This document shows positions 1 to 64,000 of a stretch of 64,000 nt of DNA, piece by piece. The stretch spans positions 32,001 through 96,000 of IMG/VR virus record IMGVR_UViG_3300045738_002140. One strand, 5' to 3'. The position numbers and the translations under genes were made by a program. Positions within the stretch are counted from its first letter, which is position 1. Every line of letters begins with the position of its first letter. The notes under the pieces were generated by a model. The model was not told the origin of the DNA, searched no databases, and saw nothing but the letters and a program-made list of their open reading frames with translations. This DNA comes from a virus.

Positions 1-1729
1 GTAGTACCTCAAAGTTTTTCTTGTTTGTCGCAACATAAAGATTATAATCTGGGTATTGTTCTCTTAAGGATTTAAAAAGGCTTGTCGAGAGAAAGACGTC
101 CCCTATGCTGTCGGGCATAACGTACAGCATCCTTTTGCCTTCGTCGTCTTTGTCGAGGATTTCCTCAAATTTCATTTCTTTTTTACTCTCTTCGTCTTGG
201 GCGACTTTTCTGAAGTAGTTTTCTACGTCTGCCCTTGTTCTTCCTTTAGAAATTTCTTGTGTCCAGTACTTGTGTCCTTCGTCGGCTTCGTCTACTTTCA
301 TGTTTAGTATGTGTTCGTACAAGTAGATTAACCATTTGTCGTCTTCTTTTATTTCTGGTATAACTGCTGTGGGGTCTTTGGGTCTTCCCTTTATGGGGAA
401 ATCATATTTTACTAAATCGAATTTTTTTATTTCTTGCTCTATAAAATTGCCTATTGTCTTTGGGGAATAGTTGTCTAGTGTCCACTGTCTGGCTTTTTCT
501 CCCATCTCTCTTAGGGGTTTGGGCTTCATGAAATATACCTTACGTATATTTTTAGCTATAGCATATGGTTTTGTTGAAGCCTTGATGAACTCTGTGTTGT
601 GCTCTCTGTACTCTGCCCAGTCTAGGGCAAGTGACCCCGCTGGGCTTTCGCACATTTCTTCCCCGCAGCTATAGTCTGTTACTAGGGTAACTAGCTCTGT
701 AAGCTTGGCTTCTTGTATTGGTATTTCTTGTCCTCCCGATGTAAACGGGTGGCAGTATACATCCATAAGGTTATATACTTCATTAAGTTGTTCTTCTGTC
801 ACCCCCAAGCCTACGTTAGTAGTTCCTCTGCACTTTTTGTTTCCACAGCTATCGCAGTCTTGGTCTTGCCCTGTAAAGTTTTGTATTTTATATGAAAGAC
901 ATTGGTTGCATACATAGGTGGTGAATATTTCTTTTTTGTCTATTTTATATTCGTCTGATAAGCGCAGGATGTTCCACCCTTCTCCGAAATGAGTATGCAG
1001 CAAGAGTCCGGTGGGCCGTTTTTTGTCATAATATTTATCTTTCCAAATTTTATATCCCTCTAGAAGATTTGGCACAGATTTCCTTAGTTGATTTCTAAAA
1101 ACAAAACCAATCATGAAGATGTCCTGCGGGAGGCCATGTCTTTTCCTTAGCTCTTTTCTCTCGTTGTCTTTTAATCTAAAGAAATAAGAGTCATCTACTG
1201 CCCCGTGGACTGTCTTTACGTGTTTATGCCCTAGCTTGTGTAGGGCTTTTGTCGCGAAGTTTGACCATATCCAGTAGTTTTTTATTTTGGGGGCTTTTTC
1301 TATGGCCGATGGGAGTATGGGTAGGGAGTCTAGGGTTGTCCAAATCACAGAATTAATTTTATTAAACCAAGGCTTATCTATTGAAAAGTCAACACCCCAT
1401 ATATCTTGGGCAGCAATATATATGTCTGGCTTTTCTTGCTCGATCACCTTATCAAGATAATGCGCCCCGTAAGCAGCCATTCTGGCTACGTTTGGGTCTT
1501 TGTTGAGGTTTTTCAGTTCCTCTTGACTGTCCGGTAGGCACCCTAGAGATTGCCAAGGGGTTCTCGCTAGTTGTGGATTTGACCAATTTAACCCGCAGCA
1601 ATAATGAACTAGGTCGTACTTTCCTGTATTGTGAAGGTAAGTAAGAATGGCCTTCGCATTTCTGCCAAAGCCTGTCTTAGCAAGGGAAAAATCGCTTTGA
1701 AATACTATTTTCTTTTTTCTGTTGGACAT
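1..1729 (-). CDS. Glycosyltransferase (GT-B/GT4-like), 3'-truncated by the window edge
   Basis: Not in the ORF track because it has no stop in the window. ATG at 1729 gives MSNRKKKIVFQSDFSLAKTGFGRNAK...; later YCHPFTSGGQEIPIQEA resembles the GT4 donor-binding motif. Confidence 0.75.
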   Translation of the reverse strand, partial: MSNRKKKIVFQSDFSLAKTGFGRNAKAILTYLHNTGKYDLVHYCCGLNWSNPQLARTPWQSLGCLPDSQEELKNLNKDPNVARMAAYGAHYLDKVIEQEKPDIYIAAQDIWGVDFSIDKPWFNKINSVIWTTLDSLPILPSAIEKAPKIKNYWIWSNFATKALHKLGHKHVKTVHGAVDDSYFFRLKDNERKELRKRHGLPQDIFMIGFVFRNQLRKSVPNLLEGYKIWKDKYYDKKRPTGLLLHTHFGEGWNILRLSDEYKIDKKEIFTTYVCNQCLSYKIQNFTGQDQDCDSCGNKKCRGTTNVGLGVTEEQLNEVYNLMDVYCHPFTSGGQEIPIQEAKLTELVTLVTDYSCGEEMCESPAGSLALDWAEYREHNTEFIKASTKPYAIAKNIRKVYFMKPKPLREMGEKARQWTLDNYSPKTIGNFIEQEIKKFDLVKYDFPIKGRPKDPTAVIPEIKEDDKWLIYLYEHILNMKVDEADEGHKYWTQEISKGRTRADVENYFRKVAQDEESKKEMKFEEILDKDDEGKRMLYVMPDSIGDVFLSTSLFKSLREQYPDYNLYVATNKKNFEVL

Positions 1730-1732
1730 ATT

Positions 1733-2281
1733 CTACCACGGTATCCCGTCTCCTTCGTCGTCTTGTTTGTCGTCTTGTTTGTCTTCCTCTAGGTCTACGA
1801 CTTTAACGGGTTCTTCCTCTTCATTATTTTGAGGAAGAGTCATGGTTTTATCCAAAAAAACTTCTAAATCATGTCTTAGCACCCTTGCTTCTGGGAAGGT
1901 GAAGCCAATGACAAAGCCAGTTTTTGCTGTCGAATCTTCTTTCTCTTGTTTATTTATGGAGAAAGAAAAGCCAACCTGTTTACCATCTCTAAGATAAGGG
2001 CTAAATTTAATTTGGAGAACTTGATTCTGGCTACTGTGGTAGGCCGAGAATTCCCTGTTAGATTCTATTGAGTCTATGAACCCACCAACCTCCATTCTGG
2101 AGAGCTTGGTGATTACTCTTCCTTTGGGGTTTTCTTTGTTCTTGGAGAAGGAGCCTATCTTTCTTTCGCTGTTCCATGAGGCCTGTTTTATTAAAGACGA
2201 CATGACTGAGCCATCTCTATTAAGCCAAAATGAGCAAGCAGATCCGGTGTTCTTGGCGTTTGGTTTATAAAATTGTATCAT
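1733..2281 (-). CDS. Putative single-stranded DNA-binding protein
   Basis: Beta-rich body plus acidic tail ending DDEGDGIPW, like the SSB tip DDDIPF; next to the replication genes. Confidence 0.5.
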   Translation of the reverse strand: MIQFYKPNAKNTGSACSFWLNRDGSVMSSLIKQASWNSERKIGSFSKNKENPKGRVITKLSRMEVGGFIDSIESNREFSAYHSSQNQVLQIKFSPYLRDGKQVGFSFSINKQEKEDSTAKTGFVIGFTFPEARVLRHDLEVFLDKTMTLPQNNEEEEPVKVVDLEEDKQDDKQDDEGDGIPW

Positions 2282-2302
2282 ACTTAATAATATCAGGTTT
2301 AC

Positions 2303-3214
2303 TTAGAATGTCAACTCATTTCTTAAATAATCTTTAAGTTTTTTTGTGGCTTTCCAGCCAAGTATTTTTTTCGCTTTTGTTACGTCTGCGAGCGTATGTC
2401 TTGCTTCGCCAACTCTTGTTTCAATATGTTCTTTTTCGCCACCAATCATTTCGGCTAAGCTGTTTACGCTATACGATACGCCTGAGCCTATGTTGAATAC
2501 CTCTCCAAAGGCTTTTTTATTTTCAGTCATGAGGGCAAGGATGTTTGCGTTTACTACGTCTTCGACGTGGGTGAAGTCTCTGGTTTGTTCCCCGTCTCCT
2601 ACTACCGTCATGGGCGTACCGCCTTTATGTTGCTCTAGGAATAAGCCAACAACTGGAGCGTAGAGCCCCTTGAGCGGCTGCCTGTCTCCATAGACATTAA
2701 AGTACCTAAACACTATCGTTTCTAAGCCGCAGGAATCATTAAAAAATTTACATAAATTTTCTGATGCCAGCTTGCTTATAGAATAGGGGTTTAAGCAGTC
2801 CGTGGGCATGTCTTCTATAAGTGGTGGATCATTTTTTAGTCCGTATACAGAAGACGTAGATGAAAATACAAACCTCTTGACCCCGTTGTCTTTGCATGCC
2901 TGTAGCAAATTAGCGGTTCCTACGTAGTTTACTATGCAAACCTTGACGGGGTCATCTATGCTTTTTTGTATTCTTGCTTCGGCAGCTAGGTGAATCACAG
3001 CGTCTGGCTTTTCTCTGAGAAAAAGATGCTTGATGCCGTCTTGATGTTCTATGCTATTAAATAAATTTTTTACGCCACGCTTTTTCCAATAAAACTTTTC
3101 GTTTGACTCTGCGGATTCATTATCTACGCAAACAACATCATGGCCATCTTCATAAAGTCGGTCAACAATATGGCTGCCTATGAACCCCGCACCACCTGTA
3201 ACTATTATTTTCAT
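2303..3214 (-). CDS. NAD-dependent epimerase/dehydratase (UDP-glucose 4-epimerase-like)
   Basis: TGGAGFIG, YSISK (YxxxK), RYFNVYG, RDFTHV motifs. Confidence 0.92.
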   Translation of the reverse strand: MKIIVTGGAGFIGSHIVDRLYEDGHDVVCVDNESAESNEKFYWKKRGVKNLFNSIEHQDGIKHLFLREKPDAVIHLAAEARIQKSIDDPVKVCIVNYVGTANLLQACKDNGVKRFVFSSTSSVYGLKNDPPLIEDMPTDCLNPYSISKLASENLCKFFNDSCGLETIVFRYFNVYGDRQPLKGLYAPVVGLFLEQHKGGTPMTVVGDGEQTRDFTHVEDVVNANILALMTENKKAFGEVFNIGSGVSYSVNSLAEMIGGEKEHIETRVGEARHTLADVTKAKKILGWKATKKLKDYLRNELTF

Positions 3215-5853
3215 TCTTTAAGCTCGGATAATTTAGTATATATTTTTAAATCTTGAATTGTCATTTTGTCAGCAAAGACCACTCCATCTTTTTTTGAGCC
3301 CGCCACATAAACAATATTGTTTTCTTTAGGAAGTGCCCCGTTGGAGTCTTTGCATTGGGATAAAAGTTTTCTGTTTTTTGTGTCAAAAATCATTACCTGC
3401 ATGTGGCCCGTCTCGTCAGAGACTGTGCATTTATAATAATCATTACCGTTTTTTGAGGTTCCTTTCCAATTTTTTTTGCCTACATACCCAACAAATTTTG
3501 TTCTAGCGCTATCTTGCATGTCTTCTAGGTCAGAAATATAATTTAAATTTAATATTTCTGATTGAAAAATAGAGCGAAGAGATTGTCCGTGAGTATATCC
3601 AAGTAATTTATTTTCATAATACCAATTAGCAAAATTTTCATATTTGCTATTTTGTCTATATATTTGAACGTATGGTATATATTTTCTCTTGATAGTATTA
3701 TATCTGGATTCTTTTATAAAGGGTTTTTCGTCTCCTTCCTGCGGAGTCTTTAATATGTTTATGATATTGATAAGGTCATTGTCTTTTTTAGACGCTAAGG
3801 CTAAGCACCTTTGCTTTTCCCTGTTCGTAAGAATTTTCCATAGCTGAGACTCTAGTACGACCTTGCTTCTAGACTGAGAGTAGCCCCCCTCTAGGGCTCC
3901 GGCCTGTATGAGCGCTGACAGTGTTCCTATGTTGAGGTTAGCTTCCTCTGCTGATTGAAAAATTTCAAATTTATTTGTATATTCCTCTTCTGGTCTGAAC
4001 TTTTTAATTTTGTCCATTGATTTCTCTGATATGCCCTTTATCGAAAGAAGCCCAAACCTTATGTCGTTTCCTTCAATAAAGAAGTCGTCTTTTGATTTAA
4101 CTATATGTGGCCTTAAGAGCCTCATACCAAAAGAATAAAGTTCTTTTTGTACATAAGAAATTTCCTCCGTTGAGTCTGGCTCGTGCTTGGTCATTCTAAG
4201 TAGCTCCAAGAAAAATTCTTTTGGGTAATTAAACTTAAGATAAACCGTAATCGCCGAAAGGGCAGCGTAGGCTATCGAGTGAGACTTGTTAAATGAATAA
4301 TTTGCAGAGTCCTCTAGCACCTTCCAGAGTATGTCTCCGATTTTTTCGTCTAGTTTGTTATCTTCTATCTTTTGTTTGATTTTTTTCTTCCACTTGCGGA
4401 CTTCGGACACCTTTTTCTTGCCCACGATTCGCCTTAGCATTTCCGCTTCGTCTAAGGTGAATCCAACTTTGTTGGCCATTTTCATTAGCTGTTCTTGGTA
4501 TAGCGCCACGCCACCTGTTGACGACAAAATGTCATCAAAGAAGGGGTGTATGGCTTCGTATTCTGCGCCGTTCGCCCAGTCAGCATATGTTTGTTCAAAC
4601 TGTAATGCGCCGGGTCTAGCTATGGCCAACACGGCGCTAAGTTGTTCTAGATTTTTGGGCTTAATGTTTTTGCACACTTTGTATGCCACATCTGCTTCTA
4701 TCTGAAAAAGCCCATGCTTGGACCTTAGGTCTTGAAGGTGTGAGTATATTTTATCATATGATTTTTTATTGTCTCCGTTTACATAGTCGAGAAGGTCTTC
4801 TTTTTTGACACCTATCCTTTTGCACACCTTAGCGACAACGGATACGCACCTTAGTCCTAGTACGTCTAGCTTTACATTGAACAGGGACATCCAATTCATG
4901 TCGTATGAAGAAACAGTGCTTATCTTATCTGAACATAGCTCGGTTGGGCAAGTGTCTTCTAGGTCGTCGTACGAAAGAGCAATGGCTGACGGGTGTACGC
5001 TTTTGTTTTTAATTAGATTTCTTAACTTAAGGGCTATTGAATAAACTTCGTCATGTTCCTCGCACCACTCTTTGAATTCTGGAACTTCTGAGTACGCCTG
5101 TTCTATGTCTGTAACGTTTCCATAGATTTTAGGGATCATGGAGGACACCCTGTTCATCTCAGACTCGTTAAGCGGAATACCTATGTCTCCCTTAGACGTA
5201 TGCCCTGCTATTTTGCCGCATTCTTTTATTAAAAGTTTTGAGCTAAGCGTGTTTAGGGTTAATATTTTTGAGGTTTTCCCTTTGAACTTTGTCCCTAGGT
5301 GGTCTAGGACCTTGTGTCTGTCGTAATAACAGATGTCTAAATCAATGTCAGCCATGAGTGATCCATCTAGATATACAACTCCGTCATGTACTTCTTTTTT
5401 GGCTCTAACTTTTGAAACAAACCTTTCAAAAAATAGTCCGTGCTTAATTGGGTCAATTCCCGTTACTTCAATTAAATAAAGTATAAGGCTTCCTGCGGCG
5501 CTTCCTCTTCCTAGCCCTTTTTCGATGTTGTTTTTATCACAAAAGCGACACACATACCACACTAAAAGAATATAATCAATGAAATCTAAATCTTTTAAGG
5601 TTTCGAGTTCGTGCTTTGCTCGATCCCTGTAAGCTTTGATTTCGCTTTTCTTTAGCTTGGGAGCAACTTTTTCTTTAAATGTTTTGGCCGAAAGGATGCG
5701 AAGGAAGTCGTAGTTGGTGCAATCTTCGCTTGCTCCTATAGCTCTTTTCTCTTCGAGGTCTATTTGGAATGAGGGCAACCTAACCCCGTGCATGGGAAAG
5801 GAATACCCTTTTAATTTTTTATCCAGTGTATTGTTCAAATTTCTATTTGCCAT
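3211..5853 (-). CDS. dnaE: DNA polymerase III alpha catalytic core lacking the N-terminal PHP domain
   Basis: GRGSAAGS, FERF, DIDLD, KLDVLGL, YQEQLM, YSFNKSH motifs; C-terminal OB fold. Confidence 0.95.
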   Translation of the reverse strand: MANRNLNNTLDKKLKGYSFPMHGVRLPSFQIDLEEKRAIGASEDCTNYDFLRILSAKTFKEKVAPKLKKSEIKAYRDRAKHELETLKDLDFIDYILLVWYVCRFCDKNNIEKGLGRGSAAGSLILYLIEVTGIDPIKHGLFFERFVSKVRAKKEVHDGVVYLDGSLMADIDLDICYYDRHKVLDHLGTKFKGKTSKILTLNTLSSKLLIKECGKIAGHTSKGDIGIPLNESEMNRVSSMIPKIYGNVTDIEQAYSEVPEFKEWCEEHDEVYSIALKLRNLIKNKSVHPSAIALSYDDLEDTCPTELCSDKISTVSSYDMNWMSLFNVKLDVLGLRCVSVVAKVCKRIGVKKEDLLDYVNGDNKKSYDKIYSHLQDLRSKHGLFQIEADVAYKVCKNIKPKNLEQLSAVLAIARPGALQFEQTYADWANGAEYEAIHPFFDDILSSTGGVALYQEQLMKMANKVGFTLDEAEMLRRIVGKKKVSEVRKWKKKIKQKIEDNKLDEKIGDILWKVLEDSANYSFNKSHSIAYAALSAITVYLKFNYPKEFFLELLRMTKHEPDSTEEISYVQKELYSFGMRLLRPHIVKSKDDFFIEGNDIRFGLLSIKGISEKSMDKIKKFRPEEEYTNKFEIFQSAEEANLNIGTLSALIQAGALEGGYSQSRSKVVLESQLWKILTNREKQRCLALASKKDNDLINIINILKTPQEGDEKPFIKESRYNTIKRKYIPYVQIYRQNSKYENFANWYYENKLLGYTHGQSLRSIFQSEILNLNYISDLEDMQDSARTKFVGYVGKKNWKGTSKNGNDYYKCTVSDETGHMQVMIFDTKNRKLLSQCKDSNGALPKENNIVYVAGSKKDGVVFADKMTIQDLKIYTKLSELKE

Positions 5854-6473
5854 TTAAGTTTATCCCATACTTTTACGTTAAGGTCTAGGTCATAAAGTGC
5901 ATCATGTCTTTTCGTCTTGTCTACGAAAATATCAAAATCTTTAGATAGGGCGTCTAGGTTCGTTTTTATGCCCTTCGTTCTCTTGTGGTTCATCCTGTAC
6001 TGGTACTCCACAAGGGACTCTTTTCCGTCGTAAAAGATCCCGTTTTTTATCCCTTTTGCTAGAGCATTAGTGTCTATGAGCTTTGGCAAAAGATGCTTCC
6101 AATCTTTCCCCATGTATTGATAATAATCTTTTATTAAAAAAATGTCAAAGCCTATGATGTTATGCCCTAGGATATGGTCCGCCTCGTCCAGCCAGCTTTG
6201 CATTGTTGGAAAAATCTCTTCTGGGCTGAGCCCTTTTTCTTTGATTACCTTCGGGTTGTAGTTCGTTATTCTTGCTGCTTCGCTGCCAATTTTTAAATCT
6301 GTATCCCATTTAATGAAGAAGTTTTTTTCGGCTATTTTTTTCTTTCCTTTTATCTTTATCATTGCTACTTGCCACGGCAAGTTGTGGACAAAGCTAAGGC
6401 ATAGGTTGAAAGTCTCTAGGTCTATAAAGACCAAGGTCTTGTCTTCGTCAAATCTCAAAAGATGCTCGTCCAT
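5835..6473 (-). CDS. DnaQ-like DEDDh 3'-5' exonuclease
   Basis: DLET (ExoI), HNIIGFD (ExoII), HDALYD (ExoIII). Confidence 0.9.
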   Translation of the reverse strand: MDEHLLRFDEDKTLVFIDLETFNLCLSFVHNLPWQVAMIKIKGKKKIAEKNFFIKWDTDLKIGSEAARITNYNPKVIKEKGLSPEEIFPTMQSWLDEADHILGHNIIGFDIFLIKDYYQYMGKDWKHLLPKLIDTNALAKGIKNGIFYDGKESLVEYQYRMNHKRTKGIKTNLDALSKDFDIFVDKTKRHDALYDLDLNVKVWDKLKWQIEI

Positions 6474-7225
6474 TATTTTTCTTTCCAGCTTTCAAAGCAG
6501 AATTCCTTTGAGGTCATATGGTCAAAGTTTGGTCTATCTAGGGTTGTCCTTTTACTTATGCACCTAAAAGTAAGATAGGACTTAAAATCGTCCCTAAGGT
6601 TATAGTATATACTTTTGGCGTCAAGTATCTCATATTTTCCTTTGCAAAAATTTAGTATTTTTTCTTTTATAAAAACGTCTATAAAATTTTCATTATCTTC
6701 CTTGAAGAAAATGGGCTCAGTGAAGTCAAAATCGGGCTTACAAATAGAATCGTAAAGCGAATTCTTGTGGAGAAAAGAGTCATAGAAGGGAACGCAAAGC
6801 GTAACGTGCTTGTCGTCCCACATCTCTTTTAAATTTTTAAAATCGATTCTAGGCTCATAATAAAAACCTACCTTGGCTGCTAATGTATAAATTTTTATTA
6901 GCCTTTTATACCCTTCGTCATCGTTGGCGAAGATAACGTATTTACAAGACCTATGCAGTTCCTCTGCGTTTTTGGCAGACATGTCATTGCAAATAGTAAT
7001 CCTCAAACCAAAGTTAAACTTAAGCTTTTCGGAAGAAGAGTTCTTGTATGCCTGCAAAAAACCACTCATATTATCTTCTACTAAATGGAAGACTCCTAGG
7101 TCATTCTTTTTGGCTATACTTATTATGGAGTCTGGGCCGGTTTCTTGCTCGTCCTCTGGGCTCTCTAGGGTCAGTATGCTCTTGCCTAGGGAGTAGTGAC
7201 TTTTGAATAGCGGCAAGACGGACAT
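6473..7225 (-). CDS. Stand-alone PHP domain homologous to the DnaE N-terminus
   Basis: KSHYSLGKSI..., EDNMSGF, FGLRI, VIFANDDEGYKRLIKI parallel the DnaE PHP motifs. Confidence 0.8.
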   Translation of the reverse strand: MSVLPLFKSHYSLGKSILTLESPEDEQETGPDSIISIAKKNDLGVFHLVEDNMSGFLQAYKNSSSEKLKFNFGLRITICNDMSAKNAEELHRSCKYVIFANDDEGYKRLIKIYTLAAKVGFYYEPRIDFKNLKEMWDDKHVTLCVPFYDSFLHKNSLYDSICKPDFDFTEPIFFKEDNENFIDVFIKEKILNFCKGKYEILDAKSIYYNLRDDFKSYLTFRCISKRTTLDRPNFDHMTSKEFCFESWKEK

Positions 7226-7232
7226 CTACTAA

Positions 7233-7260
7233 ATAGTAACCTATAAATAAAAAAAGTCAA
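7233..7260 (-). promoter_or_regulatory. Sigma70-type promoter, probably leaderless
   Basis: TTGACT-16-TACTAT, then 7 nt to the ATG at 7225. Confidence 0.65.
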
Positions 7261-7262
7261 GC

Positions 7263-8300
7263 CTAAAAATCGAAAGGGTCTTTTCCTTGCTTGTGTGCGG
7301 GGCATCCATCGTAGTGTTTTTTATGTATGGACTGCTCTTTCTTTGGCTTGGGTAGCTCTTCCTCGCTTAGGGCGCTGGAGACTATGTTGTTGTCTTTATC
7401 CGTAAGAATATAATACTCAAAATCGAATTTAAATGGACAGTGCCACATAAGCGCCCCGTTCTTCTTAAGCTGGCCCTTTCTTTTGGCGAAACCACAATTA
7501 AGCGGCCCCTTGAAGCCTCCGTTTTTCGGGGGCATGGGCTGATCTGAGGCAAAGTTAGTTTCAGCTACGTCACTATTAAAATTATTTATAATTTTAAAAA
7601 CATGAGACAAGTAGTATTCTAACCCATTAAGCTGTGACTCCTTAAAGTTAAGTTCTTGAACGGGTTTTCTGGGAAATTTAAGGAAAAGAAAATTAATTAC
7701 AGGCTTGAGCTTGGGCCAGATCTTTGTCGCGGCTAGGCTGTAGATTAGCCCTTGAAGGTTGGAGTCTAGGTCTTCTCCTGCGAATTTTCTCTTACTTGTT
7801 TTGTAGTCTGATATTACGATTTTTTTATCTTTGTCGTAGGTCGCTGTTTTGTCCATGTAGCCCATCACTTTGTACGGTGGGTCTTCGTTTTCTATGAGAA
7901 ATTCGTACTCTGGTTCAAGAAGCTTGCCCCCTTTGCAGAAAAAATCATTTTTAAGTGCTACGAGGATCATGTCGCTGCAAAGCTCGTAGTGGTCTTCCTC
8001 TAGCAGAAGCTGCTCTCCTTCATTTGAGGTCAGGAGTTCGTGCTTTTTGAGGAATTTTCTTACTATTTTGTCTACTGGTTTGCTTGCTTTTATGTGCCCT
8101 TCTTTGGTTATTGAATTAAAGTGTTTTTTGTGCCTTTTTTTAAGCAAAAGTTCTAAGATAAGGTGGCACACAGTGCCCCGTAATGCGCCAGAATTGCCCT
8201 TCTCAGGCAGTTTGAGGTAGTATTTGCACCAATACAGCCAAGAGCACGACTCAAGGGTCTTTATGCGCGATGCAGATAGTATGCTTTCTTTTTTATTCAT
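7263..8300 (-). CDS. PD-(D/E)XK exonuclease, Cas4/AddB-like
   Basis: LSASRIKTLESC, GTVCHLILE, GYMD...ISDYKT, Q..IY motifs; C-terminal cysteines. Confidence 0.85.
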   Translation of the reverse strand: MNKKESILSASRIKTLESCSWLYWCKYYLKLPEKGNSGALRGTVCHLILELLLKKRHKKHFNSITKEGHIKASKPVDKIVRKFLKKHELLTSNEGEQLLLEEDHYELCSDMILVALKNDFFCKGGKLLEPEYEFLIENEDPPYKVMGYMDKTATYDKDKKIVISDYKTSKRKFAGEDLDSNLQGLIYSLAATKIWPKLKPVINFLFLKFPRKPVQELNFKESQLNGLEYYLSHVFKIINNFNSDVAETNFASDQPMPPKNGGFKGPLNCGFAKRKGQLKKNGALMWHCPFKFDFEYYILTDKDNNIVSSALSEEELPKPKKEQSIHKKHYDGCPAHKQGKDPFDF

Positions 8301-9219
8301 TACAGTTTGCCTCGTTCGCCCACTCTTCGATCTCTTGGTCGTTCATTTCCCCAAAGTCCTTTTGCTGTGGGAGGTGAACGGAGACCTGATCGGGGTCAAA
8401 ATACTTAAGCATTTTTTTGTGCACTTTTCGGGCCGCTTCGTTGCCTGCGTTGTTGTTTTCGGAGTCGTTATTAAATGCAACAATGATTTTGCTCATGTCA
8501 AATTTCAAGAAAGTATTAATCATAGACACGCTAACGTCTAGGCCAAACGTGACCATAACATTATGGTGTCCGCACGTCCATAATGCCAACATATCTCCTA
8601 TGCTTTCTACTAGGATAACTTTCTTTTTGTTTCTTATAATCTTGTGGTTAAAAAACAAGGGGTAATTCCATTTGCTTTTATCTCCGTAGTGTTTCCATTT
8701 TGGAATCTTGGAGCCCTCTTCTATTTTGTGTAGATATCTACCGCTTATTCCTATTAGTTCTTCTTTCCAGTTAAAGATGGGAAAAACATATCTGTCTTTC
8801 ATTTTGCCTTTTTCCGTCATCTCTCCGCCTCTAAAAATTCTAACGATTTCTTCTGGCACTCCTCTGTCTATCCAGTATTTGTGTCTAGGTAAAATTTTAT
8901 CTAGTGGTTCTTTTGAGAAGACTCTTTGGGTTCTAATCTTCGGTTGATGCTTCTGTACCTTGTCGTCGCTTTCTCCGTGTCCGTTGGATAGCCATTTCTT
9001 TGCCTCTTCTGCGCTCTTGAGCTTGAGCGAGAGCTTGACTAGATCGTGAAAAGATCCGCTAATGTTCTTGCTAAAATCTATGAAGTAGCCGCTGTCTTTT
9101 CTTACGCTTAAAACAGTATTGCTACTTGAATCCCTGTATATGGGCTTCATTCTTAGCTCTCTTCCATTGTCTATGATGTTGGAGTAGCCAATTTCACTTA
9201 ATATGTTTTTATAATCCAT
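8293..9219 (-). CDS. dnaG: DNA primase (TOPRIM)
   Basis: RYVFPIFN...GISGR, VILVESIGD, AFNND..GNEAA, KDFGE; directly downstream of the helicase. Confidence 0.85.
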   Translation of the reverse strand: MDYKNILSEIGYSNIIDNGRELRMKPIYRDSSSNTVLSVRKDSGYFIDFSKNISGSFHDLVKLSLKLKSAEEAKKWLSNGHGESDDKVQKHQPKIRTQRVFSKEPLDKILPRHKYWIDRGVPEEIVRIFRGGEMTEKGKMKDRYVFPIFNWKEELIGISGRYLHKIEEGSKIPKWKHYGDKSKWNYPLFFNHKIIRNKKKVILVESIGDMLALWTCGHHNVMVTFGLDVSVSMINTFLKFDMSKIIVAFNNDSENNNAGNEAARKVHKKMLKYFDPDQVSVHLPQQKDFGEMNDQEIEEWANEANCNE

Positions 9220-10718
9220 TATTCTAGAAGGAAGTCTCCGTCATCTTCGCTTATGTCTGAGACGTCTGCGACGCCATCTTCTCTTCTCACTATATCCTCT
9301 AATGTGCCCTTCTCTTCTACTTTAAAATTTCGTATATTAAAATTAAGATAATTTGGCTCTGCTCTTTGAGAGCCGTCTTCTAGGGTCCTTGTAACCATAT
9401 CTCTAAAGCCTGCCGCATCTCTCCCTTGGTATCTAGAGGCAACACATATTAATTTGTGTGTGCCGAAATCTACACCTGTCCTATTGTCTAGATGTTGTTC
9501 GTCTGCTGTCTTGCTTCTAAATATAAAAATATTTCCACCAAACCAAGCTAGTCTATCTGAGCCCGCCAAGGTGGACATATCATCGACAACCTGAGAGCCT
9601 CTTCGGCCCCTGTTCTCCGCTGTTCTGTTCAGTTGGTTGGCTGTCAAGAGGGCTGCCTCGGTTTCCATGCAGCAAGATTTGAGCAGGCTTATCTTGTCTC
9701 CTATGGCTTGGTATTCTTTGTTAAAATCAGACAAGTTTTCACTAGTTATTTTTAAATAGTCGTACACAACAAGGAAGGGGTTCCCTCTTCCTACGTGTTC
9801 ATATTTAAATCTTCTTATCAGGGAGCAAACCTTATCTGAAGACATGTTGCCAACATAGATATGAAAAATATCATGACCCTCCTTGAGGGCTTCGCAGCCT
9901 CTAACCTTTTTAACCATCTCTTCGTTTTTTCTCCAGTTGCCCGACTCGAGCCACCAAGGGTTAATGTCTGTAAGGGCTGCTGATCTTCTGAATTTAACCT
10001 CTTCCGTTGCCATCTCTGTGTCCAAAAAAAGGACCTTACAGTTATTAATTTTTGCGACCCCAAAGGCTACTTCGTTTAGGAATGTGCTTTTGCCCTGCTT
10101 TGGCCTAGAGGCGATTGCGAAAGCCTGCCCAATTCTTAGGCCACCATACAGTCGGTTAAGGCTTTTGAAGGGGGTCGCTAGGCCAATTTCCTTGACCGGA
10201 TTGTTGCCCCTGTCCTCTAGGAGATCGAGTAGGCCCTCCGTCAGCTTGACTGGCTCTTCGCTCTCCGTGTAGCTGTCTACCAGCTTATTGCAAATTTTAT
10301 CTGCGCTCTCTATGATCTGCGAGCACTCCTTGTCTCCATTTTTACGCATGGATTCTTTTAGCTCTTCCCCGATCTTTTCGTAGTCTCTTCTTAGGCTGTA
10401 TTTTTTAAGATCTTTTACCGATTGGATTACTGCACTCCTTTTGATTTGAGTGAAGGCTATGCCGTCTATGTACTCATAGATATCCAAGTCTCCGTTGTAT
10501 TTTATCCCCCAGTTTTTGAGCTGGTCGGCCAAAATTACCTTGTCTGCCTTCTCGTTTTTTAGAAGTGACTTTCTTAGGACACAGAAAATAGTATAATGAA
10601 CTTCGCTGAAAAAATCTGACTCTGATAGGAACTTATCGACCTCTGGGAAAACATCGGGATGATTGATTAAGCCGCCAAGAACATGCTTTTCTAGTTGTAG
10701 TGAATATATATTGCTCAT
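9219..10718 (-). CDS. dnaB: Replicative DnaB-type helicase
   Basis: N-terminal LEKHVLGGLI, ASRPKQGKS Walker A, DTEM, YDYLK, ANQLNR. Confidence 0.93.
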   Translation of the reverse strand: MSNIYSLQLEKHVLGGLINHPDVFPEVDKFLSESDFFSEVHYTIFCVLRKSLLKNEKADKVILADQLKNWGIKYNGDLDIYEYIDGIAFTQIKRSAVIQSVKDLKKYSLRRDYEKIGEELKESMRKNGDKECSQIIESADKICNKLVDSYTESEEPVKLTEGLLDLLEDRGNNPVKEIGLATPFKSLNRLYGGLRIGQAFAIASRPKQGKSTFLNEVAFGVAKINNCKVLFLDTEMATEEVKFRRSAALTDINPWWLESGNWRKNEEMVKKVRGCEALKEGHDIFHIYVGNMSSDKVCSLIRRFKYEHVGRGNPFLVVYDYLKITSENLSDFNKEYQAIGDKISLLKSCCMETEAALLTANQLNRTAENRGRRGSQVVDDMSTLAGSDRLAWFGGNIFIFRSKTADEQHLDNRTGVDFGTHKLICVASRYQGRDAAGFRDMVTRTLEDGSQRAEPNYLNFNIRNFKVEEKGTLEDIVRREDGVADVSDISEDDGDFLLE

Positions 10719-10787
10719 GTTTATGATAGCTCCGCGAAGGGATTGAATCTATCATTTTAAAGAGACAATGTGTCGCGGATCTATCAA

Positions 10788-10816
10788 AAGGTAAGATAAA
10801 AGACCAAAAAAGTCAA
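10788..10816 (-). promoter_or_regulatory. Sigma70-type promoter of the dnaB-primase-nuclease operon
   Basis: TTGACT-17-TACCTT, followed by a ~63-nt structured leader. Confidence 0.6.
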
Positions 10817-11106
10817 GCGAAATCATCGCCTTCTTCTGGCTCTCTTTCTTCGGGGTCGTCTTCTGGGTCTAGGTTTTCACTCAGGTCGAAAGATCTTGCT
10901 GTGAGCTCTATATTGAGGCCCTCCACAGCCTTCCCCCAGTTTTCAATGTAATATTGAAGGGCCATGGCGTATGTGGGATTGTCGAAGTCGCTATGGACTT
11001 GGGGTAACCCGTCGGTATCTAGGCTAAATAAAATATAACCGCCATTAGAGCATTCATTTATTTGGCCCAGTATCGCTTGGGGGAATACAAACTTTTTGTT
11101 GTCCAC
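10813..11106 (-). CDS. Hypothetical protein with acidic tail
   Basis: ORF in operon orientation; GTGTAAT motif just upstream. Confidence 0.7.
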   Translation of the reverse strand: MDNKKFVFPQAILGQINECSNGGYILFSLDTDGLPQVHSDFDNPTYAMALQYYIENWGKAVEGLNIELTARSFDLSENLDPEDDPEEREPEEGDDFA

Positions 11107-11120
11107 GACAACATTACACC

Positions 11121-11540
11121 CTAAAGAATGGAAACACTAAATGTTTTTAGTATGTATTCTGCTGATAATTTATTAATGTCTTCCTCTTCTATCTCTAGTA
11201 TTTTAAAATTATTTAATTCAAGCCACTCTCTTTTTTGGCAGTCTCTTTTAATTGAGTTAAGGTAGTTTGACGCAGAGTTTTTGTGGAAAAATTTATTGAA
11301 TTCACTGTGTTGTCTTCCTTGTACCTCGACGGCAATTTTTTTAGTTGCGTTTAGTATATCGACCTTCATCAACGTCCCGTACACAGGGAATTCTTCATAT
11401 ACAATTTGGTTTTTCCAGTAGGTTTTTAGGAATTGCTTAACTTTGAATTGTATTTTAGATCTGGATTTTTTGTTCCAGTCTATTAAAAACCTTGAAACAT
11501 TCCTGCTTCGTAGTTTTCCTTTTATGTCATACAGCCTCAT
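11121..11540 (-). CDS. DUF559/Vsr-like endonuclease
   Basis: EEFPV...VDIL...IAVEVQGRQH...RDCQKREWLELNNFKILEI. Confidence 0.75.
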   Translation of the reverse strand: MRLYDIKGKLRSRNVSRFLIDWNKKSRSKIQFKVKQFLKTYWKNQIVYEEFPVYGTLMKVDILNATKKIAVEVQGRQHSEFNKFFHKNSASNYLNSIKRDCQKREWLELNNFKILEIEEEDINKLSAEYILKTFSVSIL

Positions 11541-11545
11541 TAAAT

Positions 11546-11974
11546 TGGTGGAAGCGGCGGGAGTCGAACCCGCGTCTTTAAAGCCATCGGCTCAAATGTA
11601 CTACAAGCTTAGTCGGTGTTAATGCTCGCTTGGCGTGTCACCGACAAACGGCCTACGCGAGGTTGTAAGGGATGTATAAATTTTATACTGGGCTCCCTTA
11701 CGTGCTCCAGTTTTTTGCTCGCTATCGACGCCCTAGCTCCTTAACGAGCATCCAGAGTAGGACGGGGTAGGTTATTCTACCAGCAAGAGGGCTTCATCCT
11801 CTACAAAACCGAACTTGGCGAGAATCTCGTCAGCTTCGGCTAGTGAAGGGGCCATCTCCATGTCAACATTAGTGTTGGCATTTATGTTTTTTTGATAGAT
11901 GTTTTTAAGAGGCCAACCATCATCCTCTGCTTGCAATTTGGCGTAAGGTTCTAAATCGAATCCAGTACGCTCCC
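11546..11974 (-). ncRNA. ssrA: tmRNA (429 nt); tag reading frame 11879-11772
   Basis: 5' GGGAGCG pairs with 3' CGCTTCC-ACCA (G3:U70 alanine identity); GGATTCGA near the 5' end; T-arm GCGGGTTCGACTCCCGC; ATAAAT-GCC resume context followed by a 35-codon frame. Confidence 0.95.
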
Positions 11975-11981
11975 GTATATT

Positions 11982-12009
11982 ATTATACACAATTATTTAT
12001 TTTCGTCAA
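11982..12009 (-). promoter_or_regulatory. tmRNA promoter
   Basis: TTGACG-16-TATAAT, 7 nt upstream of the mature 5' G; overlaps a GTGTAT variant of the recurrent motif. Confidence 0.75.
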
Positions 12010-12024
12010 GTTCTTTTATTTACG

Positions 12025-12144
12025 TCATTTCCAGTTGTCTTTGTTCGTTAAGTCACTAATTTTTTTATTGCACCAAAGCAAAACTATGATGCCAACAATT
12101 ATATTAGCCACAAAGATAGTTACTCCTAGCTCTGCGTCGTCCAT
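12025..12144 (-). CDS. Small single-pass membrane protein (39 aa)
   Basis: Manual translation MDDAELGVTIFVANIIVGIIVLLWCNKK...; fills the gap in the operon. Confidence 0.5.
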   Translation of the reverse strand: MDDAELGVTIFVANIIVGIIVLLWCNKKISDLTNKDNWK

Positions 12145-12146
12145 AA

Positions 12147-12473
12147 TTACTCTCCCCGGCTAAGAGTTTTGCCGTAGTCAATCAGGTAAAGGTCGTGCGT
12201 TGCCGCCGCAGTCTCGTCGATGATGTCTGCAAATTCAAACATCTCAATCGCTGGCATGTTGTTCTCGCCGTACTTACCGGCTGGCAAGTCCGAATACTTC
12301 GGCACAACGCCTTCGCGGAGCAACGCAATCTTCTTTGCGCTATCTCTGTTGTTCATGGCCTCCATGCCATCATTGGACAGGTCGAGTTCTTTGACTCTTG
12401 TCTGTGTTTCTGCGATATTTTTTTCAAGTCGCTTGATATGGTTGCTAAAAGCAATTTCTGTTTTGTTGTTCAT
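12147..12473 (-). CDS. Hypothetical protein
   Basis: ORF in operon orientation with an N-terminal coiled coil. Confidence 0.65.
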   Translation of the reverse strand: MNNKTEIAFSNHIKRLEKNIAETQTRVKELDLSNDGMEAMNNRDSAKKIALLREGVVPKYSDLPAGKYGENNMPAIEMFEFADIIDETAAATHDLYLIDYGKTLSRGE

Positions 12474-12483
12474 AAATTATTGG

Positions 12484-13251
12484 TTAAACCGTTCTTACCC
12501 CTCTCTTTGAGACCACTTTTGTCGCACACTCATTGGCGTAGTTTATCGCTGTTTCTGCATCACCCACCCTTGTCATGGATACTGCTAGTGCAGCTAGGAA
12601 TGTGTCTCCTGCGCCCGACAAATCTTGAGTGACTACTTTCTCTGGTGGCGGATATATTTTACCCATATATTTGCACCCTTTATGCCCTAGGGTTACAATT
12701 ATTTGGTCTGGCCTAGTATAAGTTGATGTCTCCGCTCTGTCTGGTATTAAGTGGTGCCTTAAGTGGGGATTAACTTCAAGCTCGTGCTCGTTTATTTTTA
12801 GAAACTTCAAATTAACAGGCAAATCACAGCGGAGTTTAACTTTGTTGCTATCTAAATAAACATTATCATGATATTGGCATATATCCCTAATGCCACACCT
12901 GCGAAGAAATCCCTTGCCGTAGTCTGAAACTAAAACTGCATCATATTCGCCCCAAGGTACATTTTTGTAACTAAACTCGTCTTCAGCGGCGTCATTTTCG
13001 TCTATTCGAAGTAACATTTGATTTGTTTTAATGTCCACATACCTAGTCTTAAGTATTTCATTAGACTGAGTGATCAGGTCGCATTCTACTCCAAGCGCTT
13101 TTACATTTGCTTGCACATTGGCCGCCATGCCGCCATTGGTTTTCTCTTTTACAGGGACAAATACCGGGACAGGAGCCTCTGGGCACATCCTGTCACATTT
13201 GCCGTAAATAAATATGTCTTTGCAGCTATCTCCTATTGCTAGAAATTTCAT
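12484..13251 (-). CDS. PfkB-family kinase, RfaE/HldE domain I-like
   Basis: RMCPEAPVPV, GMAANV, SDYGKG, DLSGAGDTF. Confidence 0.9.
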   Translation of the reverse strand: MKFLAIGDSCKDIFIYGKCDRMCPEAPVPVFVPVKEKTNGGMAANVQANVKALGVECDLITQSNEILKTRYVDIKTNQMLLRIDENDAAEDEFSYKNVPWGEYDAVLVSDYGKGFLRRCGIRDICQYHDNVYLDSNKVKLRCDLPVNLKFLKINEHELEVNPHLRHHLIPDRAETSTYTRPDQIIVTLGHKGCKYMGKIYPPPEKVVTQDLSGAGDTFLAALAVSMTRVGDAETAINYANECATKVVSKRGVRTV

Positions 13252-13658
13252 TTTAATTTATTTATACACACTTTTTTTCTGAGGGCTGAGGTTGACCAGT
13301 CATGGCTTCTCCTATGATAATATATATCAATGTTCAAAAAATCTCCAGTAAATTTTTTTCCTTCATAGTCGCTTCCTAGTATTCTGATGTCTGGCTCGAG
13401 TATTTTGAGCCATTCTATTAGTTCTTTTTCTGTGTTGTATACTACGACTTCGTCAACATAGCGTATCGCTTCAAGCTGAATCATTCTCTCGGGAAAAGAT
13501 TGTATGGGTTTGTTTTTTTCTGGCCTGTCTATGGTGGGGTCTGTCTGTAGCGCAACGATAAGGTGGTCACACTGAAGGCAGGCGTCTTTTAGCATCAGGC
13601 AATGACCCGCGTGCAGCATGTCGAAGCAGCTGGCAACTATACCAACCTTAGTGCTCAC
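13248..13658 (-). CDS. Cytidylyltransferase (TagD-like)
   Basis: FDMLHAGH (HxGH), KPIQSFPER, RSHDWSTSALR. Confidence 0.9.
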   Translation of the reverse strand: MSTKVGIVASCFDMLHAGHCLMLKDACLQCDHLIVALQTDPTIDRPEKNKPIQSFPERMIQLEAIRYVDEVVVYNTEKELIEWLKILEPDIRILGSDYEGKKFTGDFLNIDIYYHRRSHDWSTSALRKKVCINKLK

Positions 13659-13685
13659 TTTTTTCCTTGTATATTATTCATATTA

Positions 13686-13759
13686 TGGAGCGAGCGAAGG
13701 GGATCGAACCCTCATCAAGAGCTTGGAAGGCTCCCGCACTACCGTTGTGCTACACTCGC
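13686..13759 (-). tRNA. tRNA-Gly(UCC)
   Basis: Cloverleaf GCGAGTG...CGCTCGC-T-CCA; anticodon loop CTTCCAA; GTTCGA T-loop. Confidence 0.96.
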
Positions 13760-14190
13760 TATATTTTTTTAAGTCCTGTGTATTCTGAGGAGGAGCGAAT
13801 CTTTTGTCCTAGTCCATCAACCATTTCTATTTTTAATTCTTTGCATACTTTTGCTTCTGGTATTTCTTCTTCTGTTCTGTCTCCTCCATTAGCAAAAATA
13901 TCAGGCTTGCATAGCCTGAGCGATTCGCAAACTGTTTGGTCTTCGTCAACAGCAAGGAATGCTTCGTCTACGCACCTGAGGGCACGGACTATCTTAAGGC
14001 GATCCTCTTCTTTCATAAATGATTTACCTTTCTTTAGGGAAGCCTGTTTGTCTGTGTTAACTATGACTACGAGCTTAGTAAAGAAGGGCTTGTCTCCTAA
14101 GGCTGCTGCTTGTTCAAGATATTCTAGGTGTCCCACGTGGAGGGGGTCAAAGTAGCCGCTTACTGCGATGGTTATAAGTCTTGCTTCCAT
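13759..14190 (-). CDS. Cytidylyl/adenylyltransferase (HxGH family)
   Basis: SGYFDPLHVGH, FANGGDR, KIRSSS. Likely start is MEARL at 14190 rather than the track's 14292. Confidence 0.9.
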   Translation of the reverse strand: MEARLITIAVSGYFDPLHVGHLEYLEQAAALGDKPFFTKLVVIVNTDKQASLKKGKSFMKEEDRLKIVRALRCVDEAFLAVDEDQTVCESLRLCKPDIFANGGDRTEEEIPEAKVCKELKIEMVDGLGQKIRSSSEYTGLKKI

Positions 14191-14195
14191 AATGT

Positions 14196-15293
14196 TCACG
14201 CTACGTCTTTCACTATTGAATCTATAGTTGCGTTTGTTACTTGAGGCATGCAGATGAGGTGGGCGGTGTTCTTCTCTACTGCTAGTTTCCATTTTCTGCT
14301 AATTTTTTCATCTGGCCTAGGGAAAACTACTGTAATCGCGTGGTCATTTTTCCAAGCTTTCACCCCTGCTTCGTTAAACTTTGAAACAGCATACTCTGCG
14401 GTTCTTGTGCACCGCCTGACTATTCTTTTGAAGCCGTTGAAGCCGTGTTTTTTTATAGCATACCATAAGAGAATGGGGGTGAACCCATTTCTCGAGCCGC
14501 TGAGTGTACTGTCTAATGAGCCCACATACTCTACATCCCTAGAAACCCTGCCGACGTTACTTTTAAGTGCAAGAACTACGCCGCAGGGAATAGGCGAACC
14601 TATAAATTTGTGTCCACTTATGGATATGCTTTGAACCCCTGTTGTAAAATCAAATTTAGGAGAGCCCTCAATGAAGGGCAGCGTCATCCCTGCTAGGGCC
14701 GCATCAACATGTATATAATATTCCGGTATTGCTAATTGTTCTAGTACCTTTTTTATTTCTGTTATATCGTCGAACCCCTCTTTCATTGTCGTGCCTATGT
14801 TTGCAAAAATAACAGGAGGTGCAGAGCGCCAAGTGGAGAGCATGTTCCTGAAGTCGTCATAATCCATTTCTCCGTTACGTCTTGATTTAATCATGACGTT
14901 TTCCATGTTCAATACCCTTATGTTTTTGCTCACGCTATAGTGGGTGTCTTGGGAATAGTAGACTACCCCCTTGGGGTAAAGTTCCCTAGCTAAGTAAAGT
15001 CCATATAAATTGCCTTCCGTTCCACCATTGGTAACATATCCCCAGTAATTATCAGAAGGAGCGTTGTGAAGCTCTGCGAACCAATGCAGCACCTCTTGTT
15101 CGAATTCTCTGGAGTCTAGCCCATAGTAGCTTGAGGAAAATGGGTCTCCTACATTGTTAAGGGGGATAGACAAAAAATCAGATAGCTCAGAATAATCAAA
15201 AGAAGTATTTACAGGGTATCCTATAAACTTTTCTTTTTCTTCCTTCAAGCTTTCGTAAAACTTTTTAAGTTTTTTTATATCTGATTTGTTCAT
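14196..15293 (-). CDS. PLP-dependent group II decarboxylase (histidine/serine decarboxylase family)
   Basis: GYPVN, NNVGDPF, WGYVTNGGTEGN, HVDAAL, SGHKF (PLP lysine), GSRNG. Confidence 0.92.
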   Translation of the reverse strand: MNKSDIKKLKKFYESLKEEKEKFIGYPVNTSFDYSELSDFLSIPLNNVGDPFSSSYYGLDSREFEQEVLHWFAELHNAPSDNYWGYVTNGGTEGNLYGLYLARELYPKGVVYYSQDTHYSVSKNIRVLNMENVMIKSRRNGEMDYDDFRNMLSTWRSAPPVIFANIGTTMKEGFDDITEIKKVLEQLAIPEYYIHVDAALAGMTLPFIEGSPKFDFTTGVQSISISGHKFIGSPIPCGVVLALKSNVGRVSRDVEYVGSLDSTLSGSRNGFTPILLWYAIKKHGFNGFKRIVRRCTRTAEYAVSKFNEAGVKAWKNDHAITVVFPRPDEKISRKWKLAVEKNTAHLICMPQVTNATIDSIVKDVA

Positions 15294-15369
15294 GGCACTC
15301 TCGCTGGGACTCGAACCCAGAACCCTCTGTTTAGAAGACAGATGCTCTATCCAATTGAGCTACGAGAGC
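15293..15369 (-). tRNA. tRNA-Arg(UCU)
   Basis: Cloverleaf GCTCTCG...CGAGAGT-G-CCA; anticodon loop CTTCTAA. Confidence 0.96.
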
Positions 15370-15378
15370 ATAATCTTC

Positions 15379-16467
15379 TTAGAACTTTTTGAGGGTTTCT
15401 CTAAATTTATGAAATAAATATTTTCCTATCTCTTTGTTCTCCTCAAGGTATTTGCTAAAATTGTCTATGCCTTGGTGCTGTTTTCTGAACTCTAGTTCTG
15501 TTTTTTCTTTAACTTCTTCTATTATCTCGTCTGAGATGGTCACCCATGCCCCTTTGGCTGTGGCCATCCCCCACATAAGCATCATGTCTGCCACTTCTTT
15601 TTCTACCCAAATACTTTTTCCGTTTTTTCTTTCGTATCGAATGGGGTATCTTACGCCCACTCCTGTTTTTTCATTAGGGGTTTTCCTGAAAATAACTTTG
15701 CACCAATGACCAAGCTTGTCCCCTTTTCCGTTCGGCTGGGTAGAAATAATATCTTTAAGATAGCGTGGTTGAAACTCTAAAATCCAATCACTGTAATGCA
15801 ACATAGCGTTACCTCCGGATGCATTCGTCACTTGAGGGTCGGACTTTTCATAGGGATTAATTTTGATTGTGCTTCTTACTTGGGATATCATGTAGCAAAT
15901 GTGGCCTCTGGTTGATAAGCCGAGGGCCATTCTCCTAAGGAAGTCAGAGCTCAGTAGTGCGCCCCCGCCTACTTTTAGGGCCTCTTCTGATCCTTTTTCT
16001 AAGTCTCCACGAGGGATGAGGGAATCCATGGAATCTATGATAAACATATATCGAGTATCTGATGGGTTGTCTTTGACCATCTGGCGCATAAGGTTTATTA
16101 CTGTTTCATAAACATTAGATTTAAACACAAACCATTTCTCTGGGGAAGTGTCTATGCCCATTCTTTCTATAAGGTCTTGGGATAATCTTCCTTCCGCTTT
16201 CACGTAGATGACCATGCTGTTTTCCATCTTCTGAAAGTTCTTGGCGAAGGCGAGACCACAGGAGGTTTTCCCCCCCTCGGTGACTCCTGTGGCTCGCACA
16301 ACGCCGGGCTTTATCCCGCCCCCCATTTCGATATCTAGCAAAAGACTTCCGCTAGATACCGCATAGATTCTTTCTTCTTCAAAATTATAATGATCCCCTT
16401 TATGCTGTTCAAGGTACGCGTCGATTTGCTGGAGGGGCGTAATATTATCTGTTTTCTTTTTTGTCAT
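15379..16467 (-). CDS. recA: RecA/UvsX-like recombinase
   Basis: SSGSLLLDIEMGGG, GGKT Walker A, IIDS Walker B, ISQVR, SGGNAMLHY. Confidence 0.9.
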   Translation of the reverse strand: MTKKKTDNITPLQQIDAYLEQHKGDHYNFEEERIYAVSSGSLLLDIEMGGGIKPGVVRATGVTEGGKTSCGLAFAKNFQKMENSMVIYVKAEGRLSQDLIERMGIDTSPEKWFVFKSNVYETVINLMRQMVKDNPSDTRYMFIIDSMDSLIPRGDLEKGSEEALKVGGGALLSSDFLRRMALGLSTRGHICYMISQVRSTIKINPYEKSDPQVTNASGGNAMLHYSDWILEFQPRYLKDIISTQPNGKGDKLGHWCKVIFRKTPNEKTGVGVRYPIRYERKNGKSIWVEKEVADMMLMWGMATAKGAWVTISDEIIEEVKEKTELEFRKQHQGIDNFSKYLEENKEIGKYLFHKFRETLKKF

Positions 16468-16838
16468 TTTTTCTTAATCATGAATTCCATCAGGTTGGAC
16501 GGGGGGAGCTTGACTTCTGCGTCTTCTCCGATTTTTGTAGCATTAAGTTTAACTTCTGCTATTTTTTGAAGTGGAGCTTGGGCCCCTTTCATCTTCTGAG
16601 AGTGTTGACATAGGGACATGTTCCCCTCTGTTGTCAGAAACCAAGAAAGAGACGTGGGCCTTTCTTCGATGTATAGGGTTTTCCAGAACTTTTTTTCTGG
16701 GAATTTTTGGAGTAGCTTTTTGGCTATTTTAATTTCTTTTGGCCAATTTATGTTGTTCGCAGAATCGTCCCACCTAGTTTTGGAGACCAGCTTAGATACT
16801 ATCATTTTGCATTTTTGATGATTTGTTAGTTCAGCCAT
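16464..16838 (-). CDS. Hypothetical protein
   Basis: Overlaps both neighbours in operon fashion. Confidence 0.7.
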   Translation of the reverse strand: MAELTNHQKCKMIVSKLVSKTRWDDSANNINWPKEIKIAKKLLQKFPEKKFWKTLYIEERPTSLSWFLTTEGNMSLCQHSQKMKGAQAPLQKIAEVKLNATKIGEDAEVKLPPSNLMEFMIKKK

Positions 16839-17880
16839 CTAGTAGTCCTATGTCATATAGTACCATAGTTTTAACCAGATTGTCAAATGAAACTTTGGGT
16901 TTCCAGCCTAGTTCCTCGCGTATTGGGGAGGAGTCTCCAAGCAGAAGCTCTACGTCTGCTGGCCTATAAAACTTTTTGTTTATTTTCAACAAAGTGACTG
17001 AATCAGTGTTGCTTTCTTCATTTAGATTATAAGTTTCATTTAGGCCTTCCCCTTGCCAGTGGCCGTATATGTTGGCCGTTTCAAAGGCAAGCTCTACGAA
17101 TTCTCTGATCGAGTGCGCTTCTCCGCTTGACAGTATATAATCTTTAGGTTTGTCTTGGTTAAGCATTAGCCAAACACCTTCAACAAAGTCTCTGCTGTCG
17201 CTCCAGTCTCGCTTTGCGTCTAGGTTGCCGAGCTCTAACGGGGTGATTGATTCTCCGTTTTCTATTTGTTTGTTTATTCTTGCGACCGATTTAGTTATCT
17301 TTCTTGTCACAAACTCCTCGCCCCTTTTTGTCCCTTCGTGATTAAATAGAATGCCATGAATGGCATACAGGTTGTGGGACTCCTTGTAAACTTTGACTAA
17401 GTGTCTTGCTGCAGCCTTAGATGCACCGTATGGGCTTCTGGGTTTTATGGGGTGGTTTATGTCTTGCGGAGAGTAGTCTACGTCCCCCCATTCTTCGCTG
17501 CTTCCTGCGCTGTAAAAGCGGCAGTTGTCCTTGAACTTACGAAGGCCCTCTAGGCATCTAAGGACACCTATGGCGTTCACGTCCATGACTTGAAACGGCA
17601 TGTCCCAGCTGCAGCCAACGAAAGAGTTGGCCGCAAAGTTAACAAGGTAATCTGGTTGTATATCTTTTATAAGCCGGTCTATGCTAACGTCGTCAGAAAG
17701 ATCTCCATAAACAAGATGGAAATTAGCGTGGTCTTTAAAGGCTTGTATGTTGACGAAGTTAGGGTTAGCACTTCTGCGCATCATGCCGTAAACTTTTACG
17801 TCGGACACGTCTTGGAGTAGGTACTCCGCCATATTTGCCCCGTCTTGTCCGAGTATGCCTGTTATCAGTGCTTTTTTCAT
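16831..17880 (-). CDS. gmd: GDP-mannose 4,6-dehydratase
   Basis: ALITGILGQDG, PRSPYGASK, GILFNHE, FVTRKIT, LGNLDAKRDW. Confidence 0.96.
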   Translation of the reverse strand: MKKALITGILGQDGANMAEYLLQDVSDVKVYGMMRRSANPNFVNIQAFKDHANFHLVYGDLSDDVSIDRLIKDIQPDYLVNFAANSFVGCSWDMPFQVMDVNAIGVLRCLEGLRKFKDNCRFYSAGSSEEWGDVDYSPQDINHPIKPRSPYGASKAAARHLVKVYKESHNLYAIHGILFNHEGTKRGEEFVTRKITKSVARINKQIENGESITPLELGNLDAKRDWSDSRDFVEGVWLMLNQDKPKDYILSSGEAHSIREFVELAFETANIYGHWQGEGLNETYNLNEESNTDSVTLLKINKKFYRPADVELLLGDSSPIREELGWKPKVSFDNLVKTMVLYDIGLLDG

Positions 17881-17882
17881 GA

Positions 17883-18836
17883 CTAAAACTGTGGCCCCTC
17901 TTGTTCTTCCCCTTTGTCTGTTAGATATTTATTTATGGGGCCGATGTAGTCTGTTTCGGTTTGTTCTTTGTCTTTCGTATCTAAGTATATCCTAAAGCTC
18001 CAGTTAATTCTATTTTTATCTATTTCTTTAACAAAGTCTTGCCCTAGTACTTTGTATCTAAAGTAGTCTTTGAGGTTTACTTCTAGGTCGACGGCGTTTA
18101 TAAACTCGTCAGAAAAATCATTTTTTCTATAAAAATCTTCTAAGGAATCTAAAGTAGAAAGGTCTAGCCCCAGCGCCTTTTCGCAGTGAAGCCTAAACCT
18201 GAGTCGATTTGCTTCGTGAAAGTTGTGGACCTCTTGACCGAACCTCCCGTAAAGTAATTGGCAGTGATTTGACCGACCATAGACATAGTAGTATTTGGCT
18301 GGGTGAGCAAGTGCCGGTATAGCTGGGTCATCAAATCGGTTGCTACGTATGCATTTTTGTTTCTCTTCTTCTTCAAAAAATAAAACCTTAGACACTATAC
18401 CCTGAAGCCCCCAATGTGGGTTTGGAAAGAAAAACATATGATCAAAATATTTTGCTAAATGAATTTTGCTGTTCATGTTGATTGCCCCTATATTGTTCGA
18501 GTCAAGTTCTTCAATTTGTTCCCTTAAGGACGCTGCCCATTCTATGTTTACTCTGTCTGGGGAGTCTGCCAGAACAAACCAGTCTCCGTTGGACATGGTG
18601 CCCGCCCTCATGAATTCGTTCATCTGGAAGTCGTGGTCGTTCGTCCATTTTCTTCTTACTATTTTGCCTTGTTTTTTTCTATCATTCAAAAGTTCGTAGG
18701 TTCCGTCTTTGGAGAAGCCGTCAGTAAATACTAAGCCATCGAAGTGTTCCATAACCTCTGGGTTAGTCATCTCTTCTATATCCTTCAGCCTGTCTTGGGT
18801 TATCCCGCATAGCCATAGCCTTGGTTTGTTAATCAT
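17883..18836 (-). CDS. Putative glycosyltransferase (GT-A-like)
   Basis: DGFSKDGTYE motif, DxxD; located in the glycan cluster. Confidence 0.55.
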   Translation of the reverse strand: MINKPRLWLCGITQDRLKDIEEMTNPEVMEHFDGLVFTDGFSKDGTYELLNDRKKQGKIVRRKWTNDHDFQMNEFMRAGTMSNGDWFVLADSPDRVNIEWAASLREQIEELDSNNIGAINMNSKIHLAKYFDHMFFFPNPHWGLQGIVSKVLFFEEEEKQKCIRSNRFDDPAIPALAHPAKYYYVYGRSNHCQLLYGRFGQEVHNFHEANRLRFRLHCEKALGLDLSTLDSLEDFYRKNDFSDEFINAVDLEVNLKDYFRYKVLGQDFVKEIDKNRINWSFRIYLDTKDKEQTETDYIGPINKYLTDKGEEQEGPQF

Positions 18837-19590
18837 AATTTAAATTTGGTTTTTGTTTGTTGTGTTTTTCGTAATAGTTTTCGTTAAACTCTAGCTCGCT
18901 CGTGTCGTAGTTCCATAGATAGCTGCAGAAATCCTCTCCCCATCTGTATTTTTGGTATTCGCATTTCATTTTGCTTGTTTCATTATTGAGCCAAGTCATG
19001 TGCCTTATGTGGGCTATGTGTCTGGGAATTTCTAGGTGCGACGTGACTTTATAATCTGAACCATCATTGTAAATAACATCGTCGTCATAATAAAGTCGAT
19101 CAATCCCGCCATTGCACTTCATGTTAAATATCCTTGGTGGGCAAAAGCCGTCCACCCAAGTGTTGTCATTAAATAGGTAGTTCTTAAAGTTTATACTAAA
19201 CCAAGTTATAAATTTATTGAATTCAACGAACTTTATTATTTGTTTAATTTGATCCACCGTGTAGATCTCATCTAGCCCCAGTAGCCACATGTAATCGACG
19301 TCTTGTTTTTTAAGGTAATCTAGGCATATACTCTTTGAGTCTGCTTCGTCTAGTGGCTTTCTCTCTATGTGTAAAAAATCAATAATTTTTTCGTCATTGA
19401 GTTCTTTGAGTATTGACTCGGTATCGTCTGAGGACTTAGGTGGAAAACCAAGCTCTTGGTTCTCTTTAAAGCATACGTGTACGACGCTAATGGTCGTGTC
19501 TGATTCTTCTTTAAATTCGCCCCAAGGCCTAAGGGCTTCTTCTAAATACTCTGCGCAGTTATAAGCTGAAGATATTATTCCTATTTTCAT
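18829..19590 (-). CDS. Glycosyltransferase family 2-like
   Basis: IISSAYNCAEYL, SSDDT, LDE. Confidence 0.7.
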   Translation of the reverse strand: MKIGIISSAYNCAEYLEEALRPWGEFKEESDTTISVVHVCFKENQELGFPPKSSDDTESILKELNDEKIIDFLHIERKPLDEADSKSICLDYLKKQDVDYMWLLGLDEIYTVDQIKQIIKFVEFNKFITWFSINFKNYLFNDNTWVDGFCPPRIFNMKCNGGIDRLYYDDDVIYNDGSDYKVTSHLEIPRHIAHIRHMTWLNNETSKMKCEYQKYRWGEDFCSYLWNYDTSELEFNENYYEKHNKQKPNLNYD

Positions 19591-20780
19591 TATACTTGGT
19601 TTAAATAATCTGTTAGGTTTAGTATCTGGTCTTCTGACACTTGGCTGTGGAGTCCTACATATAATCCATTTTTGTGCAAATATTCTGCGTTCTTGAAGAG
19701 CTTGTAGTCTTCGTATTGCTTATAGCAGGTATGTCTTAGTATGTTGCCGCTAATTATTGGTCTGTATTCTATGTTTTTTTCTTTAAGATAATTTTTTATT
19801 AATTTTGATTTTCTTTTTTTGGATATAATTGGTAGACAAAACGGGACATTAACCCTATCGTTTACGTTGTCTGGCAATAGGTATTTACTTACGTCTAGGT
19901 TGGACGAATAGGTATTGTATAATTGTAGCCTATCGTAAGCATAGTCGTATATTCTCTTGAAATCTAAAAGCCCCATGAACGCCGCAATGTTTGTGCTTCT
20001 GTAGTTCCCACCGAGGGTATTAAAATCAAATGATGGATCGACTAGTTTGTTTGATAGGATTTTGGCATAGTCTTTAGACAAGTCGTATCTGTTGAGCTCT
20101 CTCGTAAGGCCATGACTCCTACCTAAAACATAAAAGACAAACTCCTCCTCGTCATTAGTGAAGATCATTCCTCCTTCTGATCCCGTGGTGGTCTGGTGGC
20201 CAAAGTATACGGAGGTGGAGGACGTCGGGCCAGAGCACACGTGTCTGTAGTCGTAGATATCTTCGTCGTAATATGAGCCAAAAGAGTTTTCGCAATTGTC
20301 TAGTTTTAATTGTACGCCGTACTTTTTGCATATGTTTTCGGCGCGAGGTATGTCTGGGGTAAGCCCTATAAGCGAAGTAAGGAAAACTGTATTTACTGAG
20401 TGGTTTTTAGCTTTAAGATAGTTTTCTAGTAGGTCTAGGTCAATAGAAAAATCTTTTAAATTTATATCAATAAATTTTGGTGTGAACCCATTGTTTATCC
20501 AAGGGCTAATAGAGGTTTGCCAAGTGACAGAGGGAAAAACTACTATTGGTTTTTTGGGATTAAGCCTCTTGGCGTATTGAGCTATCAATTCGTTGGCCGT
20601 GGACCCGCTGCTGACCATGAGTGCGTATTTAGATTTAGTATATTCTTTCCATCCCTCTTCATACTTTAGGACGTACTTGTCTTGAGTCCACCTGTTTGAT
20701 GGGTTAAGAAAAAATTTACAAATTTTAAGTCTATCTGACCAAGTAAAATTAGAATCATTTAAATGCCAGTTAAACTTCAT
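19590..20780 (-). CDS. ColD-like GDP-4-keto-6-deoxymannose 3-dehydratase (DegT family)
   Basis: VSSGSTAN, DNCENSFG, YFGHQTTTGSEGG with His at the usual PLP-lysine position, RSHGLTR. Confidence 0.75.
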   Translation of the reverse strand: MKFNWHLNDSNFTWSDRLKICKFFLNPSNRWTQDKYVLKYEEGWKEYTKSKYALMVSSGSTANELIAQYAKRLNPKKPIVVFPSVTWQTSISPWINNGFTPKFIDINLKDFSIDLDLLENYLKAKNHSVNTVFLTSLIGLTPDIPRAENICKKYGVQLKLDNCENSFGSYYDEDIYDYRHVCSGPTSSTSVYFGHQTTTGSEGGMIFTNDEEEFVFYVLGRSHGLTRELNRYDLSKDYAKILSNKLVDPSFDFNTLGGNYRSTNIAAFMGLLDFKRIYDYAYDRLQLYNTYSSNLDVSKYLLPDNVNDRVNVPFCLPIISKKRKSKLIKNYLKEKNIEYRPIISGNILRHTCYKQYEDYKLFKNAEYLHKNGLYVGLHSQVSEDQILNLTDYLNQV

Positions 20781-21660
20781 GACTCAGTATCCTTTCTGCC
20801 ACGCGATTGGGAAGGTACCACTCTGCAACCTCCTTGGCTTTTTCCATGTCAACTCCATCATGATCAAAATTGAGAACTTTTTCTTTGCAATCATCTGGAT
20901 TTTGAGCCTCGTAAAGTGGCAAAATGTCTCCCCATATTTCTCTTTTAATCGGTATGTCTGCGCTTAGGCATGGTGTTCCCATCAGGGCCCCCTCTATGGG
21001 TTGCATACCTAGGCCTGTGTATATTTCTGAGGCGATTAATAGATGGGCGTGTTTAATTAGGGTGTTGACATTTGCCCTGTCTAGCCAACCAAAATTTTTT
21101 ATTTTTATATCTGGAGCAACTGAGTTAAAAAGCTCTGGTGGGCAGGGTTCTCCAGAGACGAAGAGCTCAAAGTCTGTACCGTTTAAAGCCTGAACTACTG
21201 TCGATATGTTTTTTATGGGGTCCATCGGTCTACCAAAATAGTAAACATACGAGTGCCTTTCTCTTTCTTCGTAGTCGCGCTCACACGATAAGGCTGGTAT
21301 CCCTACGTGTCTTGAGTCTAGGCCGGTGTACTCTTTTAACACTCGGCTGGTTTCTTTTGAGATGGTCATCAACGAATCGCAATGTTCGTAGATTTTCTTT
21401 TCTTCGCTTAAAAGCTTTTCGTCGCAGATTCTAAATTCCCCATTGTGAACCCCATAGGACAAATCCAAAATTAAACAATACAGGGGTTTTCCTGAGCTTA
21501 TAGACTCTTCGTACGCAAGGTCTAGTTGAGATCTATCTATATTGAAAATGATGTCGTAGCCCCGTTTAACTATGGGGTGTCCGGATTTTCTCCACTCTTT
21601 CTCTAAGGACTCTAAGTATCCTCCCGGAGTTTTTTTGTATCCAAAAGTTTTTATTTTCAT
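20770..21660 (-). CDS. Glycosyltransferase family 4-like
   Basis: GRPMDPIKN, TGLGMQPIEGALMGTP. Confidence 0.8.
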   Translation of the reverse strand: MKIKTFGYKKTPGGYLESLEKEWRKSGHPIVKRGYDIIFNIDRSQLDLAYEESISSGKPLYCLILDLSYGVHNGEFRICDEKLLSEEKKIYEHCDSLMTISKETSRVLKEYTGLDSRHVGIPALSCERDYEERERHSYVYYFGRPMDPIKNISTVVQALNGTDFELFVSGEPCPPELFNSVAPDIKIKNFGWLDRANVNTLIKHAHLLIASEIYTGLGMQPIEGALMGTPCLSADIPIKREIWGDILPLYEAQNPDDCKEKVLNFDHDGVDMEKAKEVAEWYLPNRVAERILSHEV

Positions 21661-22763
21661 AGGCTATTAATCAGGCATTCAGAAACATAATCTATTTGGT
21701 TATTGGTTATTTCTGGGTAAATGGGTAGGCTTATTTCTCTTCGAGCTTGCCTTTCTGACTCTGGAAAGTCTCCCTTTTTGTGATTTAAATTTTTATAAGC
21801 TTTTTGGAGATGTATGGGTATGGGGTAATGTATTCCTGTTTGGACCCCCTTATCAAGCATTTTCTTGGCTACCTTGTCCCTGTGCGAAATAAAGACTGGA
21901 AAAAGGTGATACACGCACTTGTTGTCGGGGTTGATCTTGAGAAGCTGGATCTTCTTGTGTCCAGATAGGTTCTTTGTATATCTTTTTGCTGCTCTTATCC
22001 TTTTGTCTGTCCATTCGTTTATGTATTTTAGCTTTATGTTTAGCGCTGCCGCTTCTATTTCGCTCATTCTATAATTATTGCCCACTATCTCATGTTTATA
22101 TTTTTCGCTTTGCCCATGGTTAATAAAGGCTTTCATATACTCGAAAGCTACTTTCGAATTCGTAACTGCAGCGCCCCCTTCTCCGCATGTGCCTAGATTT
22201 TTACCGGGATAAAAGCTGAAGCACGTTATCAATGAGAACCAAGAAATTGGTGTGTCAAGTATTTCGGCTCCGTGCGCTTGAGCTGCGTCATGGACTAAGA
22301 ACTTCCCGCTCAGTTGGCAAAGCCTTGCGTATTCTACTAGGTTGCATGGATTGCCGTAAAGGCTGACGGGCATCACTATTTTTGTCTTGCCGTCTTCTAT
22401 CGCTGTTTCTGCTTTAGCTGCGTCCATTCCACCCGTCTTGTCGACGTCTATAAATTTGTGCCTAAGCTTGGGCATATAGGACACCGCTTCGCTTGTCGCT
22501 ATAAAACTATTTGGGGGAGTAACAACGTCCCCCTCTACTTTGAAACATGCTAACGCCGCATGTAACGCCGCGGTCCCGCTGCTCGTGGCGACGCAATACT
22601 TAACGTCACAATACTCTGAGAAATCTTCTTCGAATTTTTTGACCCTATCCCCAGCGGCGTAGCTGCCTGAGTCTACAATGCTGGAGACCTCTTCCATGAA
22701 TTCTTTTTTAAATAGCTTGTTCTGTTTGGGCAGATCTAAGAATTTAACATTCATTTTCTTCAT
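21657..22763 (-). CDS. DegT/DnrJ/EryC1/StrS sugar aminotransferase
   Basis: SSGTAALH, DAAQAHGA, SFYPGKNLG, GIHYPIP. Confidence 0.94.
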   Translation of the reverse strand: MKKMNVKFLDLPKQNKLFKKEFMEEVSSIVDSGSYAAGDRVKKFEEDFSEYCDVKYCVATSSGTAALHAALACFKVEGDVVTPPNSFIATSEAVSYMPKLRHKFIDVDKTGGMDAAKAETAIEDGKTKIVMPVSLYGNPCNLVEYARLCQLSGKFLVHDAAQAHGAEILDTPISWFSLITCFSFYPGKNLGTCGEGGAAVTNSKVAFEYMKAFINHGQSEKYKHEIVGNNYRMSEIEAAALNIKLKYINEWTDKRIRAAKRYTKNLSGHKKIQLLKINPDNKCVYHLFPVFISHRDKVAKKMLDKGVQTGIHYPIPIHLQKAYKNLNHKKGDFPESERQARREISLPIYPEITNNQIDYVSECLINSL

Positions 22764-23622
22764 ATCTTTTGAGTCCGTCTTCTAGCCTAATCGATTCTTC
22801 TCCGAGCAATTTATTCATCTTGCTCGTATCAAAAACGAGGTCTGTTTGTTTATAATGGGGTTTGGTGTACTGTATTTCTAGGTCTTTTTTGTATATTTTA
22901 ATTATTTTTTTTAAGATTTCTTTTATGGTAAGTGATCTTGATGAGCAAATGTTTATGGGGCCCTCATATTTTGTGAGGGGTAGGCTTTTGAGTATGAGGC
23001 TGCATACATCATCTACGTGAATCAGGCTTCTTTTGCTAAGCCCGTTTCCTGTTACTTGAGGGCTCTTGTTTTCTTTTATTCTTCTTATGGTTTCTGGTAT
23101 TATTTTTTTATATGACTCGTCCCCCTTCCCGTATACGTGACCTATTCTTAGTATTTGTAATGTAACGTCGTTTTCTTTTGCCCAAGCTTCAAGCATTTTT
23201 TCGCAGTACAATTTTGACCAGCCATATAAAGACGCTGGGGTTGTCTCTGTGTCCTCGTTAATGCGAGAGGTGTTTGTCCCTCTGTAAACATCGAGGGTGC
23301 TTGCAAATATTATTTTTTGGGGCTTATGTGGTAGTCTGTCTAGAAGGTATTGTGTATTTGTAATATTACTATTTGACTCCCTAGCTAAGTCAACCTCGTC
23401 TGGGGACTTTGGGGTGAATGCTCCAATGTGGAGGAGAGCGTATATATCTTCCCATGTTTTTTCGTAAGGCTTGGGGCAGCTTAGGCATGGCAATAGGTTA
23501 TATTTTTTGTTTTTTGTTTTTATCGGGATCACTCTATACTCTCTGGGGAATTTTTGAGAGATGAGCTCTGTTAGTCTTTTGCCTATGAAGCCACCCGTCC
23601 CTGTCACTAGGAGCTTTTTCAT
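22744..23622 (-). CDS. NAD-dependent epimerase/reductase
   Basis: TGTGGFIG, YGWSK. Confidence 0.88.
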   Translation of the reverse strand: MKKLLVTGTGGFIGKRLTELISQKFPREYRVIPIKTKNKKYNLLPCLSCPKPYEKTWEDIYALLHIGAFTPKSPDEVDLARESNSNITNTQYLLDRLPHKPQKIIFASTLDVYRGTNTSRINEDTETTPASLYGWSKLYCEKMLEAWAKENDVTLQILRIGHVYGKGDESYKKIIPETIRRIKENKSPQVTGNGLSKRSLIHVDDVCSLILKSLPLTKYEGPINICSSRSLTIKEILKKIIKIYKKDLEIQYTKPHYKQTDLVFDTSKMNKLLGEESIRLEDGLKRYEENEC

Positions 23623-24683
23623 GGCTCAAGCATCTCTTCTTGTATCTCTTTTTCTGTGGTTAGCATGGGGCATGTGTCCATGTTTCTTAGCCATAGGAGC
23701 CCGTCTTCTAGCGGGTTTATCTTTTTGTCTAGCGTGGGGAACCTATTGTATAGCGCTATGTCTTTAAATATTTTAGGCATATTAAGTCCAGCTCGAGTAA
23801 AAAAGAGAGACGTTGTAAAGAATCTTGAAATATTTATCTCTGTTGGGTTGGGGGCTCCTTCGCTGTCGTAGGTCATGTCAACTCCATAAATTCCATGAGG
23901 TTTTTCGTCTATGGATAAGATGGAGTCTTGGGCCACAGTGTCTACACTCTCTGAGGAAAACGTTTCCCCAACCTTTGTAACTCCGGTTACTCCGGATAAT
24001 GTTCGGTTGCCTAGGTTCCAAGACCTTCTTTTTCTGGTTTGAGCAACAACTAAGTCTCCTTCATACCAAATAGACAACCAAGTAACGCTATTTTTTGTGA
24101 GTAGTTCTGCTGCTGTAAACTCACCCCATCCGCTAAATTTACTTATCCACTTCTCTGCAAAATCATAGTCTCCGGTTGGGAGCGCCCCCCTGCCTCCGCC
24201 CCCCACGTTGGCTCTTAACCAAATTTTACCATCATTGTTTCCTAGGGTTTCAAAGGCTTTCTTGAGGTCTTTTGTGTTCTTAACGGTGATGGTTTTAGGG
24301 ATTTTTATTCCTGACTTTTCCCATATGGTTGCAGACTTTCCTTTGTCTACGCAGTTCTCTATTACGTCGTGCGGGGGCATGAAAACCTTAGTTCCCGTAT
24401 CGGTTATGCTGTACCTGAGTTTCGAGGCTTCTAATATTTCTATGTCGTTTTGGAAGTGGATTAGTTCTGGCTTCTCTCTGTTTAAAAGTTTTATTAATGA
24501 CTTTTTGTATCCTTTTTCTGTGGCGCACGGGACTATGTATTTTCTGGCGGCAGCAGAAAGCATAAGGTCGCTTGAGTCGCAGTTCATTCCTATTATTTCT
24601 TCTTCGTGCCCTCCTGCAAAAAGGCACTCTATCACGTTCTCGGAGGGGGTGCCTCCGGCTCCGGCTATTAGTATTTTAGACAT
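23619..24683 (-). CDS. ATP-grasp carboxylate-amine ligase
   Basis: GGGGRGA loop, GVDM...PTEIN. Confidence 0.8.
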   Translation of the reverse strand: MSKILIAGAGGTPSENVIECLFAGGHEEEIIGMNCDSSDLMLSAAARKYIVPCATEKGYKKSLIKLLNREKPELIHFQNDIEILEASKLRYSITDTGTKVFMPPHDVIENCVDKGKSATIWEKSGIKIPKTITVKNTKDLKKAFETLGNNDGKIWLRANVGGGGRGALPTGDYDFAEKWISKFSGWGEFTAAELLTKNSVTWLSIWYEGDLVVAQTRKRRSWNLGNRTLSGVTGVTKVGETFSSESVDTVAQDSILSIDEKPHGIYGVDMTYDSEGAPNPTEINISRFFTTSLFFTRAGLNMPKIFKDIALYNRFPTLDKKINPLEDGLLWLRNMDTCPMLTTEKEIQEEMLEP

Positions 24684-25653
24684 CGATTGGTTGCCCTTTA
24701 AGTTCTATGGATTTGTTGGTTGCCTCAATGAGTTCTACAACCCTTTTGCCAAGTTCGGGCCCTGAAATACACTCTCCTCCCTGTATACATTGACAGAAGT
24801 GTTTTATTTCTTCCTCTATGGCTTCTGAGTTGTCGAGCTTGGGGGAAAACATGTCTCCTGATCTGTAAGAGAAGACATTTTCGTCATAGCTTACCCCCTT
24901 GTCGTAGACCATAATTTTTTCTGAGGGTTTGTTATCGTCGTAAACCGCCATCTTCTCATCGCCGTTAAGTATTATTTGCCTCACCTTAATGGGAGAAAAC
25001 CAGCTGATGTGAATATGTGCAGAAAAGCCATCTTCGTAGGTTACGGATATGTTCGCCACGTCCGCATTTCCTTTCGGGGTGTGGGAAGCGCCGACAGCGG
25101 AGATTGTTTTTGGTTTTTTTTCTCCGACAAGATAGCTTAGTATAGAAAAATCGTGAGGGGCCAGATCCCAAACCACGTTAGAGTCTCTTTGGAATAATCC
25201 TAGATTAATTCTCACTGAATCGAAATGTTTAATCTCCCCCAAGGAACCATTTATTATTAGATTCTTTAGCTCTCTAACAGACGAGGTAAACAGGAATGTG
25301 TGTGCGACCATGAGCGCTAAGCCTTTCGCTTTGGCTATATTTTCTAGCACGCTGCATTCCTCGGAGCTCATGGCCATGGGTTTCTGTATTAGCACGCTCA
25401 CCCCGCTCTCTAGTACGTGCTTTGCGATTTTAAAATGGGTAGATATTGGCGTAGCTATTATTACTCCGTCTACATTTGAGTGTCTGCCTAGGGCAAGCTC
25501 TGCGTCGTCAAAGAACGCTGTGGCTGCTGGGATTTTTTTAAAAACCTCAACGTCTTTATCTACGATGAACTCTAAGTCAACGCCGTCAATTTTCTGGATA
25601 TTGCGAACAATGTTTGGGCCCCAGTAGCCGCATCCTATGAGTCCTAGTTTCAT
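24676..25653 (-). CDS. Gfo/Idh/MocA oxidoreductase (sugar 3-dehydrogenase-like)
   Basis: MKLGLIGCGYWG (likely start 25653), IATP..TH, QKPM, WDLAPHD. Confidence 0.9.
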   Translation of the reverse strand: MKLGLIGCGYWGPNIVRNIQKIDGVDLEFIVDKDVEVFKKIPAATAFFDDAELALGRHSNVDGVIIATPISTHFKIAKHVLESGVSVLIQKPMAMSSEECSVLENIAKAKGLALMVAHTFLFTSSVRELKNLIINGSLGEIKHFDSVRINLGLFQRDSNVVWDLAPHDFSILSYLVGEKKPKTISAVGASHTPKGNADVANISVTYEDGFSAHIHISWFSPIKVRQIILNGDEKMAVYDDNKPSEKIMVYDKGVSYDENVFSYRSGDMFSPKLDNSEAIEEEIKHFCQCIQGGECISGPELGKRVVELIEATNKSIELKGQPIDV

Positions 25654-26507
25654 TTTATTATTTGTTTTAGTTTTTCTTCGCCTATGTTCATGATTGATTT
25701 TCCTTCGTCCGTGAAGGCGGGGGGCGGCACTTTTCCGAACACTTCGTTTGTGTCTCCGTGATCCATGGAAAGGTGCATCCTTTGTATCGTCACGCACTGA
25801 AAGTGGTGGGCGTAAGAGCGACAATATACACCTGTGGTGAGGCCGAGTTTGCGGCAGTTGTTATACCAATCATAGTCCTCCCCTCCAGAGAGACCCACGT
25901 CTGTTCTGTATCGGGGGATCTTTTTCAGGGCTTCCTTTTTGATGTGATAGCACCCTGTCCAGAGTTGGCCTACGTGCGACACCGTTGGGAGCGTTAGTAT
26001 GTGTTTGTCTAAAAATGCCTGCTCTCCTTCCGGGTAGATTATTTTAAGGAATTTTAATATCTTGGCCTTGGACTCTGGGTGATCTAAGTATTTAGGCTTT
26101 AGTTTGTTATGTTGGGCTTTGTTGGCGTCGTTCCAGAACGGAACGTCGCCTTCTATGTGCAGTCCGAATGGGGTCCATGGGCTAGCGATATCTACTGGCC
26201 CGCCCTCAAGGAAGGGCGTTGACCACCCGGGAAACATGTAGTGGTCATTTGATATATACATTACATCTTGGCCTAGTCGCTCGCCCACATCCATAAGGTA
26301 GTTCACTGCATTTGATGAGCCATAATTATTGTCCAGCTTAAGAAGCGCGGTGTTGCTTGAGTCTATGTCCGTCTCGTCCAACCTGTCTTCGGACAGATTG
26401 TCCCACACAACCAAGTTGATTTCTTCTGGGGGTGTGTTCTTGTATATGGAGTCAATGCAAACCCTTGTGAACTCCGCGTGTCCGTATGTCAGTACTAATT
26501 GTATCAT
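25650..26507 (-). CDS. Glycosyltransferase family 2
   Basis: VVWDNLSED, NYGSSNAVN, ISND, GEDYDW. Confidence 0.8.
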   Translation of the reverse strand: MIQLVLTYGHAEFTRVCIDSIYKNTPPEEINLVVWDNLSEDRLDETDIDSSNTALLKLDNNYGSSNAVNYLMDVGERLGQDVMYISNDHYMFPGWSTPFLEGGPVDIASPWTPFGLHIEGDVPFWNDANKAQHNKLKPKYLDHPESKAKILKFLKIIYPEGEQAFLDKHILTLPTVSHVGQLWTGCYHIKKEALKKIPRYRTDVGLSGGEDYDWYNNCRKLGLTTGVYCRSYAHHFQCVTIQRMHLSMDHGDTNEVFGKVPPPAFTDEGKSIMNIGEEKLKQIIK

Positions 26508-26510
26508 ACA

Positions 26511-27320
26511 CTATTCATTCCATAGCCTTAGGTTGTGTTTGTAAACGGTATGTGTGGGCATATCTTCTTCTTTCGTCGGTATGTCATTTGTTTTTCCTGA
26601 CTCTATTTCCCAGTGGCTTTTCCAGAAGTTTTTGTTTCTTAACGCTCTGTCTGAAAAGTTTGCATACCCTAAATGAAATACAAAAAGGCCTTCGTTTTCT
26701 ATAAAATTTAAATATTCTTGCATAGAGTTTTTGCAGGAGTCTTTTGTTATGTGCGCTGACGAGCAAAGGCTTCCGTCTTTTTTTATTAATTCGCACGTGT
26801 CGCTTTTGGCTGTATCTACTTTTCCGTTGGGGAGCCTGCCGAAATCTACGGCCCCTCTATGTAGCCCGCCTTTGTGAAGGTACCATTTAAAATTCAAATT
26901 CATTTCATCATCCCACCTTATAGAATATGTGTCCCCCCAAAGGTTTAAGCTGGGGACTAGATAAGAATCAAAGTTGGAAAACCTCATCCTGTAGGCGAAC
27001 GTCTCCCACCTTTCTCTGTGCCTTATGGGGATTCGTTCGTCAAGATCTAAGTTAATTTTGAATTCTTGAGTTGTCGCTTGAAGTGCGGCGTTTTTTATTT
27101 TTCCGTCTAGAAGTGGGTCTTCATAGCTGAATTCGGTTTCTATTATCTTTAGGTTTCTTCTGTCTCTGGCTTCGTCCTTCAGTTTGCTGAGCGTGTCGTC
27201 TTCGCTCTCGTTGACAGCTATGACCACCTCGTTAGCAAAGAAACAAAAATTTTCTAAGGCTTTTCTGTAATCAAAATTATTCTTAATTAAGTTAAATGCA
27301 GAACTGTAAATAGATAGCAT
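26511..27320 (-). CDS. Glycosyltransferase family 2-like
   Basis: SEDDT, DLDE (DxD). Confidence 0.75.
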   Translation of the reverse strand: MLSIYSSAFNLIKNNFDYRKALENFCFFANEVVIAVNESEDDTLSKLKDEARDRRNLKIIETEFSYEDPLLDGKIKNAALQATTQEFKINLDLDERIPIRHRERWETFAYRMRFSNFDSYLVPSLNLWGDTYSIRWDDEMNLNFKWYLHKGGLHRGAVDFGRLPNGKVDTAKSDTCELIKKDGSLCSSAHITKDSCKNSMQEYLNFIENEGLFVFHLGYANFSDRALRNKNFWKSHWEIESGKTNDIPTKEEDMPTHTVYKHNLRLWNE

Positions 27321-27359
27321 ACCATATTATAAACTAATATGGCAAAAAGGCAATTTTTT

Positions 27360-27644
27360 TTACTTTTTGAGGTTATCTATTTTCTCTTCTAGCCTGTCGA
27401 ATCTGTCGTTCATCCTTTCGGCGAAGACTCTGAAGTCGTCTTTGTTGACGTATTTATCTGGAAGTGAGAGAGCGAGATCCGTAACCTTGCCAGTGAGCTC
27501 CCTGTAGTCTTCTGTTTGTTTGACAAATAATGACTGGTGTTCGTCTTTCATTTCCTTAAGCTGTGTGAGGACTAGTCTAAAGACCCAGCCAGCTATAATG
27601 GCGAAAACACCAGTGATTATATCAATAAGGTTTGCAATCTCCAT
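27360..27644 (-). CDS. Membrane-anchored coiled-coil protein (holin-like phage protein)
   Basis: One N-terminal TM helix, then ...FDRLEEKIDNL; likely start MEIANL at 27644. Confidence 0.6.
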   Translation of the reverse strand: MEIANLIDIITGVFAIIAGWVFRLVLTQLKEMKDEHQSLFVKQTEDYRELTGKVTDLALSLPDKYVNKDDFRVFAERMNDRFDRLEEKIDNLKK

Positions 27645-27663
27645 AACAATAGTAATTACACCC

Positions 27664-27695
27664 AAAAAAGAAAAGCCCCATAAAAAATGGGGCTT
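27664..27695 (-). terminator. Intrinsic terminator
   Basis: AAGCCCCAT/ATGGGGCTT stem followed by a T-rich run on the minus strand. Confidence 0.8.
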
Positions 27696-27717
27696 GGCGT
27701 AAGGTTTTTTATGTTGT

Positions 27718-27903
27718 TTACTTGTCGACCTTTACGCCAGCGCTAACAAGGGGCACCGTTAGGTTAACGTGGTTCCACCCTAACGATCCGCTTAGGCAGC
27801 TGTTTTTGTTAGCTTTTGGGCCAACGGTTACTGTGCTTGTGCAACCTGCCGCTGTACCTAAGAGAGCGACGGTAACAATGATGTATTTAAGTGTTTTCTT
27901 CAT
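27718..27903 (-). CDS. Small lipoprotein
   Basis: MKK-hydrophobic-AAGC lipobox; TTGACT-17-TAAGAT promoter 7 nt upstream of the ATG at 27903. Confidence 0.75.
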   Translation of the reverse strand: MKKTLKYIIVTVALLGTAAGCTSTVTVGPKANKNSCLSGSLGWNHVNLTVPLVSAGVKVDK

Positions 27904-27972
27904 TGAAATAATCTTATCATCTAGTGGGCAAAAAGTCAAACTTAAAATTTATATTTAAAAAAATAATTATAT

Positions 27973-29193
27973 TTATGATTTATCATCGCGCGGCTTCTTA
28001 TCCTTTTCGGCTGGGACCTGAGAAGGGGCGGCCGCGGCCAGCGAGGTGACCGACAAGCCGACCTCGCGCAGGGATTTCCGCTCAGAACCATGGCTGCCTG
28101 CGCGGGTTCCTCCCCACCAGAATCTTGCTGGAAGGTAGTTTTCCATTTCTTCTACTACAATGCGGGAATAGTCTCGGGCAAACTGATCAAATGGCATTCC
28201 TTCTATGTCGAAGACCCCTTCAATCAGTGACTGAACTAACCCAATCAGAACCTTTTCTTCTTTCCCGTTCCAGAAATGACGATGACCAAAGGATGCCCTT
28301 ATTGAACCCCTTACGGTCCCCATCATCTTGTCGTAATCGCTTTTTTCAGTTATCTTCATATTGCTCCAGTTTGCTATGTATTCCTCTTTGGTCATGCGAT
28401 CGTAGTGATGGATGGCCGTTACGTCTATTAGCTGATTTGGGAGCCAAATATGGTTTGATACCGCTTTAGCAGCTCTGTAGAAATCGACATCGTGGAGTTT
28501 TTTGTCTAGTTTTTTGGCGCAAACATATGTCCAGTAAAGGGTATTCTCTGTTGCTCCATCACTGAGGGCTTTTTTGATGAGGTCAAGCCCATACTCTTCG
28601 AGTAGATCTTTTACTACCTGAGTGTTGAATTGACAGTGTGCAGCAATCAATGAGCTCGGTGGCGCCGTTAAGTTCAGGTGCTCAGATGCTGCCCGCCACC
28701 AATGATGCGTGGATCCGGCAGCGCCCGGCGGCTTTCCGACTGCGGTTTTGATTCGTCCATTAATAAAAAAATCTTTTACTTCACATTTGTTTGCGATATA
28801 TTGGTCACAGTCTATTATTTGCACAAATTCTGTATCGATGTGCTCATGGAGTAATAGTTTTAGGCCTTTTTGGCGCTGCCAGTGTTTACCTTTGTGAAAA
28901 GTGTGTGCCCATTTTTGACTGTCCTTCACAGGCTCGAAGAGGTGTCCGCGCTTTTGCTGCTTCCCATCGCTGCCTTGTCCATGATGAAGGAATCCGAGGT
29001 CAACATCACGGTCTTTTAATATTTTATACTCATGGGAAGTGGGAAGAGATTCAATATCGTTTGGGGTTACTACTAATATTTTGATGTCTTTCTTGTCGAC
29101 CAATCTCTCTATTGTGGGGATTACGCATTTCATTAGTCTAATTTCGTCTGTGGGGCCAGACATGACTGTAACTAGCGTTAGTCTTTTATTCAT
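27973..29193 (-). CDS. Hypothetical protein, GT-A-like N-terminal domain
   Basis: WQRQKGLKL and IDCD (DxD) motifs. Confidence 0.55.
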   Translation of the reverse strand: MNKRLTLVTVMSGPTDEIRLMKCVIPTIERLVDKKDIKILVVTPNDIESLPTSHEYKILKDRDVDLGFLHHGQGSDGKQQKRGHLFEPVKDSQKWAHTFHKGKHWQRQKGLKLLLHEHIDTEFVQIIDCDQYIANKCEVKDFFINGRIKTAVGKPPGAAGSTHHWWRAASEHLNLTAPPSSLIAAHCQFNTQVVKDLLEEYGLDLIKKALSDGATENTLYWTYVCAKKLDKKLHDVDFYRAAKAVSNHIWLPNQLIDVTAIHHYDRMTKEEYIANWSNMKITEKSDYDKMMGTVRGSIRASFGHRHFWNGKEEKVLIGLVQSLIEGVFDIEGMPFDQFARDYSRIVVEEMENYLPARFWWGGTRAGSHGSERKSLREVGLSVTSLAAAAPSQVPAEKDKKPRDDKS

Positions 29194-29211
29194 ATTTTAT
29201 AAAATCTTTAT

Positions 29212-30222
29212 TTAGAAGTCATCTTCTAGGCTCCCTGAACTTTGATAGTCTTTTACTTTTCTTTCGAAAAAGTTGGTCATGGCCGTGGTGTCAACAACCT
29301 CGGACAACCAAGGGAATGGATTCTGGTCACTGTCAAATCGGAAATCAATACCTATGCCTTCAAGTCTCCTGTTACCGATATACTTCATGTAGTCCACAAA
29401 CATATCCGCGTTTAAGCCTAGGATTCCTCTCGGCAGAACGTCATGGGCGTATTGAATTTCGAGGTCTACGGCTTTTTTAATGTGTTCGACCGTTTCTTCT
29501 TCGAACTTCTTTGTCCACACCGATGGGTATTGTTTTTTTATTGTGTTAATTAGGTATGTCCCGAACTGTATGTGGAGGGTCTCGTCCCTTAGGGTATATC
29601 TAATCTGGTCTGAAAGTCCCGGTAATTTGTTTTGTCTACCCAGAGCGAGTAGCATGGCAAATCCACTAAAGAAAAATGTGCCCTCGCAAACAATGTAATA
29701 GGTTATGAGGTTGCGAAGAAACTCCCTTTTGCCTTCTGTTGTTTTTGTGGAAAAATCTTGCCTGTTGACATCTGTCGTGATCTCTATCAAAAAGTCGTCC
29801 TTGGCTTTAATGCTTGGAATATTAAGGTACGCCTCGTAAACCTCCGAGACCTTTAGCCCGTAGCTGTCGCAACAGGTTACTATCGTCCAGTTATGAAGGG
29901 ATTCTTCGTATGCTTGCCTGAGTATATATTGACTGCACTCCGCGTCAGTTATCCACCTGTTGACTGTAAGTAATAGGTTGTTTCCTACTAGGGACTCCGT
30001 GCTGGCAAAGAAGCCCAAGCAGCGCCTGACTAGGAGTTTTTCGTCTTTTGTTAGGGCGTCTGATTTCCATTGGTCAACATCGTCGCTCATGTTAATCTCG
30101 GACGGAGCCCAACTGTTGGCTACGCCCTTTAGGAATAAGTCCCATGCAAATTTATGTTTGTGCGGAAGTATTTGGTTTACCCCTCCGATTTCTTCCCCTA
30201 GTAGTAGCCCTGTTTTGTTCAT
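29212..30222 (-). CDS. nrdB: Ribonucleotide reductase beta subunit, class Ic (R2c)-type
   Basis: ESLVGNN, EESLH, EGTFFFSGF, RDETLH, NFFE; TAATG coupling to nrdA puts the start at 30222. Confidence 0.95.
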   Translation of the reverse strand: MNKTGLLLGEEIGGVNQILPHKHKFAWDLFLKGVANSWAPSEINMSDDVDQWKSDALTKDEKLLVRRCLGFFASTESLVGNNLLLTVNRWITDAECSQYILRQAYEESLHNWTIVTCCDSYGLKVSEVYEAYLNIPSIKAKDDFLIEITTDVNRQDFSTKTTEGKREFLRNLITYYIVCEGTFFFSGFAMLLALGRQNKLPGLSDQIRYTLRDETLHIQFGTYLINTIKKQYPSVWTKKFEEETVEHIKKAVDLEIQYAHDVLPRGILGLNADMFVDYMKYIGNRRLEGIGIDFRFDSDQNPFPWLSEVVDTTAMTNFFERKVKDYQSSGSLEDDF

Positions 30223-32666
30223 TATTGACAACTCTCGCATGAAGGATCTTGTATATTGCAGGCCGCTGGTTCTCCGTCCTGTGTCGCTTGGGTGAATGAT
30301 TTTTCGATTTTGCTTGCGGCTTCTGTTCTTAAGTAGTATGTGCTCTTAAGTCCCCTGTTTCTGGCGTGAATATAAAGGTCGTTCAAGAGTTTAAGAGATG
30401 TCTTATTGTTAAACAGGTTTAAGCTTTGGCCCATATCTATCCATTTTTGTCTCGCTGCGGCACCGTCTATCAAAATAAATTGATCCTGATCAAACGCTAC
30501 CCTGTATTGTCTCTTAAGTCCCTCGGGTAGCTCTCCGTTTAGGTCTGCAACATTTCCGTCTACGGCCTTGATCATTTCTATAAGATTTTTTGACCAAATA
30601 TTTAGTTTCTTACATTCTTTCACGAACCACTCGTTTGTTATCGTCAGGTTTCCCGATTTGTTTTCGTAGACGAAAAGGACAGAAAAATCAGGCTCAACAG
30701 AAGGAGAGCAACCTTGAATGTAAGATATAGTAGCAGTAGGAGCGACAGCCATAGTGTTACTGTTACGCATACCGTAAATCCCAATATCATCCCGTAAACT
30801 TTTCCAATCCACCTCAGAAACATATTCTTTGCCCTTATGGATGATAGGCTGTTGGTCCAAATAATCCATAAGTTTTTTATATGTATCTATGGGAAGAGAG
30901 CCCTTGCTCCACTTGGAGCCTTCGTAGGTTTGGTATTTTCCTCTTTCCTTTGCTAGTCTGTTTGAATTTAAGATACAATGATATGAAATAAATTCATAAA
31001 GTTCATCTGAGAATCTAACCGCCTCCTTCGACGAGAAGTCTATTCCATATGAGTGGAAAACGTCTGCCCATCCCATCGTGCCTGCTCCGACGGGTCTGTG
31101 TTTGTTGTTGGCTTTTTCTGCTTCTTTTGTGGGGTAGAAGTTCAGGTCTATAACGTTATCTAGCATGCGCATTTGGGTAGCTATGCTTTTAGCTAAAAGC
31201 CTGAGGTCTAGCTTTCCGCTCTCTTTAAGGTGGCTCTTGAGGTTTATGGAGCTCAGGTTGCACACCGCTGTCTCTCCTATTTCGGTCTTTTCCCCGTGCT
31301 TATATTTAGAGGCCTTGGTGTGTAAAAAAATTTCTGTACAAAGATTTGAGCTATTTATTATTCCTTCGTGTGAGTTTGAGTACCTTATATTGGCGTTGTC
31401 CTTGAACGTCATCCACGGGTGCCCTGTTTCGTAAAGGGATCTTAACATCTTCTTCCACAAAGATTTAGCTTTTATTATCTTATGGTTTTTAATTTCCCCC
31501 TCTTCCGCTAGTCTGCAATAATCTTTATATTTTTCATCAAACTTATCGCCGTAGGTGCCGTGAAGATCCTTTACGTCATTTGGGCTAAAGAGGTACCAGT
31601 CTTCGTTTCTTTCTACTTTTTGCAAAAAAAGATTTGGAATCCAATTGGCCGTATTGATATCGTGACAGCGACGACGCTCTTCTCCAGTGTTCTTCTTTAA
31701 GTCTAAGAATTCCTCTATATCTAGGTGCCAAGTTTCAAGGTACGCACATCCTGCGCCGGGGCGTTTGCCGCCTTGGTTAACCGCGACTAGGAGATCGTTA
31801 AATATCTTAAGCCACGGAACAAGACCGCTTGAGGTCCCGTTTGTCCCCTTTATGTAGGACCCTGACGCTCTAAAATTAGAGACATCCAATCCTAATCCGC
31901 CCGCGAACTTGGATTTCCTAGCTTCTTGCCACGCCCCTTCGAAAATTCCATCTATTGAGTCGTCGAAAGTATTAAGGTAACAAGAAGAAAGCTGAGAGCG
32001 AGCGCCACCGCTATTAAAAAGTGTTGGGGTCGACGGGCAAAGCCTAAATGTAGAGATAGCCTCATAAAATTCAATTGCTTTCTTTTCTTTGTTTTTTTCA
32101 TTTAGCGCTAGCCCCATCGCTACCCTCATCCAAAAGGATTGGGGAGACTCTAGTCGCCTGCCGCCCATGCTGTGCAGGTAGCGATCATATAATATTTGTA
32201 AACCAAGGTATTTAAATTTAAAATCTCTTTCGGGGCAAAGGATTTCTGATAATTTTTTTAAGTCAAAATCAAGAAGCCTTTCGCTTAGAATTCCTTCTTT
32301 CACTAGAAGCTTTATGTTTCTTATGAATGATAGTCTGTATTGATGGTCAAAGGCGTCTTTGTCTACGCTGATTCCGAATACTTCTTTGTGAATATTCCCT
32401 AGGAGTAGCCTCGCTGCAACGTAGCTGTAGTTCGGTTCCTGTTCTATCTTCGTCCTTGCGGACATGATAAGGGCCCTATCTATCTCCTTGGTGGGGATCT
32501 TGTCGTAGAGCTGAACGTTCGCGTCGATTACAACTTCGCTAGCAGAAACCCCCTCTAGCCCTTCGCAGGCTCTCTGCGCGCAGATATTGGCTTTGTTTAT
32601 GTCGAGGGGCTGCAGTCTGTTGTTTCTTTTCTTTACGTTAAGTATGTTCTTTTTGTGGGGGTCCAT
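30222..32666 (-). CDS. nrdA: Ribonucleotide reductase class I alpha subunit with ATP cone
   Basis: VKKRN cone, TPTLFN, SSCY, SNLCTEI, VCNL, APTATIS, STYYLR, C-terminal CESC. Confidence 0.97.
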   Translation of the reverse strand: MDPHKKNILNVKKRNNRLQPLDINKANICAQRACEGLEGVSASEVVIDANVQLYDKIPTKEIDRALIMSARTKIEQEPNYSYVAARLLLGNIHKEVFGISVDKDAFDHQYRLSFIRNIKLLVKEGILSERLLDFDLKKLSEILCPERDFKFKYLGLQILYDRYLHSMGGRRLESPQSFWMRVAMGLALNEKNKEKKAIEFYEAISTFRLCPSTPTLFNSGGARSQLSSCYLNTFDDSIDGIFEGAWQEARKSKFAGGLGLDVSNFRASGSYIKGTNGTSSGLVPWLKIFNDLLVAVNQGGKRPGAGCAYLETWHLDIEEFLDLKKNTGEERRRCHDINTANWIPNLFLQKVERNEDWYLFSPNDVKDLHGTYGDKFDEKYKDYCRLAEEGEIKNHKIIKAKSLWKKMLRSLYETGHPWMTFKDNANIRYSNSHEGIINSSNLCTEIFLHTKASKYKHGEKTEIGETAVCNLSSINLKSHLKESGKLDLRLLAKSIATQMRMLDNVIDLNFYPTKEAEKANNKHRPVGAGTMGWADVFHSYGIDFSSKEAVRFSDELYEFISYHCILNSNRLAKERGKYQTYEGSKWSKGSLPIDTYKKLMDYLDQQPIIHKGKEYVSEVDWKSLRDDIGIYGMRNSNTMAVAPTATISYIQGCSPSVEPDFSVLFVYENKSGNLTITNEWFVKECKKLNIWSKNLIEMIKAVDGNVADLNGELPEGLKRQYRVAFDQDQFILIDGAAARQKWIDMGQSLNLFNNKTSLKLLNDLYIHARNRGLKSTYYLRTEAASKIEKSFTQATQDGEPAACNIQDPSCESCQ

Positions 32667-32785
32667 TCTGGTGATAGGGCGTAATAGATATTACATGGTT
32701 TTGCCTTAAAAAGAAAGAAAAAAAGAGCAACGAGAACTTTTTTGACATCAGGGGTAGGGAAAGTGTACGAGGCTTTGTTTTCCGG

Positions 32786-33139
32786 CTACACTAGGCCAGA
32801 GGAATCGTTAGGGTGTTTTTTCCCTTTTCTTTCTTCGCTATATTTTTTGAAGTTTTCTTTTTGGATTGGGTCGTAGCCTTCTTTTTGTATTCTCATTTCG
32901 CTTGCCTCTTTTGCCCTGTCCCATAGCTCTCCGACTGTCCCTTTCCCGTCTCTTGTTTTCTCTATGAACTTTTTCGGGGACCATGGGTTCGGCCGCCCCT
33001 CTACATTGAAGTTCGTCGGAGTAAAAACTCTGGACCATTCTGTTCCGTCTTTGTCTATATACGCGTGGACGTCGGTCATCTTTTGGTGAAGCTCTACCAT
33101 CTCTTCTGTTTCTGGATGTACGTATATATAAAGCGGCAT
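32786..33139 (-). CDS. FmdB-like small protein lacking the zinc cysteines
   Basis: MPLYIY...E......M...WSRVF pattern. Confidence 0.6.
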   Translation of the reverse strand: MPLYIYVHPETEEMVELHQKMTDVHAYIDKDGTEWSRVFTPTNFNVEGRPNPWSPKKFIEKTRDGKGTVGELWDRAKEASEMRIQKEGYDPIQKENFKKYSEERKGKKHPNDSSGLV

Positions 33140-33143
33140 GTTC

Positions 33144-34253
33144 TTATTCTAGGGCTTTAAGCTCTTCTGTTATGGAGTCTAGCATTTTTCCGTAAGTAAA
33201 TTTTTCTTGTAGCTTCATTCCTTCTTCGTTTATTCTGTTTTTATTTAGCCTTTCCACGACCCTTTCGCAACCTTTGATGAAGTCTTCGTCGTCAAAATCA
33301 TATATGTTTCCTTGGTTAAAGTTCTCGCCTTTTCGAAAAAACATATTATCATAAACTTCTATTTTGTTTTTAGGCTCAACTAAGACGGAGTTTTCTTTGT
33401 TTGCCCACTGTTTATATCCGCTGCAATTTAATACAACCGCGTGTTTGCCCATAGCAACAGAGTGAAACTCTGGTAGTCCCCACCCTTCCCCGCCAGACAT
33501 GGCAATAACGACGTCTGCTGAATTTAGGAAGTCGTTATAGACGCTGTTCTTTTCCATGCTCCCAAGAAAATTTACATTGAAGTATTCTTTCCCTTCCATT
33601 ATTTGCTGTACAATTTGGTTGTTGTCTTCTGGCTTAAGGAAGGGGTTCCAGATGGCGCATTGTAAAAAATATTTTGGATTATTTCCGTATGTTTTTATCC
33701 AAGCTCTTATCGCTTTTACGTGGTGTTTTCTTTTTTCAAATTTTCCTGTAAGATTGAAGACTATCCTCTCGTCGGAGAAGTATTTTTTGTTTAATATCTT
33801 AAAGTTAAAGTCGTCAAAGGCTAGAGGGACTGTCCCAACGTTGTCTGCGCCATTCATAGTTAGAATGTCCTTGGTCTCTTCGTTGCTAACAAGAACTCTG
33901 CTGTTGTTCTTTATTATGTTTAGCTCTGTTTCTGTCGGTTGGTCTAGTTCGTAGAATGTAAATAGAACTTGTCTCTCGCTGAAGGACTCTAAGGATCCAT
34001 TAATGTGCCAAAGCTTAAAAATGGGTGTTTTTCTGTTGTGTGTGTGTTGTGACTTCTTAACACAGACGTCTATCCAGTCGGAGAAGTCTTTCTCTGCGGG
34101 TTGGCAATTTATATCTACGTTACCTACTGGAAATAGGCAGGGCTCTAGCCCTCTCTTGTGCATTTCCCTAAGCAGGGACGTCGAAACCTGCCCAAAGCTA
34201 ACGCTATTTACGGGCAGATGTAAGGAAAGATTCATATATGATATTACTATCAA
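33144..34253 (-). CDS. Glycosyltransferase family 4-like
   Basis: GKFEKRKH, SGGEGWGLPEF. Confidence 0.85.
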   Translation of the reverse strand: MIVISYMNLSLHLPVNSVSFGQVSTSLLREMHKRGLEPCLFPVGNVDINCQPAEKDFSDWIDVCVKKSQHTHNRKTPIFKLWHINGSLESFSERQVLFTFYELDQPTETELNIIKNNSRVLVSNEETKDILTMNGADNVGTVPLAFDDFNFKILNKKYFSDERIVFNLTGKFEKRKHHVKAIRAWIKTYGNNPKYFLQCAIWNPFLKPEDNNQIVQQIMEGKEYFNVNFLGSMEKNSVYNDFLNSADVVIAMSGGEGWGLPEFHSVAMGKHAVVLNCSGYKQWANKENSVLVEPKNKIEVYDNMFFRKGENFNQGNIYDFDDEDFIKGCERVVERLNKNRINEEGMKLQEKFTYGKMLDSITEELKALE

Positions 34254-34267
34254 TCATGCAAAAATAC

Positions 34268-34298
34268 AAAAAAATCAGGGCACGAATGCCCTGATTTT
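34268..34298 (-). terminator. Intrinsic terminator
   Basis: AAAATCAGGGCA-TTCG-TGCCCTGATTTT plus T run. Confidence 0.85.
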
Positions 34299-34323
34299 CT
34301 TTTGTGGACACTCTCGGGTGCCT

Positions 34324-34617
34324 CTATTGCAGGAGATCCGCCGTGTCTTCTGCTTGTTTCTCGGTGCTTTCGGTGCTTTCGGTGCTTTCGGTTGAGGAAC
34401 CTTCCGTTGATGTGGATAGCTCTTCGGACCTATAGACCCTAAAGTCTGGGGCCTTGTCGTTTGTCTTATTGGAGTTCAAAAAGACAACTACCTTTTCCTT
34501 TTCGCCCTCTGCGTTGACCATGTGGCCTGCAAGATACTTGCGTCCAGTGCTTTTGCCTTCCCTTTTCCAAAGGGCACCGATTTCCCTGTCACTCCATTTA
34601 TTAGTGCTGTTGTTCAT
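34324..34617 (-). CDS. DUF736-like small protein
   Basis: EIGALWKR...YLAG...KAPDFRVY; acidic tail; upstream TTGACA. Confidence 0.7.
   Translation of the reverse strand: MNNSTNKWSDREIGALWKREGKSTGRKYLAGHMVNAEGEKEKVVVFLNSNKTNDKAPDFRVYRSEELSTSTEGSSTESTESTESTEKQAEDTADLLQ
34362..34392. repeat. 9-bp coding tandem repeat (CGGTGCTTT)x3
   Basis: Direct reading; encodes STE-STE-STE. Confidence 0.85.
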
Positions 34618-34654
34618 ATATTAATATATAACACATACTCCTAGTGTTGTCAAA

Positions 34655-35254
34655 TTATATTTTGTCTGGCCATTGGTGTTTGCCCTTCATCTTTTTGTTG
34701 AGTACTTTAATTCCCCTTTCGTGGAGGTTTATGGCTGTCTGTGTGCTGGCCTTTATTGTCTTAGCTATCTTTGCCCACGGAGCCTTCTTCCCGTTTTTGT
34801 CGAAGTACCTTAGTTCAAAAACCTGTTTTATTCTTTTATCTTTTAGTTGATTAAGTATATTAAATACAAACTCTAGGTCGTCTTTGTAGTTTTTCTGTGG
34901 TTGTGGGCCGTGGTTGTTCACTAGGTAATCTAGGTCCTTCTCGTCCACGGCGAGATACCTGTTGTTGTTTATTACATTCAGGCAGTGGTACTTTATTTGG
35001 TTCCCGAGCCAAGTCGAAAACTTTACGTTCCTTGTCGGGTCAAAGCTCTTTGCGGCTTTATAGACATAGAAGTCTTTTTCTTTGGATACCTCATGTACGC
35101 AATGCCCTGACGCCATTATCGCTGGAGAGTATTTTTTATAAATAGTAAAACACAGCGGGCTGTGTCTGCTTATTAATTCGCACAGGCTTTTCTCGCAGTT
35201 TTCTGCCTTAACGTTTTCTGCTAGGGCTTTGTCTTGAATTAGGTTTTCATCCAT
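34655..35254 (-). CDS. Sigma70-family RNA polymerase sigma factor (regions 2 and 4)
   Basis: KAAKSFDPTRNVKFSTWL (region 2); QVFELRYF...WAKIAKTI...AINLHERGIKVL (region 4 HTH). Confidence 0.85.
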   Translation of the reverse strand: MDENLIQDKALAENVKAENCEKSLCELISRHSPLCFTIYKKYSPAIMASGHCVHEVSKEKDFYVYKAAKSFDPTRNVKFSTWLGNQIKYHCLNVINNNRYLAVDEKDLDYLVNNHGPQPQKNYKDDLEFVFNILNQLKDKRIKQVFELRYFDKNGKKAPWAKIAKTIKASTQTAINLHERGIKVLNKKMKGKHQWPDKI

Positions 35255-35688
35255 TTTTCTATCCTTTGTTTAAAATTTTCTATACTCATTTTCTTGTCCT
35301 CAAATCTCAGGAGGTCTATGTGCTGCCCCTTCATGTCGAACATCCTCAGGGGGGTTCTGGAATACTTTAGTAATTCTTTTTTTTCTTCCTCTCTAAAGCA
35401 CTTTTGTTCTTCTATAACCTCTTCACTGTTTAGGGAGTTTATTATTATTTTTACGCATAAAGTGTGTTCATTTTCTATTGTTGTTTTGGCGCAGGAAACT
35501 GCGAACAAAAATTTTTGGTTGGGTGATATGTGGTTAATTACTTTAGCATAGTTCTCGTTCATAAAGACAGGAAACCTAGGCTTCATGACAAAAACGGGAG
35601 TCACGAGCCCTTCACCGTTCTTGTCTCCTGTTTTAGAAGCGTAGTTCGATATTATTTCTTTAAGCTTTTTCCAGCCATTTTTCTTCAT
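35239..35688 (-). CDS. Hypothetical protein
   Basis: Overlapping ORF in operon. Confidence 0.7.
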   Translation of the reverse strand: MKKNGWKKLKEIISNYASKTGDKNGEGLVTPVFVMKPRFPVFMNENYAKVINHISPNQKFLFAVSCAKTTIENEHTLCVKIIINSLNSEEVIEEQKCFREEEKKELLKYSRTPLRMFDMKGQHIDLLRFEDKKMSIENFKQRIEKWMKT

Positions 35689-36322
35689 GTTCTCTTAGCC
35701 ATTTTAGGAATTTTTTAACTTTTGCGGCGACGCATGCTTCGACCTTTTCCATTGTCCCGTGTATGTACTCCAGCTCTACTCTGTAGTCTGCGTCTTTTTT
35801 GACCAACGGGTCTTGCCGTTTTTCTTCTTCGTTTGCGGGTGCGCGGAAGACTTTGCCTATCTTTGTTTTGGGCCAGTGCCTTTTGTCTGGGGTCTCTTTT
35901 ATTTCATATTGGGAAATATGCACCAGCACTCCCCCAAGTTCATTCTTGAGCCAGTAGGCTTCGTCCTTTTCGTGTTCGTTATATCTTATGTCCGTTATAC
36001 ATATAACTGTTGGTTCGTCAAAGCGGAGCACGTCTAGGGTGTGCTGTAGTCTGTCTATCCAGTGCCTTCCCTTTGACATTTTTCTCTTTGTCCTCCCGTG
36101 ACAAACCAATAAGTCTCTTATGCTTTCCTTTTCTTTTCTTGAGCAGCTTAGGGCGTCTATGCCGTAACTTGGGAAGGTTATGGAGTTTATCTCCACCTTA
36201 AGGGCATCTGCTAGAGCAAACCTTTCTGAATTAATTTTTAATTTTTTTAATTCTTTTTTAAGAACCTTGAAGAATAAATCTTTTCCTGATCCAGCTACGC
36301 CTGATAATCCTATATAAAACAT
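35660..36322 (-). CDS. Deoxynucleoside monophosphate kinase (T4 gp1-like)
   Basis: IGLSGVAGSGKD, FALADALK, ITDIRY..E; ATG at 36322. Confidence 0.85.
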   Translation of the reverse strand: MFYIGLSGVAGSGKDLFFKVLKKELKKLKINSERFALADALKVEINSITFPSYGIDALSCSRKEKESIRDLLVCHGRTKRKMSKGRHWIDRLQHTLDVLRFDEPTVICITDIRYNEHEKDEAYWLKNELGGVLVHISQYEIKETPDKRHWPKTKIGKVFRAPANEEEKRQDPLVKKDADYRVELEYIHGTMEKVEACVAAKVKKFLKWLREHEEKWLEKA

Positions 36323-36353
36323 CAATCAAAGATATCATAAAGTAACCGAAAAG

Positions 36354-36776
36354 TCAATCGTTAACTTTGACTATGCTTTTTAGGTTGATTTGAAGGTCTT
36401 TGCAGATTTCTAAGGATGAATAGTCATTTTGGTAAATCTCCCCGAAAACTACATTGGGAATTCCGTATGCGGCGATGGTTCTTAGGCACTCATTACACGG
36501 CAGGTGTGTGCACGCAAGCACACGGCCTTCCCCGGGTTTTATGTATCTTAGTGCGTTTACTTCTGCATGGACCACTCTCTTTCTTCTCGCATCCCTGTCT
36601 TTCCAGTCGATCTCTATGTTGGGGGGAGCCCCGTTGTAACCCAGTGAGGCTACAGAATTGTCTCCTCGGAGAACGCACGCCCCAACCTTAAGGTAGGGGT
36701 CTTCGCTTCTTTTCGAAGCCACTTTTGCTAGTTCAAGTGCATAGCTTTCCCAGCTTATTCTTTTTGTTTTATCCAT
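36354..36776 (-). CDS. dCMP deaminase
   Basis: RSED...VGA, GYNG, HAE, PCNEC. Confidence 0.93.
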   Translation of the reverse strand: MDKTKRISWESYALELAKVASKRSEDPYLKVGACVLRGDNSVASLGYNGAPPNIEIDWKDRDARRKRVVHAEVNALRYIKPGEGRVLACTHLPCNECLRTIAAYGIPNVVFGEIYQNDYSSLEICKDLQINLKSIVKVND

Positions 36777-36839
36777 TAAAAGGGGGGGCAGCGCGGCACT
36801 GATATGAAAACGGTTATGCCTCGCCGCCCCGTTGTTGGT

Positions 36840-37115
36840 TCAACTCTGCAAAAAAGACCCTTGTTGGGTGCTCTGAGCTTTGGAATACAGAACTCGTGGC
36901 CTCCCTGCTTTTGGGGTAGACTTTCCGACCACCCTAAGTGCACCGCTTCTTACTGCTGTATTAATCTTTAGCTGGATTGATACATTAGACAAGGGTGTTG
37001 ATACCGTGGAGGCTAAGTCCTTGACTGTAAAGTGGCCGTCCGGCCACTCTACCTTCACTGCTGGTCTTCCGCGACGCTTTACGTCTGTATTGACTGATTG
37101 ATTTTGTGTGTTCAT
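36840..37115 (-). CDS. Small DNA-binding protein (AT-hook-like motif plus winged helix)
   Basis: KRRGRP; FTVKDLA...GRPRVLY. Confidence 0.6.
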   Translation of the reverse strand: MNTQNQSVNTDVKRRGRPAVKVEWPDGHFTVKDLASTVSTPLSNVSIQLKINTAVRSGALRVVGKSTPKAGRPRVLYSKAQSTQQGSFLQS

Positions 37116-37124
37116 ATTCTCTAT

Positions 37125-37187
37125 AAGATAGAATACTTTTATTAAAAAGTCAAAAAAAATTGATTAATTTTTGTTTGGGCATATTAT
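37125..37187. promoter_or_regulatory. Divergent sigma70 promoters at the strand switch
   Basis: Minus: TTGACT(37153-48)-17-TATCTT. Plus: TTGATT(37160-65)-16-TATTAT, 7 nt before the ATG at 37195. Confidence 0.65.
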
Positions 37188-37194
37188 GCTATTG

Positions 37195-37605
37195 ATGACT
37201 TCGCTTGACGCATCTAATAAGCTTTTTGAATGGTTCGCTGAAAACGATACCTTTTCCTTGGAGCGAGACTTTGGCGGCGTTATGCCTGAGTTTAATGATA
37301 GGGAGGAGGGGGGCGCCATACTCACCTGTGCCCTAAGAGATCTTGAAGCAATAGATTTTATACAAAATTGTGGTGACTTTTGGGTTTTGAAGAAACCCTT
37401 TGTCTCGTTTTCTCAAAACGTAGAGCTACAGCCTCAGGTCTGCTTGGGTATCTCTCAGGTCATCAATGGGTTTTGCGGTATTATAGGCGACGAATCGGAC
37501 GCCTGCGACCCTTCTAGGGTACAGCCCAAGGACATATCAAACATGCTGACTATATGCGGTTATCTCATGCAGCAGAACGCTCAAGAAAGTGATAAGGAAG
37601 AATGA
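37195..37605 (+). CDS. Hypothetical protein
   Basis: First gene of the right arm; start inferred from promoter spacing. Confidence 0.7.
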   Translation: MTSLDASNKLFEWFAENDTFSLERDFGGVMPEFNDREEGGAILTCALRDLEAIDFIQNCGDFWVLKKPFVSFSQNVELQPQVCLGISQVINGFCGIIGDESDACDPSRVQPKDISNMLTICGYLMQQNAQESDKEE

Positions 37606-38465
37606 ATATAGGAATCGTAGGGAATGGGTTTGTGGGGAAAGCTACCGCCCTGCTCGGGTGCAGGGATGAGCGCGGTACTTATCGTTCTGAAGATAATGTC
37701 ATAATGACTTACGACAAGGACCCAGACAAGAGGGTGCCTAGGGAAGTGGAGCTTCATCATCTTAAGGATTGTGGCGTGGTGTTCGTATGCGTTCCAACGC
37801 CCATGAATAAAGATGGGTCATGTTACACGGGTATCGTTGAGGAAGTCATCGAAGAGCTTCGGTCGAACGACGTCGAGGATATAGTCATAAGGTCAACTGT
37901 GCCTGTGGGGTTTTGTCGCGAGCAGGGCGTTAACTTTATGCCTGAGTTTTTAACTGAAGCTAGCTGGGGAGAGGACTTTAAGTCGTGCAGGAACTGGGTG
38001 TTTGGTTTAGACGATCCAGACAATAAGGATTTGAAATTAAAATTAAGACAAATATTCTTAACTGCCAAGCATAATGGCAAAATTAACCATGCTAATTTTA
38101 TGTTTTGCCCTAGCGAGGTGGCAGAGTTGAGCAAGTACGCTAGAAATTGTTTCTTGGCAACCAAGGTCTCTTTTTTTAATGAAATAGAAGAATTTTGTAG
38201 GGTTAAAAACATCTCGTACGAACAAGTAAGAGAGCTCGTAGGCATGGACGACAGGATTGGGACAAGTCACACCTCTGTTCCGGGCCCGGACGGAAAAAGG
38301 GGCTTCGGTGGAACCTGTTTCCCTAAAGATATAAGTTCTCTTTTTAACCAAATGGCAAGCTCTGGGATGGAAAGCTATGTCGTCGAGGCTGCCTGTGCCA
38401 GAAATGTGCAGGTGGACAGAAAGGGTCAGGACTGGAAAAATAGCAAAGGAAGAGCCGTGGTTTGA
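37602..38465 (+). CDS. UDP-glucose/GDP-mannose 6-dehydrogenase-like protein (short, no C-terminal domain)
   Basis: GNGFVG, CVPTP, RSTVP, PEFL, GFGGTCFPKD. Confidence 0.9.
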   Translation: MNIGIVGNGFVGKATALLGCRDERGTYRSEDNVIMTYDKDPDKRVPREVELHHLKDCGVVFVCVPTPMNKDGSCYTGIVEEVIEELRSNDVEDIVIRSTVPVGFCREQGVNFMPEFLTEASWGEDFKSCRNWVFGLDDPDNKDLKLKLRQIFLTAKHNGKINHANFMFCPSEVAELSKYARNCFLATKVSFFNEIEEFCRVKNISYEQVRELVGMDDRIGTSHTSVPGPDGKRGFGGTCFPKDISSLFNQMASSGMESYVVEAACARNVQVDRKGQDWKNSKGRAVV

Positions 38466-38947
38466 ATATAATATTCGAAAAGACTTCCTTAAGCGCGGTT
38501 AAGCCAACAAAACAGCACCCACAAGACGCTGGCTATGATTTGTACAGCACACACAGGGTTGTTATCAATCCAATGGAAAGAGCAGTCGTCCCAACTGGAA
38601 TAATCGCTCAAATTCCTGAAGGATATTATGGCAGGATTGCGCCAAGAAGCGGGTTGGCGATCAGGAATGGGGCGGGCATACTTGCCGGGGTAATCGACTC
38701 AGGCTATGCAGGGGAAATAGGCGTCGTCCTTGTGAACTTAAACCTGCCCGTGTCCCTGTTGAACCCAAGCAAAAAGATCGCTGCTTTTGAAAACATGTTC
38801 GGACAAAAAGGAAAAATAGAAATAAATCCCGGCGACAGGGTAGCTCAAATAATTATTGAAAAATGTTATGATGTGACATGGACAGAGTCAACAGAAACAA
38901 AACAGTCCGAAAGGGGAGAGGGAGGTTTTGGTAGCTCAGGAATTTGA
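38462..38947 (+). CDS. dut: Trimeric dUTPase
   Basis: AGYDL, PRSGLA, GVIDSGYAG, RVAQ, RGEGGFGSSG. Confidence 0.97.
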   Translation: MNIIFEKTSLSAVKPTKQHPQDAGYDLYSTHRVVINPMERAVVPTGIIAQIPEGYYGRIAPRSGLAIRNGAGILAGVIDSGYAGEIGVVLVNLNLPVSLLNPSKKIAAFENMFGQKGKIEINPGDRVAQIIIEKCYDVTWTESTETKQSERGEGGFGSSGI

Positions 38948-38972
38948 CTTTCGTACATAAAGCAACTATAAT
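38944..38972 (+). promoter_or_regulatory. Near-consensus sigma70 promoter with no downstream ORF
   Basis: TTGACT-17-TATAAT. Confidence 0.85.
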
Positions 38973-38977
38973 CAGAA

Positions 38978-39328
38978 AACGGTAAAGTCCGTTTAAGCTC
39001 GCTGAGAGAAAACAGTGGAGTTTCCCCTAGGTGAGACATAATTTGTCAGGGTGGCAGCAGGAGCCCCAACCCTAGGGAATACCTGCTAGGGAAATACACA
39101 CCCATTAAAAAACTGATAGGTAGTTCCTATCGCAATGCCCCGGCGTGTTGTGGTAACTGCTGTAAGGAGTTTTCAAGCACAGTTTCTCCGCCTGTAAAAA
39201 GGTAGGTAGTTTCAGGTAAAACTGATCGTGTATGTCTGCTGAATGTCCCCTCAGCTTCAAAAAAACAGGGCTTAAAGAAGGCGAAAGACATGCTCAAAAC
39301 CCTCTCTCGTAGGGGGTTTTGTCTTTTC
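38978..39328 (+). ncRNA. Candidate large structured non-coding RNA, family unrecognised
   Basis: Own promoter and terminator, no ORF of 60 aa or more, raised GC, nested long-range helices (see findings). Confidence 0.7.
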
Positions 39329-39329
39329 T
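39295..39329 (+). terminator. Intrinsic terminator
   Basis: CAAAACCCTCT/AGGGGGTTTTG stem followed by TCTTTTCT. Confidence 0.8.
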
Positions 39330-39390
39330 CCTTAAGAAAGGCGTCAACATACTTTTGAAAAAATTATTATAAATTGATATATTTTACTAG

Positions 39391-39744
39391 ATGGATATCG
39401 ATTATGATGTTGTTCTTGCTAATTCTTTTATAAGCTGTGCTGTGTTACTGGTCTGGTTTAAGACTGAGGCTGTGCTAGAATACGCAAAGCTATTCGGCTT
39501 GGGTAAGATTTTCTACGAAAAAGAATATGAAAAATTTGCAAAGACTAATATGTTTCTTGGGTACCACGATTTTCTTTTAAAAAAACATAACTGTTTTGTA
39601 ATGAGGCTTATCACTTGCCCTGTTTGTCTTACGGTTTGGATGAGCGTTTTTTTTGCTTTATTTTTTGGTTTTTATTACTTGTGTCCTAATATTATTATTA
39701 GTTTGAGTATCTATTTTTTTGTGTTAAAATTAATGAAGGATTAA
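39391..39744 (+). CDS. Membrane protein with CxxC (DUF1360-like)
   Basis: Hydrophobic segments, LITCPVCLTVW; TTGAAA-17-TATATT promoter 7 nt upstream. Confidence 0.65.
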   Translation: MDIDYDVVLANSFISCAVLLVWFKTEAVLEYAKLFGLGKIFYEKEYEKFAKTNMFLGYHDFLLKKHNCFVMRLITCPVCLTVWMSVFFALFFGFYYLCPNIIISLSIYFFVLKLMKD

Positions 39745-39747
39745 GTT

Positions 39748-40023
39748 ATGGTAATTGATAGTTTTGGAAGATTTTTTGTTGAGTTAGAGTCTATAGGTAA
39801 ATTGTCTGAATATAACGAGATGCTTTCCCATTGGAGAAACATGGTTACAGGCCTACGGGGAGGGTGCGGCTGCGACAGAAGCAAAAGGGTAGAAGGTGTA
39901 GAGATTATGTATAAAAATATGTGCGAAATACTTTCAGACGAAGACAAGAAGGAAATAAAAGAGAAGCTTCAAGTAGACAAAATAGAACTAAGCCACGATG
40001 AACAGATCTTTTGCTCCTTCTAA
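39748..40023 (+). CDS. Hypothetical protein
   Basis: GCGCDR motif; operon spacing. Confidence 0.65.
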   Translation: MVIDSFGRFFVELESIGKLSEYNEMLSHWRNMVTGLRGGCGCDRSKRVEGVEIMYKNMCEILSDEDKKEIKEKLQVDKIELSHDEQIFCSF

Positions 40024-40210
40024 CAGGGCCCACCCCTTCAACAGCTTCACGAAGAAAATGGTTGGTAAGACCGTGCTCGTAAGCAGGGGCGACAGAGAAT
40101 ATCCCGCCGAAGTCTTGGGCACAAAAAACGAAAATGAGTTGATAATTCGACGGTTCGGCCCCAATTCCCACGAAGAATGTGTAAATTTGTTTGATATTCG
40201 CTCCCTCTGA
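39998..40210 (+). CDS. Hypothetical protein (small beta-barrel-like)
   Basis: Overlapping ORF in operon. Confidence 0.55.
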   Translation: MNRSFAPSNRAHPFNSFTKKMVGKTVLVSRGDREYPAEVLGTKNENELIIRRFGPNSHEECVNLFDIRSL

Positions 40211-40308
40211 TCAAAAAAAATGGAGTTCTTTTCTTTTTCTCACTATAATAAGTTAGTGTAACGACCTTCAGTATAGGTTAAAATGACGCATTAACTATAA
40301 AGTATATT

Positions 40309-41244
40309 ATGAAAATTCTATCTACCTTAATCCTCGGTCTCACCCTTGCGATATCTTCGCTTGGAGCAGAGAAGAAGCAAACCACAGCAGAGCATCTACA
40401 GAATGTTTCCGTTACAATACGATCCGAGTCAGGCTTTATGGCCGGAGAAGGGTCGGGGGTGATTTTTACCAGAAAAGATTCGAAAGGAAACCTAGTAAAT
40501 TTTGTATGGACCGCCGCTCACGTAGTGGACAACATGCGCCTTACTAAGCGCATACTCGTCGATGGCACATATAAAACCATTGTACATTTTAGAGACCCTG
40601 TAATTATCAAGGAAATCCGTCAAGACGGCAGAACGGTTGGTCGCTTACAAATGGATGCGGAAGTGTTAAAGTATTCAGAAAGCGAAGACGGACATGACCT
40701 TGCGCTGCTTCGCATTCGTAAGCTGAACTTCGTAACGGATAGCGTCGTATTCTATCTTGACAAAGAGATCCCTCCCCTAGGAACAGACTTACTTCACGTT
40801 GGTTCTCTATTAGGTCAATTTGGGGCGAACTCTATGACATCAGGAATAATGTCTCAACACGGCAGGATCCTTAAAGACCTCAATAAGCACATATTCGACC
40901 AGACTACCTGTACGGCGTTTCCGGGGTCTAGTGGAGGTGGTGTGTATTTAAAATCTGACGCCAGATATGTAGGGATGTTGGTTCGTGGAGCAGGAGAAGG
41001 GTTTAATTTAATCGTACCTGTGAGGCGCATGGTCGAGTACTGCCAAGAGAACAAAATCATGTGGGCCCTAGATAAAAATGTGCCAATGCCCACAGAAGCC
41101 GAACTCAAGAAAATGCCCATAGAAAATGCCCCTAAGGAAAAAGAAGAAACTAAAGAGGCAAAAAAGGAAACAACTAAAAAGATGTTCCCGTTCATGTTGC
41201 GTGTAACCTACCCTAGAGTATTTATTATTAAGGAAAAAAAATAA
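40309..41244 (+). CDS. Secreted trypsin-like serine protease
   Basis: Signal peptide; GSG, TAAHVV (His), DLALL (Asp), PGSSGGG (Ser). Confidence 0.92.
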   Translation: MKILSTLILGLTLAISSLGAEKKQTTAEHLQNVSVTIRSESGFMAGEGSGVIFTRKDSKGNLVNFVWTAAHVVDNMRLTKRILVDGTYKTIVHFRDPVIIKEIRQDGRTVGRLQMDAEVLKYSESEDGHDLALLRIRKLNFVTDSVVFYLDKEIPPLGTDLLHVGSLLGQFGANSMTSGIMSQHGRILKDLNKHIFDQTTCTAFPGSSGGGVYLKSDARYVGMLVRGAGEGFNLIVPVRRMVEYCQENKIMWALDKNVPMPTEAELKKMPIENAPKEKEETKEAKKETTKKMFPFMLRVTYPRVFIIKEKK

Positions 41245-41393
41245 TGAAGAAAATGATTTTTACAATTACCGCGCTATTTGCAATCGGCTGTAACTGGAAC
41301 AATTCCGGATGCCCTGACTGCTCGTGTGATTCGAGCTGTTGTTCATCCGACACCTGTTCGGTTGCTGATTGCTCTTGCGCGTGCAAAGATTAA
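41244..41393 (+). CDS. Cys-rich lipopeptide, metallothionein-like (49 aa)
   Basis: Manual translation MKKMIFTITALFAIGCNWNNSGCPDCSCDSSCCSSDTCSVADCSCACKD; TAATG-coupled to the protease gene. Confidence 0.75.
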   Translation: MKKMIFTITALFAIGCNWNNSGCPDCSCDSSCCSSDTCSVADCSCACKD

Positions 41394-41443
41394 AGCCAAG
41401 GGGATATATGAGACAGGTCCAAGGGTGGAGACCGACAGTGAAG

Positions 41444-41476
41444 CGTAGCTGGTTGCGGCCAGCTACGTTTTTTTTT
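41444..41476 (+). terminator. Intrinsic terminator between convergent genes
   Basis: CGTAGCTGG/CCAGCTACG stem plus T9. Confidence 0.88.
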
Positions 41477-42035
41477 AATAAATAACCAAAGACTTAATCT
41501 CTTTTATCTCAAGCACCCCATACCACGACTCCGCCCTGTTATCTCCTATTATCCAAACGCTGCCATTAGGAATGGTTTTCTTTACTTGATTCACCAAGCT
41601 AACAACAGGTTTGCCTTTGTCAGGGCCATTCCAATATATAAGGTTCTTGTCGTTGTCGTCGACCAAGAAAAACGATATCAGTCCGCGCCCGTACGGGTCC
41701 TTAAATAATTTATCATTTAAATAAATTTCCCCTTCTTTTATTTCTACGGTTTCCCCCGGTAAACCTATAACCCTTTTAGTGAGTAGATCTCCTGCCTCCT
41801 TGTCCTTTATTAATACTAGGTCTAACCTGTCAGGCGTCCACCCTTTTCCTAGAGTCGATCTATTTTGCACAACCAGCCATTCATTATCATAGATAGTAGG
41901 CTCCATGCTAATTCCTGACATATATATAAATTGATATTTATACCCGAACAGGGCAAGCCATGACAGCAGAATGAAGATCACAAGGATACAGAAGTCCCTT
42001 ATTCTTTTTGAAATTTTTTTCTTTAAAATATTCAC
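41475..42035 (-). CDS. lepB: Signal peptidase I (S26)
   Basis: TM helix, SGISMEPT (Ser), KRVIGLPGE (Lys), GDNR. Confidence 0.92.
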   Translation of the reverse strand: MNILKKKISKRIRDFCILVIFILLSWLALFGYKYQFIYMSGISMEPTIYDNEWLVVQNRSTLGKGWTPDRLDLVLIKDKEAGDLLTKRVIGLPGETVEIKEGEIYLNDKLFKDPYGRGLISFFLVDDNDKNLIYWNGPDKGKPVVSLVNQVKKTIPNGSVWIIGDNRAESWYGVLEIKEIKSLVIY

Positions 42036-42038
42036 AAC

Positions 42039-42719
42039 CTACCACACTCGGGTTTTGTATTCAATTATTATACCCATTGTGCTACTCAAATTATAAACAG
42101 AATGGTTATATCTATAAGGCACGAACACCACGTCCCCAGACTCTTGAGTACATTCAATGGTTTGTATTGTCTTTTTTAAATTAAGGTACTCCGCCTCATA
42201 CCACTGAGGCCACAGAGAGCCCTTTGCGTATTCGTCGTAATATAAAAGCTCCAAGCGCGCACCCACAATAGTCGAAGAATCAAAAAGTATCCACTTCTTT
42301 TTCCCATAAACCATAAAATTTAAAGCGTCTCCATGAGAATGAGGCAGCGCGCCAGTCCCTGCATCACCAGAAAAGAATATATGACCACCAACATCCCCTT
42401 CATCAAAGAATACATTAGGAAACGTAAAGTCGCTTAAAAAATCCCCACGCTCTACCACTCCCTGTCTTGTAAAGGTATACTCTTTTTTGTCATATAGATT
42501 GTTAAAAAAGTTTTCATAAGTTGCACGCTTAGAAGAATAAACAGGCCGAGCGTCATCGCTATAAGAACAAATACTTTTTCCCCATTTTTTAATGATATAT
42601 TCTTTGTCCCATTTTTTTAAGTTTTTAAATTCGCTTGTGCCGTTTTTTATTAGAGTTGGTATCCTTCGCCGCCTAAGATCAGCAAGGGACTCCCTTGTTA
42701 TATCAGTTACTGTATTCAT
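42039..42719 (-). CDS. JmjC/cupin-like 2OG-Fe(II) oxygenase-fold protein
   Basis: GALPHSHG...GKKKWILF...QESGDVVFVP...HSV. Confidence 0.85.
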   Translation of the reverse strand: MNTVTDITRESLADLRRRRIPTLIKNGTSEFKNLKKWDKEYIIKKWGKSICSYSDDARPVYSSKRATYENFFNNLYDKKEYTFTRQGVVERGDFLSDFTFPNVFFDEGDVGGHIFFSGDAGTGALPHSHGDALNFMVYGKKKWILFDSSTIVGARLELLYYDEYAKGSLWPQWYEAEYLNLKKTIQTIECTQESGDVVFVPYRYNHSVYNLSSTMGIIIEYKTRVW

Positions 42720-42799
42720 CTAGGTTAAAATAATTATCGACATATAACTAAAAAAAGTCTAGAAATTCTCACAGCGTCCTTCTACTATTAAGAAGACAG

Positions 42800-44131
42800 A
42801 TGGATAAGATTTTTATACAAATAGCCAGCTACAGAGACCCCGAGTTAGTGCCCACCATAAAGGACTGTCTTGATAACGCATCAGACCCAGAGGCCCTAGT
42901 GTTTGGAATATGCAGGCAATTTCATGAAGACGACGGATTCGATAGCCTTGAAGAATACAAAGATGATCCGAGATTTAGGATAAAAGATATACCCCATAAC
43001 GAAACGAAAGGAACCTGTTGGGCCAGAAACCAAATACAACAGCTGTATGAAGGAGAAAAATATACCCTACAGCTTGACTCCCACCACAGATTCACAAAGG
43101 ACTGGGACGATCAGCTTAAGAAAATGTTCCACGACCTAGTAGGCCTCGGTTACCAAAAACCCCTACTTACAGCATACATATCCTCATATAACCCCAGAAA
43201 GGACCCAGAAGAACGGGTGCAAGAGCCTTGGCAAATGAATTTCGATAGGTTCATACCAGAAGGCGCGGTGTTTTTTATGCCATCAACGATAGAGAACTGG
43301 GAGAAGCTAAAATACCCAGTACCCGCTAGGTTCTATTCCGCTCATTTTTGTTTTACTTGGGGAAAATTCTGCGAAGAGGTCCAGCATGATCCAGAATATT
43401 ATTTCCACGGGGAGGAGATAAGCATCGCGGCAAGAGCTTACACCCATGGGTACGACATGTTCCACCCGCATAAGGTTGTAATATGGCACGAATACACAAG
43501 GAAAGGGAGGACGAAACAATGGGACGACGATTCAGATTGGGGAAACAAGAACGCCTCGTCTCACCTAAGGAACAGAAAGCTATTTGGAATGGACGGGCTT
43601 AAGCGTGACATAGAATTCGGAAAATATGGATTCGGGAGCCAGAGGTCACTGCAGGATTATGAAATATACTCAGGACTTCACTTCGCAAAGAGAGCCATTC
43701 AGCAATGGACCAAGGATGATAACTATCCGCCCAACCCAAATACATACAAGTCACAAGAAGAATGGGAGGAGTCATTTCTAAAAATATTTAAGCATTGCAT
43801 AGACCTTGACAAAAACCAAGTACCAGAAAATGATTATGATTTCTGGGCCGTAGCCTTCCACGACAAAAAAGGCAATACGATAAACAGAAGAGATGTGGTT
43901 GCAGAAGAAATGCCACACCTCTACAACGACCCAGACGGATATATAAAGATTTTCAGAGAATTCGAAACGAATGAACTCCCCTACGAATGGGTTGTTTGGC
44001 CGCACAGCAAGTCCAAAGAGTGGATGGATAGGCTTTCTGGAAGAATATTTCCAGAAGACACACACCAAGAAAATCCCGCCACGCCAGAAGGTCCGAGCGT
44101 AGTTGATGCGGTTGTTTTAAATGAAGAATGA
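42800..44131 (+). CDS. GT60-like GlcNAc transferase (Skp1 hydroxyproline GlcNAc-T family)
   Basis: IFIQIASYRDPE, GTCWAR, LQLDSHHRF, FHGEE...RAYTHGYD. Confidence 0.88.
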   Translation: MDKIFIQIASYRDPELVPTIKDCLDNASDPEALVFGICRQFHEDDGFDSLEEYKDDPRFRIKDIPHNETKGTCWARNQIQQLYEGEKYTLQLDSHHRFTKDWDDQLKKMFHDLVGLGYQKPLLTAYISSYNPRKDPEERVQEPWQMNFDRFIPEGAVFFMPSTIENWEKLKYPVPARFYSAHFCFTWGKFCEEVQHDPEYYFHGEEISIAARAYTHGYDMFHPHKVVIWHEYTRKGRTKQWDDDSDWGNKNASSHLRNRKLFGMDGLKRDIEFGKYGFGSQRSLQDYEIYSGLHFAKRAIQQWTKDDNYPPNPNTYKSQEEWEESFLKIFKHCIDLDKNQVPENDYDFWAVAFHDKKGNTINRRDVVAEEMPHLYNDPDGYIKIFREFETNELPYEWVVWPHSKSKEWMDRLSGRIFPEDTHQENPATPEGPSVVDAVVLNEE

Positions 44132-45761
44132 ATCAATCATATCCATATATGGCTCTCACAACGGTGGAGTTTCCGTTTACCACAACGGTGAGATTCATGT
44201 AATAGAATCTGAAAGATTTTATGGTATAAAAAATTGCGGCCTCTGCCAATACAAGACGCCCACCCAATACAAAATTGATTTTTCTTTTCAAGAGATATTA
44301 AGGTTCCTCAATAGACATTACAACATACCGCTAAAGTTTGGCAAGTGCCTACACCAAAGCACAGACTACGTCATAGGGGAAGAAAGATTTGAACTCACAG
44401 AGGGCATAGACTGCGAAGAGCGCACCCACTGCCTGCACCACGAAAGCCATGCAAACGGCTCATTTTACCAATCAGACTTCCTAAAAGCCCTTGTTCTCTC
44501 ATATGACGGCGGAGGCAACGACGGAACTTTCAACATCTACCTAGCCGACAGAAAGAAGGGCATTAAATTAATAAAAAATTACTTCATGGTTAACCTAGGT
44601 TTTCCCTATATGATATTTGGACATTACTTTAGCGACATTGCCCAAGAGATGCTGTCGCAAGGCAATCTAGTTTATTCCGGCAAGATCATGGGGTTAGAAG
44701 CGTATGGAAAAGTCGTAGAGAAATGGCTCCCGTTTTTTGAGGACTTTTATGATTGCCCTATGCACGCCGACTTTCAAAAAGTGGAAGAAGATTATTTTTA
44801 TGTAAATAAACTCAACAAACTTTCAGAGCACACGGGTATAACGTTCGACGAGGCGGCCAGACTAGAAGGCGAAGAAGAATACAACACTGCAGCGACATCA
44901 CAAAAGGCCTTTGAAAACGTTTTTATAAAATACGCAAGACCATTCATAGAAGAGCACCCCAAGCTACCCATTATATTAACTGGCGGCTGCGCCCTCAACA
45001 TATCCCTCAACTCGAGAATTAAAGAGGAGTTCAACAGACCCATGTTCATAGCCCCAAACAGCAACGACTCAGGGCTGTCGCTTGGCATGCTCCTCGGACA
45101 CCTCAAGCCACAACAAGCCCCGGAGGTAACCTATTGCGGCCTCCCCTTACTGGACAGGGAGTCCCTACTCTCTGACCTAGGTGAGCGCCTGCTAGGCAAT
45201 TACGCAGAAGAGGACATAAACGATGTTTGTTTGGAAAGCTTAGCCGGGATGCTTAAGGCCGGTAAAATAATTGGTGTAGCGAGAGGAAATTCTGAGCATG
45301 GGCCCAGAGCACTAGGGAACAGGAGCATACTGTGCAATCCTTCTATAGAGGGAATGAAAGATACGCTTAACGAAAAAGTCAAACACAGAGAATGGTTTCG
45401 ACCCTTTGCTCCAGTCGTGAGACTTGAAGATGTTAATAAATATTTTTTATTTAATGGAGAATCAAGACACATGACTTACTCATGTAAAGTAAAAAAAGCA
45501 TGGAGAAAAAAATTGAAAGCGGTTACGCATATAGACAACACGGCGAGAATACAAACCGTAAAAAGAACAGAAAACCCTTGGCTCTACGATCTATTAACTT
45601 ACTTTGATTCAGTTAATGACCATGGAGTTCTTCTCAACACGTCCCTTAATGTAAACGGTAAACCCATACTCTCGACAATAAAAGATGCAGTGCAAATATT
45701 TGACGAGGGATTGGACGCATTAGTGATAGACGACCTCATCATATCAAAAAATGACAAGTAA
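44121..45761 (+). CDS. Carbamoyltransferase (NodU/CmcH family)
   Basis: HHESHA, DGGG, GKIMGL, GGCALN, GPRALGNRSIL, RPFAP, NTSLN. Confidence 0.95.
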   Translation: MKNESIISIYGSHNGGVSVYHNGEIHVIESERFYGIKNCGLCQYKTPTQYKIDFSFQEILRFLNRHYNIPLKFGKCLHQSTDYVIGEERFELTEGIDCEERTHCLHHESHANGSFYQSDFLKALVLSYDGGGNDGTFNIYLADRKKGIKLIKNYFMVNLGFPYMIFGHYFSDIAQEMLSQGNLVYSGKIMGLEAYGKVVEKWLPFFEDFYDCPMHADFQKVEEDYFYVNKLNKLSEHTGITFDEAARLEGEEEYNTAATSQKAFENVFIKYARPFIEEHPKLPIILTGGCALNISLNSRIKEEFNRPMFIAPNSNDSGLSLGMLLGHLKPQQAPEVTYCGLPLLDRESLLSDLGERLLGNYAEEDINDVCLESLAGMLKAGKIIGVARGNSEHGPRALGNRSILCNPSIEGMKDTLNEKVKHREWFRPFAPVVRLEDVNKYFLFNGESRHMTYSCKVKKAWRKKLKAVTHIDNTARIQTVKRTENPWLYDLLTYFDSVNDHGVLLNTSLNVNGKPILSTIKDAVQIFDEGLDALVIDDLIISKNDK

Positions 45762-48168
45762 AAAAAAGAACGAGCTGATAAGGAGATGGCATAAAGAACA
45801 ATGCAGACATGTAGACTCTTTAATTCACAGCATTACGGAGATCCTGCCCAAGAAAGACTCCTATAATATAATAGATATTGGCAGCAACACAGGGAGATTT
45901 TTTGTAAACCTTTCAAAAAAAATAAAGATAAACAAAGGTATCCTAATAGAACCATCAGTTGACCTATACCGCTTTTCTAAAAGAAACCTATACAAAAACA
46001 AAAAAGTTAAAATATATAACTACGGACTAGCCTCAAAAACAAAGAGCGTTAACTTTTATAGCGCACTTAGCTCAAACAAAAAGGTAGACGAATCAGACCT
46101 TAACCTTGGCCTAGACAAAGTTGTCGGACACGGGGGAGAGGAAGTCACATTTTATAGCCTTGACGACCTAGTCGCAGACAAGAGGATCGACCTCAAAGGG
46201 CTAGGCGAGGTTGATTTAATTAAAATAGACTGCGAAGGATACGACTACGAAGTGCTTGAAGGTATGTTGGTTTTTCTGTCGTCGCTTAAGCTCAAACCAG
46301 TGATAGTCTTTGAATCAGCCCAAGGAAAACTTGGCGCAGACTTTTCAAATAACGAAAGCCTCATCAGCAAATATAACGAGGCAGGCTTTTACTGCGAGGA
46401 GCTTTACAAGGGTAGCTCAGACATGTTCTTTGCCCCATCAGGACTAACAAACAAAGATGACTATCCCTCCGACACAGAAAGCATAACCGTTGTCACGGGA
46501 ATATGGAACCTAAGAAGAGACAAGGCAGGGAAGGGCTTTAAGAGATCGTTCGACTACTACACAGAAAATTTCATTAAACTATTGAAGACCGATGTCCCTA
46601 TGTATATATACATAGAAAAAGAATACGAGAAGTTAGTTTGGGAACATCGATCAAAAACAAATACCCACGTCCACATAAAAGAGTCAGCCGAGTTCAAGGA
46701 CTTCCCCTTTTTCAAGGACGTTCAAAAAATAAGAAAAAGAAAAAGGTGGAAGGGCCAAGCTAGCTGGCTAGCCGAGAGCACACAGGCGACGATGGAGCTC
46801 TACAACCCCATGGTAATGAGCAAGATGTTCATGCTCCATGACGCAAGCCTACTTGATCCATTTGGAAGTGAATACTTTCTGTGGGTTGACGGAGGCCTAA
46901 CATCGACCACGCACGAAGGATACTTCACGAAGCACGAGATCATACCTAAAATAAAACCATTCCTAGACAGTTTCTTATTCCTTTGCTTTCCATATCACAC
47001 GGAAGCAGAGATACACGGCTTCGAGAAACGAGCAATGGACACCTATTCAGAAACAAAAAGCGTAGAATGGGTGGCGAGAGGGGGGCTGTTCGGAGGAAGG
47101 AAAGAGTTCATATCCGAGGCGAATGGGCTTTATTACTCTTTACTAGAAACCTCTCTGAGAGAGGGCTTTATGGGCACAGAAGAGAGCGTCTTTACCATCA
47201 TGACGTATTTAAATCCTCAGATTTATAACAGGTTCATGATAAAAGAAGATGGGTTTATTCATACCTTTTTTGAGGACATACTAGAAGGCAAGGCTAAGAT
47301 AGAGGACCCAATTGCGACGGCCAGAAAGCAGAACAAAATAGTAGACCTAAGAAAAATAAAAGCATCTCTATATGTGATAACATTTAATTCCCCAGAACAG
47401 TTGCAACTACTTCTAAGCTCGTACGAATTACACAAAGACTTCCTGAGCTCTCCTAACCTCACAAAGGTCCTAATAGATAACTCGACAAAGAAAAAGGTAG
47501 ACAAAAAATATAAAGCAATATGTAAAAAATATGGCTTCGAGCACATAAAGAAAGGCAACATAGGCATCTGCGGCGGAAGACAGCTAGCAGCAGAACACTT
47601 TGATAAGTCAGACTCAGACTATATGTTTTTCCTAGAGGACGACATGACCCTTTACCCTCCCCAAAGCCAATTGCTGTGCGCCAACGGGCTCAAGACTTAT
47701 GTCGCTGGCCTGTACGAAAAATCCCTGAAGATAATGATTAAAGAAAACTATGACTTTATGAAGCTTTCTTTTACTGAATTTTTTGGTGACAACACGAACC
47801 AGTGGGCGTGGTATAATGTACCGCAAAACAAGAGAGAAGAGTACTGGCCAGACTACAATGAGCTGCCCATCGTTGGGCTCGATGCAAATTGTCCTAACAC
47901 AAAATTCAATAATATAAAAAGCCTAGACGGCCTACCATACGTAGACGGAGAAATTTACTACTGTAACTGGCCACAGGTGGTGAGCAAGGAAGGAAATAAA
48001 AAGATGTTCCTTGAAACAACTTGGGGCCACCCATTTGAACAGACTTGGATGTCTTACATATTCCAAAAAACTAAAGAGGGAGAAATAAAACCAGCTATAC
48101 TCCTAGCTTCACCCATCCATCACCACAGAGAGCACCATTACAGGGCAAGCGAAAGAGTGGAGTCCTAA
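45751..48168 (+). CDS. Fusion of FkbM methyltransferase, HtrL/YibB-like domain and GT2-like domain
   Basis: DIGSNTG and KIDCEGYD; ITVVTG...SK...WVDGG; VLIDNS...FLEDD. Confidence 0.8.
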   Translation: MTSKKKNELIRRWHKEQCRHVDSLIHSITEILPKKDSYNIIDIGSNTGRFFVNLSKKIKINKGILIEPSVDLYRFSKRNLYKNKKVKIYNYGLASKTKSVNFYSALSSNKKVDESDLNLGLDKVVGHGGEEVTFYSLDDLVADKRIDLKGLGEVDLIKIDCEGYDYEVLEGMLVFLSSLKLKPVIVFESAQGKLGADFSNNESLISKYNEAGFYCEELYKGSSDMFFAPSGLTNKDDYPSDTESITVVTGIWNLRRDKAGKGFKRSFDYYTENFIKLLKTDVPMYIYIEKEYEKLVWEHRSKTNTHVHIKESAEFKDFPFFKDVQKIRKRKRWKGQASWLAESTQATMELYNPMVMSKMFMLHDASLLDPFGSEYFLWVDGGLTSTTHEGYFTKHEIIPKIKPFLDSFLFLCFPYHTEAEIHGFEKRAMDTYSETKSVEWVARGGLFGGRKEFISEANGLYYSLLETSLREGFMGTEESVFTIMTYLNPQIYNRFMIKEDGFIHTFFEDILEGKAKIEDPIATARKQNKIVDLRKIKASLYVITFNSPEQLQLLLSSYELHKDFLSSPNLTKVLIDNSTKKKVDKKYKAICKKYGFEHIKKGNIGICGGRQLAAEHFDKSDSDYMFFLEDDMTLYPPQSQLLCANGLKTYVAGLYEKSLKIMIKENYDFMKLSFTEFFGDNTNQWAWYNVPQNKREEYWPDYNELPIVGLDANCPNTKFNNIKSLDGLPYVDGEIYYCNWPQVVSKEGNKKMFLETTWGHPFEQTWMSYIFQKTKEGEIKPAILLASPIHHHREHHYRASERVES

Positions 48169-48491
48169 TAATCCCTTAAGCCTTTTAGTTGGCCCAATAT
48201 CAATGGCGTATTTTCGCACCTTATGTATTTTGTTTGAATTGTCCTTGGAAAATCTAGTTCAGTATCGATCCTTACGCCATCTATTCTCCATTCAGGAAGA
48301 ACAAAGTCTTCAATGAAGTCAAACCACCCTCTTTTTTTAAGAAATTTATAGTAAATATCTATCTCTTCTTTTTTTGCTTCTATGACGACAGAGTAATCGA
48401 GATCCTCTTTAGCTATCATAGTTACGTGCCTAAAGTACAGCCCCTCCGATGGAGGGTCTGACGTAAGTCCCGATGAGATGATTAAATTCAT
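48165..48491 (-). CDS. Hypothetical protein
   Basis: Likely start MNLIIS at 48491, divergent from the 48520 gene. Confidence 0.65.
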   Translation of the reverse strand: MNLIISSGLTSDPPSEGLYFRHVTMIAKEDLDYSVVIEAKKEEIDIYYKFLKKRGWFDFIEDFVLPEWRIDGVRIDTELDFPRTIQTKYIRCENTPLILGQLKGLRDY

Positions 48492-48498
48492 AATTATA

Positions 48499-48517
48499 TT
48501 TACACTTAAGGTGTAAT
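48499..48517. promoter_or_regulatory. Back-to-back GTGTAA motifs between divergent genes
   Basis: TTTACAC-TTAAG-GTGTAAT in a 28-bp intergenic gap. Confidence 0.6.
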
Positions 48518-48519
48518 TT

Positions 48520-48768
48520 ATGGCGACACAACGAGTCATGCTTTATCTAGGGTATCACATAGAAATCAAGAGCAAAGACTATTCAATGACCCCATTTGCT
48601 AAAGCGCATTGGGCTTCTAAAATAATTACTATTTACGACCCCAAAAAACAAATAAATGAAGCCTTTTGTACAATGATGATACAGTATCTATATGACGAGG
48701 GGTTTATAGAGGACAGAAGAACTGACGTAGAAATCGTAGACAGCGGCTGGGATATCAGACAGGAGTAA
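48520..48768 (+). CDS. Hypothetical protein
   Basis: ORF; IQYLYDEGFI. Confidence 0.65.
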   Translation: MATQRVMLYLGYHIEIKSKDYSMTPFAKAHWASKIITIYDPKKQINEAFCTMMIQYLYDEGFIEDRRTDVEIVDSGWDIRQE

Positions 48769-48778
48769 AGACAAGTAA

Positions 48779-48913
48779 GTGAAAAAAATACCGTGGCACT
48801 TAGAGCTGTGGATAAGATGTTTCTTTAGATGTATCTTCAGATTCAAGTGGAACGTACTGCCTTGGATAGTCAAAAATATTGTCAGAAATATAAAAGAATT
48901 ATTAAAAAAATGA
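48779..48913 (+). CDS. Possible cationic amphipathic peptide (44 aa)
   Basis: Manual translation from a GTG start; fills the intergenic gap. Confidence 0.4.
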   Translation: MKKIPWHLELWIRCFFRCIFRFKWNVLPWIVKNIVRNIKELLKK

Positions 48914-48986
48914 TTTTTGAACCGCGACGAAAATAAAACTCAGGGTGGACGATATATTCGTGTAAATATTCAAAGGAATAAGGAAA

Positions 48987-49631
48987 ATGATCTCGCACGA
49001 ACATAAAGCCATATTGATACACATCCCCAAAACAGGAGGGTCATCATTCGAAAGGCTCCTGTGTGGCCAAGTTTTTGACCACCCGACTGTCAGTCGCATG
49101 CCTAATGCCCAAGGCTTCCAACATCTCGACGCAAGAGAAATGAAAGCAAGCTTCGGTAGAGAAATATGGGAAGAGTACTTCACATTTAGCTTCGTCAGGA
49201 ATCCTTGGGATTTGATGGTTTCTCTTTATGCCTTTCTTCTCACCGAACACTGGCCCGGCAAGTATCTTTACTATCATGACGTATTTAAAACGGGAGTCCG
49301 GGAAGGCATCCAGTCGGATGGCCCGATTAGCTTCGAAGACTTTATTGACAGGGCGCCTACGTTTAACAGATACTCAACCGCAGGGCAACTAACGTACCTT
49401 GTCGATAGAAGAGGCAAAATAGAGCTAGACTTCATAGGTCGGTTCGAGAATTACGCGGAAGATGCAGAGAAAATCCTGAAAACCCTAGGGGTTAAAGAGA
49501 AAATAGGGCACGATAAAAAGTCAGAACACAACCACTACTCCACATATTACAATGAAAGAACAAAAGACAAAATATACAAGCTCTTCAGGCGAGACATTAA
49601 ATACTTTGGATACGAATTCGAAAAAGAATAA
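48987..49631 (+). CDS. Sulfotransferase family 2
   Basis: IHIPKTGGSS (5'-PSB), FVRNPW..MVS (3'-PB), FIGRFEN. Confidence 0.9.
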   Translation: MISHEHKAILIHIPKTGGSSFERLLCGQVFDHPTVSRMPNAQGFQHLDAREMKASFGREIWEEYFTFSFVRNPWDLMVSLYAFLLTEHWPGKYLYYHDVFKTGVREGIQSDGPISFEDFIDRAPTFNRYSTAGQLTYLVDRRGKIELDFIGRFENYAEDAEKILKTLGVKEKIGHDKKSEHNHYSTYYNERTKDKIYKLFRRDIKYFGYEFEKE

Positions 49632-49791
49632 ATACAAGCATCAGAAAAAGTATTTCAGCACAGAAAAGGGCTCGAATAGCCTCGACAAAGCCAGAAAATC
49701 CTACGACAATCGAGACCCAGAGAGAAGGAGGAAGCAGAAAAGAGAATATATGAGAAGAAAACGGGCAGAGGACCCTAGTATCTGGAGGTAA
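49552..49791 (+). CDS. Small basic hypothetical protein (start uncertain)
   Basis: Arg/Lys-rich helix REYMRRKR. Confidence 0.5.
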   Translation: MKEQKTKYTSSSGETLNTLDTNSKKNKYKHQKKYFSTEKGSNSLDKARKSYDNRDPERRRKQKREYMRRKRAEDPSIWR

Positions 49792-49835
49792 TGCATACTT
49801 AGCGAAGAAAATATGTGTAAATAGAAAAGACAATT

Positions 49836-52004
49836 ATGCCTAGGAAAACGATTAAAGTAGCGGGCGGAGGGGGATACTCAAAACCCACTTACCCGAAGAA
49901 CCCCACCTCTGAAATCAAGGTCATCAAGGGTGTGAAAAAATCGGTCCCGATCAAAAGACCGTATCCCAAGACCCCCTCAGTCGTAAAGCCAATGACCAAC
50001 CTATCCAACGGCAGGAAAGTTGGAAAAGGGGCACGCATTACCACCCTAGAAAACCCAAACGCTACACAAAAGAAAGCCGGCAACATAGTTCAACAAGGAT
50101 CAGTTCCGGTGGGGACCAACGTTAATCAGGCAAATAACAGCGGGCCGAGCGGCACCAATCCCCTGCAAAAAGCGGTAAACAATACGTACATAAAAGAACC
50201 CCAAGCAACCAAAACGTCCGATCTACCCACGACTAGGAACGTAATCAAAGCAGCCAAAAAGGAAGGCACCGACGGCCGTAAAATTAAAAAGATTGCAGGA
50301 ACCTCTGGCGTGCCCGGCATCGCCTCTAAAATCCAACTGCCCGGCATAAGCGGAGGAAACACTTCGCCAGAAGGACCGCCCGGCAACAGGCTTCAACACC
50401 AAACCTTCGGCGAAACTTTAAACGTTGTTAAAACCAAAGTTACCAAAGCAGAAAACCCTGCGCTTACCCCGGGCGAGAATCAAACGACCACGGGCCAACC
50501 GGTCAACATTGGCAAGAGTGGAAAAAAGGGAGGAAACATTCCCGACATACCAAAGCAACCTAAGGGCGGCGGTCAACAAGGCGGCGGCAACCCCGGCAAA
50601 AAAGCGGCAAGGAAGCTGAAGAATAAAATAATCCCAATTGACCTTAACGACCCCAGCAAAGGCACGAAGACCATAACGATCCTAAAAAATGACCCCAAGA
50701 AAAGCAATAAAAACACCCTCAACAACCTCCCCAAGGTCGAGCCCAAGCCGAAGGCTAAAAAACCCAAGATTGAGAAGACCATGCCCGCAAAAATACTGCC
50801 TAAGCAAACAAACGGAAGACTTCTCAAGAAAGCCGTGCAGACGAACCTAAACGGAACAACAGACCCCATCAGCGAGCTGCCAGTACAAAAAGTTAAGCCA
50901 CGCCCAAAAACGAAGGTTACTCCAACAACAGAGGTGACTACGCCAGTCGTCACTATCGTGCCAAAAAAGAAACCGAAACCGAAGCTACCCCCGAAGAAAG
51001 AGCCCAAGAAACAGCCGCCACCAGAAAAGCGGCCGAAGAAGCAGATCATCATCGTCGATCCGATCGTCGATCCAATTCCACAAAAACCAACCGGCAGGAA
51101 GGTAAAGAATCCTAAAGTAATCATTGACATTGAGCCCGGCTGCGCCGTCCTTAGCGGCCCGGGAGACTCAGGTATGTGGGCGCTCCCCAGAATGATTAAT
51201 GGAAAAATGGTTCCCGGCACATCGAACTTTGGCATCCGAGTAGCAAAGGTGGTCACCTATGGTCAGGCAACGACTGCCCGGGTAACCCGTGGGGGCCCAA
51301 GAGGTCCCCAAGTAAACCCGCAAACTGTTTCCCGAATTGAGTTTCCAGAAGAGGCCTTTCTCCTTCAAGTTCAGTGGCTAGAAAGACCACCCGAAGCTGG
51401 CACCTTTGTATTCAGAAATATCCCAAGCACAGGTATACCCGCAGCCCTTAACCCAAATAATATAAACAGTGGTGGGTTTTTCATGTCTCCAAAAAAGAAC
51501 GGCGAATGGCAGATTTTTCAATCGATCACAGGACATCTTGGCGGCGGAAACATGATGACCGCGTCTGCGCAGTACGGATCCAATGGCCCCGGACTTATGC
51601 TGGGTGGCATCCAAACAAAACAGAGTCTCACAAACTCGTACGGGATCGCCAACGGGATGTCAGGAAAAGAACTTACCGAGGCCTTGGCTATGAGAAGATC
51701 GGAGCTTGTGATGATGGCTCAGATTGCACGGGCGAGCGGAATCTGGGAGGTTGGCGGTGCCATGCGGGCTTACGGACCGAAAGGCGAGAGGCTCTTGACC
51801 GGCACGCTGGCACACCACTACAAGCAAATGTCAATTAGAGGGACGATCGGCGACCCGAACTATGGCGGAGGCGCTTCAGTTGAGGTCGGCCTGAGGGCCA
51901 AGCAGGGGAGCAATATCAATTGGAATGTCAATATAGGCTATGGCGACAGCGGCGAGGGGCGGGTAACCTTCGGGATCGATCTGCTGCCTTTCTTCAATAG
52001 GTGA
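49836..52004 (+). CDS. Large Lys/Pro/Thr/Gly-rich protein with a beta-rich C-terminal domain
   Basis: 722-aa ORF; low-complexity first ~430 aa. Confidence 0.8.
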   Translation: MPRKTIKVAGGGGYSKPTYPKNPTSEIKVIKGVKKSVPIKRPYPKTPSVVKPMTNLSNGRKVGKGARITTLENPNATQKKAGNIVQQGSVPVGTNVNQANNSGPSGTNPLQKAVNNTYIKEPQATKTSDLPTTRNVIKAAKKEGTDGRKIKKIAGTSGVPGIASKIQLPGISGGNTSPEGPPGNRLQHQTFGETLNVVKTKVTKAENPALTPGENQTTTGQPVNIGKSGKKGGNIPDIPKQPKGGGQQGGGNPGKKAARKLKNKIIPIDLNDPSKGTKTITILKNDPKKSNKNTLNNLPKVEPKPKAKKPKIEKTMPAKILPKQTNGRLLKKAVQTNLNGTTDPISELPVQKVKPRPKTKVTPTTEVTTPVVTIVPKKKPKPKLPPKKEPKKQPPPEKRPKKQIIIVDPIVDPIPQKPTGRKVKNPKVIIDIEPGCAVLSGPGDSGMWALPRMINGKMVPGTSNFGIRVAKVVTYGQATTARVTRGGPRGPQVNPQTVSRIEFPEEAFLLQVQWLERPPEAGTFVFRNIPSTGIPAALNPNNINSGGFFMSPKKNGEWQIFQSITGHLGGGNMMTASAQYGSNGPGLMLGGIQTKQSLTNSYGIANGMSGKELTEALAMRRSELVMMAQIARASGIWEVGGAMRAYGPKGERLLTGTLAHHYKQMSIRGTIGDPNYGGGASVEVGLRAKQGSNINWNVNIGYGDSGEGRVTFGIDLLPFFNR

Positions 52005-52042
52005 TACCGACGAAACTACTTTTTTTTGGTGTAATTTAGTTC

Positions 52043-52351
52043 ATGAGAAAGGAGCTATCTCAAGCTATCGACAGCCTTGTTGTCCAGTCAAAATTTGAAG
52101 GAATTGACCTTACAATAAAAGAAGGACTAGGTAACGCCGCAATAATAGCCAATATATCTGCCCAAAAAGTAGCGCTTTTAGGGATAGACGACAAAAACTC
52201 CATACACGCGCTAATGATTGACATAAACAGGTGGAAATGGGCAGAAGATGAAGGCTTCACCATGGAAGACGTAGTAGAGAAGCTTTCTGACGAAATATTC
52301 ACAGAAGTACGCCTCCACAGGCTAGTATATGAGCTCAATAAAAAACAATAG
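52043..52351 (+). CDS. Hypothetical protein
   Basis: ORF preceded by GTGTAAT. Confidence 0.7.
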   Translation: MRKELSQAIDSLVVQSKFEGIDLTIKEGLGNAAIIANISAQKVALLGIDDKNSIHALMIDINRWKWAEDEGFTMEDVVEKLSDEIFTEVRLHRLVYELNKKQ

Positions 52352-52379
52352 AAATTTCCCCTGAAAATTACTATTATTT

Positions 52380-52538
52380 ATGATGATCAGAAAAAAAGAA
52401 AAATACTACCTAGTGCTTTCCAAATCAAGGAACTACAGGATGGGGGTTTATCCCTATACGGAAGAAGGGAAGAAACAGGCAGAAGAGTTCGTAAAAAAGA
52501 ACAAGAAAACAGAAGAGCTCTATATAGTTGAGAAGTAA
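52380..52538 (+). CDS. Small hypothetical protein (52 aa)
   Basis: Manual translation MMIRKKEKYYLVLSK...; promoter-like sequence upstream. Confidence 0.6.
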   Translation: MMIRKKEKYYLVLSKSRNYRMGVYPYTEEGKKQAEEFVKKNKKTEELYIVEK

Positions 52539-52552
52539 TGTCACACCTTCAC

Positions 52553-52633
52553 TGTGTCATTTTGTCACACAAACTATAAAATATACCACCTTCTCTTGTC
52601 TTAATTCAAAAACAAGCTGGCACGCTACCTGCT
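52553..52633 (+). promoter_or_regulatory. Sigma54-type promoter with upstream palindrome
   Basis: TGGCACG-N4-CTGCT (52618-52633; GG-N10-GC); imperfect palindrome TGTGTCA-TTT-TGTCACA at 52553-52569. Confidence 0.7.
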
Positions 52634-52647
52634 GAATAGGATGTATT

Positions 52648-52971
52648 ATGAATACATCACTATATACCAATAGGTTATTTAACGACCTATTCGATACCCT
52701 TAGCTTGGATTCCAGAATCCACCCATCAGAGGAGGCTTACGAGTTTAATGTCAATTTGGCTGGCTTTAAAAAAGAAAACGTAAAAGTTAAAGCCGAAGAC
52801 GGACTACTCCACATCAGCGTAGAGCAGGGTGACAGGAGCTACTCCAGATATTTCACAGTCCCAGACAAGGCAGACCCTACAGCCACGGTAATAAAATACG
52901 AAGAAGGTTTATTGCACGTCAAATTTATTAAAAATGAAAAAGAAAAAGGGGTGAATATAGCAGTAAATTAA
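52648..52971 (+). CDS. Small heat shock protein (Hsp20/alpha-crystallin)
   Basis: LAGFKKENVKV...LHIS...YSRYFTVP...YEEGLLHV. Confidence 0.9.
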   Translation: MNTSLYTNRLFNDLFDTLSLDSRIHPSEEAYEFNVNLAGFKKENVKVKAEDGLLHISVEQGDRSYSRYFTVPDKADPTATVIKYEEGLLHVKFIKNEKEKGVNIAVN

Positions 52972-53007
52972 AGTTGAAAAACAAAAACCAACCCATATCA
53001 TTATAGT

Positions 53008-53149
53008 ACATACCAAAAGAACGCTTGTTTGGAAAGTGAGCGCACCTAGAGACTGGGTAAAAAGAGCGTTGTTTTTACCCGGCTCTCTTCTCCAAACAAA
53101 TCTAGGTACTACTAAGCCGGCCTTTGATCTGAGGGCCGGTTTTTTTTTT
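53008..53149 (+). ncRNA. Candidate small pseudoknotted RNA
   Basis: Promoter-like TTGAAA-16-TATCAT upstream; multiple helices; ends in a terminator. Confidence 0.55.
53117..53149 (+). terminator. Intrinsic terminator
   Basis: CCGGCCTTT/GAGGGCCGG stem plus T10. Confidence 0.88.
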
Positions 53150-53254
53150 GAAAAACTGAATTTTAAACCGAAGGGGCTTTTTTTGCTTGGGTGGACGATA
53201 TATATTGTTTTTTTTGATTTAGTGTGACTTTTAGTCTAAAATAATTAGACAAAA

Positions 53255-54349
53255 ATGGAAAGAGAAGACGAAATAAGAAAAGCCGTTAATTCCTTTGGCC
53301 AAGACGATACGACGTACAAAATACCTTCTAATAAAAAAGGTAAAATAAACCTTGGGACACAGGTGACCTTCTCCACGCACAGAAGCGGATGGGCTTACGC
53401 TATGAGAGCCCTCAAGCCCATCCACAACAAGAAAGGGGTCTATTTTCACGGTTTTCTTGAAGATGTTTTTTGTTGGAGAAAGAACTCGTACGAAGAGGGA
53501 GGACTTCTGCCATTCAAGCATAAATGGTGCGGTTTTTTACATAACCCCGCCTCTGAACCTAATCGCCATCCAAATTGGTTTTGGGATATGTACTCTGGCC
53601 GAGAAATAATTAAATCAGACGCTTTTAAATACAGTTTGGATAACTGCATAGGGCTATGGACGCTCTCAGAAAGTCATGCCGAGTTCTTGAGGAAAGAAAC
53701 AGGGAAAACCATATCTTCACTGATTCACCCTTCGGAGATACCAGAAGTGCAGTTTGACTTCAACAAATTTAAAGAAAATAAATCAAAAAGAATAATAAAC
53801 ATTGGATATTGGCTTAGAAAAATAAACTCTATTGACATTTTGCCGGTTCATGTAGATAAGTACATCAAGACAAGGGTATTACCATTCCACAAAGATAGTG
53901 TAGCTTATGGACATTTTCTTACGTTAAAAAAACTTGAGTTCAAACATGAGCATTGGTTACGCTCAGCGTGGGGAAAGTACAATAACGAATCATACAACAG
54001 AGTAGACGAACTGAACAGAATCCCTGACGAAGATTACGACAATCTTTTTGTTGACAATATAGCTTTCTTAGACATGTACGACTCTAGCGCAAACAATGCG
54101 GTGATAGAGTGCATAGCTCGTTGTACGCCGCTATTAGTTAACCGGATTCCTTCCATAGTGGAGTATCTTGGGGTAAATTATCCGTTTTATTTTGAATCTT
54201 TAGAAGAGGCCGCAGAAAAGGCAATGGACGAGAACTTAATAAAAGTTACAAGCGAGCACATGAGGCACAACGTAAAAACGAGAAAGAAGCTCACACCAGA
54301 AGCCTTTCTCAAAGATTTTGTAAATAGCGAGGTATACAAAAAAATATGA
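53255..54349 (+). CDS. Putative GT-B-fold glycosyltransferase-like protein
   Basis: IGYWLRK; DSSANNAVIECIARCTPLLVN..P...EYLG. Confidence 0.55.
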   Translation: MEREDEIRKAVNSFGQDDTTYKIPSNKKGKINLGTQVTFSTHRSGWAYAMRALKPIHNKKGVYFHGFLEDVFCWRKNSYEEGGLLPFKHKWCGFLHNPASEPNRHPNWFWDMYSGREIIKSDAFKYSLDNCIGLWTLSESHAEFLRKETGKTISSLIHPSEIPEVQFDFNKFKENKSKRIINIGYWLRKINSIDILPVHVDKYIKTRVLPFHKDSVAYGHFLTLKKLEFKHEHWLRSAWGKYNNESYNRVDELNRIPDEDYDNLFVDNIAFLDMYDSSANNAVIECIARCTPLLVNRIPSIVEYLGVNYPFYFESLEEAAEKAMDENLIKVTSEHMRHNVKTRKKLTPEAFLKDFVNSEVYKKI

Positions 54350-55140
54350 TTATTTCGCATAAACATAAATTTATTTTTATTCACACAGAAAGGACTGGCG
54401 GAACGTCTATTGCAAAATCGCTCATCCCCCACCTAGGGCCTAAGGATGAAATTTATGGCTACACCCACGAAGGAGAACTACTCTCCGACAAAAACAGAAG
54501 CATAAACCTAAGAGGCGGATCAGGCAAACGCCACGAGCAAGGACTGAGCCCTTGGAAGCATTCGACCGCACATTGGGTGAAAAAGCATGTGGGCAACAGG
54601 AAATGGAAGGCGTACTTTAAGTTCGCTTTCATTAGGAACCCTTGGGATATATATCTTTCTCTTTTTCATCACTGGAAAAAAGGCAAAGGCAAATGGGACC
54701 CAGTTCCGAAGGGTTTTCCGGAAAAGTACAATAAGATAAAAAAAATGTCATTTGATGAGTATCTCTGCTCAAACCTTAAGTGGGAATATACGTTACTAGA
54801 TTACCTCCTTGTGGAAAAAAAAGAGCCCAGCAGAGTTGACCCCTTTGCCTCAGGAACCTCTGCTCAGGACATAGGAATTGACCTAGACTTTGTGGGGAGA
54901 TACGAAAAACTAAGATTAGATTTTTCTTATTTATGTGGTCGGCTAGACCTACCTAATTTGTTTTTATGGAGAAATAATGAATCTAGATCACTAGAGGACA
55001 GGCGTCATTTTTCCTCGTATATAAAAAACGAAAAATCGAGAAGCGAAATAAGAAAAAAACATAGCGTTGATACAAATTATTTTAAATACTCATACGAATA
55101 TAACGAATATGAGGACAGTTGGAACTATTACATGATGTAA
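54346..55140 (+). CDS. Sulfotransferase family 2
   Basis: IHTERTGGTS, FIRNPW, FVGRYE; paralog of 48987. Confidence 0.85.
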   Translation: MIISHKHKFIFIHTERTGGTSIAKSLIPHLGPKDEIYGYTHEGELLSDKNRSINLRGGSGKRHEQGLSPWKHSTAHWVKKHVGNRKWKAYFKFAFIRNPWDIYLSLFHHWKKGKGKWDPVPKGFPEKYNKIKKMSFDEYLCSNLKWEYTLLDYLLVEKKEPSRVDPFASGTSAQDIGIDLDFVGRYEKLRLDFSYLCGRLDLPNLFLWRNNESRSLEDRRHFSSYIKNEKSRSEIRKKHSVDTNYFKYSYEYNEYEDSWNYYMM

Positions 55141-55141
55141 C

Positions 55142-55495
55142 ATGAAAACAAGAGCGAAAAGGGTAGAAAAAATATGGGGTTACGAGCTGTGGCTAGCTAA
55201 TGACGAAGATAACGACTACTGCGGCAAGATACTGCACGTAAATAAAGGGCATTCCTTTTCCATGCACTTCCACGCCGCTAAACACGAAACCTTTTACATA
55301 CTAAGTGGATCAGCAAGACTCAACATAATTGATACGGTGACAGCAAAGGTAAACTCGACAATCCTAGAAGAGGGCGACTGTTATATGATAGACAGGCTGG
55401 TGCCACACCAAATAGAAGCCCTAGAAGAGCTAGAAATAATAGAGAGCAGCACACACCACATGGACGAAGACAGCCACAGAGTATGGATAAAATAA
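55142..55495 (+). CDS. Cupin (mannose-6-phosphate isomerase/lyxose isomerase-like)
   Basis: KIWGYE, SMHFH..KHETF, PHQ, DSHRV. Confidence 0.85.
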   Translation: MKTRAKRVEKIWGYELWLANDEDNDYCGKILHVNKGHSFSMHFHAAKHETFYILSGSARLNIIDTVTAKVNSTILEEGDCYMIDRLVPHQIEALEELEIIESSTHHMDEDSHRVWIK

Positions 55496-56214
55496 CATAT
55501 CTTTTCGACGTAGACGGCACGCTTACGAAGCCTATACAAAAAATGGAAGCAGGGTTCACTGTCTCTTTTCTTTCTTGGATGAATGACAAGACTGTTTTTT
55601 TGGCTGCAGGCAGCAACATAGAAAAAATACAAAGACAACTCCCCTCTAGCGTGTTATCTAGATTAGATGGAATTTTCTGTTGTATGGGTAACGAATTCTG
55701 GCAAAAAAATAAATTAATTTATCAAAACGAATTTAATGTACCATTTAGATTAAAAGAAATGCTCACCTCGTTTCAAATGTATACGAGCTTTCCGGTTAAA
55801 GCAAAAAAGGGTGGTCGTGGCAATATCTTTGAACATAGAGCGGGCATGTTGAACTTTACCACGATAGGAAGAAACGCAGACACAGAAGAACGAAATAAAT
55901 ACTGTAAATGGGACGAAAAATACGGAGAAAGAAAGAGTATAGCGCTTGAAATTGAAGACCAATTCCCAGAGCTAGAGGCTAGACTTGGCGGACAAATAAG
56001 CATAGACATACAACCCAAAGGCAACAACAAATCACAGGCCAGCCAATGGGTAAGAGAAAATATAGGAGGAGAAATAATTTTTGTTGGAGACAAATGCCTC
56101 AAAGGCGGAAATGATTATGATATTGTTTTTGACCTTATACGTAACCAAGATGGCCTATTCTTTCAGGTCGACTCCCCCGACGAAACAGAGGGGCTACTTA
56201 AAGACTTAAAATGA
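55483..56214 (+). CDS. HAD-IIB phosphomannomutase (eukaryote-type PMM)
   Basis: FDVDGTLT, EHRAGMLNF..IGR, GGQISIDI.PKG..K, GDKC..GGND. Confidence 0.88.
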   Translation: MDKITYLFDVDGTLTKPIQKMEAGFTVSFLSWMNDKTVFLAAGSNIEKIQRQLPSSVLSRLDGIFCCMGNEFWQKNKLIYQNEFNVPFRLKEMLTSFQMYTSFPVKAKKGGRGNIFEHRAGMLNFTTIGRNADTEERNKYCKWDEKYGERKSIALEIEDQFPELEARLGGQISIDIQPKGNNKSQASQWVRENIGGEIIFVGDKCLKGGNDYDIVFDLIRNQDGLFFQVDSPDETEGLLKDLK

Positions 56215-56387
56215 AAGACAAAAAACAAGCACTAGACCTACTGGGTCAAATAATTGAGAAGTCAGAATATGACGACTCCCAGCACAAAAAAGAAATGATA
56301 GAACAACACCAAGGCTCTAAAGCTATAGGGGAAAGCTGGATGACTTTTTATTTGAAAAGGCTAAGGGAGCTAATGATAGATGAGTAG
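56211..56387 (+). CDS. Small hypothetical protein (58 aa)
   Basis: Manual translation; ATGA-coupled to the upstream gene and overlaps the downstream gene. Confidence 0.65.
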   Translation: MKDKKQALDLLGQIIEKSEYDDSQHKKEMIEQHQGSKAIGESWMTFYLKRLRELMIDE

Positions 56388-57294
56388 TTCCAAGAAAATA
56401 ATTCACCTTTCTCATCACAAAACAGGGACAGTTCTTATTAAGAACTTTTTGTCTATTTTGCTTGAGGAAACAGGGAGGAAAGTCATTCTCGATGAAGACT
56501 GTTCTTCTGTAGTTGACTTTTCTCCTCACGGAAGAGAGTGGAGGGCAGGCATAACAGAATCTGTTCGCATGTTTTCGCGCGGTGAGCCACAACACAATAT
56601 TTTTAATTTTTCTCAGCTGCGCAAATGGTACAATTTACCAGTCAAGGATCGCCTTCTGATTTCTCACTCAGTTAGAGACCCAAGAGATATGGTGGTTTCT
56701 GGTTATTTTTATCACAGCAGATGCAGCAAAGAGCTAGAACCTTGGGTCTTCGAAGAACAACACGAACAAGACTGGCCGAGATATTGGCTAAGGGAAAAAG
56801 GCGAGGACGCAAACAGGGTATATGACGATGTAGTCCTTAAATACCTTAAGCCAAATGAAGGATTAATAAAACAAAATATCTTAAAAAAGATGGAGAAGAA
56901 AGAGGCGTTAATATACGAAATGTTCGTCATGATTCACGAGCCCCTAAGACAAATGCACTATTGGAGAAACGCCAAAGGACAGGCCGCGACGGATGGCGTC
57001 CTAATTAAAGAAGTAAAATACGAAGATATAATGAAAGACTTTCGTGGGAGCTTTAGTGGGATTTTGGATTTCTATGAAATAACAGAGAAAAGAGAGCAGA
57101 TCCTAGAAAGGGCACAAGACCTAGATACATCTACTTGGAGCAAAAAGCAGGTTAAGAACGATCCGCACGTTAGCTTTAAATATAAAGAGAATCGATGGAA
57201 AGAACACTTTACCGACGAGACCAAATACTTATTTAAGTTATTTTTTGGGGATATACTTATTGATTTTGGGTACGAAAAAGACTATAATTGGTAG
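56380..57294 (+). CDS. Sulfotransferase domain protein
   Basis: HHKTGT, VRDPRDMVVSGY, VKYED. Confidence 0.85.
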   Translation: MSSSKKIIHLSHHKTGTVLIKNFLSILLEETGRKVILDEDCSSVVDFSPHGREWRAGITESVRMFSRGEPQHNIFNFSQLRKWYNLPVKDRLLISHSVRDPRDMVVSGYFYHSRCSKELEPWVFEEQHEQDWPRYWLREKGEDANRVYDDVVLKYLKPNEGLIKQNILKKMEKKEALIYEMFVMIHEPLRQMHYWRNAKGQAATDGVLIKEVKYEDIMKDFRGSFSGILDFYEITEKREQILERAQDLDTSTWSKKQVKNDPHVSFKYKENRWKEHFTDETKYLFKLFFGDILIDFGYEKDYNW

Positions 57295-57872
57295 TGATAG
57301 ATACAGTCACATGTGAATACGCGCTTCCCATATCTGGTGGGTGTCTAGCGGAAATAATTGATCCCCCAGATTGGCAGGAGGTAGATTTTCAGACAGATTC
57401 CTTTTTTACCCCACAAAAAGGGCTCTTTATTGATAACTATACAATATCAGAAGACGGACAACTATATAAAGACATAGTAGAAAGAGAAGTTGCAGAAAAC
57501 AAAGACGGATTTAGCGAAATAAAAGAAAAGAACAATGGCATAGAGAAACAAGACTATACAGGAGAAATAAACCTATACGGAATCCACCTTGAGGAGGAAT
57601 ATGATTTCTATGTCACCTTTAGAGCCCTTTTTTGGAAAGGCGACCTCAAAGAGCTTCTCTTAGATCAATGCGACAAGAACAGTAACGAGAAAAGAAAAGA
57701 AAGCCAGCGCAAACTAAAAGAACAACTGAAAAAGATACAGAAAGAAGAAAAGGAACAGAATGTGGTTTTGTCTTTTTTTAAAAATATACTTATTTTGTTT
57801 TTATTCTTGATAAGATGGATCTTTGGTAGCATAGTTAGGTTTGTTTGGAGGATTGAAAGGAAAATAAAATGA
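57288..57872 (+). CDS. Hypothetical phage protein
   Basis: FQT...YTISEDGQLY...YTGEI pattern; C-terminal hydrophobic segment. Confidence 0.7.
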   Translation: MVVIDTVTCEYALPISGGCLAEIIDPPDWQEVDFQTDSFFTPQKGLFIDNYTISEDGQLYKDIVEREVAENKDGFSEIKEKNNGIEKQDYTGEINLYGIHLEEEYDFYVTFRALFWKGDLKELLLDQCDKNSNEKRKESQRKLKEQLKKIQKEEKEQNVVLSFFKNILILFLFLIRWIFGSIVRFVWRIERKIK

Positions 57873-58345
57873 AAAGGTTAATTGTATTATTTATGTTTTT
57901 AGCATCGTCAGTTTTCTCGGACGAAGTGCTGACCCGAGACGAGCGAATCGTCGCTCTTACTATTCTCGGCGAAGCCAGAGGCGAAGGCAAGCGCGGCATG
58001 GAGGCCGTGGGGTGCGTAATTCAAAAACGGATGGATGAAGGCAATACCTTGACTCCGGCTCAAGTGTGCCTAGAACCTTGGCAGTTTAGCATCTGGAACG
58101 CCGGACGAGGGAAGGTTAAGAAAGAAAGCGAGTTGCATTATCTCTGGGGGTCGCCGTCCATGAAGGAGGCCAGAGAGATAGCGAGAAAAGTTTGTCGCCA
58201 CGGCATGAACCAGAAGCTAACGGGCGGCGCAAACCACTTTTGCACATTGGAAAAGAAACCATATTGGGCGTTTGATAAGGAAGCAAAGAGGTGGATTAAG
58301 CCCACTAAGATTATAGGTAATCATAAATTTTTTAAATTAAAATGA
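57869..58345 (+). CDS. Cell wall hydrolase (SleB/Hydrolase_2)
   Basis: Signal peptide; TILGEARGE, QFS.WN, GANHF, IGNHKF. Confidence 0.9.
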   Translation: MKRLIVLFMFLASSVFSDEVLTRDERIVALTILGEARGEGKRGMEAVGCVIQKRMDEGNTLTPAQVCLEPWQFSIWNAGRGKVKKESELHYLWGSPSMKEAREIARKVCRHGMNQKLTGGANHFCTLEKKPYWAFDKEAKRWIKPTKIIGNHKFFKLK

Positions 58346-58551
58346 AATTTTACGAAGCTAAGAGGAAGATGAACAATCTACAGTGGTGTCATCTCGCTTA
58401 CTTTAAAAAAAAGACTGATGCTGAGAGGTTTTTAAAAGATATAGGCGAATCCTACATTAAATCAGGGGTTAAAATAGAAGACGTTTATGGTGTTCCAACC
58501 CTAGAAATAGAAGAAAAGAAATTTTCTAATTTGAAAGATTTTGATTTATAA
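58342..58551 (+). CDS. Hypothetical protein
   Basis: ATGA-coupled ORF. Confidence 0.6.
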   Translation: MKFYEAKRKMNNLQWCHLAYFKKKTDAERFLKDIGESYIKSGVKIEDVYGVPTLEIEEKKFSNLKDFDL

Positions 58552-58563
58552 TATATAATAGGC

Positions 58564-59124
58564 GTGAGATTAGACCACATAGCGTACAGAGTAAAGGATA
58601 GACATAAAACAGCCAAGCTTTTCGTAGAGGCTTTTGGGTATGAGATAGGCACCTCTTTTGAGGTAAAGTTTGACGACGGATCACACGCAGACTGCCTCGT
58701 CTTAGCGCCGCCAGAAACAAGGCACCCACAAACTGACATGTGGACATACAGCGTATTGATGGGCGTTAATTTTAAGGGGGGAACAATTAAACCAGAATAT
58801 CACGCCCCACCTGAGATTTTTATTAGTGACGGAGGGCTTGGCTCGATCGTGGGGGACTGGGTAGCCGAAAGAGGCGGTGTAGGCGGCATACATCACATCG
58901 CTTACCAAGTTGAAGACGTAGAGGCCGTAATGGAGGAGTGGAAAGAGAAGGGCTACGCAGAATTTTACACAGAAGACCCCATTATCTGCAAAGAGCCAGA
59001 CCTTACCCAAGTATTTACAAAACCATCAGAGCTAACAGGAGTTATATATGAATTCATTAACAGAGAAGGTGCTGGCTTCTGCAAAGACAGCGTTAAGCAA
59101 CTTATGGAAAGCTCGGCCAAATAA
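58564..59124 (+). CDS. VOC-superfamily protein, resembling the HPPD C-terminal domain
   Basis: LDHIA, GIHHIAY.V.D, LTQVFTKP, YEFINR..GF. Confidence 0.8.
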   Translation: MRLDHIAYRVKDRHKTAKLFVEAFGYEIGTSFEVKFDDGSHADCLVLAPPETRHPQTDMWTYSVLMGVNFKGGTIKPEYHAPPEIFISDGGLGSIVGDWVAERGGVGGIHHIAYQVEDVEAVMEEWKEKGYAEFYTEDPIICKEPDLTQVFTKPSELTGVIYEFINREGAGFCKDSVKQLMESSAK

Positions 59125-59134
59125 TTATCATTTT

Positions 59135-60667
59135 ATGAAATTCGACGGCAAAAATTACATTGATGGAAAATGGGAGACCATAGCCCCGGACTATCAAAAC
59201 ATTAACCCCGCTACAGGGGCATCTTTGGGTTCGTTCCCAGCTACCGAACACAACGACGTACACAGGGCATACCTTGCGGCCCGCAGGACTTTCAAGAAAT
59301 GGAGAAAAGTTAGCAGGTTCGTAAGATCAGACTACATGTATAAAGTGGCCCAAATAATAGAGAGAAGGAGAGACGAATTAGCGACGGTCATATCTCTCGA
59401 AACAGGAAAAAATTACAACGAATCTATAGCGGAGGTGAACGAGGCGCTTCATATGGCTCAATTCGCCTTTAGCTCAGGAAGGTATTCCCACGGGGAAGTA
59501 GTCTCTTCTGAAATTGAAGATAAAGACGCGTACATGCTCCGTAAGCCAAAGGGTGTGATAGCAATTATATCACCGTTTAATTTCCCACTGGCAATAGGGG
59601 CCTATTGGTGCGCAGCGCCAGCCATTGTCGAAGGCAACACGGTCGTAATAAAACCAAGCGAAGATGCGCCGATGTCGACACAACTGGCTGTGGAAATTTA
59701 TGAGGAAGCGGGGCTCCCCCGTGGAGTCATTAACTTGGTTCACGGCTGCGGTGACACTGGCGATTTTCTGACCCACAGCGATGTGGATCATATTTGCTTT
59801 ACTGGTTCTGCCGAAGTTGGTCAGCATATTCGCAAGGTGGCAGCGGAAAGCTGGCATAAAACCACCTCTTGTGAGATGGGAAGCAAATCGGCATGCATTG
59901 TTTTTGATGACGTAGAGTACAGCCTGACTATGCCCGCGACAGTAGCAAGCGCGTTTAAACTTTCCGGTCAGCGCTGCGTTTCTTCTGGCCGCATGATTGT
60001 TCAGAGGACTATTTTTGATGAATTTGCAAAACGGTTTGCAGAAGAAGCCTCTAAGCTTAAGACCGGAAATCCGTTTCGTAAAGTGCTGGGGTCCACAGGG
60101 ACACCAGACGCCATCTGCTGGGAAGACTACCTCCCAGATGAGGGCATGTATTATGGGCCGCTTATCAACGAACAAGCATACCTTAAGGTCGCAAAGTATA
60201 ACCGAATGGTAATGAGCGACAGGGAAGCAGAGGTTTTACTAGAAGGAAAAAGACTAAGCGATTCAGATGGATACTTCATGTCTCCAATGGTTTATAAAAG
60301 CGAGTGGAGGGGCGCAGACGCCCCGTATCTCAGAGAGGAGGTTTTCGGCCCCCATGTAGCAATAATCCCCTTTGACACAATGGAGGACGCCATTCGCATT
60401 TATAACGATACAGAATACGGCCTTGCTCTTGGGGTTTTGACAAACGACTTCAGAAAAGCGAGGGTCATGAGGGACGAGTGCGAGGCGGGTATGATTTACT
60501 GGAATGGCGGGTCAATCGCAGCAGAGTCTCACCTATCCTTTGGCGGGGTTAAAAAATCAGGCAATGGATTTCCGAGCGCGGCAAGAACCTATCGCGCGGT
60601 GACACATGAGGTTAGCTGGACAGTCAACCATGCTGACGAGTTAACTTTTCCACAAGGGATGAAATGA
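59135..60667 (+). CDS. Aldehyde dehydrogenase
   Basis: ISPFNFP, KPSE, FTGS, EMG, GQRC, EEVFGP, FGGVKKSG; likely start MKFDG at 59135. Confidence 0.96.
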   Translation: MKFDGKNYIDGKWETIAPDYQNINPATGASLGSFPATEHNDVHRAYLAARRTFKKWRKVSRFVRSDYMYKVAQIIERRRDELATVISLETGKNYNESIAEVNEALHMAQFAFSSGRYSHGEVVSSEIEDKDAYMLRKPKGVIAIISPFNFPLAIGAYWCAAPAIVEGNTVVIKPSEDAPMSTQLAVEIYEEAGLPRGVINLVHGCGDTGDFLTHSDVDHICFTGSAEVGQHIRKVAAESWHKTTSCEMGSKSACIVFDDVEYSLTMPATVASAFKLSGQRCVSSGRMIVQRTIFDEFAKRFAEEASKLKTGNPFRKVLGSTGTPDAICWEDYLPDEGMYYGPLINEQAYLKVAKYNRMVMSDREAEVLLEGKRLSDSDGYFMSPMVYKSEWRGADAPYLREEVFGPHVAIIPFDTMEDAIRIYNDTEYGLALGVLTNDFRKARVMRDECEAGMIYWNGGSIAAESHLSFGGVKKSGNGFPSAARTYRAVTHEVSWTVNHADELTFPQGMK

Positions 60668-61095
60668 GCAACGGACACCCAGAAGCGGCACAATACGAAG
60701 AATACATGAGATATATGGAAAGACTTGACATGGAATTTCACGAATCAAAAAAATTATCATCAGATGATAGACAGGTTGTATTAGTTGACGTTGATGAGAC
60801 AATTTGTTTTTATTCTGGAGCAAGACAATACGATCTTGCTGAACCAAACCAAGAAAATATAGCAAAAATAAATAAATTATATGACGAGGGTTGGTATGTC
60901 GTTTACTGGACGGCTAGGGGAGGTTCTCAAAAATCTATATCATTAGGTAAGTGTTATTATGAATTTACTTGGAAGCAGCTAGAGTCTTGGGGGTGTAAAT
61001 TCCACGACCTATCTACTGGGTCAAAAGGCAAATACATTAAACCCGCTTGCGACATGGTTATTGATGATAAAGCTAGAAGAATTGAGGAGGTATAA
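60664..61095 (+). CDS. HAD-superfamily phosphatase
   Basis: DVDETI, WTARG, KP, IDDK. Confidence 0.85.
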   Translation: MSNGHPEAAQYEEYMRYMERLDMEFHESKKLSSDDRQVVLVDVDETICFYSGARQYDLAEPNQENIAKINKLYDEGWYVVYWTARGGSQKSISLGKCYYEFTWKQLESWGCKFHDLSTGSKGKYIKPACDMVIDDKARRIEEV

Positions 61096-61146
61096 AGTTA
61101 TAGCTAATAAAGAAAAAAGTAATGCAGGAAAGCTTGCCGAAGATTG

Positions 61147-61296
61147 ATGAACTATAAAGAATGGCTAAAATGGAGAGAAGAATATTTTAAAGAGGGTTGG
61201 AATTTGATTGAAAAAGAAAAATTAACTGAAGAACAACAAATGGAAGCTTGGGGAAAATATCTTAAGGAGACGGATTCAGGGCACAGACCGAGTTAA
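61147..61296 (+). CDS. Small hypothetical protein (49 aa)
   Basis: Manual translation MNYKEWLKWREEYF... Confidence 0.5.
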   Translation: MNYKEWLKWREEYFKEGWNLIEKEKLTEEQQMEAWGKYLKETDSGHRPS

Positions 61297-61319
61297 AAAA
61301 TAAAACTAAAATATATTAA

Positions 61320-61712
61320 ATGAAAAAAATATTACTATTAATTGCGTTAATCTTTGTCACGGGTTGCCCGTCGACCAAGTCCCCTTATTGGCCGCTAGCG
61401 ACCAAGTCCCCAGAGCGCCCAGAGCTACACCCTTTGGGTCCGATATCGGTGACTGGTGAAATTGATTCCATGCTCGCATATAAAGTTTATGTAAAGGGGC
61501 TAGTATGTCCAGCCTGTGCGGTTGGATTAAAAAAATTCTTACTGCGATTGCCTTTCGTTAAAACAATCCACGTTAATTATAAAACTGGTTTGGTTTTAAT
61601 ATATGAAATACATCCGCGCATTGACCCCAAAGGTATCAGAAAATTTGATAAGTCACGAATCACAAAAGCCGTTGATGACAGCGGGTATGAAGTAGATAGA
61701 TTTGTAAAATAA
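61320..61712 (+). CDS. Lipoprotein with a heavy-metal-associated (HMA) domain
   Basis: Lipobox VTGC; VKGLVCPACA; AVDDSGYEV. Confidence 0.85.
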   Translation: MKKILLLIALIFVTGCPSTKSPYWPLATKSPERPELHPLGPISVTGEIDSMLAYKVYVKGLVCPACAVGLKKFLLRLPFVKTIHVNYKTGLVLIYEIHPRIDPKGIRKFDKSRITKAVDDSGYEVDRFVK

Positions 61713-61723
61713 AGAAAAATATT

Positions 61724-61825
61724 ATGGCCAATAAAGAAAAAAGAAGAAAAGAAAAGAAAAAAGAACCACAACTAACTCCAGCCGAAAAAAGAAAGAAGAA
61801 AAGAGAAAAAAAGAGGAGTAAATAA
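61724..61825 (+). CDS. Very basic microprotein (33 aa)
   Basis: MANKEKRRKEKKKEPQLTPAEKRKKKREKKRSK. Confidence 0.6.
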   Translation: MANKEKRRKEKKKEPQLTPAEKRKKKREKKRSK

Positions 61826-61969
61826 ATGGTAGGAAGAAAAACATTTTCATACGACCACCAAGGGATAAAGAAAAAGACTCGCCAAGGCTGCGGCAACAAG
61901 AGCAAGGGTATGAAAAAATACAGGGGTCAAGGTGGCCCCAGAAAAAGATGCAAATTACCTAAAAAATAA
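61826..61969 (+). CDS. Basic microprotein with KKTRQG...YRGQG motif (47 aa)
   Basis: Manual translation; abuts the previous stop codon. Confidence 0.65.
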   Translation: MVGRKTFSYDHQGIKKKTRQGCGNKSKGMKKYRGQGGPRKRCKLPKK

Positions 61970-61973
61970 CTTT

Positions 61974-62177
61974 ATGAACAAACAAGAAGAAAACTGGAAA
62001 ATAATGCACATGCTTAACATGGCTTGGTCAGAGGCAACGAAACTGGAGAGCGAAGACAGAAGTTTTCTCCTAGAAAGAGCCGAGACCATAAGGGTTAAGA
62101 TGGAAAAAGAAGCCGAAGATGCTAGGCGTGGAGGGGCGCAAAACGTAGTGGCTCCTTCGGACTTAGACATCAAATGA
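61974..62177 (+). CDS. Hypothetical protein
   Basis: Likely start MNKQEE at 61974; ATGA-coupled to the next gene. Confidence 0.6.
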   Translation: MNKQEENWKIMHMLNMAWSEATKLESEDRSFLLERAETIRVKMEKEAEDARRGGAQNVVAPSDLDIK

Positions 62178-63283
62178 AAGCTGTTGTATTCGGCATAGGC
62201 AGGATGGGTCAGGCCATAGCTTACGCTATGGACAAGCTTGGCTATGATGTAATGGGCGTAGACGCTAAATCTACTGCTCGCAAATTACTGGAAGACCTAG
62301 TTCCCAACGCTAAATTTTTTCAATCTAGTGATTTGGAATTAGACTTCCCAGAGATACTTGACGAGGATAAACCAAAAGTAGATATCGTCATATCCTCGCT
62401 TCCCTACCATCAGACGAAAAGCCTTGGCGTCTATTGCATAGACGCCGGAGTTCGTTATTGCGACCTAGGAGGAAGGGTAGATGTTTCCGAGGCCATTGAT
62501 GACTACGCGAAGCAAGTAGCAAGTAAGCCCGTAATGACAGACCTCGGCTTGGCCCCGGGGTGGGTTAACATACTGGCAGAACAGGGCTGCAGAGACATTC
62601 ACGGCGACGCGACAGACGTTAAGATGATGGTCGGCGGCTTACCAGATTACCTTGAGAGCAACAAGAACCCACTCAGATACGGAATTACTTGGTCAATCGA
62701 TGGGCTTATTAATGAATACAGAGACGATTGCGTTATCCTAGAAAACGGAGAAATAAAAATAGTTAAAGGAATGGAAGGTCTCGAAGATGTAGAAGGGCAA
62801 AACTTCGGAAGGATGGAAGCATTCTATACCAGCGGTGGAGCCTCGCACTCCATTCGTTCAATGAAAGACAGAGGAGTCAAGAACTGTTCGTACAAAACCT
62901 TAAGATATAAAGGACACAGAGACATAGTTAAGTTTTTAATTAGAGACTGCGGATTAGACAACGAAACACTTAAACACATCTTTACCAAAGGGTGCGGCTT
63001 TGCAGATAAGGACGAGGTTCTCGTGCTGGCAGAAGTAAAGGGCGGGGACAAAACTTGGAGACAAGAGAAAGTCATCAAGGCTGATAAAAAATTTTCAGCA
63101 ATGCAAAAAGCGACAGCTTTTCCAATTTCTTCCGTAGCAGCCCTTATGGCTAAAGGAACCTTTGACGGCAAGAAAGACCAGCACAGAGATTATTATACTC
63201 ATTTTGAAAAAGCATTATCTTACAAAGATATACCATTTGATGAATTTTACAAAAACCTTATAACCCTTGGCCTAGAGAGTTGA
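62174..63283 (+). CDS. Saccharopine dehydrogenase/lysine 6-dehydrogenase family protein
   Basis: GIGRMG, YCDLGG, GLAPG, VGGLP, WSIDGLINEY, EAFYTSGG, YKTLRY.GH. Confidence 0.9.
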   Translation: MKAVVFGIGRMGQAIAYAMDKLGYDVMGVDAKSTARKLLEDLVPNAKFFQSSDLELDFPEILDEDKPKVDIVISSLPYHQTKSLGVYCIDAGVRYCDLGGRVDVSEAIDDYAKQVASKPVMTDLGLAPGWVNILAEQGCRDIHGDATDVKMMVGGLPDYLESNKNPLRYGITWSIDGLINEYRDDCVILENGEIKIVKGMEGLEDVEGQNFGRMEAFYTSGGASHSIRSMKDRGVKNCSYKTLRYKGHRDIVKFLIRDCGLDNETLKHIFTKGCGFADKDEVLVLAEVKGGDKTWRQEKVIKADKKFSAMQKATAFPISSVAALMAKGTFDGKKDQHRDYYTHFEKALSYKDIPFDEFYKNLITLGLES

Positions 63284-63284
63284 G

Positions 63285-63839
63285 ATGGACGCAGAAAACT
63301 GGCATTACCCTATTTCCGAGGTGGGAGATTCATTTTGTGATGTGATTGATCAAATGGGTGATTTCAAGATGGAACAAAAGGAGGTTCCGCTCATAATCAG
63401 ATTAACAGAAAACCCGCGCTACAAAACATCCAAGATATTCACCGGAGCCGTCAGTCTCTTTGCCCATGACTGTATTCATGTACTACTTGGCCGAGGTCTT
63501 CTGCTAAAAGACGAAGCTTTCGTAATCGGATATACAATGGGGTCAGCCAAAAAAATGAGCAGATGGCGCAGAAATTTATTCATGATCGTGTCAAAGCACC
63601 TTTACCCAGAGGGTTATCGTTTTGGAGAAGAAGAACGTTATGTTTTTTACTCAGGGATAATGGCAGGCAATAGATGCCCAGTTGACCTTTCCCTGATTGA
63701 CTTTAGCAGCCCAGAGTACCAAGACTGTACCGTCGGTCAGGTTAGAAAAAAAATAGGGATAGACAAAGCCCTACTTAAATGTTATTATTGTACCGAGAAG
63801 AAGCTCTTTAAAGATAAAGAGTCTCAAAGGTTGGTATGA
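63285..63839 (+). CDS. Coq4-like metal-binding protein
   Basis: HDCIHVLLG......DE (HDxxH-x11-E). Confidence 0.6.
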   Translation: MDAENWHYPISEVGDSFCDVIDQMGDFKMEQKEVPLIIRLTENPRYKTSKIFTGAVSLFAHDCIHVLLGRGLLLKDEAFVIGYTMGSAKKMSRWRRNLFMIVSKHLYPEGYRFGEEERYVFYSGIMAGNRCPVDLSLIDFSSPEYQDCTVGQVRKKIGIDKALLKCYYCTEKKLFKDKESQRLV

Positions 63840-64000
63840 AAATAAAATATTTACTTTTTTTCTATAATTTAAAAGAAAATTTTTTAAAAAACGCTCTAGG
63901 GTGGATAGGAGCCTCACTGGTCTTATTCGGGTACGTGCTAAATGCTCAAAAAATGCCTATATCTTGGCTTATTTGGGTTGTTGGCAACGCCATGGTGGGC
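63836..64000 (+). CDS. Membrane protein, truncated by the window edge
   Basis: ...ALGWIGASLVLFGYVLNA...SWLIWVVGN. Confidence 0.65.
   Translation, partial: MKIKYLLFFYNLKENFLKNALGWIGASLVLFGYVLNAQKMPISWLIWVVGNAMVG

Follow-up and report, generated by a model that had tools for sequence, protein, structure and literature searches.

Does a phage tmRNA gene whose predicted tag is 35 residues long, strongly acidic and ends in Val-Glu encode a working trans-translation RNA and, if it does, what would such a tag mean for the proteins that receive it? The one-piece tmRNA of Escherichia coli encodes the tag ANDENYALAA, and changing the LAA end of this tag to LDD, or its last Ala to Asp, abolishes recognition by both ClpXP and ClpAP; with the ssrA-DD variant, tagging and rescue proceed while ClpXP and ClpAP are blocked. 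The gene considered here lies in a 64,000-nucleotide stretch of DNA (hereafter the window). This stretch comes from an IMG/VR virus record of 114 kb, ~66% complete by estimate, a placement that confirms the reading of the DNA as phage in the initial annotation.

The window encodes a full-length, alanine-type tmRNA

The window matches the Rfam tmRNA model RF00023 over its full length (window positions 11974 to 11546, minus strand; model positions 1–374) with 134.3 bits and E = 2.4e-52, well above the gathering score of 47 bits, and a search of the whole record returned this same single RF00023 match. The acceptor stem comprises 7 bp (GGGAGCG/CGCUUCC) and includes G3:U70; it is accompanied by discriminator A73, an encoded CCA and a standard T arm (GGGUUCGACUCCC). 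The full model match and these alanine determinants bear out the initial description of an intact, alanine-type tmRNA of 429 nt. The features of the locus are collected in Table 1.

Table 1. Features of the tmRNA locus, in window coordinates.
Feature	Position	Strand	Basis
Promoter-like site TTGACG-16-TATAAT (11/12), contains GTGTA	11982..12009	-	Motif scan; ends 7 nt 5' of tmRNA G1
One-piece tmRNA gene, 429 nt	11546..11974	-	RF00023 full model; covariation, 66 distinct relatives; metatranscriptome contig cover
Acceptor stem 5' strand; includes G3, which forms the alanine identity pair G3:U70	11968..11974	-	Sequence and Rfam
Pseudoknot 1, first stem (tmRNA positions 47–51 with 63–67)	11908..11928	-	100% paired, compensatory changes in 4/5 pairs
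A at -4 from resume codon, equivalent of E. coli A86	11883	-	Invariant in 64/64 family members
Resume codon GCC (Ala)	11877..11879	-	Frame reading, codon pattern, ARAGORN on relatives
Tag frame, 35 codons, net charge -8	11775..11879	-	Translation; profile match E 1e-19
Conserved tag core, residues 10–24 (APSLAEADEILAKFG)	11808..11852	-	Family alignment; AlphaFold2 helix 13–22, block pLDDT ~90
Val-Glu codons GUA GAA, replacing the Ala-Ala codons GCA GCA of relatives	11775..11780	-	Translation, relative comparison, tree; RNA contigs
Tag stop codon UAA	11772..11774	-	Translation
Helix 5 (tmRNA positions 211–224 with 232–246)	11729..11764	-	12 pairs, 98% paired, compensatory changes in 5
Pseudoknot 2–4 region, mosaic between family members	11609..11725	-	Comparison with L103
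T arm, acceptor stem 3' strand, discriminator A and encoded CCA	11546..11573	-	Sequence, Rfam, covariation
139-residue DUF559/Vsr-like (PD-(D/E)xK) nuclease gene, weak signals	11121..11540	-	Starts 5 nt after CCA

An RNAalifold consensus built from 66 sequences (the family described below) recovered the acceptor stem, helix 2, the first stem of pseudoknot 1 (PK1), helix 5 and the T arm, with these stems 96–100% paired and each showing several compensatory pairs; the second PK1 stem was judged by eye alone. Compensatory changes are found at acceptor pairs 4–6, and pair 3 is G:U in 66/66 sequences. Because conserved pairing, compensatory changes and an invariant G3:U70 occur together, the RNA is under structural selection as a tmRNA. 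ARAGORN made no tmRNA call on the window, relaxed scoring included; it recognized 51 of the 66 relatives, truncated most of the 35-residue tags and missed all of the copies with a Val-Glu end.

The tmRNA is expressed as a discrete RNA in seawater

Fourteen studies have seawater or marine sequencing runs in which the tmRNA stretch is present. Four seawater metatranscriptomes, each from a different study, were analyzed over positions 11400–12100, where contigs cover 11544–11975 alone. The RNA data consist of assembled contigs, so exact ends, strand and level are outside their reach; on this basis, the summed contig depth over the tmRNA is ~380–1430, and it is zero in both flanks, neighboring genes included, in all four runs. 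The silent flanks argue against carry-over of DNA. Sequencing adapters abut the contig sequence at 11548 and at 11965. In two of the runs, contigs identical to the window extend across 11738–11836, a segment that includes the Val-Glu codons and the stop codon. The tmRNA is expressed as a discrete stable RNA.

Contig cover ends at 11975, and a promoter-like site lies immediately upstream of the gene (Table 1). A GTGTA(A/T) element is found 8–12 nt 5' of the tmRNA across the family (window copy, 11982–11995), with GTGTA occurring within 25 nt 5' of the tmRNA in 60 of 84 relatives; this element may be a lineage-specific -10-type promoter element. GTGTAA is not enriched in the phage's own genome (24 copies vs ~56 expected).

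The tag is read from a GCC resume codon and is conserved as a peptide

In E. coli, A86 of the tmRNA sets the reading frame, which begins four nucleotides downstream (PMC2481249). The window RNA resembles E. coli SsrA in placing an A four nucleotides before an alanine resume codon and in encoding a tag that starts with AN, and the base directly 5' of the resume codon is U in 63 of 64 family members. Confirmation of the resume codon by ARAGORN fails on the window copy and succeeds only via relatives: applied to those with tags of 30–31 residues, the program named the homologous GCC. Within the tag frame of the relatives, codon position 3 varies 2–3.5 times more (by entropy) than positions 1 and 2. 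In the 31-residue class, synonymous and non-synonymous changes number 1152 and 947 in frame, vs 419 and 1761 or 293 and 1878 in the two shifted frames. As a pattern of substitutions among relatives, this codon usage shows that the tag is conserved as a peptide. Thus the originally proposed resume codon, GCC at 11879, is backed by the invariant A(-4), the codon pattern and ARAGORN on relatives, and the strongly acidic 35-residue tag proposed with it stands as well, with a net charge of -8 and its stop at 11772–11774.

The window tag has the C-terminus ...FVEDEALLLVE. AlphaFold2 predicts a helix at tag residues 13–22 and a short helix at 28–32, with a mean pLDDT of 80. An amphipathic helix had been suggested for the tag; the helix itself is retained by the prediction, while its amphipathic character is weak, the hydrophobic moment being no higher than that of shuffled tags, and was rejected as a candidate property.

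Two alternatives to tagging were weighed against these data. Most family members carry an in-frame AUG just before the APS of the tag, from which a free small peptide (MEMAPS... or MAPS...) could be made with no involvement of trans-translation. The methionine is not invariant, however (Thr, Val and Phe variants occur, and one tag is devoid of any Met), no Shine-Dalgarno sequence lies at a usable distance, and the residues AN.NVD, 5' of the AUG, are likewise conserved in frame. We therefore regard the free peptide as extremely improbable.

The second alternative is a decoy: the main effect of the RNA would be to sequester the SmpB of the host and thereby stop its trans-translation, with any tagging incidental. 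Its apparent abundance in RNA libraries is high, and SmpB was found neither in the whole record (~66% complete) nor in two 100%-complete relatives (178 and 158 kb), which extends beyond the window the initial remark that no smpB accompanies the tmRNA and suggests that host SmpB is used. Such a role has been proposed for the TLD-only RNA of mycobacteriophage DS6A, an RNA of a kind that inhibits tmRNA (PMC4131195). The window RNA does not belong to this TLD-only class of SmpB decoys, as its full mRNA-like domain and pseudoknots are present. A decoy would need no mRNA-like domain, A(-4) or open frame, yet all of these are kept, the A(-4) without exception, along with the synonymous bias of the substitutions; the decoy is consequently disfavored and very improbable. 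Taken together, we are highly confident that the locus encodes a real, expressed and translated tmRNA.

A family of long-tag tmRNAs shares a near-invariant core

Relatives were collected from IMG/VR in two steps: a search with the 19-nt 5' end of the tmRNA gave 29 loci, to which a degenerate 20-mer designed on the tag core added over 100. Full tmRNAs of the family are present on at least 84 viral contigs and amount to 66 distinct RNAs and 55 distinct tags. In addition, 72 metagenome protein clusters with the same tag family were retrieved from 5.8 billion predicted proteins, using as query a spurious ORF that overlies the tag. Family tags are 30–35 residues long (a few shorter ones are reads of the resume-codon finder and are possibly mis-assigned) and contain the near-invariant core APS[LV]xEAD[EA]ILAxFG. 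The window tmRNA has the family's tag length, core and 5' end (GGGAGCGUACUGGAUUCGA), and a profile built from 53 distinct tags of at least 30 residues matches its genomic copy at E = 1e-19. Ten columns of the core are invariant in the family alignment, including A10, S12, E15, A16, D17, I19, L20, A21 and G24, and the core is better conserved than both ends of the tag. The long acidic tag that had first been singled out as peculiar is therefore real, but it is common to a large phage family and not the property of this phage alone.

Bacterial genomes were searched for a source of the tag. The tag profile gave chance-level matches only, inside long ORFs, in 401 Pseudomonadota genomes and no match in 401 Bacteroidota genomes, a sample of 802 in which the positive control worked (phage copies at E ~1e-19). 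The tag-core pattern occurred in at least 120 stretches across 185,579 species genomes and, among the matches listed, all were chance occurrences outside a tmRNA context. The tag family appears from these searches to be phage-only, with no host origin seen in the 802 bacterial genomes sampled.

The conservation of the tag as a peptide and the absence of its invariant core from the sampled bacteria point to a function beyond marking for ClpXP. We think it probable, with some reservation, that the internal core is the functionally important part of the tag and acts as more than a simple degron. The tags match nothing in Pfam or among PDB structures, and a proposed mimicry by the core of the bL12 N-terminal domain or of an acyl carrier protein helix ('EEKFGV'-like) was rejected, as neither Pfam nor PDB searches supported it, even at E 10. 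Modification of the invariant Ala-Pro-Ser by phage JmjC and Gnt1-like enzymes was also rejected, since two complete relatives have the core but no JmjC. In some metagenome copies (proteins P0035, P0049 and P0065), the tag frame diverges after ...FGYVE and runs to a longer, different end (...HAAA), which suggests frameshifted variants or assembly errors.

The Val-Glu end is a derived allele within the family

The last two residues of the tag were compared across the family. Among the 84 contigs the ends are AA (57), AV (8), VA (7), VE (5), TA (3), IA (3) and LV (1), and among the 72 protein clusters the main ends are AA (37), VA (15), VE (10), VV (4) and AV (3), so that ~90% of family tags end in AA, VA, AV or TA. 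A small apolar C-terminus, a feature of the ClpXP type, is found in 79 of the 84 related contigs and is lacking in the window tag (...LLLVE). The comparison thus refines what had been claimed at the outset: a long tag is common among related phages, and only its last two residues are special here.

The window sequence GUA GAA UAA corresponds to GCA GCA UAG in relative L102, so that the final two sense codons differ by a single base each, and among the protein clusters the ends ...LLLAA, ...LLLVA, ...LLLVV and ...LLLVE are all found behind the same ...VEDEA context. A tree built from the 5' 205 nt of the tmRNA groups the Val-Glu copies in a single clade, which lies nested within Ala-Ala copies. 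The flanks of the Val-Glu carriers are ~73–75% identical to the window genome, and the 5' 205 nt of their tmRNAs 94–99.5% identical; the Val-Glu end is found in at least seven tag variants, all of which keep the core. On the evidence of tree and codons, the ancestral tag end is apparently of the Ala-Ala type, with Val-Glu reached by single-base steps (AA to VA to VE), and the Val-Glu end is best described as derived and kept, not as a one-off error. The initial reading of a tag that ends in -LLVE instead of -AA was accordingly correct: frame, tree and RNA contigs show an end that is real, derived and expressed.

The Val-Glu end also occurs on three different pseudoknot 2–4 backbones, by which the tmRNA gene is recognized as a mosaic. 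The tmRNA of relative L103 is 99.5% identical to that of the window over the 5' 205 nt and ~60% identical over the middle (11609–11725); it is a 472-nt form with a 47-nt insertion. Mosaicism of pseudoknots 2–4 was noted for window positions 11609–11725 and for loci L103, L105 and L110. The pattern suggests recombination inside the tmRNA gene.

Is the Val-Glu end of consequence? It might be neutral drift, with ribosome release alone mattering to the phage and the tag end inconsequential. Every step toward Val-Glu is a single-base change, and Ala, Glu and Val all occur at the last position in close relatives, so that the variation within the ...LLLV- sub-lineage could reflect relaxed constraint and not selected loss of a degron. 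The remainder of the tag is nonetheless under clear peptide-level constraint, Val-Glu carriers included; Val-Glu persists across its tag variants, its three backbones and genomes that are ~25% diverged, and the RNA contigs from several studies carry this allele. These observations make neutral drift improbable.

A stronger rival is that the tag is still degradative, with the core serving as degron or adaptor site and the last two residues contributing little, such that Val-Glu and Ala-Ala tags would decay alike. The core is more conserved than either end, and the last residue varies (A, E or V) within the sub-lineage. The 27-residue tags of Mycoplasma, in which Lon recognizes several internal determinants, offer an analogue of a long, Lon-specific tag. 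The preference of ~90% of the family for AA, VA, AV or TA weighs on the other side and suggests that selection normally acts on the tag end. Searches of the phage record (~66% complete) for ClpP, Lon and SspB found none of them. On balance we judge a tag that is still degradative to be unlikely. Proteins tagged with Val-Glu could still be degradable by Lon, by FtsH or through an adaptor that binds the core.

Genomic context and host

Genes in the record are tightly packed and include a PolIII-alpha-type polymerase, DnaB, a RecA/UvsX-like protein and many sugar-nucleotide genes. In relatives, the tmRNA follows a RecA-like gene and is followed in turn by a nuclease-like gene of 139 residues, an ORF of 97 residues and DnaB. 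In the window phage, a 3.4-kb insert (12147–15379) separates RecA from the tmRNA; it is a cassette of sugar-nucleotide genes and two tRNAs (tRNA-Gly and tRNA-Arg), its genes encoding a PfkB kinase, a PLP decarboxylase and two cytidylyltransferase-like proteins. The complete 178-kb relative has two tandem homologues of the window's Gnt1-like glycosyltransferase (G406:C1:72872-74806; 37–39% identity) ~1.8 kb 3' of its tmRNA; the tmRNA neighborhood may be a hot spot for glycan genes. A further 79 viral contigs (loci L003–L081), which have a DnaB ~45% identical to that of the window, are without this tmRNA within 8 kb, and the gene is therefore variably present among related phages.

Of 83 related loci, 54 have the 139-residue nuclease-like gene (~63% identity) at a distance of ~10 nt from the tmRNA, on its 3' side. 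It matches HNH/homing endonucleases in PHROG at E = 2e-6 and DUF559 in Pfam at E = 0.025, the latter below the cut-off. It probably belongs to the recombination module and is not a partner of the tmRNA; its product could drive conversion of the tmRNA gene or be no more than an enzyme of recombination. Phage chaperones were also considered. An HSP20 gene is present in the window (52720–52956, plus strand; E = 4.8e-12) and in a complete relative with an Ala-Ala tag end, and no Cpn10 or HSP70 was found. As HSP20 occurs with both kinds of tag end, a link between non-AA tag ends and phage chaperones was rejected.

Searches of 50,697 phage records with the tmRNA (blastn) and with 20 kb of the genome (megablast) gave no match, and a tblastn search of phage records with the tag gave nothing meaningful. 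The PolIII alpha protein is less than 32% identical to that of any cultured phage, and for this reason no cultured relative or host can be named. The genes psbA and hli are absent from the phage. Across the whole record, a core Shine-Dalgarno motif precedes 18% of long ORFs vs 11% of random positions, and the upstream regions are A/T-rich, which points to a host with weak Shine-Dalgarno use.

Relation to known tmRNAs

The window RNA is like canonical SsrA (RF00023) in its full model match, G3:U70, A73, CCA, PK1, helix 5 and further pseudoknots, and most family members share with E. coli SsrA an Ala-Ala tag end. It differs from canonical SsrA in being phage-encoded with no smpB found and in being missed by ARAGORN. 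The family tag differs in length (30–35 vs ~10 residues) and in an inserted, invariant, helix-forming core, and the window tag in its Val-Glu end. With its tag intact but for an acidic residue at the very C-terminus, the window RNA recalls the engineered ssrA-DD; unlike ssrA-DD, the window change is natural and gives Val-Glu, not Asp-Asp, and the effect of the DD end is known for E. coli alone.

Mycobacteriophage Bxz1 carries a one-piece tmRNA (Rfam, 73.9 bits) with an acidic tag that ARAGORN reads as 25 residues ending in ...AEEAAALV and that is unlike the tag of its mycobacterial host (ADSNQRDYALAA). The window phage resembles the cluster C mycobacteriophages (Bxz1 and relatives) in combining a phage one-piece tmRNA, a long acidic tag and a DnaE-type polymerase; it differs from Bxz1 in habitat and host group, and the apolar end of the Bxz1 tag contrasts with the window's Val-Glu. 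Homology between the Bxz1 and window-family tags was rejected (hhalign probability 1.3%), the likeness being one of composition alone. As there is no profile similarity, the two kinds of tag look convergent, not homologous.

Marine myophages (Melnitz and the pelagimyophages) carry a complete two-piece ssrA without smpB, for which a role in keeping the hijacked translation machinery running has been proposed (PMC9004378). The window phage is likewise a marine phage having ssrA without smpB. The myophage tmRNAs are, unlike that of the window, circularly permuted, of alphaproteobacterial type and linked to a glutamine riboswitch, whereas the window tmRNA is one-piece and comes from a phage lineage unrelated to Melnitz and the pelagimyophages; long conserved tags are not described for the myophages (PMC9004378). 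Phage tmRNAs as such are known already (PMC4131195, PMC9004378, PMC7162821), and no paper describing long conserved tags in them was found in the open literature. What is unusual here is the small Val-Glu branch of a long-tag family.

Proposed mechanism and significance

From the conserved parts of the tmRNA, we infer the following course of events. Transcription of the tmRNA gene from a promoter of its own would yield a discrete stable RNA, which host AlaRS would charge through G3:U70 and A73. Host SmpB and EF-Tu would then bring it to ribosomes stalled on broken mRNAs in infection, where translation would resume at GCC (11879) and add the 35-residue acidic tag, the core of which is probably read by a host or phage factor. 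The ancestral Ala-Ala end would have given protease targeting; the Val-Glu end should remove C-terminal recognition by the rules for ClpX, ClpA and Tsp, rules that may not be those of the host. Rescue and core function would continue, and the tagged products would probably no longer be fed to ClpXP via their C-terminus. Competition with host tmRNA for SmpB and a counter to RNA-cleaving defences, both raised at the outset, stand as hypotheses beside this course of events.

This reading, of a functional phage tmRNA with a conserved long tag, a core with its own role and a Val-Glu end that loses C-terminal protease recognition, is the one we consider probable. Whether Val-Glu would block ClpXP-type degradation in the real host is nearly evenly balanced and leans slightly toward doubt, given that the rule set is that of E. 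coli and may not be the host's. A bolder proposal is that the core is a docking handle for a dedicated reader, such that trans-translation redirects truncated proteins to a new fate and not to destruction alone, with the Val-Glu sub-lineage as a natural separation-of-function allele that lacks the ClpXP route. We hold this to be speculative and rather unlikely; if true, candidate fates include sequestration, a different protease or a modification enzyme.

To our knowledge, phage tmRNAs are almost unstudied and most surveys of them rest on ARAGORN, a program that misses the window copy and misreads the 35-residue tags of its relatives. The tag would yield diagnostic tryptic peptides, namely the C-terminal FGFVEDEALLLVE and junction peptides ending in ...APSLAEADEILAK, through which tagging in infection could be addressed in existing ocean metaproteomes. 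What the DD tag is in the laboratory, the Val-Glu clade is in nature, and it could show what a phage needs from trans-translation: rescue, degradation or something else.

Follow-up and report, generated by a model that had tools for sequence, protein, structure and literature searches.

In animal mitochondria, almost all mRNAs lie between tRNAs, an arrangement reportedly described as tRNA punctuation by Ojala, Montoya and Attardi in 1981, and stop codons are completed by polyadenylation. Endonucleolytic shaping of messages is also known from bacteria. In E. coli, RNase III cleavage of the ArfA message yields a nonstop mRNA that is a substrate of tmRNA, and the tRNA-tufB operon combines tRNAs and a protein gene in one mixed mRNA-tRNA operon. 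In large phages, the tRNA regions are zones of plasticity, as exemplified by the T4 tRNA cluster with its small ORFs and SegB. Another mixed operon of E. coli, secG-leuU, has been followed at the level of its transcript: RNase P parts the tRNA from the mRNA, after which the upstream mRNA is quickly degraded by exonucleases with a half-life of less than 30 s (PMC2241853).

The locus considered here lies in a window of 64,000 nt (positions 32,001 to 96,000 of IMG/VR record IMGVR_UViG_3300045738_002140) from a marine phage whose 114-kb contig, with about 140 ORFs, contains three tRNAs and one tmRNA. On the minus strand of the window, two tRNA genes each have one base in common with a protein gene. 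A decarboxylase gene takes the A of its ATG from A76 of tRNA-Arg(TCT), at 15293 (the sequence reads ...GAGAGTGCCATGAAC), and a cytidylyltransferase-like gene, CT1, completes its TAG stop with G1 of tRNA-Gly(TCC), at 13759 (...AAAATATAGCGAGTG), so that the spacer between tRNA and protein gene is -1 nt at both places. A third junction is nearly as tight, the CCA end of the tmRNA at 11546 being followed after a gap of 5 nt by the next ATG at 11540. These features had been pointed out in an earlier note made from the letters of the window; the two overlaps are confirmed by ARAGORN, Rfam and the sequence itself, and the third junction by the Rfam tmRNA model at 11974..11546.

The resemblance to the described systems is partial in each case. 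As in the mixed operons of E. coli, a tRNA adjoins a protein gene with neither a promoter nor a terminator between them, and we infer that it would be processed in a similar way. However, secG-leuU has a 14-nt spacer that leaves the signals of both genes intact, whereas the cut in the phage, at a spacing of -1 nt, would also damage a codon, the stop at one place and the start at the other. The phage genes abut tRNAs without a spacer much as mitochondrial genes do, and a cut would likewise leave UA at the end of the upstream message and a leaderless message downstream. Unlike in mitochondria, mRNAs are not delimited by tRNAs throughout the phage genome; there are two or three such junctions in 114 kb, the precursor already contains a full stop codon, and conservation of the junctions is lacking. 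ArfA is the closest precedent for a model in which the message is tagged, since an endonuclease cuts in or at the end of the ORF and the nonstop product meets tmRNA, but ArfA has a conserved cleavage hairpin with a regulatory function while the phage junction is specific to one lineage and explained by an indel. Like the tRNA zones of T4-type phages, the locus is a variable region in which tRNAs and accessory ORFs are intermingled, of the kind exchanged among co-infecting phages. It differs from them in that no mobile homing endonuclease is evident, the one nuclease-like gene, of 139 aa, being a fixed part of the backbone.

All genes of the region lie on the minus strand. Its upstream border is a RecA/UvsX-like recombinase gene (15379..16467; Pfam RecA 3e-17, PHROG UvsX-like 7e-31), a conserved backbone gene with 353 relatives in IMG/VR; in the window its stop lies 9 nt ahead of tRNA-Arg (15369..15293; ARAGORN, Rfam 69.6 bits, CCA encoded). 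Next come a group II PLP-dependent decarboxylase of 365 aa (14196..15293; Pfam Pyridoxal_deC 4e-25) and CT1, a 143-aa protein of heptose-1-P adenylyltransferase type (13759..14190; Pfam CTP_transf_like 9e-17, phrog_7878), whose TAG stop occupies 13761..13759 and ends on the first base of tRNA-Gly (13759..13686; ARAGORN, Rfam 65.8 bits, CCA encoded). A 27-nt stretch containing an AAGGA motif separates tRNA-Gly from the GTG of a second cytidylyltransferase-like gene, CT2 (136 aa, 13248..13658; Pfam 1e-13, phrog_7878 6e-36), which is 31% identical to CT1 and belongs to a segment absent from the nearest relative, L004. The stop of CT2 overlaps the ATG of a PfkB-family sugar kinase (ATGA; 12484..13251; Pfam PfkB 8e-18, phrog_8133 5e-72). 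Further along lies a 108-aa ORF taken from the ORF list (12147..12473), for which Pfam and PHROG searches returned no family match. The tmRNA (11546..11974; Rfam RF00023, 134 bits, full length) has a tag frame of 35 codons (11879..11772) and is preceded by a sigma-70-type promoter (TTGACG-16 nt-TATAAT, 11982..12009) that matches at 11/12 positions and is the best in the region. The downstream border is the 139-aa backbone gene (11121..11540), with weak nuclease-like matches to phrog_559 and phrog_9084 (2e-6 and 3e-5), which is flanked by RecA and DnaB in almost all of 80 relatives. As a fixed backbone gene, it was dropped as a candidate for a mobile homing endonuclease that drives turnover of the region.

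Homologues support the protein-gene ends at both overlaps. In more than 20 relatives of the decarboxylase in other contexts, the start codon (ATG, TTG or GTG) falls at this very position, (M/L/V)NK(S/K)D. The CT1 end is plausible by the same kind of comparison: close homologues end in ...YTGLK*, one ends in ...YTGLKQI*, and the protein in the window adds KI before its TAG. This codon terminates 25 of the 140 ORFs. Recoding of the CT1 TAG was rejected, as read-through would meet a second TAG two codons on, within the tRNA.

The tRNAs are real and useful to the phage, given their canonical cloverleaves and anticodons that fit favoured codons; AGA accounts for 46% of the codons for Arg, GGA for 32% of those for Gly and ATA for 53% of those for Ile, each being the most used for its residue. 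Ahead of the tRNAs there is next to no intergenic space (0 nt for tRNA-Gly and 9 nt for tRNA-Arg), and a scan for promoters and terminators at the tRNA junctions gave no convincing site, although promoters may lie within the upstream coding sequence. Over the whole region the scan returned 23 promoter-like sites against 14.7±3.9 expected from shuffled sequence, and 8 terminator-like sites against 8.1. A promoter-like site in CT1 with 10/12 matches (14150..14121) and a terminator-like hairpin (13919..13901) were set aside as being at chance level. With no space left for a promoter between the genes, the tRNAs are likely to be co-transcribed with the flanking genes and their maturation to compete with translation of those genes, which agrees with the earlier suggestion that tRNA processing and translation of the cassette are coupled. 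The tRNA-Ile and the tmRNA are each provided with a promoter-like sequence, and in relatives an A/T-rich TATAAT-like sequence lies immediately 5' of the tmRNA. Because its own promoter is near consensus, the tmRNA would be transcribed independently, at least in part.

The slot between the RecA-like and the 139-aa gene varies widely. In this phage it holds tRNA-Arg, the decarboxylase, two nucleotidyltransferases, tRNA-Gly, the kinase, two small ORFs (among them the 108-aa ORF) and the tmRNA. Among the 80 relatives it is empty in 28 and holds the tmRNA alone in 18, while the remaining contents include sugar-nucleotide genes and tRNAs, among them tRNA-Leu, or tRNA-Gly and tRNA-Arg with CT1. Other contigs from the same seawater samples join RecA to the tmRNA, or tRNA-Arg to the tmRNA. 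The decarboxylase was found at 45 further metagenome and 4 viral loci and, judging from its presence in many other contexts, is a mobile accessory gene. A tRNA lies upstream of it in the lineage of L004 and L207 only, the latter being the single case among the 45 metagenome loci; both have the order RecA, tRNA-Arg, decarboxylase, CT1 and kinase. A distant-mode search of phage GenBank gave matches to the tRNAs only and no cultured relative, and no exact match to tRNA-Gly from which a host might be inferred was present in 185,579 species genomes. Among public sequencing runs, no RNA run was listed as containing the sequence. An identical copy of tRNA-Gly (74/74 nt) occurs at locus L206 between unrelated flanks, where an epimerase-like ORF extends 21 nt into the tRNA before stopping; a search of IMG/VR with a second tRNA-Gly pattern found L206 again and nothing else.

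Whether the overlaps persist among relatives has a different answer for each of them. The CCATG junction is kept in the sole lineage with the same order (L004/L207). In L004 the tRNA-Arg is identical at 75 of 77 nt, and CCATG is the same as in the window while the decarboxylase has a dN of 0.09 and a saturated dS and the neighbouring junctions have been changed by indels. That CCATG should stay unchanged at saturated synonymous divergence could reflect selection instead of inertia, which would speak against its being a by-product. The junction of CT1 with tRNA-Gly, by contrast, is kept neither in L004 nor in L101. L004 has no tRNA-Gly and reads GGACTTAAATGAAATTT, with the CT1 stop overlapping the kinase start; between these two the window has AAAATATA, tRNA-Gly, 27 nt and CT2, with TTAAA at both sides. 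In L101 the genes follow the same order, but CT1 ends with a full TAA, followed by TTC (3 nt) and then tRNA-Gly. At the remaining 39 of the 41 CT1 homologue loci, the gene has an ordinary stop and no tRNA directly behind it.

Tight packing is the rule in this genome. Overlaps occur at 56 of the 115 same-strand CDS junctions of the contig, 77 junctions measure at most 10 nt, and the median gap is 0. In relatives, the distance between a tRNA or tmRNA and its neighbour is usually 1-10 nt at the 5' end and 5-14 nt at the 3' end; behind the CCA of tRNA-Arg, gaps of 6, 6, 6, 7, 14 and 38 nt precede the following ATG. Because these gaps are already so short, an overlap of 1 nt falls in the tail of the normal distribution. 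The family has many genes that start 5-14 nt past a tRNA or tmRNA and lack a Shine-Dalgarno sequence, the backbone gene after the tmRNA among them. This sits less easily with by-products, and there are hints that starts near RNA genes are compatible with expression or even used for it.

Probably, then, flush insertion and deletion in a genome as compact as this one produced the one-base overlaps as by-products. The earlier note had offered compaction, or insertion of a cassette at tRNA ends, as its alternative, and both the variability of the slot and the indel comparison favour it. The slot between the RecA-like and 139-aa genes would be an insertion hot spot, in which a TTAAA-flanked indel parted CT1 from the kinase start, the former source of its stop; the first in-frame stop after the indel would then be TA plus G1 of tRNA-Gly. 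The decarboxylase would have landed directly behind the CCA of tRNA-Arg, with A76 serving as the A of its ATG. One base would be the limit of such compaction because G1 and A76 cannot change, a larger overlap normally being disallowed. The two tRNAs, apparently without promoters of their own, would be transcribed with their flanking genes and excised by host RNase P and 3'-end enzymes, each precursor molecule giving rise to either an intact flanking mRNA or a mature tRNA. The upstream mRNA, once cut, would decay as it does in secG-leuU, and some nonstop translation, with rescue by the host or phage tmRNA, would amount to incidental quality control only.

An origin of the overlaps in assembly is extremely improbable. 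It would have the 1.6-kb decarboxylase-transferase segment mis-joined through tRNA sequences common to co-occurring phages, and Logan unitigs do break within both tRNAs, where the depth is 5-20 times higher, from which it follows that these tRNAs are common to other genomes. Yet one unitig of an independent study, X2, carries both overlaps (13730-15342, no differences), passing the 13759 junction by only 30 nt where the bridging rule is 31 nt; its depth of 33.8 fits that of its neighbours (33.6-37.6), the depths agree in X3 as well, and the gene order from RecA to kinase recurs independently in L004 and L207. Very improbable, too, is the earlier note's own model, by which the RNase P cut at G1 of tRNA-Gly programs a nonstop CT1 mRNA to which the tmRNA adds a stable extension of 36 residues. 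Its reasoning from the sequence is sound, in that a cut 5' of G1 leaves ...AUAUA, with the message ending in UA and the stop lost, just as any cut that releases the CCA of tRNA-Arg removes the A of the decarboxylase AUG. Moreover, a complete phage tmRNA is encoded 1.7 kb downstream, and its 35-codon tag ends in ...LLLVE, an unusual Val-Glu end where the tags of relatives end in Ala-Ala or Ala-Val. A built-in nonstop substrate nevertheless founders on conservation at tRNA-Gly: unlike that of ArfA, the stop-removing cleavage site is not shared by the homologues, since the nearest relative is without the tRNA, L101 alone of the 41 loci has one behind CT1, after an intact stop, and the 39 others end in the ordinary way. 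The indel accounts for the position of the stop, and the tmRNA is independent of this junction because many relatives have a tmRNA and no such junction. In addition, an mRNA cut beside a tRNA is nibbled to nonstop forms whether its stop is intact or not (PMC2241853).

A more deliberate arrangement would be processing-coupled expression, akin to the tRNA punctuation of mitochondria. Excision of a tRNA or tmRNA would serve to free the next gene as a leaderless or near-leaderless mRNA and to set the 3' end of the upstream one; the decarboxylase message would begin with CCAUG or AUG, the tRNA 3' end would be mended by the host CCA-adding enzyme, and the upstream UA might become UAA through host polyadenylation. 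This we consider rather unlikely, although 17 distinct junctions in the phage group have gaps of -1 to 14 nt from RNA gene to ATG without a Shine-Dalgarno sequence, including that of the conserved backbone gene 5-11 nt past the tmRNA, and although CCATG was held at saturated divergence. Shine-Dalgarno motifs are seldom used in the genome at all (they precede 26% of starts, compared with 14% of random positions), and the spacers are A/U-rich and resemble known RNase E sites after CCA (PMC2241853). However, two of the four RNA genes in 114 kb are equipped with promoter-like sequences, and most genes are unpunctuated. An enrichment of ATG past RNA genes was discarded as a signal of leaderless translation, as the proportion (16/17) does not differ from that at tight CDS-CDS junctions (574/652). 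We know of no bacterial enzyme that cuts between C75 and A76, and a search with PF01743 (CCA-adding enzyme/poly(A) polymerase) found no homologue on the contig, which is about 66% complete. The mRNA freed upstream of a tRNA in E. coli is destroyed, not stabilised (PMC2241853). That tRNA and tmRNA genes act as processing punctuation throughout this marine phage group, with the UA end completed by A or passed to the long-tag tmRNA, is quite unlikely; the genes freed in this way would include a conserved one of the replication module, 5-11 nt past the tmRNA, and the decarboxylase. A literature search on tRNA punctuation in bacteriophages returned mitochondrial papers only.

If tRNA maturation, translation and trans-translation were coupled by design after all, this would be the first mitochondria-like punctuation in a phage and would also assign a function to phage tmRNAs. 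If the overlaps are by-products of flush insertion, as we think probable, the case would be one of compaction reaching the fixed ends of a tRNA. For gene callers it is a warning that true starts and stops may have bases in common with tRNA genes. For an abundant group of marine phages, the locus would let the entry of accessory genes and tRNAs into a recombination hot spot be followed at single-base resolution.

The minus strand carries every gene from 9 to 18 kb of the window, whose source record is an IMG/VR virus contig of 114 kb with 42% G+C and an estimated completeness of about 66%. The ORF list and family searches give, in order, a RecA/UvsX-like recombinase (16467..15379), tRNA-Arg(TCT) (15369..15293; ARAGORN, and Rfam at 69.6 bits), a PLP-dependent decarboxylase (15293..14196), a first cytidylyltransferase-like protein termed CT1 (14190..13759), tRNA-Gly(TCC) (13759..13686; ARAGORN, and Rfam at 65.8 bits), a second such transferase termed CT2 (13658..13248) and a PfkB kinase (13251..12484). 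These are followed by a 108-aa ORF whose stop TAA lies at 12149..12147, a 39-codon ORF (12025-12144), a promoter, a full-length tmRNA (11974..11546; Rfam at 134 bits, missed by ARAGORN), a 139-aa ORF (11540..11121) and, farther downstream, the DnaB helicase. The 39-codon ORF is without family annotation, has a hydrophobic core, and places its ATG 2 nt downstream of the TAA of the 108-aa ORF. The 139-aa ORF, a fixed backbone gene of the RecA-DnaB interval in nearly all relatives, had no match in a Pfam search and only weak HNH/homing-endonuclease matches among PHROGs (2e-6, 3e-5).

On the minus strand the tRNA-Arg/decarboxylase junction reads GAGAGTGCCATGAAC, where the discriminator G, C, C and A are followed by TG, so that the last A of the CCA (A76) opens the decarboxylase ATG. 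Similarly, the CT1/tRNA-Gly junction reads CTTAAAAAAATATAGCGAGTG, and the first nucleotide of tRNA-Gly (G1) is the G of the CT1 TAG stop. Behind the CCA of the tmRNA, ATTTA precedes the ATG at 11540. The earlier note had reported both shared bases and this 5-nt spacing; ARAGORN, Rfam and the sequence bear out the former, while Rfam and the sequence bear out the latter. The decarboxylase start is supported because over 20 homologues from unrelated gene settings begin at the same position, (M/L/V)NK(S/K)D, with ATG, TTG or GTG; these starts often overlap the stop of the preceding gene. Since the closest relatives of CT1 end in ...YTGLK* and one homologue in ...YTGLKQI*, the end found here, ...YTGLKKI and then TAG, is credible. 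Recoding of TAG is of no concern, as readthrough would meet a second TAG two codons on and TAG ends 25 of the 140 ORFs. That the overlaps arose as an assembly artefact is extremely improbable: one unitig (13730-15342), which comes from an independent study, spans both junctions without differences, reaching only 30 nt past 13759, at a depth in line with its neighbours. The overlaps are confirmed as real.

The earlier note had asked whether the overlaps are conserved, and among relatives with the same gene order this holds for one junction but not for the other. Searches located the decarboxylase at 4 viral loci (on three contigs) and at 45 metagenome loci. Only in the lineage of L004 (the nearest relative), L005 and L207 (a metagenome locus arranged as L004) does tRNA-Arg stand before it, and this lineage shares the CCATG junction. 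The window and L004 have diverged to saturation at synonymous sites (dN is 0.09 for the decarboxylase and 0.21 for CT1), and CCATG is intact although the adjoining junctions differ by indels. In other relatives, tRNA-Arg lies 6, 6, 6, 7, 14 or 38 nt from the next gene, usually a CT1 with a longer N-terminus. That N-terminal extension (e.g. L004:6100-6567) is about 20 aa long, ...YL(D/N)DP(N/K)F(H/R)RI(I/L)NSLMNI...; the window's CT1 is shortened by it, with the decarboxylase stop 5 nt upstream.

The TAG/G1 overlap is not kept. L004 lacks tRNA-Gly and CT2, and there the stop of CT1 overlaps the start of the kinase (GGACTTAAATGAAATTT); in the window, GGACTTAAA and ATGAAATTT are separated by AAAATATA, tRNA-Gly, 27 nt and CT2, and TTAAA occurs on both sides. 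In L101, a relative with a CT1 64% identical and the same gene order, TAA and TTC precede a different tRNA-Gly(TCC) with no encoded CCA. Regardless of which arrangement came first, the stop of CT1 at G1 is no more than the first in-frame stop beside an indel junction. An unrelated 158-kb phage contig (L206) carries a tRNA-Gly(TCC) identical at 74/74 positions, with similarity ending exactly at G1 and A76 and tRNA-Arg(TCT) 6 nt beyond. There, a complete 291-aa HldD-like epimerase ORF (L206:520-1468, minus strand of the locus) is without its own stop and ends at a TAG in the tRNA-Gly D-loop, a 21-nt overlap. Judging from these comparisons, tRNA genes in this phage community evidently land flush on coding sequence and the neighbour takes the next available stop; the L206 copy suggests that they move as units delimited by the mature tRNA ends.

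IMG/VR contains 353 relatives of the RecA-like gene. Among the best 80 of these loci (L005-L084) the backbone reads GMD, orf124, RecA, a variable insert, the 139-aa gene, orf97 in some, and DnaB; nothing separates RecA from the 139-aa gene in 28 loci, the tmRNA stands alone in the slot (11541-15378 in the window) in 18, and single loci hold tRNA-Leu, or tRNA-Gly(GCC) with tRNA-Arg and CT1. In other loci the slot contains tRNAs and/or sugar-nucleotide genes, several loci having unidentified inserts of 1-3 kb. Contigs from the same seawater samples join RecA to the tmRNA, or tRNA-Arg to the tmRNA, skipping the intervening 3.3-3.4 kb. Given these varied contents and skipping contigs, this large group of marine phages has, on comparative grounds, an insertion hot spot at the RecA/139-aa junction.

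The genome is packed extremely tightly. Of 115 same-strand junctions called by a simple longest-ORF method, 56 overlap and 77 have gaps of at most 10 nt, with a median gap of 0. Among 50 distinct tRNA/tmRNA genes at related loci, an upstream stop lies 1-10 nt before the RNA gene in 12 of 39 cases, and the next start comes 5-14 nt behind the RNA 3' end in 15 of 42. Since G1 and A76 are immutable, TA+G and A+TG are the furthest approach that deletion can drive without harm to either partner, and the one-base overlaps are a compaction limit rather than an outlier. It is therefore likely that they are a by-product of insertion and compaction, the alternative offered in the earlier note (compaction or flush insertion at tRNA ends), which now has positive comparative support.

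A functional alternative is that tRNA 3' processing frees near-leaderless mRNAs for expression. In its favor are the unchanged CCATG in L004 despite saturation and neighbouring indels, the rarity of Shine-Dalgarno-like motifs (about 26% of predicted starts versus 14% of random positions in the whole contig), and recurrent starts without such a motif 5-14 nt after an RNA gene, including, in many relatives, that of the conserved 139-aa gene which follows the tmRNA. However, Shine-Dalgarno-independent initiation on unprocessed precursors fits the same facts equally well, and ATG is not enriched after RNA genes (16/17 versus 574/652). Overall this explanation is unlikely. The start signals suggest that translation in the host probably begins, for the most part, with no Shine-Dalgarno pairing; promoters of the contig look sigma-70-like.

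Far less probable is programmed tagging, in which RNase P would cut at tRNA-Gly and leave a nonstop CT1 mRNA for extension by the tmRNA. While the CT1-tag junction peptide had been predicted correctly by trans-translation rules, the CT1 stop is a first stop set by an indel, and the tmRNA occupies the same slot in many relatives without a tRNA-stop overlap and is therefore independent of this junction. The window's tag frame (11879..11772, minus strand) has 35 codons and ends in ...LLLVE, which arose by point substitutions with no frameshift. Relatives' predicted tags (L002, L019, L024, L027, L028, L042-L056, L072-L083) comprise 20-31 residues ending in Ala-Ala or Ala-Val; the core EADEILA.FG is conserved, and most full-length tags have it in the longer form MAPSLAEADEILA.FG. 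At 20-35 aa, the predicted tags of this group are unusually long.

The spacers ahead of tRNA-Arg (9 nt) and tRNA-Gly (0 nt) are too short for an intergenic promoter, and a scan of the tRNA junctions found no terminator-like sites. A near-consensus promoter (TTGACG, 16 nt, TATAAT) precedes the tmRNA and is positioned for transcription to start at the tmRNA 5' end. A third tRNA, Ile(TAT), lies outside the window (G000:C1:99924-100001, plus strand), with a TATAAT-like sequence about 26 nt before it and an ATG 13 nt behind it. All three tRNAs are canonical and decode the codons that the phage uses most for Arg, Gly and Ile (AGA 46%, GGA 32%, ATA 53%).

With insertion and compaction as the preferred origin, both tRNAs would be transcribed within a RecA-to-kinase message and excised by host RNase P and 3'-end enzymes. 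A cut molecule would yield tRNA and lose the CT1 stop and decarboxylase start, while one translated before the cut would yield protein. Some ribosomes would run to the terminal UA, where tmRNA of the host or the phage would rescue them as general quality control, with no programmed extension. Of the coupling envisaged in the earlier note, mutual interference between processing and translation is thus probable, while a designed nonstop and tagging device is unsupported. In E. coli secG-leuU, once RNase P has cut, exonucleases degrade the secG mRNA with a half-life below 30 s, most 3' ends lying inside the coding sequence (PMC2241853). Since this occurs despite a 14-nt spacer, an intact stop beside a tRNA protects little, and a one-base overlap should therefore alter little for the fate of the mRNA. 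Mixed mRNA-tRNA operons and mitochondrial punctuation are known examples of this kind; with a one-base overlap at both junctions where secG-leuU has 14 nt, the phage junctions are a new and extreme member.

Follow-up and report, generated by a model that had tools for sequence, protein, structure and literature searches.

Large RNAs with a conserved tertiary architecture comparable to that of the RNA described here are, to our knowledge, rare, and those whose functions are known (the ribosomal RNAs, RNase P RNA, tmRNA and the group I and group II introns) all perform fundamental biochemistry. The OLE, GOLLD, ROOL and raiA RNAs are without known function and count among the much-watched problems of bacterial RNA biology. 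GOLLD and ROOL, at 580-800 nt, assemble into a homo-oligomeric cage. Phages and prophages encode both of these large, ornate RNAs (PMC12286853). The gap after the dUTPase gene of the phage analysed here is a genuine, self-contained gene for a non-coding RNA that resembles GOLLD and ROOL in being a large, intricate, phage-encoded orphan with its own transcription signals and, sometimes, tRNA genes close by; by analogy, self-assembly is plausible for it too. It differs from them in habitat and host range, is half their size or less, and matches them neither in sequence nor by model. To the orphan RNAs it adds a compact (~330-nt) and tractable case from abundant marine phages, with a clear promoter and terminator, a defined fold whose four long-range pairings can be tested, and a size fit for chemical probing and cryo-EM.

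Three better understood RNAs invite comparison as well. The tmRNAs are recognised by a tRNA-like acceptor and T-arm domain, a CCA end and a tag reading frame. The marine phage RNA is similar to them in length and in its string of pseudoknots with A-rich linkers, and the same phage encodes a tmRNA of its own (11546-11974) as well as tRNAs. The RNA gene differs in having no tRNA-like domain, tag frame or CCA end, ARAGORN and Rfam report nothing at 38975-39330, and the best local score between the RNA and the phage's own tmRNA, 22, lies within what shuffles give (mean 18, maximum 27). RNase P RNA, in which CR-I and CR-V form the P4 helix and P1-P3 lie at the ends, is alike in size, in its long-range pairings and in being the product of a stand-alone gene with promoter and terminator. 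Yet CR-I to CR-V and P4 are absent from the marine phage RNA, and the RNase P RNA model gives no match to it at E values up to 10. Group I introns reside inside a host gene, between exons, and have a P3-P7 pseudoknot with P8 placed between P3' and P7'. We rejected this identity, as the marine phage RNA lies between complete genes under its own promoter and terminator and has no model match; unlike in group I introns, the 3' strands of its PK2 and H8 pairings (see below) are contiguous, with no hairpin between them.

These comparisons were extended to Rfam 15 as a whole (4227 models), a score at or above the family gathering threshold being taken as the criterion. The entire window (the stretch of 64,000 nucleotides that was analysed) yielded only the tmRNA and two tRNAs, and ten other members of the RNA family yielded only tRNAs, in all cases away from the RNA gene. 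When two members were searched by cmscan with permissive filters, matches appeared only at E > 1 and were terminator-driven or noise. The RNA falls outside the RNase P RNA, tmRNA, group I intron, GOLLD and ROOL families and belongs to no described RNA family.

The RNA gene and its homologues

An earlier note, made from the sequence of this phage, had proposed a stand-alone, structured RNA of unrecognised family encoded between a promoter and a terminator of its own, and had pointed to an ORF-free interval in an otherwise coding segment. This central proposal is borne out by the transcription signals, by 39 relatives with compensatory changes, by the non-coding character of the stretch and by the Rfam searches. 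All features are on the + strand. The gene, which is single-copy in the 114-kb virus record, opens with P1 (TTGACT-17-TATAAT, 38944-38972), a near-consensus sigma-70 promoter that matches 11 of 12 consensus positions and belongs to the same class as the neighbouring promoters. Its position is kept in relatives, 20 of 39 having a strict TTGNNN-N16-18-TANNNT motif there and most of the others TTGAC with a weaker -10 element. The spacing puts the probable transcription start near 38979, where a 5' hairpin has its foot, and the transcript would be ~320-350 nt long (about 330). An intrinsic terminator (39295-39329) closes the gene with a C-run/G-run hairpin of 11 pairs (39295-39321) and a U tract; it is found in all 39 members and is 94.9% paired in the alignment. 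The U tract is broken up in many relatives, so some read-through is likely. The next gene does have the promoter of its own that the note had reported: P2 (TTGAAA-17-TATATT, 39355-39383) and the ATG of that gene (39355-39393 together) form the right end of the cassette described below, with the ATG ~8 nt after the -10 element, a spacing that would make the gene leaderless. The pattern TTGAYT...YCAAAA...TAnnnT is common to P1 and P2.

The interval from 38948 to 39390 holds no + strand open reading frame of at least 30 aa. The + strand of the RNA gene folds better than its shuffles (z = -2.16), whereas the - strand does not (z = -1.10). Among the public runs, no RNA run containing the stretch is listed.

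The RNA recurs in dozens of uncultured marine phages. Marine viral contigs supplied 39 distinct homologues, and a further one came from a phage-like contig that had been binned in a metagenome-assembled genome (MAG); with flanks included, members range from 347 to 411 nt. A scan of genome contigs returned 47 matches, only one of them genuine, namely this same phage-like contig in a Pseudomonadales MAG, and gave no sign of a cellular homologue. The RNA on the MAG contig is identical to that of the viral contig L004, and the binning is a weak hint as to host. Neither the RNA nor the 18 kb around it had a DNA match in a collection of phage genomes from GenBank, the nearest isolate phages having less than 46% identity in ribonucleotide reductase (RNR), and the 117-aa protein encoded downstream found no relatives when used as a query. 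The RNA is not described in the literature that we searched. One published catalogue lists ~8,500 short viral RNA candidates, none of them named as the marine phage RNA (PMC10690425), and could include fragments of it.

Alignment of the 39 homologues, in which mean identity per column is 53%, supports a common fold that comprises 59 proposed pairs. Canonical pairs fill 91.5% of the cells at these positions as compared to 78.2% in shuffles, a value reached by none of 500 shuffles, and in 40 of the 59 pairs both sides have changed. Covariation scores 0.416 versus 0.185, and displacing the partners by 1-3 columns lowers the share of paired cells to 34-52%. A coding signature is lacking in the same alignment, which has no shared reading frame and in which only 23% of gaps are multiples of three. 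The stretch works as RNA: canonical pairing has been kept despite sequence divergence, without a frame in common.

Domains, helices and pseudoknots

The fold consists of three domains, D1 (38998-39103), D2 (39110-39225) and D3 (39232-39291), joined by four long-range or pseudoknot pairings, PK1-PK4, and each end of the RNA carries a hairpin. Most helices were assessed by column counts in the alignment; H0, H4, H9, H10 and PX were instead tested by single folds and duplex energies. The 5'-terminal hairpin H0 (AAACGG/CCGTTT, 38977-38994) is of the AAAAGG-loop-CCTTTT type in most members, and its loose alignment gives pairing of 37-95% per column. It is followed by the local hairpin H1 (CTCGCTG 38998-39004 / CAGT-GAG 39013-39020), which is 95.2% paired with changes on both sides in 4 of 7 pairs. 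The remainder of D1 includes H2 (CCCTAGG 39025-31 / CCTAGGG 39071-77), which encloses a GACA/TGTC hairpin and H3 (GGC/GCC, 39053-55 / 39063-65). The helices between 39025 and 39077, the most variable part of the RNA and mostly absent in one member (L086), are 78-84% paired and 7 of their 11 pairs change on both sides. Of two partners that had been offered for TTTCCCCTAG in this region, the first (39071-77) has the support of the family; the second is not the supported one.

PK1 joins the H3 loop AGCAGG (39056-61) to CCTGCT (39082-87) and, as had been suspected from this phage, is a pseudoknot. It covaries through GGUC/GACC, AGCC/GGCU, GGUU/AACC and GGCA/UGCC exchanges, all 4 pairs changing on both sides, and its pairing of only 54-74% reflects an alignment that is non-structural there. 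Single-sequence folds and the duplex test place a further hairpin, H4 (GGG/CCC in this phage), at 39089-39103. The loop of H4, ATACAC (39094-99), pairs with GTGTAT (39228-39233) to form PK4, a long-range helix that was also among those first drawn by hand and that brackets D2. The H4 loop binds its own partner with a predicted energy of -4.77 kcal/mol versus -2.29 for the partners of other phages (p = 3.5e-13), the partner types including CUGCA/UGCAG, CUACA/UGUAG, UGCGA/UCGCA and UAUAC/GUAUA.

D2 is the conserved core, where most of the invariant bases of the family are located. Its helices comprise PK2 (AAAC/GTTT, 39110-13 / 39182-85; 99.4% paired, with AU/GC and CG/AU exchanges), H5 (GATAGG/CCTATC, 39115-20 / 39126-31; 98.7% paired, 6 of 6 pairs changing on both sides), H6 (CC/GG, 39140-41 / 39152-53), H7 (39155-61 / 39205-11; 98.5% paired, 6 of 7 pairs changing on both sides), H8 (39167-69 / 39186-88; 100% paired) and, in single folds of nearly all members, H9 (39191-93 / 39200-02) and H10 (TCAG/CTGA, 39212-15 / 39222-25). 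H5 and H10 correspond to hairpins that the note had picked out. The conserved unpaired bases of this near-invariant core include GUAAG, GAGUUUU, GGUAG and AAAA(A/G)AC.

D3, defined by duplex energies and the alignment, is enclosed by the helix PX (ATGTCT/AGACAT, 39232-37 / 39286-91), whose strands pair with each other at -9.5 kcal/mol as compared to -5.5 for strands of other phages (p = 4e-17). PX surrounds H11 (GCTGA/TCAGC, 39238-42 / 39251-55), a helix tested in the alignment, and the H11 loop CCC (39247-49) pairs with GGG (39268-70) across an A-rich linker as an H-type pseudoknot, PK3, with CUC/GAG exchanges in L072 and L081 and a CCA/UGG exchange in L002.

About half of the secondary structure that had been drawn by hand for this one phage is wrong in detail. 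Its supported elements are those identified above, and the three nested helices that were to close the molecule (TTTAAGCTC/GGGCTTAAA, GCTGAG/CTCAGC and CAGTGGA/TCTGCTG) do not hold; their bases are complementary in this phage, and in the family they belong to H1 and H11. The GGG of one proposed closing helix pairs instead with the H11 loop, and its 5' partner sits in H1. The short internal repeats TAGGTAGTT and AAAACTGAT do occur in the window and are not repeated in most relatives.

The cassette and the repeat around its terminator

The unit made up of P1, the RNA, the terminator, a repeat copy (copy 2, see below) and P2 behaves as an insertable cassette. It sits between different gene pairs in different phages, and those pairs directly overlap in the other arrangement. 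The gene downstream of it encodes an unknown 117-aa protein in one arrangement and a dNMP kinase or glycosyltransferase-like protein in the other. In every arrangement the cassette lies within 0.5-2.3 kb to the right of the strand-switch point, beside a divergent promoter region and among nucleotide-metabolism and sigma-factor genes; the cumulative GC skew of the window has its minimum at ~34-36 kb, and in some relatives there are tRNA genes 0.7-2 kb from the RNA. Mobility of this kind shows the RNA to be a self-contained module that is exchanged among phages, and it argues for a function suited to many genetic backgrounds.

A conserved protein, c0 (37171-37605), is encoded at the switch point, and a basic 91-aa protein at 36840-37115. 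Its predicted winged-helix structure (pLDDT 91.7) has weak matches in the PDB (E of at least 0.02) to winged helices of the MarR, ScpB and MukE types, and the model suggests DNA rather than RNA binding. c0 could be assigned to no family and had just 8 close homologues, and the protein atlas offered no lead; with these results and the winged-helix model, we discarded it as an RNA-binding partner.

A direct repeat of 23-30 nt brackets the terminator in every member. Copy 1 (39271-39294), which comprises the purine-rich linker and the 3' strand of PX, is within the RNA just 5' of the terminator, and copy 2 (39331-39353) lies just 3' of it and abuts the -35 element of P2. The two copies change together between phages: copies from the same phage score 23.7 against each other, versus 14.3 with those of phages that have a different copy 1 (p = 8e-22), and a mutual-information search for partners of the repeat found the other copy as the sole one. 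The window contains no further copies, candidates for a third copy near the divergent promoters being A/T-rich, mostly within the shuffle range and unconvincing, and neither the RNA nor the window contains sequence complementary to the repeats. Among the DNA contigs of four runs there was no joint in which the terminator had been deleted between the repeats.

In the phage P4 immunity system (CI RNA, with seqA and seqC) and in type III antitoxin repeats such as ToxI, short direct repeats beside a small RNA gene and a terminator are read as RNA. The marine phage locus is similar in that short direct repeats flank or adjoin an RNA gene and its terminator; it differs in that the repeats are non-tandem, separated by the terminator and without complementary sequence, and in that the genes downstream differ and encode no toxins. 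A role as Shine-Dalgarno decoy was rejected, the repeat being SD-like in few members and an SD-like 4-mer occurring in only 15 of 50 phage genes. Copy 2, which co-evolves with copy 1, is outside the predicted transcript, is not accounted for by a purely trans-acting RNA and presents a concrete anomaly for any mechanism that is proposed.

Candidate functions

Of the functions that the note had listed (a ribozyme, a scaffold, a protein decoy or a replication primer), the primer is a minority rival. The best explanation, to which we would give about even credence, is that the cassette is autonomous and that its product is a stable RNA, expressed early and active in trans, which binds a protein or self-assembles. 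The host RNA polymerase would transcribe it at an early stage of infection, and it would act in trans as a compact, nuclease-resistant particle, with the near-invariant D2 as a putative working surface for a host or phage protein or for other copies of the RNA; it might serve as a scaffold, sponge or decoy and not as a regulator of the adjacent gene. The purine-rich single strand of copy 1, the terminator hairpin and the U tail could together form an exposed 3' module of the kind bound by RNA chaperones such as Hfq or by ribosomal protein S1. Action in trans and not in cis is favored because the downstream gene varies and is served by a promoter of its own immediately ahead of the ATG, and because the genes that the cassette separates in one arrangement overlap directly in the other. 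Early expression is probable because P1 and P2 share a pattern and because of the divergent promoters and the nucleotide-metabolism and sigma-factor genes beside the cassette. A more ambitious version, which we regard as unlikely, is that the RNA is a new functional class with its own biochemistry, either as a large ribozyme or by taking over a host machine early in infection, and that the repeat reflects an undescribed interplay between a segment of RNA and the identical segment, as DNA or RNA, just downstream, which might extend to RNA-guided priming, recombination or promoter control.

Considered by itself, a new large ribozyme seems rather unlikely. D2 would be the catalytic centre and would cut, join or modify phage transcripts, tRNA or tmRNA precursors, or the RNA itself. 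The size, the four long-range pairings and the core with its conserved unpaired bases do resemble large ribozymes, the tmRNA and tRNAs of the phage need processing, and the nearby tRNA genes of some relatives would fit. However, none of the ribozyme families in Rfam 15 resembles the RNA, the strand order is unlike that of group I introns, HDV-like ribozymes and RNase P RNA when set against textbook topologies, and our search found no candidate substrate or cleavage site.

The proximity of the cassette to the strand switch in every arrangement would also suit a role linked to an origin, in which DNA synthesis would be activated or primed through transcription from P1 and the repeat copies would be iteron-like sites, or copy 1 RNA would hybridise at copy 2. 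ColE1 RNA II, a folded primer RNA, is a precedent, and the marine phage locus is similar to it and to T4 oriF and oriG in having a promoter-driven, folded transcript beside a strand-switch zone, from which copy 1 RNA could hybridise to the downstream copy 2 DNA. The two copies flank a G+C-rich inverted repeat that is followed by an A+T-rich stretch, their joint variation between phages is like that of iterons and their initiator, and the skew minimum and the winged-helix protein of the switch point point the same way. We nevertheless consider this reading decidedly unlikely. Gene orientation explains the skew equally well, the copies are spaced by 58-78 bp without helical phasing, copy 2 is always one base short relative to copy 1, and there is no convincing third copy. 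Moreover, the terminator precedes the supposed priming site and separates the RNA from the putative hybrid, and an origin transcript has no need of a near-invariant pseudoknotted core, which here exceeds that of any known primer RNA by far in conservation and knotting.

A leader acting in cis (a riboswitch, attenuator or processive antiterminator) is very unlikely, even though the complex, aptamer-like fold closed by PX and the interrupted U tracts, with their likely read-through, lend themselves to it. In that case the core would set the choice between a stop at 39295-39321 and read-through, with copy 2 as a second closing strand. The 3' AGACA of PX can pair either with 39232-37 or, in this phage, with TGTCT (39318-22) in the tail of the terminator's stem. 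In this phage only the base of the stem can compete in this way, and the G/C core of the terminator is left untouched. Copy 2 keeps a weak complementarity to the 5' strand of PX, at -5.5 versus -4.7 kcal/mol (p = 0.018), and its replacement of copy 1 in PX was rejected on account of this weak difference. Riboswitches and other cis leaders have a constant downstream gene with no promoter in between, whereas here the downstream genes are not conserved, P2 intervenes next to the ATG, and P2 travels with the rest of the cassette; the Rfam searches gave no match to a riboswitch or leader family.

Finally, it is scarcely credible, and already largely refuted, that the models missed a known family in the form of a divergent RNase P RNA, tmRNA relative or group I intron, for although the size and pseudoknots resemble tmRNA and GAATG..TCC..AAAACAGGGCTTA in the 3' part is superficially reminiscent of the J18/2-P4 region of bacterial RNase P RNAs (a CR-V look-alike), even the lax search gave nothing at E < 1 for these families in two members, ten more members had nothing at gathering score, a tRNA-like domain and similarity to the phage's tmRNA are absent, and the RNase-P-like bases form not P2/P4 but the local hairpin H11 and its pseudoknot.

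A conserved RNA gene beside the dUTPase gene

The stretch that follows the dUTPase gene (38462-38947; Pfam dUTPase, E = 3.7e-33) is shown by the comparisons described here to be an autonomous, conserved and compactly folded RNA gene that is tied to no particular neighbour. No + strand ORF of at least 30 aa occurs between the dUTPase gene and the next gene, which encodes a 117-aa protein (39391-39744). An earlier note had described an ORF-free stretch with its own promoter and terminator, followed by a gene with a promoter of its own, and the ORF check and a consensus scan agree with that description: promoter P1 (TTGACT-17-TATAAT, 38944-38972, +) fits 11 of 12 consensus positions, an 11-pair hairpin with a U tract forms the terminator (39295-39321, +), and a second promoter, P2, lies at 39355-39383 (+). 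The predicted fold of the + strand has an energy of -108.7 kcal/mol (z = -2.16 vs shuffles, as compared to -1.10 for the complement). The RNA is single-copy in the IMG/VR virus record from which the window is taken, which is 114 kb long with an estimated completeness of 66%.

Nothing similar to the RNA stretch was found in the GenBank phage collection. Loci were first fetched by way of the dUTPase protein and then searched by nhmmer, and the RNA is conserved in ten of these (E 4e-42 to 1e-14), in four of which it lies on the opposite strand and flanks the dUTPase gene at the other end. Three DNA-pattern scans of IMG/VR with motifs from the conserved core, and profile searches after them, enlarged the set to 39 distinct members of full length. 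Public runs that contain the RNA are seawater or marine metagenomes. Among 185,579 species genomes scanned, one real copy turned up, in a 44-kb phage-like contig (CAZYHH010000001.1) that carries the same phage gene set, has an RNA identical to that of locus L004, and has been assigned to a marine Pseudomonadales MAG; this assignment is either a hint of the host or a binning artefact.

RNAalifold predicted 31 pairs from 24 sequences, 24 of them with compensatory changes. A fuller model was built by hand from a covariation scan and tested on an alignment of 39 sequences (A3), in which its 59 pairs are 91.5% canonical vs 78.2% with shuffled partners, the observed value being reached in none of 500 shuffles. 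The covariation that the earlier note had proposed to look for in aligned relatives is indeed present in these 39 members, 40 model pairs having changed on both sides vs 28.4 expected, with a covariation score of 0.416 vs 0.185; when partners are shifted by 1-3 columns, pairing falls to 34-52%. Only 23% of alignment gaps are divisible by three, and the longest stop-free stretches in the members are short and inconsistent in strand. The stretch is an RNA, neither a protein gene nor a chance fold.

Architecture of the RNA

From its 5' end the RNA (all elements on the + strand) consists of hairpins H0 (38977-38994) and H1 (38998-39020); domain 1, in which a small hairpin and H3 lie inside helix H2 (39025-31/39071-77); pseudoknot PK1, between the H3 loop AGCAGG and CCTGCT (39082-87); hairpin H4 (39089-39103); the core, or domain 2, comprising PK2 (39110-13/39182-85), H5, H6, H7 enclosing H8 and H9, and then H10; the long-range pairing PK4 of GTGTAT with the H4 loop (39228-33/39094-99), which brackets domain 2; and domain 3, where hairpin H11 (39238-55) lies inside helix PX (39232-37/39286-91), and where the H11 loop CCC and GGG (39268-70), separated by an A-rich linker, pair to form an H-type pseudoknot (PK3). 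The terminator follows domain 3 as the last element.

The best-supported elements are PK2, H5, H7 and H8. In A3, PK2 is 99.4% paired, two of its pairs showing AU/GC exchange and a third CG/AU, and the other three are 98-100% paired with both-side changes in 15 of 17 pairs. The columns that contain PX and PK4 are poorly aligned, so these two pairings were tested by duplex energy, each strand being matched with its own partner and with the partners of phages whose strand differs; own partners gave -9.5 vs -5.5 kcal/mol for PX (p = 4e-17) and -4.8 vs -2.3 kcal/mol for PK4 (p = 3.5e-13). H9 and H10 are hairpins of differing sequence in nearly all members. Since H10 is absent from one locus (L100) and most of domain 1 from another (L086), the periphery is dispensable; most of the invariant bases are in domain 2.

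Part of what the earlier note had drawn from the single sequence recurs in this model: its pseudoknot AGCAGG/CCTGCT is PK1, its long-range helix ATACAC/GTGTAT is PK4, and its hairpins GATAGG/CCTATC and TCAG/CTGA are H5 and H10. For the CCCTAGG segment two partners had been proposed, of which the first (39071-77) is retained and the second is not. Three nested closing helices (38992-39000/39268-76, 39001-06/39250-55 and 39013-19/39235-41) are complementary in the window phage but find no support in the family, where these bases are part of H1, H11 and PK3.

In most relatives (subfamily 1, e.g., L015:4560-4580) domain 1 has a small hairpin with a GAA-NNNN-AGUA loop, which resembles a bulged-G (sarcin-ricin type) motif under a GNRA-like cap; the window's subfamily has another element there, GAGAC...GUCAG.

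Genomic setting and the repeat around the terminator

The neighbours of the RNA are nucleotide-metabolism and takeover genes, encoding both large and small RNR subunits, dNMP kinase, dCMP deaminase, dUTPase, a UDP-glucose-dehydrogenase-like protein and a sigma factor. Clustering of the flanking proteins of 24 loci distinguished two main arrangements. In most loci the RNA has on one side c0, a conserved acidic protein of ~140 aa (37171-37605, +), whose gene immediately precedes the RNA in most relatives, and on the other the dNMP kinase or the glycosyltransferase-like gene that precedes it, the latter adjoining the RNA in six loci; where the RNA is beside c0, the dUTPase and 117-aa protein genes overlap each other elsewhere. 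In the window type the RNA lies between these two genes, and in a sub-type of it c0 is next to the dNMP kinase, with no RNA between them. Because gene pairs joined in one arrangement flank the RNA in the other, P1, the RNA, the terminator, the downstream repeat copy and P2 behave as an insertable cassette, which in every case stays among the first one to three genes right of the switch in gene orientation.

No Pfam or PHROG family was found for c0. Its AlphaFold model is confident (pLDDT 91.7) and has a predicted winged helix, with only weak matches in the PDB (MarR/OhrR, ScpB, MukE, Vps25). Encoded at the divergent promoter region (36840-37115, -) is a basic protein of 91 aa that has two RGRP-type motifs; no family was found for it, and it is probably a small DNA-binding regulator. 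The sigma-factor-like gene (Sigma70_r2; 34655-35254, -, in the window; L072:9507-10097) belongs in most relatives to the operon directly downstream of the cassette; in the window this block has the opposite orientation and is found to the left.

A TTGAYT..YCAAAA..TAnnnT pattern is common to P1 and P2, with the YCAAAA motif in the spacer, and the downstream ATG trails the -10 of P2 by a few bases (window 39355-39393; likewise in L079, L088, L076, L099 and others), so that the genes after the RNA look leaderless; together these features suggest early, leaderless expression. An SD-like 4-mer precedes only 15 of 50 window genes, an indication of SD-independent translation in this phage and its host.

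In the window and all 39 relatives the terminator is flanked by a direct repeat of 23-30 nt, with copy 1 just upstream (39271-39294, +) and copy 2, which is outside the predicted transcript, just downstream and directly before P2 (39331-39353, +), at a copy-to-copy spacing of 58-78 bp. The copies change in concert, since those of the same phage are far more like each other (mean score 23.7) than like the copies of phages that differ in copy 1 (14.3; p = 8e-22). Behind its first three bases copy 2 always has one base fewer than copy 1, and a short patch within it differs as well. Copy 1 comprises the PK3-PX linker and the 3' strand of PX; the complementarity of copy 2 to the PX 5' strand is weak (p = 0.018), and no complementary partner of the repeat was found inside the RNA. 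Searches for a third copy gave none in the window and no convincing candidate near the divergent promoters, and the DNA contigs checked showed no deletion between the two copies. The repeat may provide sites for a co-evolving DNA-binding protein or, where transcripts read through, an alternative closing strand, or may allow the RNA to hybridise to downstream DNA; recurrent gene conversion might also keep the copies alike.

Possible roles and known RNA families

The reading that we favour, and which we hold about as readily as we doubt it, is that of an early, stable RNA acting in trans, the invariant core of which would bind a protein or further copies of the RNA itself, while the purine-rich 3' linker, terminator hairpin and U tail would form an exposed chaperone-type binding module. 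We consider it unlikely that the RNA is a new ribozyme, and improbable that it is a transcript linked to an origin, with iteron-like repeats. That it acts in cis, as an attenuator or antiterminator, is decidedly improbable; the RNA lacks a defining feature of cis-regulatory leaders, a constant downstream gene with no promoter in between. It also lacks the defining features of RNase P RNA, tmRNA and group I introns. That a known family was missed is hardly credible: the earlier note had recognised none, and Rfam 15 has no match at the RNA stretch, the whole window yielding at gathering thresholds only a tmRNA and two tRNAs elsewhere; permissive filters on 38800-39500 gave only E > 1 matches resting on the terminator, ten other members matched no family, and lax filters on a second member returned nothing meaningful. 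Literature searches turned up no description of the RNA.

The RNA appears to work most like GOLLD and ROOL, the large orphan phage RNAs (PMC12286853), but is a member of neither family. In some relatives tRNA genes lie 0.7-4 kb from it (L015:5557-5734, L016:2558-2641, L074:7066-7139), as is often so for GOLLD and ROOL. The tmRNA of the window phage (11546-11974, -) is full-length and one-piece (134 bits vs Rfam RF00023), and its tRNAs are tRNA-Gly(UCC) at 13686-13759 (-) and tRNA-Arg(UCU) at 15293-15369 (-).

Follow-up and report, generated by a model that had tools for sequence, protein, structure and literature searches.

A conserved, structured RNA element with two predicted pseudoknots downstream of hsp20 in an uncultured marine phage lineage, most likely a small RNA of a new family

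To our knowledge, phage small RNAs with a known structure-based role are few, and nearly all of the well-supported structured RNA classes that we know of come from large alignments. Several phage and bacterial RNAs may be compared with the element described here. The phi29-family pRNA is a phage RNA of ~120 nt, the structure of which is kept across relatives at little sequence identity, and its bulge loop and hairpin loop engage in covarying intermolecular pairings that lead to dimers and rings (PMC6239171). ROOL, GOLLD, and OLE are bacterial or phage RNAs of unknown function with covarying intermolecular contacts (10.1101/2024.12.08.627333). The put RNAs act upon downstream terminators (PMC9378689). 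The element studied here resembles pRNA in being phage-encoded, in having a fold that is kept despite low identity, and in its covarying long-range pairings. However, its loop and bulge have its own 5′ and 3′ tails as partners, an arrangement for which pairing in cis and in trans is indistinguishable from sequence, and it has no sequence or Rfam match to pRNA. Unlike phi29, the phage has a large genome (~170 kb estimated) and a DnaE-type polymerase; since its contig measures 114 kb at 66% completeness and codes for this DnaE-like polymerase, a phi29-like phage is argued against. ROOL, GOLLD, and OLE provide a precedent for a sterically awkward “pseudoknot” that is in fact a contact between copies, but they are hundreds of nucleotides long, the element only ~90 nt plus a terminator, and there is no homology.

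Three further comparisons concern smaller RNAs. ToxI-type antitoxins, which are linked with phage-host conflict, are likewise small pseudoknotted RNAs, and a mimic of such a type III antitoxin was among the readings offered by the first-pass annotation of this DNA. However, ToxI-type RNAs come as tandem repeats beside an endoribonuclease toxin that processes them. The element is single-copy in each genome, no tandem repeats were found in 52800-53400, and no neighbor is toxin-like (the genes on either side code for Hsp20, a glycosyltransferase-like protein, and a sulfotransferase; PADLOC gave no significant match). It is, therefore, not a type III antitoxin. With HK022 put and EAR it shares the layout of a promoter-proximal structured RNA followed by terminators and a long operon, which for EAR is a polysaccharide operon. 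Yet put, which binds RNA polymerase, measures ~70 nt and folds two stem-loops into a V with an RNA triplex, whereas the element consists of a single long, interrupted hairpin plus two pairings with its tails, and 3′ of its terminator there is a promoter-like site that is separate and conserved. Finally, it is similar to the ZTP, fluoride, and preQ1 riboswitches in its compact fold and in the 3′ strand, which completes a pseudoknot immediately 5′ of an intrinsic terminator. In those riboswitches this strand shares sequence with the terminator or antiterminator, whereas that of the element ends 6 nt before the stem, and the element has neither a conserved competing helix nor a match to their Rfam models or any other.

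The window, i.e., the whole stretch of 64,000 nt analyzed here, covers bases 32001-96000 of a 114,176-base IMG/VR record with a completeness estimate of 66%; the whole phage genome is estimated at about 170 kb. It codes for a DnaE-like polymerase, a DnaB-like helicase, a ribonucleotide reductase, and a UvsX-like recombinase, and because the polymerase is at most 27-31% identical to that of any phage record, the phage represents a lineage without a cultured relative. Several studies have sampled DNA near-identical to the stretch with the RNA gene, from seawater and in marine metagenomes (21 runs, none of them an RNA run). The element occupies most of the 283-nt gap between hsp20 and a co-directional operon that codes for a 364-aa protein, a sulfotransferase, a cupin, and a phosphomannomutase. 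The protein-coding genes referred to are:

3211-5853, minus strand: DnaE-like Pol III alpha, the replicative polymerase
52648-52971: Hsp20 gene, 5′ of the RNA element (Pfam HSP20, E 1e-12)
53255-54349: 364-aa protein, first gene of the downstream operon, without a Pfam domain

The 364-aa protein has >200 homologs. N-terminal TPR repeats are present in many of those from cyanobacteria, and a few homologs bear the annotation glycosyltransferase; the protein looks like a member of an uncharacterised transferase family common to marine phages and cyanobacteria. There is no terminator between hsp20 and the RNA element in the window and, consequently, the hsp20 mRNA must end at 53142. The parts of the RNA gene, in window positions, are:

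52974-53001, + strand: sigma70-like promoter TTGAAA-16-TATCAT, 10/12 consensus matches, best site in the region
53020-53025, + strand: PK2 5′ strand AACGC(T), in the 5′ tail directly before P1, 5-6 pairs with the loop
53025-53033, + strand: P1 5′ strand TTGTTTGGA, partner TCCAAACAA at 53091-53099, 9/9 pairs
53034-53041, + strand: P2 5′ strand AAGTGAGC (RNA AAGUGAGC), partner GCTCTCTT at 53082-53089, 7/8 pairs, the mismatch being U53037-U53086
53044-53050, + strand: PK1 5′ strand ACCTAGA (ACCUAGA), within the one-sided internal loop from P2 to P3
53053-53063 and 53072-53082, + strand: P3, CTGGGTAAAAA and TTTTTACCCGG, 11/11 pairs, one of them G-U
53064-53071, + strand: apical loop of P3, 8 nt (2 unpaired, 5 paired in PK2, 1 unpaired)
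53065-53070, + strand: PK2 3′ strand (A)GCGTT, inside the P3 hairpin loop
53020-53024 with 53066-53070, + strand: PK2 core, 5 pairs
53082-53089, + strand: P2 3′ strand GCTCTCTT (RNA GCUCUCUU), invariant
53091-53099, + strand: P1 3′ strand, as RNA UCCAAACAA
53101-53107, + strand: PK1 3′ strand TCTAGGT (UCUAGGU), one nt 3′ of P1, 7/7 pairs
53114-53149 (stem to 53142), + strand: intrinsic terminator, a 12-13-bp stem and then a 10-U run

The strand order is PK2-P1-P2-PK1-P3-PK2′-P3′-P2′-P1′-PK1′, and an A/U-rich linker of 6 nt separates the PK1 3′ strand from the terminator stem. Transcription would start near 53008-53010. The first-pass annotation had called the promoter, the outer helix (P1), its extension AAGTGAG/CTCTCTT (which is P2 with its U-U mismatch), the inner hairpin (P3), the pseudoknot ACCTAGA/TCTAGGT (PK1), a possible second one AACGCT/AGCGTT (PK2), and a strong terminator. 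All of these were confirmed at the coordinates given there, by direct reading and by a script check, and the complementarity of both pseudoknots is kept in the second genome discussed below. The + strand of 53005-53150 folds at -53.4 kcal/mol, compared to -35.0 ± 3.6 kcal/mol for 200 dinucleotide shuffles (z -5.1), none of which was as stable as the native sequence. The fold is thus above chance, and the best evidence for it is the conservation of the pairings in the second genome. The minus strand folds less well; transcription from that strand was rejected in view of the weaker fold, the lack of a terminator there, and the G-U pairs, which would turn into A-C.

This second genome was reached by aligning the homologs of the 364-aa protein and searching with the alignment, which yielded 51 viral loci of which only one, L002, is closely related. 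L002 is a 104-kb contig with 73% identity in the 364-aa protein and with the gene order 100-aa gene, 50-aa gene, hsp20, 66-aa gene, promoter, structured region, terminator, and the same operon. BLAST gives no alignment of the RNA core between the window and L002; a covariance model built from the window sequence and the nested helices alone detects the copy in L002 with 44.6 bits (E 3e-8) and has no other match in 170 loci. The minimum-energy fold of L002 is the same hairpin (z -3.5), and the short linkers and the layout of the 8-nt loop (2 unpaired, 5 paired, 1 unpaired) are kept. The L002 promoter TTGGAG-18-TATAAT lies at 2716-2745 (the scanner reads it as TGGAGA-17-TATAAT) at the same distance from the RNA as in the window, with a leader of ~11 nt in both, and a terminator with a U-run follows at 2859-2884. 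Between hsp20 and the RNA, L002 carries a gene for a 66-aa membrane protein with a hydrophobic helix (2468-2709), which is absent from the genome of the window and has its own promoter, TTGACA-17-TAATAT with TG, a near-consensus extended -10.

The two RNA cores are ~50% identical (49 of 100 columns in a MAFFT alignment of the two sequences), and PK1, PK2, P2, and P3 occupy identical columns. The comparison of P1 requires a shift by one column, which the model-based alignment gives; there 9/9 pairs are kept, the L002 strands being UUAUGAGAC and GUUUUCAUAA. Every pair of the five pairings is kept in both genomes, and 14 pairs have changed on both sides, although pair counts from a two-row alignment carry little statistical weight, the basis being two diverged sequences and one variant:

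P1: 9 pairs, 5 changed on both sides, 1 on one side
P2: 6 pairs, none changed on both sides, none on one side (invariant)
P3: 11 pairs, 4 changed on both sides, 4 on one side
PK1: 7 pairs, 3 changed on both sides, 1 on one side
PK2: 5 pairs, 2 changed on both sides, 1 on one side

For PK2, PK1, P3, and P2, standard pairs fill 57/57 cells, whereas sliding the 3′ partners by 1-3 columns as a control lowers pairing to 32-55% (31-63% when P1 is included). In L002, PK2 is formed by GGCCC with the loop GGGUC, and PK1 by GUUCAGA and UCUGAGC in the same columns as in the window. P2 (AAGUGAGC/GCUCUCUU) is identical in both, including the U-U mismatch and the G that follows. With shuffles of the L002 RNA, the chance of complementarity at the homologous places is 0.0013 for PK1 and 0.009 for PK2. 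Since both pseudoknots had been proposed from the window alone, L002 provides an independent test, which they passed, and the check for covariation among homologs that had been proposed along with them thus revealed compensatory changes in P1, P3, PK1, and PK2. L002 has three G-U pairs in P3 and one in PK1, which work on the + strand only and, therefore, identify the strand. A conserved, structured + strand RNA element is, therefore, real: its helices, their compensatory conservation, its strand, and its conserved promoter and terminator architecture are apparent from the two genomes compared.

In run X10, a 16.5-kb contig represents a closer population variant, with 90-95% similarity over 52640-53300. 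The 40 substitutions listed for it all fall in 52671-52973, i.e., in hsp20 (12%, 334 nt), and since this listing is sorted by place, 10 further substitutions are most likely located in 52974-53300 (about 3%, 327 nt). Subtraction from the run totals indicates that 9 of these 10 are transitions. The sole indel is a loss of 2 nt at 53048, in the repeat AGAGA, which spares the ACCUAGA of PK1 and makes the linker to P3 shorter, by two positions that are absent from L002 as well. This deletion puts a 63-aa ORF out of frame, and a search for a counterpart of this ORF in L002 gave none. We have, therefore, rejected it as a gene, which also rules out the concern, raised in the first-pass annotation, that the ORF rather than the RNA might be the conserved element.

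Searches for further copies were made at the level of the RNA and of its neighbors. The element has no blastn match in 50,697 phage records, the exact inner-hairpin pattern does not occur in IMG/VR, and single-protein scans of IMG/VR with Hsp20 and the 364-aa protein gave none. An Hsp20 alignment led to 600 pattern matches in metagenome contigs with no relative among them, and in IMG/VR the alignment of the Hsp20 clade returned the contig of L002 only; an 88% identical Hsp20, P0002, is located on a 23.9-kb contig. The P2 pattern occurs at 38 loci in IMG/VR and in at least 120 stretches of metagenome contigs (80 loci listed), and a stricter version at 13 loci in 185,579 species genomes. Covariance models run on the IMG/VR, listed metagenome, and species-genome loci found chance hairpins only. 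The two-sequence model R2, applied to 41 whole viral records, detected one copy each in the genomes of the window and of L002 and none in the 39 records with more distant homologs of the 364-aa protein, and a scan with a 15-mer from downstream of the RNA (see below) gave 42 loci and no additional RNA copy. The RNA family is, therefore, narrow, since R2 and the loci listed from the pattern scans contained no copies beyond those of the window and L002.

A comparison with Rfam, also suggested at the outset, gave no family on the element at the gathering thresholds of Rfam 15; for the whole window it returned a tmRNA and two tRNAs, located elsewhere. With E up to 10 the best match is PrrF (26 bits vs. 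a threshold of 90), an artifact carried by the promoter and terminator, and the L002 copy produces a different list of weak, terminator-driven matches. No ribozyme family (hammerhead, twister, pistol, hatchet, HDV-like) matches either copy at E up to 10, and the strand order of the element is unlike those of these ribozymes; a ribozyme, one of the readings in the first-pass annotation, is neither favored nor discounted by these comparisons. Judged by these searches, the element fits no known RNA family.

The region between the terminator and the downstream operon is conserved in its own way, and one of its motifs recurs elsewhere in both genomes:

53189-53203, + strand: 15-mer GGGTGGACGATATAT, outside the RNA, identical in L002
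53214-53242, + strand: promoter-like TTGATT-17-TAAAAT, outside the RNA, identical in L002
48943-48957: second copy of the 15-mer, before a sulfotransferase-like gene without such an RNA
13549 and 15820 of the L002 contig (G001), minus strand: copies of the 15-mer in L002

The 15-mer GGGTGGACGATATAT is present in exactly two copies in each genome, every one of which sits 45-65 nt upstream of the start of a sulfotransferase or glycosyltransferase operon; it looks like a shared operator or a phage-specific promoter element for glycan-modification genes. The downstream operon thus seems to possess its own control region.

Our data are on balance probably best explained by a new, narrowly distributed phage small RNA that has its own promoter and terminator and acts via its fold. 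The element is most likely a phage small RNA that is transcribed on its own and represents a new family, and the independent sRNA with two pseudoknot pairings that was proposed initially is supported by the recurrence in L002 of promoter, leader length, all five pairings, and terminator. The gene would be a non-coding one of about 135-140 nt on the + strand of a marine phage, transcribed from its own sigma70-type promoter up to its own intrinsic terminator; transcripts reading through from hsp20 would carry the RNA too. The RNA is predicted to fold as a 28-bp interrupted hairpin (P1-P2-P3), of which the apical loop may pair with the 5′ tail (PK2) and the one-sided internal loop with the 3′ tail (PK1). 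Selection would appear to target the pairings, along with the invariant P2 helix and the U-U mismatch in it, and not a single-stranded seed, and for this reason we infer an action through the three-dimensional fold, which would bind a protein, a ligand, or another copy of the RNA. Its transcription and its independence from the downstream operon are likewise probable rather than observed. We think that the RNA is neither an antisense regulator nor the leader of the next operon.

In phages that infect proteobacteria-like hosts, a unit of promoter and terminator most often encodes a base-pairing sRNA, which counts against an action through the fold. In such a trans-acting sRNA (Hfq-type or similar), the hairpin would be a scaffold and the internal complementarity would only mask a seed, i.e., the strands of PK1 or PK2 or the CU-rich GCUCUCUU, directed against host or phage mRNAs. 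The sigma70-like promoter, the length of ~140 nt, the A/U-rich linker, and the terminator with its long U tail agree with this as matches to the consensus, and the invariant CUCUCUU may resemble an anti-Shine-Dalgarno motif. However, this sole invariant block is part of a helix in both genomes, the candidate single strands are not the same in the two phages and co-vary with their internal partners, and neither phage genome has complementarity of ≥13 nt to the RNA. We, therefore, regard a base-pairing sRNA as rather unlikely. A still smaller chance is given to a cis-acting leader of the sugar/sulfate modification operon (53255 onward), either a riboswitch or attenuator controlling the terminator at 53114-53149, or an RNA like put or EAR, under the influence of which RNA polymerase would pass terminators. 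In both genomes the element precedes this operon and is separated from it by a terminator, its compact pseudoknotted fold is aptamer-like, its P1 and PK1 conformers are within 2-7 kcal/mol of each other, and EAR is linked to exopolysaccharide operons. On the other hand, the strongest pairings of the terminator strands with the upstream RNA use different partners in the window and in L002, so that no conserved antiterminator pairing was seen between the two, and the PK1 3′ strand does not overlap the terminator. Moreover, the layout of put differs, no Rfam leader or riboswitch model matches, and the conserved promoter-like site and 15-mer stand between terminator and operon in both genomes, the 15-mer also preceding a second operon without such an RNA. 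The conserved control region that the operon seems to have of its own thus weakens the attenuator for the 53255 operon that the first-pass annotation had listed, and we consider a leader improbable.

It is very improbable that the element does no more than form the 3′ end of the hsp20 mRNA, as a stabilizing hairpin with a terminator, with the tail-to-loop complementarities being a coincidence or protein-bound inverted repeats at the DNA level. The absence of a terminator between hsp20 and the element would fit this, as would the support of the covariation by two sequences only. However, in L002 a separate promoter-bearing gene stands in between and yet the element keeps its own promoter, PK1 and PK2 have persisted despite 5 double-sided changes, all of them in columns that are exactly homologous, and a plain stabilizer hairpin needs no invariant mismatched P2.

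For a small RNA acting via its fold, the question arises how the five pairings fit together. PK2 would be easy to form in cis: P3 and the loop helix together (11+5 bp) have about the length of P1+P2 (17 bp), and because of these similar lengths the 5′ tail can reach the apical loop if the stacks lie side by side. PK1 is a different matter, since its 3′ strand begins 1-2 nt after the base of P1 and its 5′ strand is at the opposite end of the 17-bp P1-P2 stack. By simple helix geometry, a back-of-envelope estimate, PK1 would be hard to form in cis with P1-P2 fully stacked; a linker of 1-2 nt would have to bridge the entire stack, between the base of P1 and the top of P2, and, consequently, the five pairings may not coexist. 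The RNA could be sharply bent, P1 and PK1 could alternate, or PK1 could form between copies. Nearest-neighbor energies are -27.7 (window) and -19.7 kcal/mol (L002) for P1+P2+P3, and -20.5 (window) and -17.4 kcal/mol (L002) for PK1+P3. Cofolding of dimers gave the trivial extended duplex only, as any long hairpin can form. A bolder proposal, which we hold to be doubtful, is that the element is the founding member of a new compact phage RNA class in which the five pairings are not all formed simultaneously in one molecule. In a two-state version, forms with P1 closed and with PK1 closed would be a few kcal/mol apart; in an assembly version, the tails of one copy would dock on the loop and bulge of another, yielding dimers or head-to-tail assemblies. 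The RNA might then mirror, in miniature, the self-assembly of pRNA or of ROOL-type RNAs, or it might represent a new fold of an aptamer or ribozyme.

Two pseudoknots predicted from one sequence withstood a test on an independent, ~50%-diverged copy, and the element, with ~100 nt and easily transcribed, is a concrete and cheap candidate for probing and for oligomer, ligand, and cleavage work. The narrow distribution, over two contigs and one variant, limits the reach of these results. If the long-range pairings are intermolecular or switchable, this would be a very small natural example of RNA self-assembly or bistability; if not, it would still be a new phage sRNA family beside a sigma54-driven chaperone gene and a glycan-modification operon, in a marine phage lineage that is uncultured.

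Several other features of these phages were observed. Before hsp20, both carry a sigma54-type -24/-12 motif, which hints at a host with RpoN; such a host we take to rule out cyanobacteria for this phage. Two small genes of 100-102 aa and 50-52 aa, to which no family could be assigned, precede hsp20 in the same order in both phages. The phage of the window also carries tRNA-Gly(UCC), tRNA-Arg(UCU), and a full-length tmRNA gene, which scores 134 bits in Rfam against a threshold of 47 and has no ARAGORN call. These features are located as follows:

Window 52618-52633: sigma54-type motif TGGCAC-N5-CTGC
L002 2112-2127: sigma54-type motif TGGCAC-N5-TTGC
Window 52043-52538 and L002 1543-2042: two small genes 5′ of hsp20
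Window 11546-11974, 13686-13759, and 15293-15369, all minus strand: tmRNA and two tRNA genes
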